Part shown: positions 1 to 19,263 of the stretch, one piece after another | Position numbering within the stretch: position 1 is the first letter of the stretch | Layout of the letters: every line of letters starts with the position of its first letter | Origin: Bacteriovoracaceae bacterium | GTDB taxonomy: Bacteria > Bdellovibrionota > Bacteriovoracia > Bacteriovoracales > Bacteriovoracaceae | Assembly (NCBI GenBank): GCA_041586955.1 | Contig: JBFGZE010000070.1 | Coordinates: 1-19,263 of the forward strand | DNA length: 19,263 nucleotides | Reading direction: 5' to 3' | Notes under the pieces: model-generated | Databases searched by the model: none | Told to the model about the DNA's origin: nothing | The model's input: only the letters and a program-made list of their open reading frames with translations | Translations under genes and position numbers: made by a program

Positions 1-770
1 AGCGATGGGGTTCCAAAAGTATGAAGACCATTAATAAGTTCCTTTCCATTTTCCTGAATAAAACGAAGGGCACTGCCACTCATTCCCTTAAAGGTATCAC
101 AGCGATAAGTAATTTGCTCTTCAAGGGGCTCAATTGGGCACTTCACTTCCCACATACTCCCCGCCTCTTTATCTATAGGGTAACCGGTAATAATAACCTC
201 CTGCCCACTTTGAAGATTCGCATTATGGCCATATCCATGCCAGCCAATTTGATCCCCAATACGTCGTTCTAATTCTAATACCGCAAAATCATATTGGACT
301 TCACCAGAATTAATATAACCTTCTAATAGGTGGCCCTTAACCCAACGAACATTGCCATAAGGAGATTGGTCAATAGCAATACGGCCGGCACTAAAGCTCG
401 AGGATGTCAGCCATTTTTGATCTCCAAAATGATAAAGACAATGAGCTGCTGTCAGAATGTGAAAAGGTCCAATTAATGTTCCCGTACAAAGCGTATCAAT
501 TTGGCCGATAACTCGCAAAGGCCAGGAGCTGGTATTAAAGATTCTCCCCCTTTTATAATCTCCCAAAATTAGTTCTGAATTAAAATCAGAATAAAGATAT
601 TTTACAATGCCAATAAATCCCTCTTCATAAGTTTTTGAGGATTTATTCTCCTGATCAGGTAGTTTCAATTGATGTCGTTCGATCAAACCGTTGGGATAAA
701 AGGTAATTGTACTCATACTCAATATCTGAGATGAAAACCATAGGAAAATTAAAATCAACGCTACTTTCAT
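1..770 (-). CDS. Secreted trypsin-like (S1B, V8/glutamyl endopeptidase-like) serine protease; partial, 3' end runs off the window
   Basis: Not in the ORF track. Manual translation from ATG at 770: MKVALILIFLWFSSQILS (signal-like)...CTGTLIGPFHILTAAHCLY...YDFAVLEL...ITGYPIDK...CDTFKGMSGSAL...GLHTFG. His/Asp/Ser triad motifs are present and the frame stays open to the window edge. Confidence 0.9.
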   Translation of the reverse strand, partial: MKVALILIFLWFSSQILSMSTITFYPNGLIERHQLKLPDQENKSSKTYEEGFIGIVKYLYSDFNSELILGDYKRGRIFNTSSWPLRVIGQIDTLCTGTLIGPFHILTAAHCLYHFGDQKWLTSSSFSAGRIAIDQSPYGNVRWVKGHLLEGYINSGEVQYDFAVLELERRIGDQIGWHGYGHNANLQSGQEVIITGYPIDKEAGSMWEVKCPIEPLEEQITYRCDTFKGMSGSALRFIQENGKELINGLHTFGTPS

Positions 771-865
771 TTTAAATTCCTTTGTTGGGGGATGCTAAAA
801 TGTAACCCATTGACACTGAATCAAACAATATTTTTCCCCGCTTTTCCTAGGTTTTAATTTGGCGT

Positions 866-896
866 TATAATGAAGTAAATAATGTTTTCCAGGAGG
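866..896 (+). promoter_or_regulatory. Putative -10 box (TATAAT 866-871) and Shine-Dalgarno (AGGAGG 891-896) of the histone gene
   Basis: Perfect TATAAT and AGGAGG just before ATG ATG at 900/903; no correctly spaced -35 seen. Confidence 0.5.
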
Positions 897-899
897 ATT

Positions 900-1370
900 A
901 TGATGAGTCAAGAATGGCGAAAATGTAGCATTTGCAAGGCCAGCATCAAATTTGGTCAGATTTACCAGCAATGTAATGTCTCCACCTGTCGTAAAAATGC
1001 CTATTGCTCAGTTGACTGCTGGAGTGTTCATGTCCCTGTGCTCAATCATAAAAATGCCTGGGCAGAAGAAGAGCGAGCTCCAAAAGAGGGCCAAGAGGTT
1101 CGACCAAAAAGGCGAATTATCGTGACACCAAAAGCAGAAAATACCCCCATGGCCGACGAGAAGACCCATTTAAATAATCAGGACATTCCAAAAGATATTC
1201 TTGTCGTGGTATCTAAGCTCAAGGCCTATATCAAGGCCCGGTCAGATATGAATACCTCAGGAGAAGTTGCCGATAAATTATCCGATATAATCCGCCAGCA
1301 TGTTGACCAGGCAATCAACCAGGCCCGTCAAAGCGAGCGAATAACAGTCATGGCCAGAGACTTTAAATAA
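900..1370 (+). CDS. Bacterial histone with N-terminal ZZ-like zinc finger (Bd3044-like architecture)
   Basis: N-terminal C-x2-C-x12-C-x4-C-x5-C-x3-C-x3-H-x5-H. The C-terminal ILVVVSKLKAYIKARSDMNTSGEVADKLSDIIRQHVDQAINQARQSERITVMARDF closely resembles the Bdellovibrio histone Bd0055 as I recall it (LVVxSK..K..MNTS..RKTVMARD). Start moved from 882 to 900/903 because of the SD. Confidence 0.88.
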   Translation: MMSQEWRKCSICKASIKFGQIYQQCNVSTCRKNAYCSVDCWSVHVPVLNHKNAWAEEERAPKEGQEVRPKRRIIVTPKAENTPMADEKTHLNNQDIPKDILVVVSKLKAYIKARSDMNTSGEVADKLSDIIRQHVDQAINQARQSERITVMARDFK

Positions 1371-1392
1371 CAATTTCTATACAACCAATAAT

Positions 1393-1427
1393 TCACCTCA
1401 TCGGAACTTTATAACAGGATGAGGTGA
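1393..1427 (+). terminator. Hairpin downstream of the histone gene (possible terminator or 3' stabiliser)
   Basis: Perfect 10-bp inverted repeat TCACCTCATC / GATGAGGTGA with a 15-nt loop; no immediate U-tract. Confidence 0.5.
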
Positions 1428-1620
1428 TCTATTCGATATTTTTTCTACTAAAAAATATTATAACAGCACAGCGATTAATTTTCTGTGAACTCTCACGGGG
1501 TCTGAACTCTTTGCCAATTTTTTGAGTTCAACGATAAGATTATTTTTAATATGAACATAACTTCATCAGTAGAAAAAACAATGAGCAATGCATCTAATTA
1601 TTGGCCAAAGAACAATGTTT

Positions 1621-3087
1621 TCAATATTTCCTAAGGTGGTCAATTCCGGCGTACGAAATCCCTGATGGTTTTGCCATTTCCTTTTTCCAAGAAGTAATAT
1701 CATTGAGACTAAATTGACTGAGTTTATTATGGCCACAGGCTCGCGCCAAAACTTTCATTAATTGGGTGGAGTTTTTAAAGAAGTTCTCCAATTTCTTAGA
1801 TACCTTATCAATATTAATAATATTTTGGCTTGCTGGGTCTTGAGTCGCAACTCCTGCGGTGCCATTTTTTGTATGGCATATTCGTGCAGACATCCGGCCG
1901 ATTGTTTGCATTGCCGAATTGGAAAGGGCGATACCATCAGCTCCGAGACAAAGGGCCTTAACAAAATCAGCTGGAGTGCGCAGACCACCGGTTATGACTA
2001 AGGTAATATTATCTTGCCCCACGCTATTGAGGTAATGCCGAGCACGGGCCAAGGCCGGGATGGTGGGCATCAAAATATTATCGCGACAAATGAGAGGTGC
2101 GGTACCGACCCCTCCATCATCCCCATCCAAAATGATATAATCAGCACTGGCCGCAATGGCAAATTCCAAGTCCCTCTCTATATGCTGCGAGGATAATTTC
2201 AGACCAATTGGTATACCTCCCGATATTTCACGGACCCGATCGGCCATATATTTAAAGTTCTCGGGACTTTTTAAATCGAGGAGCATAGAGGGAGATATCG
2301 TACCTTCTCCAATAGGTCTATTGTGAGTCTTGGCAATTTTTCCCTTCACCTTTCCTCTTGGTAAATGCCCGGTCAATCCTGTATTGGCGGCCTGTCCACC
2401 GCTAAAATGAAAGGCCTGCACTTTAGTCAACAAATCTTCACTGAAATTAAACTTGGCGGATACCAATTCATAAAAATAAGGGCCATGTTCACTTTGCTCC
2501 TCTGGAAACATGGCCATATCTCCGGAGCATATCCCAGTACCGGCCAATTCAGCTCCACGTGTTAATGCAATTTTCAAATCTTGTGACAAAGTACTAAAGC
2601 TCATGTCTGGGACAATTAAGGGAATTTTGACCTCAACAGGTTTGCGCGCTCGTGGCCCTAATACCAGTTTCGTACACACCTGGTCATTCTTCCGTAAAGG
2701 CCGACGATAGGGTTGCCCCGTAATAATGTGAATATCATTCCACTTTAAAAGTGTTGACCCCGTCTCTCCTGTCAACGCAGGTTCTTCAAGTGTCGGACTT
2801 GCCTCTGGTGGCCGAGGTTGCTCTTTTTGAGTAGTTTCTTCTTCTTTCCCTAAACTGCGATGGGTCCCATCACAATAGGGAGCATTCTTTGTTTTTTTAC
2901 ACATACAAAGTGTGGCATATTCATCTTTTTTAACTAAAAATTTTTTGGGAGTCAGACCTGTTCCACGGTGCGACCCATCACAAAAGGGTTGTCCAGAAGA
3001 ACGACCACAAGCACACCAAAAATAGGTTTTATTTTCTTCTAATTTAACGTGAACAGGTTTTGAATCTGCGATTATTGACTTTTCCAT
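1621..3087 (-). CDS. Tandem CDGSH [2Fe-2S] domain fused to an FMN-binding glutamate synthase family domain with degenerate active-site motifs
   Basis: WCACGRSSGQPFCDGSH and LCMCKKTKNAPYCDGTH; glutamate-synthase-like segments DMSF, GHLP, GGIPIGLKL, DYIILDG, TGGLRT..DFVKAL.LGAD, GVATQD, LARACGH. Confidence 0.9.
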   Translation of the reverse strand: MEKSIIADSKPVHVKLEENKTYFWCACGRSSGQPFCDGSHRGTGLTPKKFLVKKDEYATLCMCKKTKNAPYCDGTHRSLGKEEETTQKEQPRPPEASPTLEEPALTGETGSTLLKWNDIHIITGQPYRRPLRKNDQVCTKLVLGPRARKPVEVKIPLIVPDMSFSTLSQDLKIALTRGAELAGTGICSGDMAMFPEEQSEHGPYFYELVSAKFNFSEDLLTKVQAFHFSGGQAANTGLTGHLPRGKVKGKIAKTHNRPIGEGTISPSMLLDLKSPENFKYMADRVREISGGIPIGLKLSSQHIERDLEFAIAASADYIILDGDDGGVGTAPLICRDNILMPTIPALARARHYLNSVGQDNITLVITGGLRTPADFVKALCLGADGIALSNSAMQTIGRMSARICHTKNGTAGVATQDPASQNIINIDKVSKKLENFFKNSTQLMKVLARACGHNKLSQFSLNDITSWKKEMAKPSGISYAGIDHLRKY

Positions 3088-3205
3088 AATTAAGCACCTC
3101 TCCCCTAATAATTTATATAAAAAGAACCAAATAAATAAATGGAAATAGATTTGAATAGAAGTGATTCCTATTACACAAGGCCCATTTTAAATGCATAGAG
3201 AATAA

Positions 3206-3637
3206 TCACTTCAGGACAGATTTCAACATCCATATTTCCTTTTCTAAAACTGTCATTTGTTCCTGGCAATAGCTTGAAGTAATATCATCACAATCTTCCA
3301 TTTGAGTAATTTCTCGGAATCGAGCGTGAAAAGAGATATAATCTTCAAGCAAATGCTTCATCACGTAATGAGCAGTAATTTCACAATGATCATCCTCCTT
3401 AATCGTGGCCTTTTCTAAGCAACTTTTAAGAGTAATGAGAGGTTTCCCTCCTAATTGCAAAATTCGCTCAGCAATATCATCATATATTCCTCCAAAATAT
3501 TGATACATTTCTTCTGTTTTCGCATGCAAAGCATAAAACTGCATTCCCCTTATATTCCAATGGTAATTATGAATTTTGGCAAAGGTCACCAATGAATTGG
3601 CCAAGATAACATTCATATTATCGATTAATCGTTCCAT
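3206..3637 (-). CDS. dps: Dps family ferritin-like DNA starvation/stationary phase protection protein
   Basis: HNYHWNIRG.QFYALH...DDIAERILQLGGKP...LEKEIWML. Start placed at ATG 3637 (MERL, 143 aa), preceded by GGAGG. Confidence 0.95.
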   Translation of the reverse strand: MERLIDNMNVILANSLVTFAKIHNYHWNIRGMQFYALHAKTEEMYQYFGGIYDDIAERILQLGGKPLITLKSCLEKATIKEDDHCEITAHYVMKHLLEDYISFHARFREITQMEDCDDITSSYCQEQMTVLEKEIWMLKSVLK

Positions 3638-4264
3638 AAATATCCTCCAAATAATGACAAAAAATGAGGTTGGCATTGCCTCAGGCAACAAGCAAATTGA
3701 TTATTTCTATATACACATTGAAATAATTCGGTTGCGGAATGATCCATATATAAAAATGAAATGGGCCTCGACATAAGATTAAGTGAATATGTACTCTCGT
3801 AGATAGATATCGTCCCTTTTAAAGAGGTGGCTTCATTTATCGAAAACACTCAGCAGGACCTCATCAACATTATCAATTTAAATACGACAAATGGTAAAGA
3901 AAACTTATCTTATTAAGCAATCGAGAGAAGATAACAACCCTTGGTAGGACAAGTGTAATAATAAGGGCAATAAGGGGCTTAACGACAGACAAAAGCTTTA
4001 CTTCAGTTATGCAGTTTAGATGTAAGATAACATCAGTCGCCTGTGACAAACCTAAACAAACTATTGAACCCAATTTTCCAAGCTGGTATAATGGCAGCAC
4101 TCAGGAGGCCAATAAATGGATGCTTCCCAGAATCATTCTACGATATATATCCCTTTCGAGAAGACTACTCGAAGCTTATTTAATCTCATTAAAAACATTT
4201 TTTCGGCCTCATTAGCAAGTACGTTTTTTCCATTTAAGTGATTTTTTCTTTTAAAGGAGGAATT

Positions 4265-4723
4265 ATGAAAATACAGAATTTATTTCTATCGGCCATTGTC
4301 TCTTTGCTCTTGGCCTGGCCAACGTATGCATCTATGGGACAATTTGTAGGAACTTGGGTCAATGTCAACTCTAATACAAAGGGCATTACCAAAATAGTGA
4401 TTCAAAAAATCGGTAATAAAATGAGAATTCAAACGTGGGGCCAATGCCATCCCACTGATTGTAACTGGGGTAAACGTCTATCAATCCCCTATGCAAAAAA
4501 TGTATCTCAGAACCTTGTCAATAATACAATTGCCCTTACTGCTATGTATAAACCCGGATTCGCTAACAAACTACTCGTGATTAAAAGAGCTGGTACAAGA
4601 CTTCATGTGCAATCTTTTACCCAATTTACAGACAATAGCGGTCGCTCAAATTACTCTCAAGTTTACCGCTTTAAAAAATTAAGACGTATAATTCCCATCC
4701 CCCTTCCCATTATTCCGAGATAG
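4265..4723 (+). CDS. Secreted protein of unknown function (beta-rich, WGxCHPTDCxWG motif)
   Basis: AAGGAGG SD before ATG 4265; signal peptide ending TYA; FVGTWVN..NTKGITKIVI..WGQCHPTDCNWG..DNSGRSNY; followed by a terminator-like hairpin. Confidence 0.8.
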   Translation: MKIQNLFLSAIVSLLLAWPTYASMGQFVGTWVNVNSNTKGITKIVIQKIGNKMRIQTWGQCHPTDCNWGKRLSIPYAKNVSQNLVNNTIALTAMYKPGFANKLLVIKRAGTRLHVQSFTQFTDNSGRSNYSQVYRFKKLRRIIPIPLPIIPR

Positions 4724-4739
4724 GAATTAAAGCGTAAAC

Positions 4740-4788
4740 CAACAGGCTAATGAGTGAAGATCTTTTCTCATTAGTCTGTTGTCTTTTC
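4740..4788 (+). terminator. Probable intrinsic terminator
   Basis: CAACAGGCTAATGAG / CTCATTAGTCTGTTG 15-bp stem (one G-U pair) followed by TCTTTT, starting 17 nt after the stop. Confidence 0.7.
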
Positions 4789-4829
4789 CTTCACGCAAAT
4801 TGTTCCTTTTCAAAAATATAAGTTTTTTA

Positions 4830-4858
4830 TTGACCCAAATTTTGAAAAAGAATATGAT
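4830..4858 (+). promoter_or_regulatory. Sigma70-type promoter for the Spy/CpxP-like gene
   Basis: TTGACC-N17-TATGAT, each box matching consensus at 5/6. Confidence 0.6.
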
Positions 4859-4963
4859 CCCCCACACAGCTTAAATACTCAGATACTTAATTTAAATTAA
4901 GTGCATTTCTTTTTTCGATTTTATAAACGTTAGTTCAGTTAATATTAATTCACTTAGGAGGAA

Positions 4964-5464
4964 ATGATGAAGTTATTACTTTCTGGAATTCTTTTGTCTT
5001 TTTGCGCGACTAATTCTTTCGCCAATTTTTGGGTAAACGATTTAGAATTTTCAATGCTGACGGAGGCAAAGCATAAAAAATGCCATGGCCTAAAAATGGG
5101 AATTGATCAACAAAACTCCATTCAAGACTTACGTGTTCAAACTAAAAAACAAATTAACCTTTTAAAGGCGGAAATTAAAAACGCCCGTATTGATCATCGT
5201 TTAGTCCTACGGGACAAAATGTCAACTAAAGATCAGGCCGAAGCAACAATCAAAATGCTTCATGATAAAAGAATGGAAATGCTGGCCTTAAAAAGCAATA
5301 CAAAATTGGCCATTCAATATGACATTCTTTCACCAGATCAAAGAATCACCATGATGAAGTGTCGTAAAAAAATGCGCCGCCACAATATGATGAGAAGACG
5401 AGGCCATCGTGGCCAGGGCTTTCACCATGGCCAGCGTCGTCACCGAGGCTCCCGTCCACGTTAA
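4964..5464 (+). CDS. Periplasmic Spy/CpxP/ZraP-like helical protein with Arg/His-rich C-terminal tail
   Basis: Signal peptide (..NSFA), predicted helical body, ILSPDQR (LTxxQ-type motif). AGGAGG at 4956-4961 favours the second ATG at 4967. Confidence 0.7.
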   Translation: MMKLLLSGILLSFCATNSFANFWVNDLEFSMLTEAKHKKCHGLKMGIDQQNSIQDLRVQTKKQINLLKAEIKNARIDHRLVLRDKMSTKDQAEATIKMLHDKRMEMLALKSNTKLAIQYDILSPDQRITMMKCRKKMRRHNMMRRRGHRGQGFHHGQRRHRGSRPR

Positions 5465-5486
5465 ATATGGATCGAATTTTTAATCT

Positions 5487-5511
5487 AAAAGGAGGCCCTG
5501 CCTCCTTTTTT
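5487..5511 (+). terminator. Rho-independent terminator
   Basis: AAAAGGAGGC-CCT-GCCTCCTTTTTT, a GC stem followed by a U-tract. Confidence 0.88.
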
Positions 5512-5619
5512 ATGCTTAAGTCTCTAATATGATGAAAATCACTCCCTGGCCCGGCAAAAGATTATTTGCAAAATAGAGTATAAAAATATAGCTTTGATAT
5601 TTTTAATATCAGGCACAAA

Positions 5620-6525
5620 ATGAAATACTTTTTATTATTTATTTTATTGATCCCTTTTTCCATAAAGGCCGAAGATAAGTCAGTTTATGGTGAGGATAAT
5701 AGACGCGATCTTACAGAAGTTAGAAACCCACTCTACCAAAGCTGGGCCAAATCTGTTGCCGCCATGATTTCCACGAACTATCTCTTTGAAGAGGCCAACC
5801 ATTACCGCATCAAAGCAAAAATGTTATCGCAACATGGCATTTGTGAATATGAAAGGTTTTCTCGCCAAATCACTGCTGCAGATTGTTCCGGATTTTTAAT
5901 AGACAAGGACCTTATCGTCACCGCCGGCCATTGCATGACAAAAGTAAGCGATTGCCAAAATTGGAAATGGGTTTTTGATTATAAGGCAAGCAGTCAATAT
6001 AAAATAGGACGCCGCCTAAAAGTTCGTAAGCAAAATGTTTATAAATGCAAAGAGGTCGTGACAAGTATTTTAAAAAATGGCAAATTGACTAACGACTACG
6101 CAATTATCCGCCTTGATCGTCCTGTTCTCGACCGAAGTCCTTTAAAAGTAAGAGAGACGGGAAAGATTGAACGCAATACCCCTCTTGTGATTATGGGTTT
6201 TCCCTCTGGGCTACCTTTAAAAGTCGCTGATAATGCTACTGCCATTGATATTAATCCAAAAACCTATTTCGTGGCCAATACCGATTCTTTTGGTGGCAAT
6301 TCCGGTGCACCAGTTTTTAACGAAGAAACTGGCCTAGTAGAAGGGATTCTAGTCCGTGGTGGCGAAGATTATCATTACGAAAAAAGAGGCAAAAAGCGTT
6401 GCCTCGTTCCTACCATTTGTGACTCCCAAGATCATTGTGAAGGTGAGTCCATTACTCGTATTACAGAAATTATCCCACATCTCCCCTTTACCTCAAAGCA
6501 AGGCTTCAGGACGCAGCGCAACTAA
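5620..6525 (+). CDS. Secreted trypsin-like (S1) serine protease
   Basis: Signal peptide, VYGEDNR, CSGFLI..TAGHC, NDYAIIRLDR, DSFGGNSGAPVF; triad intact. Confidence 0.93.
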   Translation: MKYFLLFILLIPFSIKAEDKSVYGEDNRRDLTEVRNPLYQSWAKSVAAMISTNYLFEEANHYRIKAKMLSQHGICEYERFSRQITAADCSGFLIDKDLIVTAGHCMTKVSDCQNWKWVFDYKASSQYKIGRRLKVRKQNVYKCKEVVTSILKNGKLTNDYAIIRLDRPVLDRSPLKVRETGKIERNTPLVIMGFPSGLPLKVADNATAIDINPKTYFVANTDSFGGNSGAPVFNEETGLVEGILVRGGEDYHYEKRGKKRCLVPTICDSQDHCEGESITRITEIIPHLPFTSKQGFRTQRN

Positions 6526-6605
6526 TAATATTTTTAGTAATCTGCTATAAAGAAATTGAGTTGTATTGAATCGTCAAAAACTCCGCAATCAACCAAGGTC
6601 TGAGG

Positions 6606-7928
6606 ATGAATAGCTATAAGAATTTATTTCTAGCTTTTATTTTGGCCGTCTTTTTCATGATCCCTGCCCTGCTGGGAGGAGAACCAACGAATTCTCGAAT
6701 TGTGCAAAAAATTATATTAATGGAAATTAATTCTTCCATTAATCCAGCAACGCTGAGCTATTTAAATGCAGGTTATGACAAAGCAGAAAAAGAGTCCTTT
6801 GACATGGTTCTCATTAAAATTAATACTCCTGGTGGCCTCGTTTCAATAACCAAAGAAATCCTCACTCTATTCGGGCAGGCAAATGCACCAACTGTGGTTT
6901 GGGTAACGCCAGAAGGGGCATCAGCGACAAGTGCGGGGGCCCTTATTGCAGCAGGTGCCCATATTTTATACATGTCTCACGGGACGAATATAGGGGCCGC
7001 GACTCCCATTCAATTGGGAAAAGATATCAACTCCAAAGACCTTCGAAAAAAAGCGATCAATGACCTTGTTGCTTTAGTTCGGTCACTTTCAAATGCCCGT
7101 GGAAGAAATGGAGAATTCTTTGCAAAAATGATTGAAGATGCCGCTTCATTTGAAGCAAAGGACGCCCTTAAAAAGGGTCTCATCAATAATATCATCAATA
7201 CAGAAGCGGAATTATTGCAAGATATAGATGGTAGAGAAATCTCTATTATTGGACAAAAAGTTCAACTCCAAACACAGACACCGAATATCGTGTTTTTTGG
7301 CATGGATTTCGGTCAAAAAGTCCTCGACATCTTTGCTAATCCAACGATGGCCTACCTTTTTTTCATTATTGGTGCTGCTTTGGTTTATTTAGAATTGCAG
7401 GCCCCGGGAGGATTTATTGCAGGGGGAATCGGGGTTTTATGTTTATTGCTCGCAGGTATTGGATTTCAAGTTCTTCCGCTTAACTTCGGAGCTTTAGGTT
7501 TAATTATACTTTCTTTTATACTCTTTATCCTAGAGGCCTATATTGTCAGCTATGGTATACTTTCACTCGCAGGATTAATTTCCCTTATATTTGGTTCCCT
7601 CTTTTTATTTCGAACCGATAACGCCTACCTTCAGTTGAGTAATACACTTATTTTTTCTGCCGCCGGTGCTATTGGCCTATTTATCGGATTCATAGGTATT
7701 TATTGGTTTTATGATGCTAAAAATAAAAAGGTCAAACTATTTTATGACCTTAAGGGTAAATCGGGGACCATTGTTAAGTTTCTAGGAGGTCCTCATGATG
7801 GCATCTATCATTATCATATTAAAGTAACTGGAGAAATTTGGCGTGCAGAGTCTGCGACAAAATATGAAGTGAATGATGAATGCTCTATTATATCTCAGGA
7901 CAATGAGAAAATGCATCTCAATATCTAA
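6606..7928 (+). CDS. nfeD: NfeD family membrane-bound serine protease (ClpP-like domain, TM domain, C-terminal OB fold)
   Basis: INTPGG, ATSAGA (catalytic Ser), [15 protein letters not shown] (catalytic Lys region), LELQAPG TM block, [10 protein letters not shown]-fold motif; directly upstream of a stomatin gene. Confidence 0.93.
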
Positions 7929-7939
7929 GGGAGTCTAAT

Positions 7940-8674
7940 ATGAATATTGCGATGATTCCATTTATAGTCATCTTAGTTATACTTTTATTTAATACAATCA
8001 AAATTCTTAACGAATATGAGCGTGCAGTCGTTTTTAGACTAGGTCGCTTTACCGGAATAAGAGGCCCCGGCCTGATCATTCTCATACCGGGTATTGAAAA
8101 AATGCGCCGTATAGATCTAAGAACCGTCACAATGGATATTCCCTCTCAAGACATAATCTCTAAAGATAACGTTACATTAAAAGTTAATGGTGTCGTTTAT
8201 TTTCGAGTCAATAATCCTGAGAAAGCAATTATTGCCGTTGAAGATTTTTTAACTGCGACCGGACAAATTTCACAAACAACCCTTCGCTCTGTCATCGGTC
8301 AGTTTGAACTTGATGAAATCTTATCGCAAAGAGATATGATTAATAATCAATTGCAAAGCATCCTTGATGAACAAACTGAACCCTGGGGAATTAAAGTTTC
8401 AGCTGTAGAAGTTAAGGCCATTGATTTGCCAATCGAAATGCAAAGAGCAATGGCCAAACAAGCAGAGGCAGAAAGAAACAAACGCGCCAAAGTGATTTCT
8501 GCGGAAGGAGAATTAATGGCAGCCGTTAAATTATCTGAGGCCGCTCATATACTTGACCGAGAGAAAAATGCCATTGTCTTGAGATATCTAGATACAATGA
8601 AAGAAATCTCAATCGGTACGGGCAAATCCACCACCTTTTTCCCTCTACCCATTAACTTCCTTAATAATAATTAA
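7940..8674 (+). CDS. SPFH/band 7 stomatin-like (slipin) protein
   Basis: N-terminal [66 protein letters not shown]; 11 nt after nfeD with a GGGAG SD. Confidence 0.96.
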
Positions 8675-8689
8675 ATGAGTCATTATTCT

Positions 8690-9604
8690 TCATTTCAGAA
8701 TATTATCCAAAGCATTCTCTAGATGCTCAAAGCTAAAGGCGAATCCAGCATCAATTATTTTTTGTGAGGACACTCGCTGACTTGAGGTCATAATTTGCGC
8801 TTTATCACCAAACGTAAGATCGAGCATAAATCGTGGTACTGTGAACCAGGTTGGCCTATTTAAAATAATTCCCAATTGCTTTACAAATTCTTTATTTCTT
8901 ATGGGATAAGGAGAAACTGCATTATAAACTCCATTTAGGTTATTATTAATGGCAAAAATAAATAAACGGGACAAATCCTTAATATGAATCCAGCTCATCC
9001 ATTGCTTGCCATCACCAAATGCTCCTCCCATCCCTAACTTAAAAGGCAAAAGCATTTTGGCCAAGATTCCACCTTCCTGTGCCAAGACCAGTCCAATTCG
9101 AATATGACATAGACTGGCCGTGATACTTGCATTACGTGATGCCTCCTCCCATTCATAACAAACAGTGGACAGAAAGCCATCTCCTCGCTGGTGGTTCTCA
9201 GTTAAGACTTCATCTCCCCTATCCCCGTAATAGCCAATAGCTGACGCAGAAACAAAAGAGCGAAGTTCTTTTGTTTTATAAAGTTCTAGGCCTTTAATTA
9301 GCTTAGTTGTCATAAGTGTTCGTGATTCAACTAGTCCCTTTTTTTTATCTTTATTCCATAACCCTTCGGCCACCGATTCTCCGGCCAAATGAATAATATG
9401 ATCCACCCCTTCAAAAGCATCCTTTGGAGGGAGTGTATAACAAGGGTCTTTCCATTCAAAAATATGGGCAGGAACATTTATTTTTTTATGAGCTGACTCT
9501 TTATTGCGTGTTAAAATAACAATATTATTACTCCCTAATCTATTTAGATCTCGAATTATCTGTCGACCAATTAGGCCAGTTCCACCTGTCATAAGAATTT
9601 TCAT
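8690..9604 (-). CDS. TIGR01777 family NAD(P)-dependent oxidoreductase/epimerase (YfcH/SDR39U1-like)
   Basis: TGGTGLIG Rossmann motif, HLAGE, SASAIGYYGD, GFL..VC.EWE, G.G.QWMSWIHI.D, SQRV. Confidence 0.93.
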   Translation of the reverse strand: MKILMTGGTGLIGRQIIRDLNRLGSNNIVILTRNKESAHKKINVPAHIFEWKDPCYTLPPKDAFEGVDHIIHLAGESVAEGLWNKDKKKGLVESRTLMTTKLIKGLELYKTKELRSFVSASAIGYYGDRGDEVLTENHQRGDGFLSTVCYEWEEASRNASITASLCHIRIGLVLAQEGGILAKMLLPFKLGMGGAFGDGKQWMSWIHIKDLSRLFIFAINNNLNGVYNAVSPYPIRNKEFVKQLGIILNRPTWFTVPRFMLDLTFGDKAQIMTSSQRVSSQKIIDAGFAFSFEHLENALDNILK

Positions 9605-10024
9605 ACCAATCTCCGTGTGCTAATCAATATTAGTAACAGCTAACCCTTCATTCATACCTCTGGTACATCCATAAAAACAGATTGTCCTCTTTGATAGAGC
9701 AAACAATTTATCCAAGCAAGTCCACACTTATCAATCGTAAAAATCACTTTATTTTGGTTATTCCCAACTATTTAACTTATCCATAATCTTTTGTTGGAAA
9801 TTGAGCGAGAGTATAGCAAAAATCAAGAACTCACTTTAAAGTTTTTATCATATTTTTACATAATCGTTTCACACGGATACCGATAATCAGGAGAATTTTT
9901 CTTTCCCGGAGGCCATAGAGGGAGCAATATCATATATACCAATGCAAATTTCCCCCCTAAATGCGCGCAAATTTGATAAGGTGACCAAGCATTAAAAACC
10001 AAATAGTAAGAAGAGGAGGTTTTA

Positions 10025-10501
10025 ATGAAAAACAAAAATGCTTGGACGGTGATTATCACAAGAACCATTTTAGGTGGTTGCTTTATCCTATTTGGATTTA
10101 ATGAAATTCACGGTCTATTAGGTACTCAAGAAATCAGCCCTGAAGGTGCCAAATTATTGGCCGCCTTTAAAGAAACCGGTTATTTGCTCTATACGATTAA
10201 AGGTATCGAATTATTTTTTGGAACCTGCCTCATCTTTGGCTTTTTTGTTCCTCTCGCTAACCTGCTCTTATTTCCAATCGTGATCAATATTTTTCTCTTT
10301 CATGCTTTTCTCGATGTACGAGGATTAGTTTTAGCGCTTGTAATGTTGGCCTGCTCTCTTACCATATTCTGGGAATATAGACGTCTATTTCTATTTCTCA
10401 TTAAATACAATATGAATATCAACCCAAATGCTTTTAACGATGAAGAAATCATACCCAAAAAGTCACTTGATCATAAAAGACCTCTGGCCAAAGGTCCTTA
10501 A
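10025..10501 (+). CDS. DoxX family membrane protein
   Basis: R.ILG..FILFG.N, TGYL...KGIEL..G..LI.G.FVPLA..LLFPIVINIFLFH; GAGGAGG SD. Confidence 0.85.
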   Translation: MKNKNAWTVIITRTILGGCFILFGFNEIHGLLGTQEISPEGAKLLAAFKETGYLLYTIKGIELFFGTCLIFGFFVPLANLLLFPIVINIFLFHAFLDVRGLVLALVMLACSLTIFWEYRRLFLFLIKYNMNINPNAFNDEEIIPKKSLDHKRPLAKGP

Positions 10502-10516
10502 AAATAATTATCGATG

Positions 10517-10556
10517 GGTGAATCCGAATTGTAAAAAAATTAATAACGGGTTCACC
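10517..10556. terminator. Hairpin between the convergent DoxX and MBL genes
   Basis: GGTGAATCCG / CGGGTTCACC (one U-G pair on +), 20-nt loop. Confidence 0.4.
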
Positions 10557-10615
10557 TTCCTCTAGGCCTTGGAATATAGATAAATAAATAGATAATCTAA
10601 TCCTCAACCAAGGGT

Positions 10616-11263
10616 CTACCTCGTCTCTCCTCTCCTTAGACGAGAAATAATCGCCCCAATAATATTCTCCCATTCTCCAGGAACCAATTCCCAAGTGGCA
10701 ATTTGATTGAAAAAACCTCCTGGAACAATTGTATCGACCTCTATATCTCGTAATTTTTCTAAACTTTGAATCGCTTGTTTGACGTTCTCTTTTTGTAAGA
10801 ATACTGAAAAGTGATCCGTTTCATTAAGAAAGAGATTTTCACCAGTAAATAATATTTTTCTTTTTTCTGTTGTCCATAAAAAACATGAACTTCCTGGTGT
10901 ATGGCCTGGCGTAAAAATTATATCAAAGTCTTGAAAAATTCTTTCATCACCGTTAAAGGTGCCATCAACATGACACCGTTTCTGTATTGCTTCCTTTTCG
11001 GCTTGAGGACAAAATAAAGGGGCATCAAAAAACTCTCGTACGTCATCACAAGATTTGAATGCCTCATCTTGATGACAAATAAATTGTTTTTTAACGCCCC
11101 CATGATCGTGGATAAAATCAAAATGTTTTTTTATTTGGCGAGAATTATATATTAAATAATTACCCTGCTGACGCAATAAAAGGTAGGCACATGTTTTATA
11201 CCTATTCCAGGCAAAGGGCCGGTCAAAATCTGTTTGATACAAATCATCATAAATCTTATTCAT
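10616..11263 (-). CDS. MBL-fold metallo-hydrolase-like protein with non-canonical metal motifs
   Basis: AYLLLRQQGNYLIY, CHQDEA, TPGHTPGS.CF, LFTGE, SLEKL..IVPG. Confidence 0.82.
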   Translation of the reverse strand: MNKIYDDLYQTDFDRPFAWNRYKTCAYLLLRQQGNYLIYNSRQIKKHFDFIHDHGGVKKQFICHQDEAFKSCDDVREFFDAPLFCPQAEKEAIQKRCHVDGTFNGDERIFQDFDIIFTPGHTPGSSCFLWTTEKRKILFTGENLFLNETDHFSVFLQKENVKQAIQSLEKLRDIEVDTIVPGGFFNQIATWELVPGEWENIIGAIISRLRRGETR

Positions 11264-11385
11264 GGCGATCCCTCACAACCACATTACCACTTTCGAAGGA
11301 TGATACCACAAATGAGGAAATTAAAGACTAAAATTTTTTGTAAAACGATTACTTAAATTAGACAGAGTAAAACAGACTAGGAACG

Positions 11386-11422
11386 AAAAAAAACCTGAAC
11401 CATTCAAAGAATGATTCAGGTT
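11386..11422 (-). terminator. Rho-independent terminator of the 11435-11965 gene
   Basis: Minus strand reads AACCTGAATCATTC-TTT-GAATGGTTCAGGTT followed by a T-run, 12 nt after the stop. Confidence 0.85.
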
Positions 11423-11434
11423 GCAATTTATGAT

Positions 11435-11965
11435 TTACAGAAGCACTAATCTGCGACGAAGAACACAACGGCTTCCCCGTTGCCCTATAAAACGGCGCGA
11501 ACGACGACATTGACGTAATGCTTTACGACATGCCCTTCTAAGGGCCATACGTCTTGTCAGGCCAACACCTCGAGCTCTAAAAGTGGAGATTCTAAACCCA
11601 TTACGACTGATTAAATGGGCCCGACATCGTCTAACATATCTTCGTCCAAAGATGGTCCGTCCACCTCTATGACGATGCCGACGAAAACGTGGGTGTTTGT
11701 CAGCATCGACTTGTTCTTGAATAATAGGAGTCGATTGCATTTGCTCATCTACAATTGGTTCCTCACAGGTTCCATTAAGAACCCCTTCTAAAGGTAAGCA
11801 TTTATTCATCGCGTTCTCACAAGCAAGATTCTGATCCTCTCCTTCACCTTCGTAAAAAGTAATAATTTTATTATCAGAGTCAACCATATTCACATCACAG
11901 GAAGCAGCATAAGAAAATTGAATACCAAAAAGGAAAAATAAGGCCGTAAGTAGGAACGATTTCAT
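11435..11965 (-). CDS. Secreted 176-aa protein with two tandem 4-Cys domains (acidic, then Arg-rich)
   Basis: AAGGAG SD before ATG 11965; signal peptide MKSFLLTALFFLFGIQFSYA; own promoter and terminator. The track's 51-aa N-terminal extension is probably not translated. Confidence 0.8.
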   Translation of the reverse strand: MKSFLLTALFFLFGIQFSYAASCDVNMVDSDNKIITFYEGEGEDQNLACENAMNKCLPLEGVLNGTCEEPIVDEQMQSTPIIQEQVDADKHPRFRRHRHRGGRTIFGRRYVRRCRAHLISRNGFRISTFRARGVGLTRRMALRRACRKALRQCRRSRRFIGQRGSRCVLRRRLVLL

Positions 11966-12010
11966 AAATTCTCCTTGGTTTAGAGTATTAACAATAAGAG
12001 TGCATACAAC

Positions 12011-12026
12011 TGCAATTAATAGGCCA
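12011..12026 (-). promoter_or_regulatory. Sigma54 (RpoN) -24/-12 promoter
   Basis: Minus strand TGGCCT-ATTAA-TTGCA versus consensus TGGCAC-N5-TTGCW; exact GG-N10-GC spacing; predicted +1 near 12000, about 35 nt before the ATG. Confidence 0.65.
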
Positions 12027-12302
12027 CGAAGGTATGCAAATTTATCAAGACTTAACGCAATTCTTAATGGTGTCATTAAAGTTTTAGTGTCAAAAAAGGA
12101 CCTATTTTTTTGACTCATTGATTATCCATAAAACAAAAATCTGATTTATAGGTGACAAGTTCGAAAAAGAGATTTTAATAGAAAAAATTAAACAACATGA
12201 AATCCTCCACCTATCATTAACTTTCCAAGTGTATGTTGTTTAAAAATGTCTAAAACAAAAAATAGCTATAGTCGCTCACACATAATAATAAAGATCATAA
12301 AT

Positions 12303-13577
12303 CTAATCAATTGCTTCGGTCATTACAATCTCTAAGATGGTTGAACGCCCGCCCTCTACAGGAACCTCGAGGGACCGTGTTTCAAGCCCTTTTGCTTTGA
12401 TTAAATACTTAATGTTAATGGGATGCTGAGAATCCGTTTTACCAGTAAAGCTCACTCTTTTTAAAAATTTATCGTTAGTGATGAGTTTTTTATTCGCTCT
12501 TAATTTTTTATTTTTTCTTAACGAATGCGGCCGAAAATTATTTAAAAAAACAATTTCAATATCATCATCTGCTAAATCTAAATGATCAGGGGTCTTTATA
12601 TAATTTGTCACGCGATAAATATGACGATCAACATCATTTGCAAAGATATCAATATCATTTCCTTGTAGATGATTTAATATGGGAGCTACCGCGGGATGTC
12701 CACAGTTCAGGTCGTCAAGACATTCTTTTGGTATTAAGGATATACCTGGATAAATAGATCTAAAATGTGATCCCTTAATCAGCTTGTAGGGCGTTCTCTT
12801 GCTTAAACTAAATTCTGTTGCAGCAACAATGGATTTAGAATCACTGCTTTTTGTCTCTTCAAGATAATAAAAATGGTCTGGGTTTGAACTATAAGCGGGA
12901 ACGACATTATCATCCTCACCTAAAAAGGTGCTAAATTTAAAGCTGCGCCCACCAATGGCCAATGTTCTCATTTGTGGGACTAAAGAAAGTACTTTATTGT
13001 AATTTTTAGCTGTATCTAAAATAGTGTCAGATCCAAATGTCATTTCGTTCAATTGTAAACGCCCAAATGGAGAGGCCGGGTTTTTATATTTTAAGAAAGG
13101 TAAATTTGGATAGAGGATGGATTTTCCCATTCCCGCTAACCACGCGCCCCAATATGGTGTTCCGATGGTAATAAAGCTACTCATTTTTTGTGATAATTTA
13201 TAACTAATTGACTGTTTATTTTGGCGAAGTGCATCTTTTAACCATATAAACCCAATTATTCCACCTTGAGAATGACTGATAATAGAAATCCTATCCTTTG
13301 ATCGTAGTCCTTTTTCTTTAAAAAATTTTTTCAAGTAATTATCAAAAAGAAAGGCAAACTCGTTCGTTGATAAAAAATCGTTATCCGTATCATATTCAAA
13401 TGAATGGGATTCAAAACAGTGTCCGAGGTGCTTTTTAATAACATCACCAAGATAACCAAAATTACCTTTATGGCCAGCAACCCCATGAATATTAAAAACA
13501 AAATGACGCCTAGTCTGACAATTCCCCAGGATATTAGAGGTTAAAAAGAACAAAGATAACATTAAAAACTGCTTCAT
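12303..13577 (-). CDS. Secreted alpha/beta hydrolase (lipase/esterase, PGAP1-like) with C-terminal beta-rich domain
   Basis: Signal-like N-terminus, IHGVAG oxyanion region, SHSQGG nucleophile elbow, ITIGTPYWG, EDDNVVP acid, GSH candidate His. Confidence 0.85.
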   Translation of the reverse strand: MKQFLMLSLFFLTSNILGNCQTRRHFVFNIHGVAGHKGNFGYLGDVIKKHLGHCFESHSFEYDTDNDFLSTNEFAFLFDNYLKKFFKEKGLRSKDRISIISHSQGGIIGFIWLKDALRQNKQSISYKLSQKMSSFITIGTPYWGAWLAGMGKSILYPNLPFLKYKNPASPFGRLQLNEMTFGSDTILDTAKNYNKVLSLVPQMRTLAIGGRSFKFSTFLGEDDNVVPAYSSNPDHFYYLEETKSSDSKSIVAATEFSLSKRTPYKLIKGSHFRSIYPGISLIPKECLDDLNCGHPAVAPILNHLQGNDIDIFANDVDRHIYRVTNYIKTPDHLDLADDDIEIVFLNNFRPHSLRKNKKLRANKKLITNDKFLKRVSFTGKTDSQHPINIKYLIKAKGLETRSLEVPVEGGRSTILEIVMTEAID

Positions 13578-13746
13578 AAACCCTCTCTAAATTTATTCTC
13601 TCTCATCTATTGTCCATTATTTTATCACTTTGACCACAAATTAAAGAGATATTATAAGGGCTCAATATTCAAGTAGTTCTCCTTCATATAAAGAATTGAA
13701 GTCATTTGGTACAGGATACTTACAATTGTAATTATGACATCTCCTC

Positions 13747-13792
13747 CAATAAAGTGAGAAACTTTCACATCGATTTGGCACTCACTTTATTG
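13747..13792. repeat. Perfect 12-bp inverted repeat downstream of the GST gene
   Basis: CAATAAAGTGAG (13747-13758) / CTCACTTTATTG (13781-13792), 22-nt spacer. Confidence 0.6.
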
Positions 13793-13845
13793 ATAATAAT
13801 ATGGCCACTGTATTCAATACTACTAAGTTCCACTATTTAATCTCT

Positions 13846-14538
13846 TCAGTTATTTCTTAGCTCCTCGTGCGCTTTTAAATTATCAAATGAACAAACTTTT
13901 AAACCCACTTTTGTTTTTGGCCGGGCCGAACAACGTTCTACCCATTTCATGGTATTTTTATAATTAGTTAAATCCAAAAAATCACTGGCCTCATAGGTCC
14001 AATCGAGACACCCCACCCAAGGAAAAGTCGCCATATCGACAATTGAATATTCTTCAGCAACCAAAAATTTCCGATTTTCCAACCGCTTCTCTAGAACACT
14101 TAACAGCCGCTTCGTTTCCGCTGTATATCGTTCAATTGGGTAAGGATGGTCACATTTATCCTTAGCATAGCGATAGAAATGCCCAAATTGACCGAACATA
14201 GGGCCAATCCCTCCGACCTCAAAACATAGCCATTGGATTGTTTCACTTCGCAAGAAAGGATTTTGATTTAAAAAAAGTCCTGTTTTTTCGGCCAAATATA
14301 AAAGGATAGCTCCAGACTCCATAACTGGATGAGGCCTGCCACCTGGCCCATTGGGATCAATAATAGCAGGTATTTTTGAATTAGGATTAATTTTAATAAA
14401 GTCATCTGAAAACTGCTGGCCATCTAAAATATTAATAACATGTGGTTCATAGTCCAATTCCATTTCCTCAAGAGCAACTGAAACTTTTTGGCCATTAGGT
14501 GTCGCGAGTGAATATAATTGTATTTGTGAATCACCCAT
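13846..14538 (-). CDS. Nu-class glutathione S-transferase / GSH-dependent disulfide oxidoreductase (YfcG/YghU-like)
   Basis: QLYSLATPNGQKV, INPNSKIPAIID, ESGAILLYLAEK, GPMFGQFGHF, YSIVDMATFPWV; GAGGAGG SD before ATG 14538 (230 aa). Confidence 0.93.
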   Translation of the reverse strand: MGDSQIQLYSLATPNGQKVSVALEEMELDYEPHVINILDGQQFSDDFIKINPNSKIPAIIDPNGPGGRPHPVMESGAILLYLAEKTGLFLNQNPFLRSETIQWLCFEVGGIGPMFGQFGHFYRYAKDKCDHPYPIERYTAETKRLLSVLEKRLENRKFLVAEEYSIVDMATFPWVGCLDWTYEASDFLDLTNYKNTMKWVERCSARPKTKVGLKVCSFDNLKAHEELRNN

Positions 14539-14611
14539 TAATACCTCCTCGTTAATTAAATTTCCATTCTTATAACATATATTCACAATCGATATTACCT
14601 TTACTTTAAAA

Positions 14612-15298
14612 ATGACTTTGTATGGCCTTATGCGGGGGTTTATTTTAGTTTTTTTATTCTTACTCTTTTCAGGAGTATTTCATAAGATGCAATCAAGAAA
14701 TATTCCTTGTGACTAAGAAAAGGTCTAAAAGTCGAAAAAGAATCATAATCAAATCATCTTCAACATCCAGAACCCCAAATGTATTAATACGCGCAATCAA
14801 TTTTTCTAATTTTTGTTTCATCTAAATCTTGTATAAGATGAAATTGTTAAAGGTAGTTTTCAAGAAATCAATAATGAATAATATTACATTTTTAATGAAT
14901 TTTAATACGATAGCGAATCGTCAAACACCTCCAGGTTAAACCGAGCAAGGAGACTCAATAAAACAAAATCGTTTTCAAGGTCTTATGTCCAAATACATAA
15001 TCCTGTTTTTGAAAGAGAAACAGCTATTTAAATTGCCCATGAGGTATTTTTGGTTATTTATCACTGTTGCAAAATAACCACGACAAAAGGAGGACACCTA
15101 AGCAATGGAGCGCGTAAGCAAGAACATATTGCAACCCAAGCCCCCCAACGAACAATTGCTCCAATTCAAATGATGAATACTCACGGCACCCATACCTTTA
15201 AAATATAATTGAATTTATTTAATCTCAAATACCCCTCTGATAAGATTAAGCTCTTCTTAGGACTTTTCGGTAGATGTGATTTAATAAAATTTAAATAA
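14612..15298 (+). pseudogene. Possible heavily decayed gene for a secreted protein
   Basis: Frame from ATG 14612 starts with a signal-like MRGFILVFLFLLFSGVF, contains IAHEVFLVIYH, and is broken by many TAA codons; it fills an otherwise empty 800-bp gap. Confidence 0.35.
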
Positions 15299-15339
15299 TT
15301 TCCAAGAACCGATTAAACAGCAATAGAATTGACATGTGT

Positions 15340-15795
15340 TTAACCTGGCGGCAAACGTTGAAGAATATCTTGTCTTAAAAATCGTGTCGTTTCAACCGAG
15401 TTATAATGATCAAGGTCTTTACATAATTGGAAACACACGAGTCCCAATAAACTTTTATCTAAATTCTTTTTTAAAATTCCCATAAAGCAAGGTTCCGCAA
15501 CTAACACTAATTTCGAAAATTTATTTTTTGATTTCTTGATGAACTCTTTCACCTCCTTAGCATATAATTGCAAAGAATAATCATTATGGGGATTATCACG
15601 AGTAAATTGTTTACCACTGACAGGACGAGTTTTAACACCAGTCTCTGGAGGATTATTCAAAAAGTCTATATCTTCTTTGACCTCTTCATTATTCGGGATG
15701 CTTTTAACAAGATCCCAGGTCTTACGACCTTTATACACATTATAAATTCTTGTTTTAGACTTTGAACCGACAATTACCCAGTGATTTAATTTCAT
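15340..15795 (-). CDS. Host attachment protein family (AtsE-like, release-factor-related fold)
   Basis: WVIVGSKSKTRIY...YAKEVKEFI..FSKLVLVAEPCFMGILKKNL..KDL fits the family pattern WILVAD..ARIF / FA..LA..L / L.LVA.P.FLG.LR..L / KDL; GAGG SD. Confidence 0.8.
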   Translation of the reverse strand: MKLNHWVIVGSKSKTRIYNVYKGRKTWDLVKSIPNNEEVKEDIDFLNNPPETGVKTRPVSGKQFTRDNPHNDYSLQLYAKEVKEFIKKSKNKFSKLVLVAEPCFMGILKKNLDKSLLGLVCFQLCKDLDHYNSVETTRFLRQDILQRLPPG

Positions 15796-16082
15796 AATTT
15801 AAACCTCTTGTTAGTTTCGTTGAATTTCAAAATTATTTTTTGATTTGCTGAAGAAAATGGATATCTTTGGTAAAACTTAAAATCGCTCAAATTTGCATAC
15901 CTTAGTTAAGGTTATTCAGGGTCAATTTTCTCTCATTTTTAAATACCAAATAAGTCCAGGAATTCTGGTCATTCTATTTTGTGACTTAAAGAACATAAGT
16001 CCAAAATCTAGAATTTTATAACATAATTTTTAATTACGGGGCAACGCAGTACTTCTTTAGAAAGGTTATTGCGCAGGGGATT

Positions 16083-17396
16083 TTATAAATTATTAGCACA
16101 GGACGCAAAATGAAGACAATGACCTTTAATATTATCTAAAAGCCCTTTGATAAATGCTTTTTCATCCTTATTAAGTGGCATCTCAGTCGGAATCTCCTCC
16201 TCTAGGACACTTAATTTAGATATTATGTCTTTAGTTATAGTCATTAATTGATTTTTTAATACACGAATGGGAATCCCACAGTCACGACATAATAGAATAA
16301 GATGGTCTGCCTTAATATTTGCCGCTATAAACTCGTTTCCAATTGAAAGGGCCAGTTCATGATCGTGATAAGGGTAGACCTCAAAATTCACAAGACTATA
16401 TAGAGGGGCCAAGTCGACGCCTTTTTTAGTTATTAAATAAGAGATCTTTTTTCCGTGTCCTTCGTAATTAGAAATACAAAGGTTATAAAGCACCCAAATG
16501 AGCGTCTTTAATTTTGCCTGAGTGGGAACTCGGCATTGCTCTGTAAATTTGAACAATTCTGCTAATTTTAATCCTAAGCGTACATGATTAACCTCATGCC
16601 AAGAGCCAAGGTTTTTTTCTTTTTTATATTGAGGCCTAATATTAAGCGCCTGACAGCCATCAATAGCATGCTTTCGAATGATTTCACCGTCATCGCCTTT
16701 TATTCGATCAAATCGAGTCAAAAGAAGAACGGGCCGTTGACCGATTTGCATCAAGTCAACAGGAGCGACATCAAGGCCAATCATTTTTCCTAAACGCATG
16801 CAAAGAAATTCGTTGAGGGCCAAATGAGGCCTATGCTCATCATCCGGCTGAAATTTTAGAATATGGGTACTAATATTCTCGCTATCAGGAAATCGAAAAT
16901 CGCCGTCCTCTTGCAGAATAATGGGTATCTTTACCTGACTTCCGGAAAGTCCGCTGACCCAATCATTTTTCCAAAATATGGAATGAACTCCCATTTCTTT
17001 TTCGATTGGGGCGTTTAACTCATCTAATGCAAATACGATAGGTTTTGGAGGTCGTCCTTTTGCATTCGGGGCCCTAAAACTAACCCCACCGAATATATCA
17101 CGTCCTAAAATTTTGAGAACCTCAAATAGATCAAATTGCTTCAAACGAAATTTACCCAATAATAATTGTCTCATTTCGCCTTCCGGCAATAAGTTTTCCA
17201 AAAAGGTTTTTACTGAGAAGGAATCAGTATGTTCTGTTAAAGGAATATGAGGTGATAGGGGAAAACCATTCTTTAACCACTCTGGCGCATAATTAATACT
17301 GACCAGTTTAGTTTTCGGGTCAAACCTAAACTGTCCAACATATTGATTACCATGCTCAATTTCCAAAATATGAGATTTCTTATAATTCTCACTCAT
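16083..17396 (-). CDS. hipA: HipA-family kinase-like protein (N-terminal Couple_hipA region + HipA_C), predicted catalytically inactive
   Basis: Y...W...GFPLSPHIPL, FLENLLPEG..R, GRDIFGGVSF, LSGSQVKIP, STHILK, NEFLCM, RFDR, DGCQAL, NYEGHGKKIS, LAPLYS. Confidence 0.88.
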   Translation of the reverse strand: MSENYKKSHILEIEHGNQYVGQFRFDPKTKLVSINYAPEWLKNGFPLSPHIPLTEHTDSFSVKTFLENLLPEGEMRQLLLGKFRLKQFDLFEVLKILGRDIFGGVSFRAPNAKGRPPKPIVFALDELNAPIEKEMGVHSIFWKNDWVSGLSGSQVKIPIILQEDGDFRFPDSENISTHILKFQPDDEHRPHLALNEFLCMRLGKMIGLDVAPVDLMQIGQRPVLLLTRFDRIKGDDGEIIRKHAIDGCQALNIRPQYKKEKNLGSWHEVNHVRLGLKLAELFKFTEQCRVPTQAKLKTLIWVLYNLCISNYEGHGKKISYLITKKGVDLAPLYSLVNFEVYPYHDHELALSIGNEFIAANIKADHLILLCRDCGIPIRVLKNQLMTITKDIISKLSVLEEEIPTEMPLNKDEKAFIKGLLDNIKGHCLHFASCANNL

Positions 17397-17499
17397 AAAC
17401 GACTCAAACCACTTTCCTCAGAAAAATTTATTTATCCATTCTTCAAGCTGATCGGATGAACGACTTTTGATCTGAAGGAGAACTAATCTATTTCTAACC

Positions 17500-17515
17500 A
17501 TTTACTTAAGTAAAT
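17500..17515. promoter_or_regulatory. Perfect 16-bp palindrome upstream of the hipA-like gene (candidate operator)
   Basis: ATTTACTTAAGTAAAT is self-complementary; a candidate extended -10 (TGcTAGAAT, minus strand, 17584-17592) lies upstream of it. Confidence 0.4.
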
Positions 17516-17609
17516 AAAAAAAATTTCTGGAACTTATTTAAATATTGATAAAAGTTAAATCATCGGCCAATATTCAGGCGGCAATTCTAGCACCCCAAAT
17601 TTTTCGCTT

Positions 17610-18374
17610 TTAATCAACCTCAAAAAAATCCCAAGGTCGTAAGTACAATAAGTGACCTCTCCTGTAAGGGTTTTTAAATGATTTAATATTGATCATCGTC
17701 CGCTCAAAAGATTGAATATATCGACGTTTGAAGGGGAAATAGAGGACTCCACATCCAATCCCTAAAATTAACCCTATGGCATGCGCTAAATAACTGGTAG
17801 TGGGCTCATAAGATGTTGGGATTAAAAGAAGGAGGGAGATGGCCGTGACTTTCATAAGACGCCGATAGAGCTTAATATGACGGGATATCAAAATATAAAG
17901 CATTAACCAAAAACCCCAAAGAAAATAAACCATACCAGATGCCCCCACAATCCGAATATCGTAGGAAAAGCTCAAAAGAACACAATAATTGATAACGCCA
18001 CCCATAAGAACAGTCAGGACGGGAAAGACGAAAGCACCATAGAAGGAAGAAATTAAATACCCTAAAAACGTGAACATTAACGAATTCGACAAGAGGTGCT
18101 CAAAGTCTCCATGGATAAAAGAGGAGGTGAAAGGCCTCCAGTGCTCCCCCTGTTCAAATACACTATTTGGAGAGGCGTATAATAACCCCCCCAATCCCCT
18201 TTCAAAATCCCAATATATCTTACTCATCACCATACAAATCACAAGAAGAGCGATACTCACAATTTTCCCGTATGAATAATGGATTTTACTGAGATAATTG
18301 CTGATGACTTCCCTTTTTACTTTCATTTTCTTTCCCAGTTGGTAATTCAAAGGTGCTTTTTTCCTATACCTCAA
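17610..18374 (-). CDS. Rhomboid family intramembrane serine protease
   Basis: WRPFTSSFIHGDFEHLLSN, VGASG (catalytic Ser), SYLAHAIG (catalytic His), multiple TM segments. Start uncertain: TTG 18374 or ATG 18326. Confidence 0.93.
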   Translation of the reverse strand: MRYRKKAPLNYQLGKKMKVKREVISNYLSKIHYSYGKIVSIALLVICMVMSKIYWDFERGLGGLLYASPNSVFEQGEHWRPFTSSFIHGDFEHLLSNSLMFTFLGYLISSFYGAFVFPVLTVLMGGVINYCVLLSFSYDIRIVGASGMVYFLWGFWLMLYILISRHIKLYRRLMKVTAISLLLLIPTSYEPTTSYLAHAIGLILGIGCGVLYFPFKRRYIQSFERTMINIKSFKNPYRRGHLLYLRPWDFFEVD

Positions 18375-18390
18375 TTAGGCCGCTATTAAA

Positions 18391-18417
18391 TAAATAAATT
18401 TTGAGTAGTTCCGAAAA
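18391..18417 (+). promoter_or_regulatory. Candidate sigma28 (FliA)-type promoter
   Basis: TAAA-N15-TCCGAAAA versus consensus TAAA-N15-GCCGATAA; ends 6 nt before ATG 18424. Confidence 0.4.
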
Positions 18418-18423
18418 AAACTT

Positions 18424-19263
18424 ATGGGCCAATATCTATACCTACTTTTTTTACTCACGATTTTTTCATGCACAGGATTTACCTACAACAAGAGGTCACT
18501 CGCCCAAGTCAAACACGACGCGCAGGATTGCCAAGAAATGGTGATTGAAATATTCAAAAGTAAGGAAAAAGTCACTCGTGATATAGACAAAATCCCATTA
18601 AAGCATCGCCATGAATATCAAGAGCTTATCCGAATCTTATCTAAACAAAACCTAGGTCTCACTGCTATTAAAAATGATATGCCTGAAGGCAGTCAATATG
18701 GCCTTCGTTTAAATGGAGAGGGTCACCACCGTTTCGACCGCATCATCCGCTATATCAAGCGCCACTTTGGAACGGAAGTATTTATCATTCACAATGCGTT
18801 GCCAGGTAATGTCATTGGGTCAAGCTCTCCAGAACATAATATAATCCTTCTCGCACCTGATATCATGAAAAAAGATCTAGATCACGCATTCCTCACCCTT
18901 ATGCATGAAGCACGACATGCAGGAATGAACCATCAATATCAATCCAATCCACTAAAGGTTTATCAAGGAAGCTTACAAGGTCAATCTATCCCGATCATTG
19001 GTTATGAGAATTTTTTAGATACCCAAGAAGCGTATAATTGGAAAAAAGACGGTCAAAAAATACTCAGCCTTCTCCTGAAACGTAGTTTAACCTTAGATCA
19101 AGAAAATGAATTAATAGAGCGCGGACGTTTTAAAGTGCCAAAAGCGGTAAAAATTATTTCATACCTTAAGAAAGTGGTTGAAGGCATTCTAGAAGAATGG
19201 AACTATTTCCCCAGCATGGCGCCACCTCAAAACTTCAAAGATAGCTTCCTAAACCGCTATGCC
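18424..19263 (+). CDS. Putative lipoprotein with HExxH zinc-metallopeptidase motif; partial, runs off the window
   Basis: Not in the ORF track. 280 open codons: MGQYLYLLFLLTIFS-C (lipobox-like, Cys16)...NIILLAPD...LTLMHEARHAG (HEARH at 18904-18918)...TQEAY (candidate third ligand). Confidence 0.8.
   Translation, partial: MGQYLYLLFLLTIFSCTGFTYNKRSLAQVKHDAQDCQEMVIEIFKSKEKVTRDIDKIPLKHRHEYQELIRILSKQNLGLTAIKNDMPEGSQYGLRLNGEGHHRFDRIIRYIKRHFGTEVFIIHNALPGNVIGSSSPEHNIILLAPDIMKKDLDHAFLTLMHEARHAGMNHQYQSNPLKVYQGSLQGQSIPIIGYENFLDTQEAYNWKKDGQKILSLLLKRSLTLDQENELIERGRFKVPKAVKIISYLKKVVEGILEEWNYFPSMAPPQNFKDSFLNRYA

Follow-up and report, generated by a model that had tools for sequence, protein, structure and literature searches.

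Alpha-defensins carry anionic propieces, and eosinophil major basic protein (MBP), which has a C-type lectin fold, is preceded by a propiece that is not a copy of MBP. As described in PMC2189086, proMBP comprises a signal peptide, an acidic Asp/Glu-rich pro-portion and then the Arg-rich basic protein, with pI values of 3.9 for the pro-portion, 10.9 for MBP and 6.2 for the whole precursor, and its authors proposed that the precursor is non-toxic through its distinct anionic and cationic regions. Thionin preproproteins, in the account given in PMC8279376, consist of a signal peptide, the basic thionin and a Cys-containing acidic domain, one example having pI values of 9.54 for the basic part and 4.26 for the acidic domain.

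Here we describe a bacterial gene, found in a 19,263-bp window (the whole stretch of DNA analysed), whose product, P0001, resembles both of these precursors as they are described in those accounts: like proMBP it has a signal peptide, an acidic part first and an Arg-rich part after it, and like the thionin precursor it would pair a basic, disulfide-bonded secreted peptide with an acidic domain that conserves its cysteines. The differences are as instructive. ProMBP is eukaryotic, and PDB and Foldseek searches gave no sequence or fold relation between the two; the acidic part of P0001 is a paralogue of its basic domain, unlike the propiece of proMBP; and whereas the charges of proMBP nearly cancel, P0001 combines distinct anionic (net -13, pI 4.1) and cationic (net +31, pI 12.0) regions in a mature protein that remains strongly basic (+18, pI 11.1), as does its nearest relative, P0003 (+27, pI 11.3). 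In the thionins, which are plant proteins, the order is reversed, with the acidic domain C-terminal; the thionin has 6-8 Cys and its acidic domain 6 (3+3), and that account does not describe the two as copies of one domain.

The P0001 open reading frame spans 11435-11965 on the minus strand and encodes 176 aa (Table 1). We favour the ATG at 11965 as its start because the longer database gene call would enclose the sigma54-like element TGGCCTATTAATTGCA; the alternative ATG at 12118 lacks an AAGGAG-type RBS. Sigma54 promoters have GG and GC 10 nt apart in a TGGCAC-N5-TTGCW context, and TGGCCTATTAATTGCA, on the coding strand upstream of P0001, has this spacing and context. It is the sole match in the window to TGGC-N7-TTGCW, a pattern drawn up after the site had already been seen, with 0.25 matches expected. 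A preliminary sequence-only reading of this DNA had assigned the gene a sigma54-type promoter and a terminator of its own: the terminator was borne out, with its stem and T run, placed at 11422-11392, just past the stop codon, and a matching promoter element is indeed present, although at least one match to the pattern also arose in 42 of 200 shuffles of the window, and we regard TGGCCTATTAATTGCA as a candidate, sigma54-like promoter. Pfam/NCBIfam-type annotation of the window genes showed no rpoN and no activator gene, and literature search results held nothing relevant on sigma54 in Bdellovibrio. Short repeats (GTGTCA..., two copies) lie upstream of the gene at 12070-12098, and an Rfam scan of 11000-12600 returned just two sub-threshold matches to miRNA models.

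P0001 is a singleton in 90% identity clusters, and it overlaps a second, acidic ORF of 45 aa that lies at 11611-11748 on the same strand but in a different frame. The gene is nonetheless real: it has an RBS and a terminator, GC3 is the same in its two halves (0.29 and 0.28), and homologues match it in frame. It is separately terminated and encodes an exported protein with eight conserved cysteines, export being indicated by a leader that the whole family shares.

Table 1. Features of the P0001 locus. Positions are those of the window. Type A denotes a C-x25-C-x6-C domain copy and type B a C-x30/31-C-x6-C copy.
Feature	Position	Strand	Details
Sigma54-like -24/-12 element TGGCCTATTAATTGCA	12011..12026	-	GG 12025-12024, GC 12013-12012; 47 nt to ATG
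RBS AAGGAG	11971..11976	-	5 nt (AATTT) ahead of ATG 11965-11963
Signal-peptide-like leader MKSFLLTALFFLFGIQFSYA	11906..11965	-	Residues 1-20; cleavage site judged by eye
Domain 1, type A, C23-C67	11765..11899	-	C-x25-C-x6-C-x10-C; net -7 (0 R, 2 K, 4 D, 5 E)
Linker, acidic half EEPIVDEQMQSTPIIQEQVDADK	11696..11764	-	Residues 68-90
Linker, basic half HPRFRRHRHRGGRTIFGRRYVRR	11627..11695	-	Residues 91-113; 10 R, 3 H; one PRFxR unit
Domain 2, type B, C114-C167	11465..11626	-	C-x31-C-x6-C-x13-C; net +18 (17 R, 1 K, 0 D/E)
C-terminal tail VLRRRLVLL and stop codon	11435..11464	-	
Intrinsic terminator	11382..11422	-	14-bp stem, 3-nt loop, T8; 13 nt past stop

The encoded protein is divided sharply by charge. 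Its leader, set at 20 aa from the n, h and c regions judged by eye (MK, a hydrophobic stretch, and SYA/A, the slash marking the cut) and from alignment with relatives, is signal-peptide-like and agrees with the 20-aa signal peptide proposed earlier. The cysteines fall at residues 23, 49, 56, 67, 114, 146, 153 and 167, giving spacings of 25/6/10 in domain 1, 46 between the domains and 31/6/13 in domain 2. In the mature protein, the first 70 residues hold 7 D, 9 E and 3 K with no R, and the last 86 hold 30 R, 1 K and 4 H with no D/E. Residue by residue, these counts reproduce the Cys spacings of both domains that the sequence-only reading gave, and likewise its 16 D/E without Arg in the first 70 positions and 30 Arg without D/E in the last 86. 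Were residues placed at random along the 156 mature positions, the first 70 would take up all 16 D/E with p = 9e-7, and the last 86 all 30 R with p = 1e-9.

The two halves of P0001 are, by comparison of their sequences, true paralogous copies of one domain. A BLOSUM62 local alignment of the halves scored 29, against 17.0 +/- 2.9 for shuffled sequences (6 of 2000 shuffles as high), and a charge-blind matrix raised this to 38 against 20.3 +/- 3.5 (1 of 2000). A profile built from 18 domain copies taken from the relatives P0004-P0010 only, and thus foreign to P0001, recognized both halves (28.4 bits for the first, 39.6 bits for the second), and none of 500 shuffles with the cysteines kept fixed reached the score of either. 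Across the family, hhalign joined the 13 x25 copies to the 9 x30/31 copies with a probability of 97.6% (E = 2.7e-12), columns 1-21 aligning without gaps. The internal duplication that had been claimed is thereby upheld, together with its gap-free alignment over the first 20 residues; the claim that D/E positions had been recoded to R between the copies fared less well. Five of the nine acidic columns of domain 1 do lie opposite R/K in domain 2, where 3.1 would be expected if the two were independent, an excess too small to argue strongly for a mirrored interface.

AlphaFold predicts the same strand-strand-helix-strand order for both halves, in keeping with the shared fold that had been proposed as a check on the duplication. 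The elements of domain 1 are E21-28, E34-42, H45-63 and E66-68; pLDDT averages about 84 over domain 1 and 90-94 over domain 2, and domain 2 modelled alone keeps the E-E-H-E order at pLDDT 93 and pTM 0.76. The full-length model reaches a pTM of only 0.44, and pLDDT falls below 50 over residues 72-105, a linker that is thus predicted to be unstructured. Foldseek searches against PDB and BFVD with the full model and with domain 2 gave nothing at E < 0.1, and ESM Atlas gave no usable match for the whole protein or for domain 2. About 11 of the full-model Foldseek matches listed are dsRNA-binding-domain proteins (E = 0.1 to 3, probability <= 0.28), and domain 2 superposes best on the protein L B1 domain (TM 0.52, E = 5.9); we set both aside as generic resemblance among small alpha/beta folds.

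Another comparison for such a domain is the CSH motif, described in PMC5116183 as a helix followed by two strands, with 3 residues between the helix cysteines and 1 between the strand cysteines, and found there in AdDLP, a myxobacterial defensin-like peptide with 4 Cys. As portrayed in that source, these peptides share with the P0001 domain a small size, four cysteines, a two-Cys helix tied to strands by two disulfides and a bacterial origin. A CS-alpha-beta/CSH defensin-like identity is nevertheless not supported, given the C-x6-C helix pair, the lack of C-x-C and the E-E-H-E order, and there was no defensin or toxin among the Foldseek matches listed at E <= 10 for the full model and domain 2. 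More broadly, PDB, Foldseek and Pfam searches gave no fold or sequence tie between P0001 and any known antimicrobial peptide.

Database searches likewise bear out the claim that no described family has this design. Pfam and NCBIfam scans of P0001, of both halves and of the relatives assigned no family, the best matches lying far under the cut-offs (DUF6520, E = 0.12; DUF4278, E = 0.052), neither the family profile A3 nor the C half matched any PDB sequence at E <= 10, and PADLOC gave no match for P0001, its halves or its relatives. The sole PHROGs matches, "tail fiber" matches to P0003 (E = 0.005 to 0.24), fall in its R/G-rich linker, residues 76-147, and we take them to be low-complexity matches. 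The family accession numbers were absent from the literature searched, and at the level of search results there was nothing relevant on a described cationic or Cys-rich secreted protein of Bdellovibrio.

P0001 does, however, have relatives in sequence databases: eight other clusters (P0003-P0010), each with 2-3 tandem copies of the domain. From P0001, phmmer found P0003 at E = 1.2e-13 (44% identity in pairwise alignment) and five others at 5e-5 to 1e-3, and the part matched by P0004-P0008, in the P0001 frame, is the Arg-rich domain 2. All nine family proteins have a hydrophobic leader followed by at least two tandem copies, and in the seven proteins of alignment A1 the initial M falls in the same column, ahead of the hydrophobic leader. 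The nine proteins together hold 22 copies (five proteins with 2, four with 3), and in 22 of 22 the second and third cysteines are separated by six residues. The family shares an AC-x2-A-x3-C motif at this pair; C23, A48, C49, A52, C56, C114, A145, C146, C153 and C167 are invariant in the seven aligned sequences. Copy order is fixed, since none of the 13 x25 copies is last and every one of the 9 x30/31 copies is, and in type B copies an exposed loop ahead of the helix, G-x-x-G-T-G-V-K/R, is conserved. P0001 shows the leader and tandem copies, the Cys/AC-x2-A-x3-C frame, the x25-then-x31 order and similarity beyond the cysteines. Members of the family thus consist of two or three tandem four-Cys strand-strand-helix-strand domains of ~50 aa, in which a single type B copy always comes after one or two of type A.

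This family is rare, undescribed and Arg-rich as a whole. A word-index search with P0001 found itself alone among 128 candidates and one with P0003 found itself alone among 8000 scored, and the same search with alignment A1 gave 5 proteins, 2 of them new. The only matches of alignment A2 in representative-genome contigs, two Shinella loci, were 20-residue chance matches without the Cys frame and were rejected. Organism names could be attached to 2 of the 21 proteins read, both in one distant three-domain cluster (OFZ16105.1 / HAZ13551.1, Bdellovibrionales bacterium GWA2_49_15, and MBI2521733.1, Bdellovibrio sp.; all MAGs).

How far does the charge split extend across these relatives? The sequence-only reading had asked for conserved charge asymmetry among homologues, and the outcome is mixed: an acidic-then-basic split recurs in P0003 (N part -14, C part +41) and is lacking in the other seven of the eight related clusters, so that its conservation rests on two sequences. 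In these two, the A copy has turned acidic along with the linker half next to it, and the rest of the linker has become hyper-Arg along with the B copy, giving a cationic density far above that of any other member. The switch itself, V-D-x-D-K and then a basic run, aligns between them, and P0003 extends the basic side into an R/G-rich stretch (45 R and 27 G in 143 residues) that includes two PRFNR units. The acidic charge is nearly equal at 44% identity, -13 in P0001 and -14 in P0003. Elsewhere in the family, the two-domain proteins P0005, P0006 and P0008, whose copies are both basic, carry net charges of +22, +25 and +20, and the four three-domain relatives are near neutral (net -1 to +4), with P/Y/G-rich linkers and 8-9% Tyr, compared with 1% Tyr in P0001 and P0003.

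Taken together, these features suggest that P0001 may be a polycation that binds polyanions, its acidic paralogous copy serving as a pro-domain or counter-domain, a tentative reading to which we assign a probability of about 0.35. P0001 would be exported by Sec and form its disulfides in the periplasm, after which the Arg-rich C-terminal module would bind a polyanion, whether the phosphates of lipid A or phospholipid or a nucleic acid. The acidic paralogous copy would act as a built-in counter-domain that keeps the first-translocated part of the chain non-cationic, and may partly shield or solubilise the polycation until cleavage of the flexible linker or contact with a stronger polyanion. Such a scheme would follow the logic of the proMBP, defensin and thionin precursors, with the anionic part being a recoded copy of the effector and compensation being partial. 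The preference for Arg over Lys, as read from composition, points to guanidinium-specific binding beyond mere positive charge, because the Arg:Lys ratio in the C half of P0001 is 30:1, the window's 15 other genes are richer in K (K 7.7%, R 4.9%), and R is well above K in all nine family proteins. P0001 might plausibly be used on prey or on competing cells, the link to predators being a weak, taxonomic one because organism names come from one of the eight related clusters.

The stronger claim of the sequence-only reading was of a self-neutralising precursor. What stands of it is an extreme charge split that P0003 keeps; what does not is full neutralisation, since the acidic charge compensates for under half of the basic charge in both P0001 (-13 vs +31) and P0003 (-14 vs +41), the mature pI is 11.1, and basic relatives do without a mask. 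Indeed, members of this family can be polycations with no acidic mask, because the three two-domain members at net +20 to +25 have both copies basic, and an acidic copy is therefore dispensable in the family both for export and for carrying a polycation. In its boldest form, the proposal is of a "paralogue-masked" polycation, in which a bacterium of a predator lineage would export an Arg-rich, disulfide-stapled effector fused to a charge-inverted copy of its own domain. This copy would dock on the effector or restrain it in some other way until the linker is cut, and the released module would attack another cell at its envelope or nucleic acid. We consider this unlikely, while adding that we know of no described antimicrobial precursor whose pro-domain arose by duplication and charge inversion of its effector.

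Several other accounts of the acidic copy have to be weighed against the counter-domain reading. P0001 may instead be an uncleaved bipolar protein, whose opposite blocks cooperate in the intact chain, either through head-to-tail self-association or coacervate-like assembly (as an adhesive, matrix or surface coat) or with the Arg block on a polyanion and the acidic domain on a cation or cationic partner; incomplete charge balance, awkward for masking, poses no difficulty here. Compositions rich in R/G, or in P/Y/G with much Tyr, favour phase separation or adhesion, and the strictly segregated charge blocks of P0001 with a flexible linker between them, the long R/G-rich stretch of P0003 and the Tyr-rich P/Y/G linkers of the three-domain relatives all fit such a role. 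However, P0001 and P0003 themselves are poor in Tyr, Pfam, PDB and Foldseek searches gave no likeness to a known adhesive or matrix protein, and no neighbour gene in the window suggests a surface structure, leaving this account possible but somewhat doubtful. We think it less probable still that the acidic copy is mainly an aid to export and folding, offering the translocon a folded handle and an early mature region that is not cationic, so that 86 residues with 30 Arg can cross the inner membrane against the membrane potential, with no role in masking. Sec export is blocked when the mature chain is positively charged near its start, and the first 20 mature residues are net -3 in P0001 and -7 in P0003, the two members of highest cationic density. 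The positive-inside rule, described in PMC9360617, argues in the same direction. Yet P0005, P0006 and P0008 have +3, +4 and +2 in the same 20 residues, counts that hinge on cleavage sites placed by eye, and a whole 45-residue domain with an acidic linker exceeds what export needs.

The remaining alternatives are much weaker. Tandem small disulfide-bonded domains, the conserved exposed loop of type B copies and two trypsin-like protease genes in the window (3-770 and 5620-6525) would suit an inhibitor, or a decoy substrate, of the cell's own trypsin-like proteases, with Arg-rich loops as bait. This is improbable, as P0001 itself does not keep the loop motif (GVGLTRRMAL), the Pfam search gave no inhibitor family (its sole match at E <= 10 being DUF6520), Foldseek gave no inhibitor folds at E < 0.1, and the acidic copy would be left unexplained. 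That P0001 is not a functional gene at all, being a chance ORF or a frame error with Arg-rich read-through, might be suspected from its singleton status, its extreme composition and the overlapping acidic ORF. In-frame relatives, invariant cysteines and the foreign-profile scores effectively refute this: five independent relatives match the Arg-rich half in frame with its four cysteines in register, this half is the better scoring of the two against the foreign-copy profile, and the RBS, terminator and equal GC3 all speak for a gene.

Masking aside, P0001 and its relatives newly define a secreted domain family, of ~50 aa and four Cys with type A preceding type B, whose fold is confidently predicted and has no relative among solved structures. 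Should the paralogue-masked reading be true, P0001 would be the first bacterial example of such a polycation. If the acidic copy does restrain the Arg-rich copy, the family would provide a new compact, disulfide-stapled polycation scaffold from bacteria and would illustrate a simple route to a safe precursor, in which an effector domain is duplicated and the charge of one copy is inverted.

We found that P0001, a 176-aa protein with an acidic domain 1 and an Arg-rich domain 2, carries cysteines at positions 23, 49, 56 and 67 (domain 1) and 114, 146, 153 and 167 (domain 2), with spacings of 25/6/10 and then 31/6/13. Its first 70 mature residues hold 16 D/E and no Arg and its last 86 hold 30 Arg, one Lys and no D/E; under random placement, the confinement of all acidic residues to the first part has p = 9e-7 and that of all Arg to the second p = 1e-9. 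Each figure of the sequence-only reading for Cys spacing and charge was thereby reproduced. Aligned with each other, the halves score 29 with BLOSUM62 (local; shuffled 17.0 ± 2.9, reached by 6 of 2,000) and 38 with a charge-blind matrix (shuffled 20.3 ± 3.5, reached by 1 of 2,000), moderate evidence for a repeat from this sequence by itself. At the sequence level, the relatives settle that the repeat is real: a foreign profile of 18 domain copies, all from other proteins, gives 28.4 bits for half 1 and 39.6 bits for half 2, neither reached by any of 500 shuffles with Cys held fixed, and a profile of 13 type A copies (C-x25-C-x6-C) matches one of 9 type B copies (C-x30/31-C-x6-C) with an hhalign probability of 97.6% (E = 2.7e-12), columns 1–21 being free of gaps. 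Two copies of one domain with an ungapped start, as had been proposed, are thus borne out and the A/B duplication is ancient; the accompanying claim that D/E positions became Arg is only loosely true, with five of nine acidic columns opposite R/K where 3.1 are expected.

A phmmer search of 1.84 billion representative proteins returned seven proteins at E ≤ 0.001, P0001 itself among them, and word-index searches added two further relatives, giving eight other clusters in all (P0003–P0010). A word-index search with P0001 or its nearest relative P0003 as sole query recovered the query only, and a profile search of GTDB representative genomes gave just two matches, both in Shinella, which proved on checking to be chance. 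Each of the nine family members begins with a hydrophobic leader, followed by two or three tandem domain copies (22 copies), the x25 form always first and the single x30/31 form always last; P0001 and P0003 share 44% identity when aligned pairwise. By its sequence, P0001 is a member of an unnamed, undescribed family defined by this analysis, and in the papers searched we found no description of it and no accessions of its named members (subscription-only articles and ~1.7 million PMC articles lay outside the scope). Of 21 proteins, 2 carry organism names, "Bdellovibrionales bacterium GWA2_49_15" and "Bdellovibrio sp."; they come from MAGs and fall in one cluster, and from this distant cluster we tentatively infer a predator context, with which the low GC of the window (~37%) and its two trypsin-like protease genes are consistent.

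Taken from its sequence features, the P0001 gene is real and its product exported, Cys-conserving and two-domain. The public call of the same gene (P0002, 227 aa) starts at an ATG at 12118, 51 codons upstream of 11965. We take 11965 as the start because 12118 lacks a ribosome-binding site, the longer frame buries a promoter-like element, and all relatives begin at 11965 in the alignment; the start at 12118 is probably mis-called. The sequence-only reading had given the gene its own sigma54-type promoter and terminator; the terminator is present, and the putative promoter is a sigma54-like element (TGGCCTATTAATTGCA), its GC 47 nt ahead of the ATG, that is the sole match in the window (0.25 expected; at least one match in 42 of 200 shuffles). 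Around its core lies an imperfect inverted repeat (ATAAGAGTGCATAC / GTATGCAAATTTAT, 79% complementary, 24 nt apart), and a direct repeat (GTGTCATTAAAG / GTGTCAAAAAAG, 17-nt spacing) precedes the core by ~45–85 nt; the repeats may serve as operator or activator sites, or may have arisen by chance in AT-rich DNA. The two halves of the gene do not differ in GC3 (0.29 and 0.28); the higher GC of the second mirrors only its Arg codons. A 45-aa acidic frame (…EVDGPSLDEDMLDDVGPI) overlapping the basic-linker coding region was rejected as a second gene: Arg codons moved by one base become Asp or Glu codons, and the frame is a composition echo of this shift.

Features of the P0001 gene and other genes of the window
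Feature	Position	Strand	Basis
P0001 ORF, 176 aa	11435–11965	minus	ORF reading
Ribosome-binding site AAGGAG	5 nt before ATG at 11965	minus	sequence reading
Terminator, 14-bp stem and T run	13 nt past P0001 stop	minus	sequence reading
P0002 extension, contains sigma54-like element	11966–12118	minus	
Inverted repeat	11994–12045		
Direct repeat	12070–12098		
Overlapping acidic ORF, other frame	11611–11748	minus	
DUF676-type putative serine esterase/lipase, 424 aa	12303–13577	minus	Pfam E = 4e-7
Trypsin-like serine protease	3–770	minus	Pfam Trypsin / Trypsin_2
Trypsin-like serine protease	5620–6525	plus	Pfam Trypsin / Trypsin_2
NfeD-like membrane protease and SPFH/Band-7 protein	6606–8674	plus	
CDGSH/glutamate-synthase protein, 488 aa	1621–3087	minus	Pfam E = 7e-18 and 3e-58
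Host_attach / baeRF family 12 protein	15340–15795	minus	
HipA-like kinase	16083–17396	minus	HipA_C E = 5e-32

Directly upstream of P0001 lies the DUF676-type gene, whose product is probably exported too because of its hydrophobic N-terminus; 337 bp of non-coding DNA, with the promoter-like element inside, separate the two genes. Elsewhere in the window, the NfeD-like and SPFH/Band-7 genes adjoin as the usual NfeD–stomatin operon pair, the Host_attach gene lies near that of the HipA-like kinase, and the 488-aa protein joins two N-terminal CDGSH iron-sulfur finger matches to a glutamate-synthase central domain, an uncommon-looking fusion.

AlphaFold2 modelling of full P0001 (12-row alignment; mean pLDDT 73, pTM 0.44) predicted a strand-strand-helix-strand order in both domain 1 (pLDDT ~84) and domain 2 (90–94), and the same order recurred with domain 2 modelled by itself (pLDDT 93, pTM 0.76). 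The halves are therefore predicted to share a fold, as anticipated, with a flexible linker between them (residues 72–105, pLDDT <50). The C-x6-C pair sits in the modelled helix, the first Cys in strand 1 and the last in strand 3, which suggests a helix stapled onto the sheet through two disulfides of inferred connectivity. In type B copies of P0004–P0006, P0008 and P0010, a 5–6-residue insertion ahead of the helix bears a conserved loop, G-x-x-G-T-G-V-K/R, that P0001 (GVGLTRRMAL) and P0003 both lack. Foldseek gave no match at E < 0.1 in PDB or BFVD, PDB sequence and profile searches no match, and ESM Atlas no usable match. The excerpt of PMC5116183 describes CS-alpha-beta / CSH defensin-like peptides with C-x3-C in the helix, C-x-C in a strand and the helix before the strands, whereas in P0001 the helix pair is spaced C-x6-C, C-x-C is absent and strands and helix follow the order given above; by Cys spacing and element order, membership of that class as outlined there is ruled out.

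Charge in P0001 and its relatives
Protein	Copies	Charge by part	Net charge
P0001	2	domain 1 −7, domain 2 +18; N-terminal 70 residues −13 (pI 4.1), C-terminal 86 residues +31 (pI 12.0)	mature +18 (pI 11.1)
P0003	2	N part −14, C part +41 (45 R and 27 G in 143 residues)	mature +27 (pI 11.3)
P0005, P0006, P0008	2	both basic	+22, +25, +20
P0004, P0007, P0009, P0010	3	near neutral	+4, −1, +3, +1

The charge asymmetry expected among homologs is kept in P0003 and shared by only this one of the eight related clusters; extreme segregation is conserved within a two-member subgroup, P0001 and P0003. Both also conserve the linker switch point, V-D-x-D-K followed by basic sequence. The ~90-residue R/G-rich linker of P0003 (residues 93–182) has two PRFNR units against a single PRFRR in P0001, and the basic linker seems to grow through tandem expansion of this short unit; the P0003 linker gave weak PHROGs "tail fiber" matches, low-complexity in look. 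Arg-richness with a clear excess of R over K is common to the family, and the other 15 window genes favour Lys (7.7%) over Arg (4.9%).

The 30:1 Arg:Lys ratio of the C-terminal 86 residues in a Lys-favouring genome argues for binding of the guanidinium-phosphate type. By analogy, we tentatively propose (probability about 0.35) that the Arg-rich linker and type B copy would form a polyanion-binding module, with the acidic type A copy as a built-in counter-domain that would ease export and partly shield the polycation, and with the flexible linker as a possible cleavage site; the two trypsin-like proteases are possible processing enzymes for such an Arg-rich substrate. Doubtful, and worth keeping in view, is a protein that stays uncleaved, its opposite blocks driving assembly or dual binding. 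Against the counter-domain proposal stand the incomplete charge compensation and the net +20 to +25 of P0005, P0006 and P0008, reached without an acidic copy and with positively charged early mature regions; those regions also weaken the unlikely idea that the acidic copy is purely an export aid, which the positive-inside rule, as far as the excerpt of PMC9360617 presents it, would favour. A tandem protease inhibitor or decoy is improbable, no inhibitor family having been matched, and an artefact ORF is practically out of the question, refuted by relatives in the same frame, their alignment and the foreign-profile scores.

In working logic, the polyanion-binding proposal comes closest to anionic-propiece/cationic-effector precursors: excerpts of the literature propose joined anionic and cationic regions for proMBP (PMC2189086) and discuss a similar logic for thionin acidic domains (PMC8279376). 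P0001 fails their defining near-neutral balance, and the self-neutralisation once suggested for it does not yet hold: the acidic part offsets under half of the cationic charge, leaving a mature pI of 11.1 against 6.2 for the whole proMBP precursor in that excerpt. That interpretation is partly supported, in the duplication, the shared fold, the flexible linker and the split kept in P0003; its cleavage step, contact between the halves and use on prey are conjectural. Charge-segregated secreted precursors are thus already known in kind; what appears new in P0001 is a charge-segregated secreted protein whose acidic part is a recoded paralogue of its basic domain, within a new domain family.
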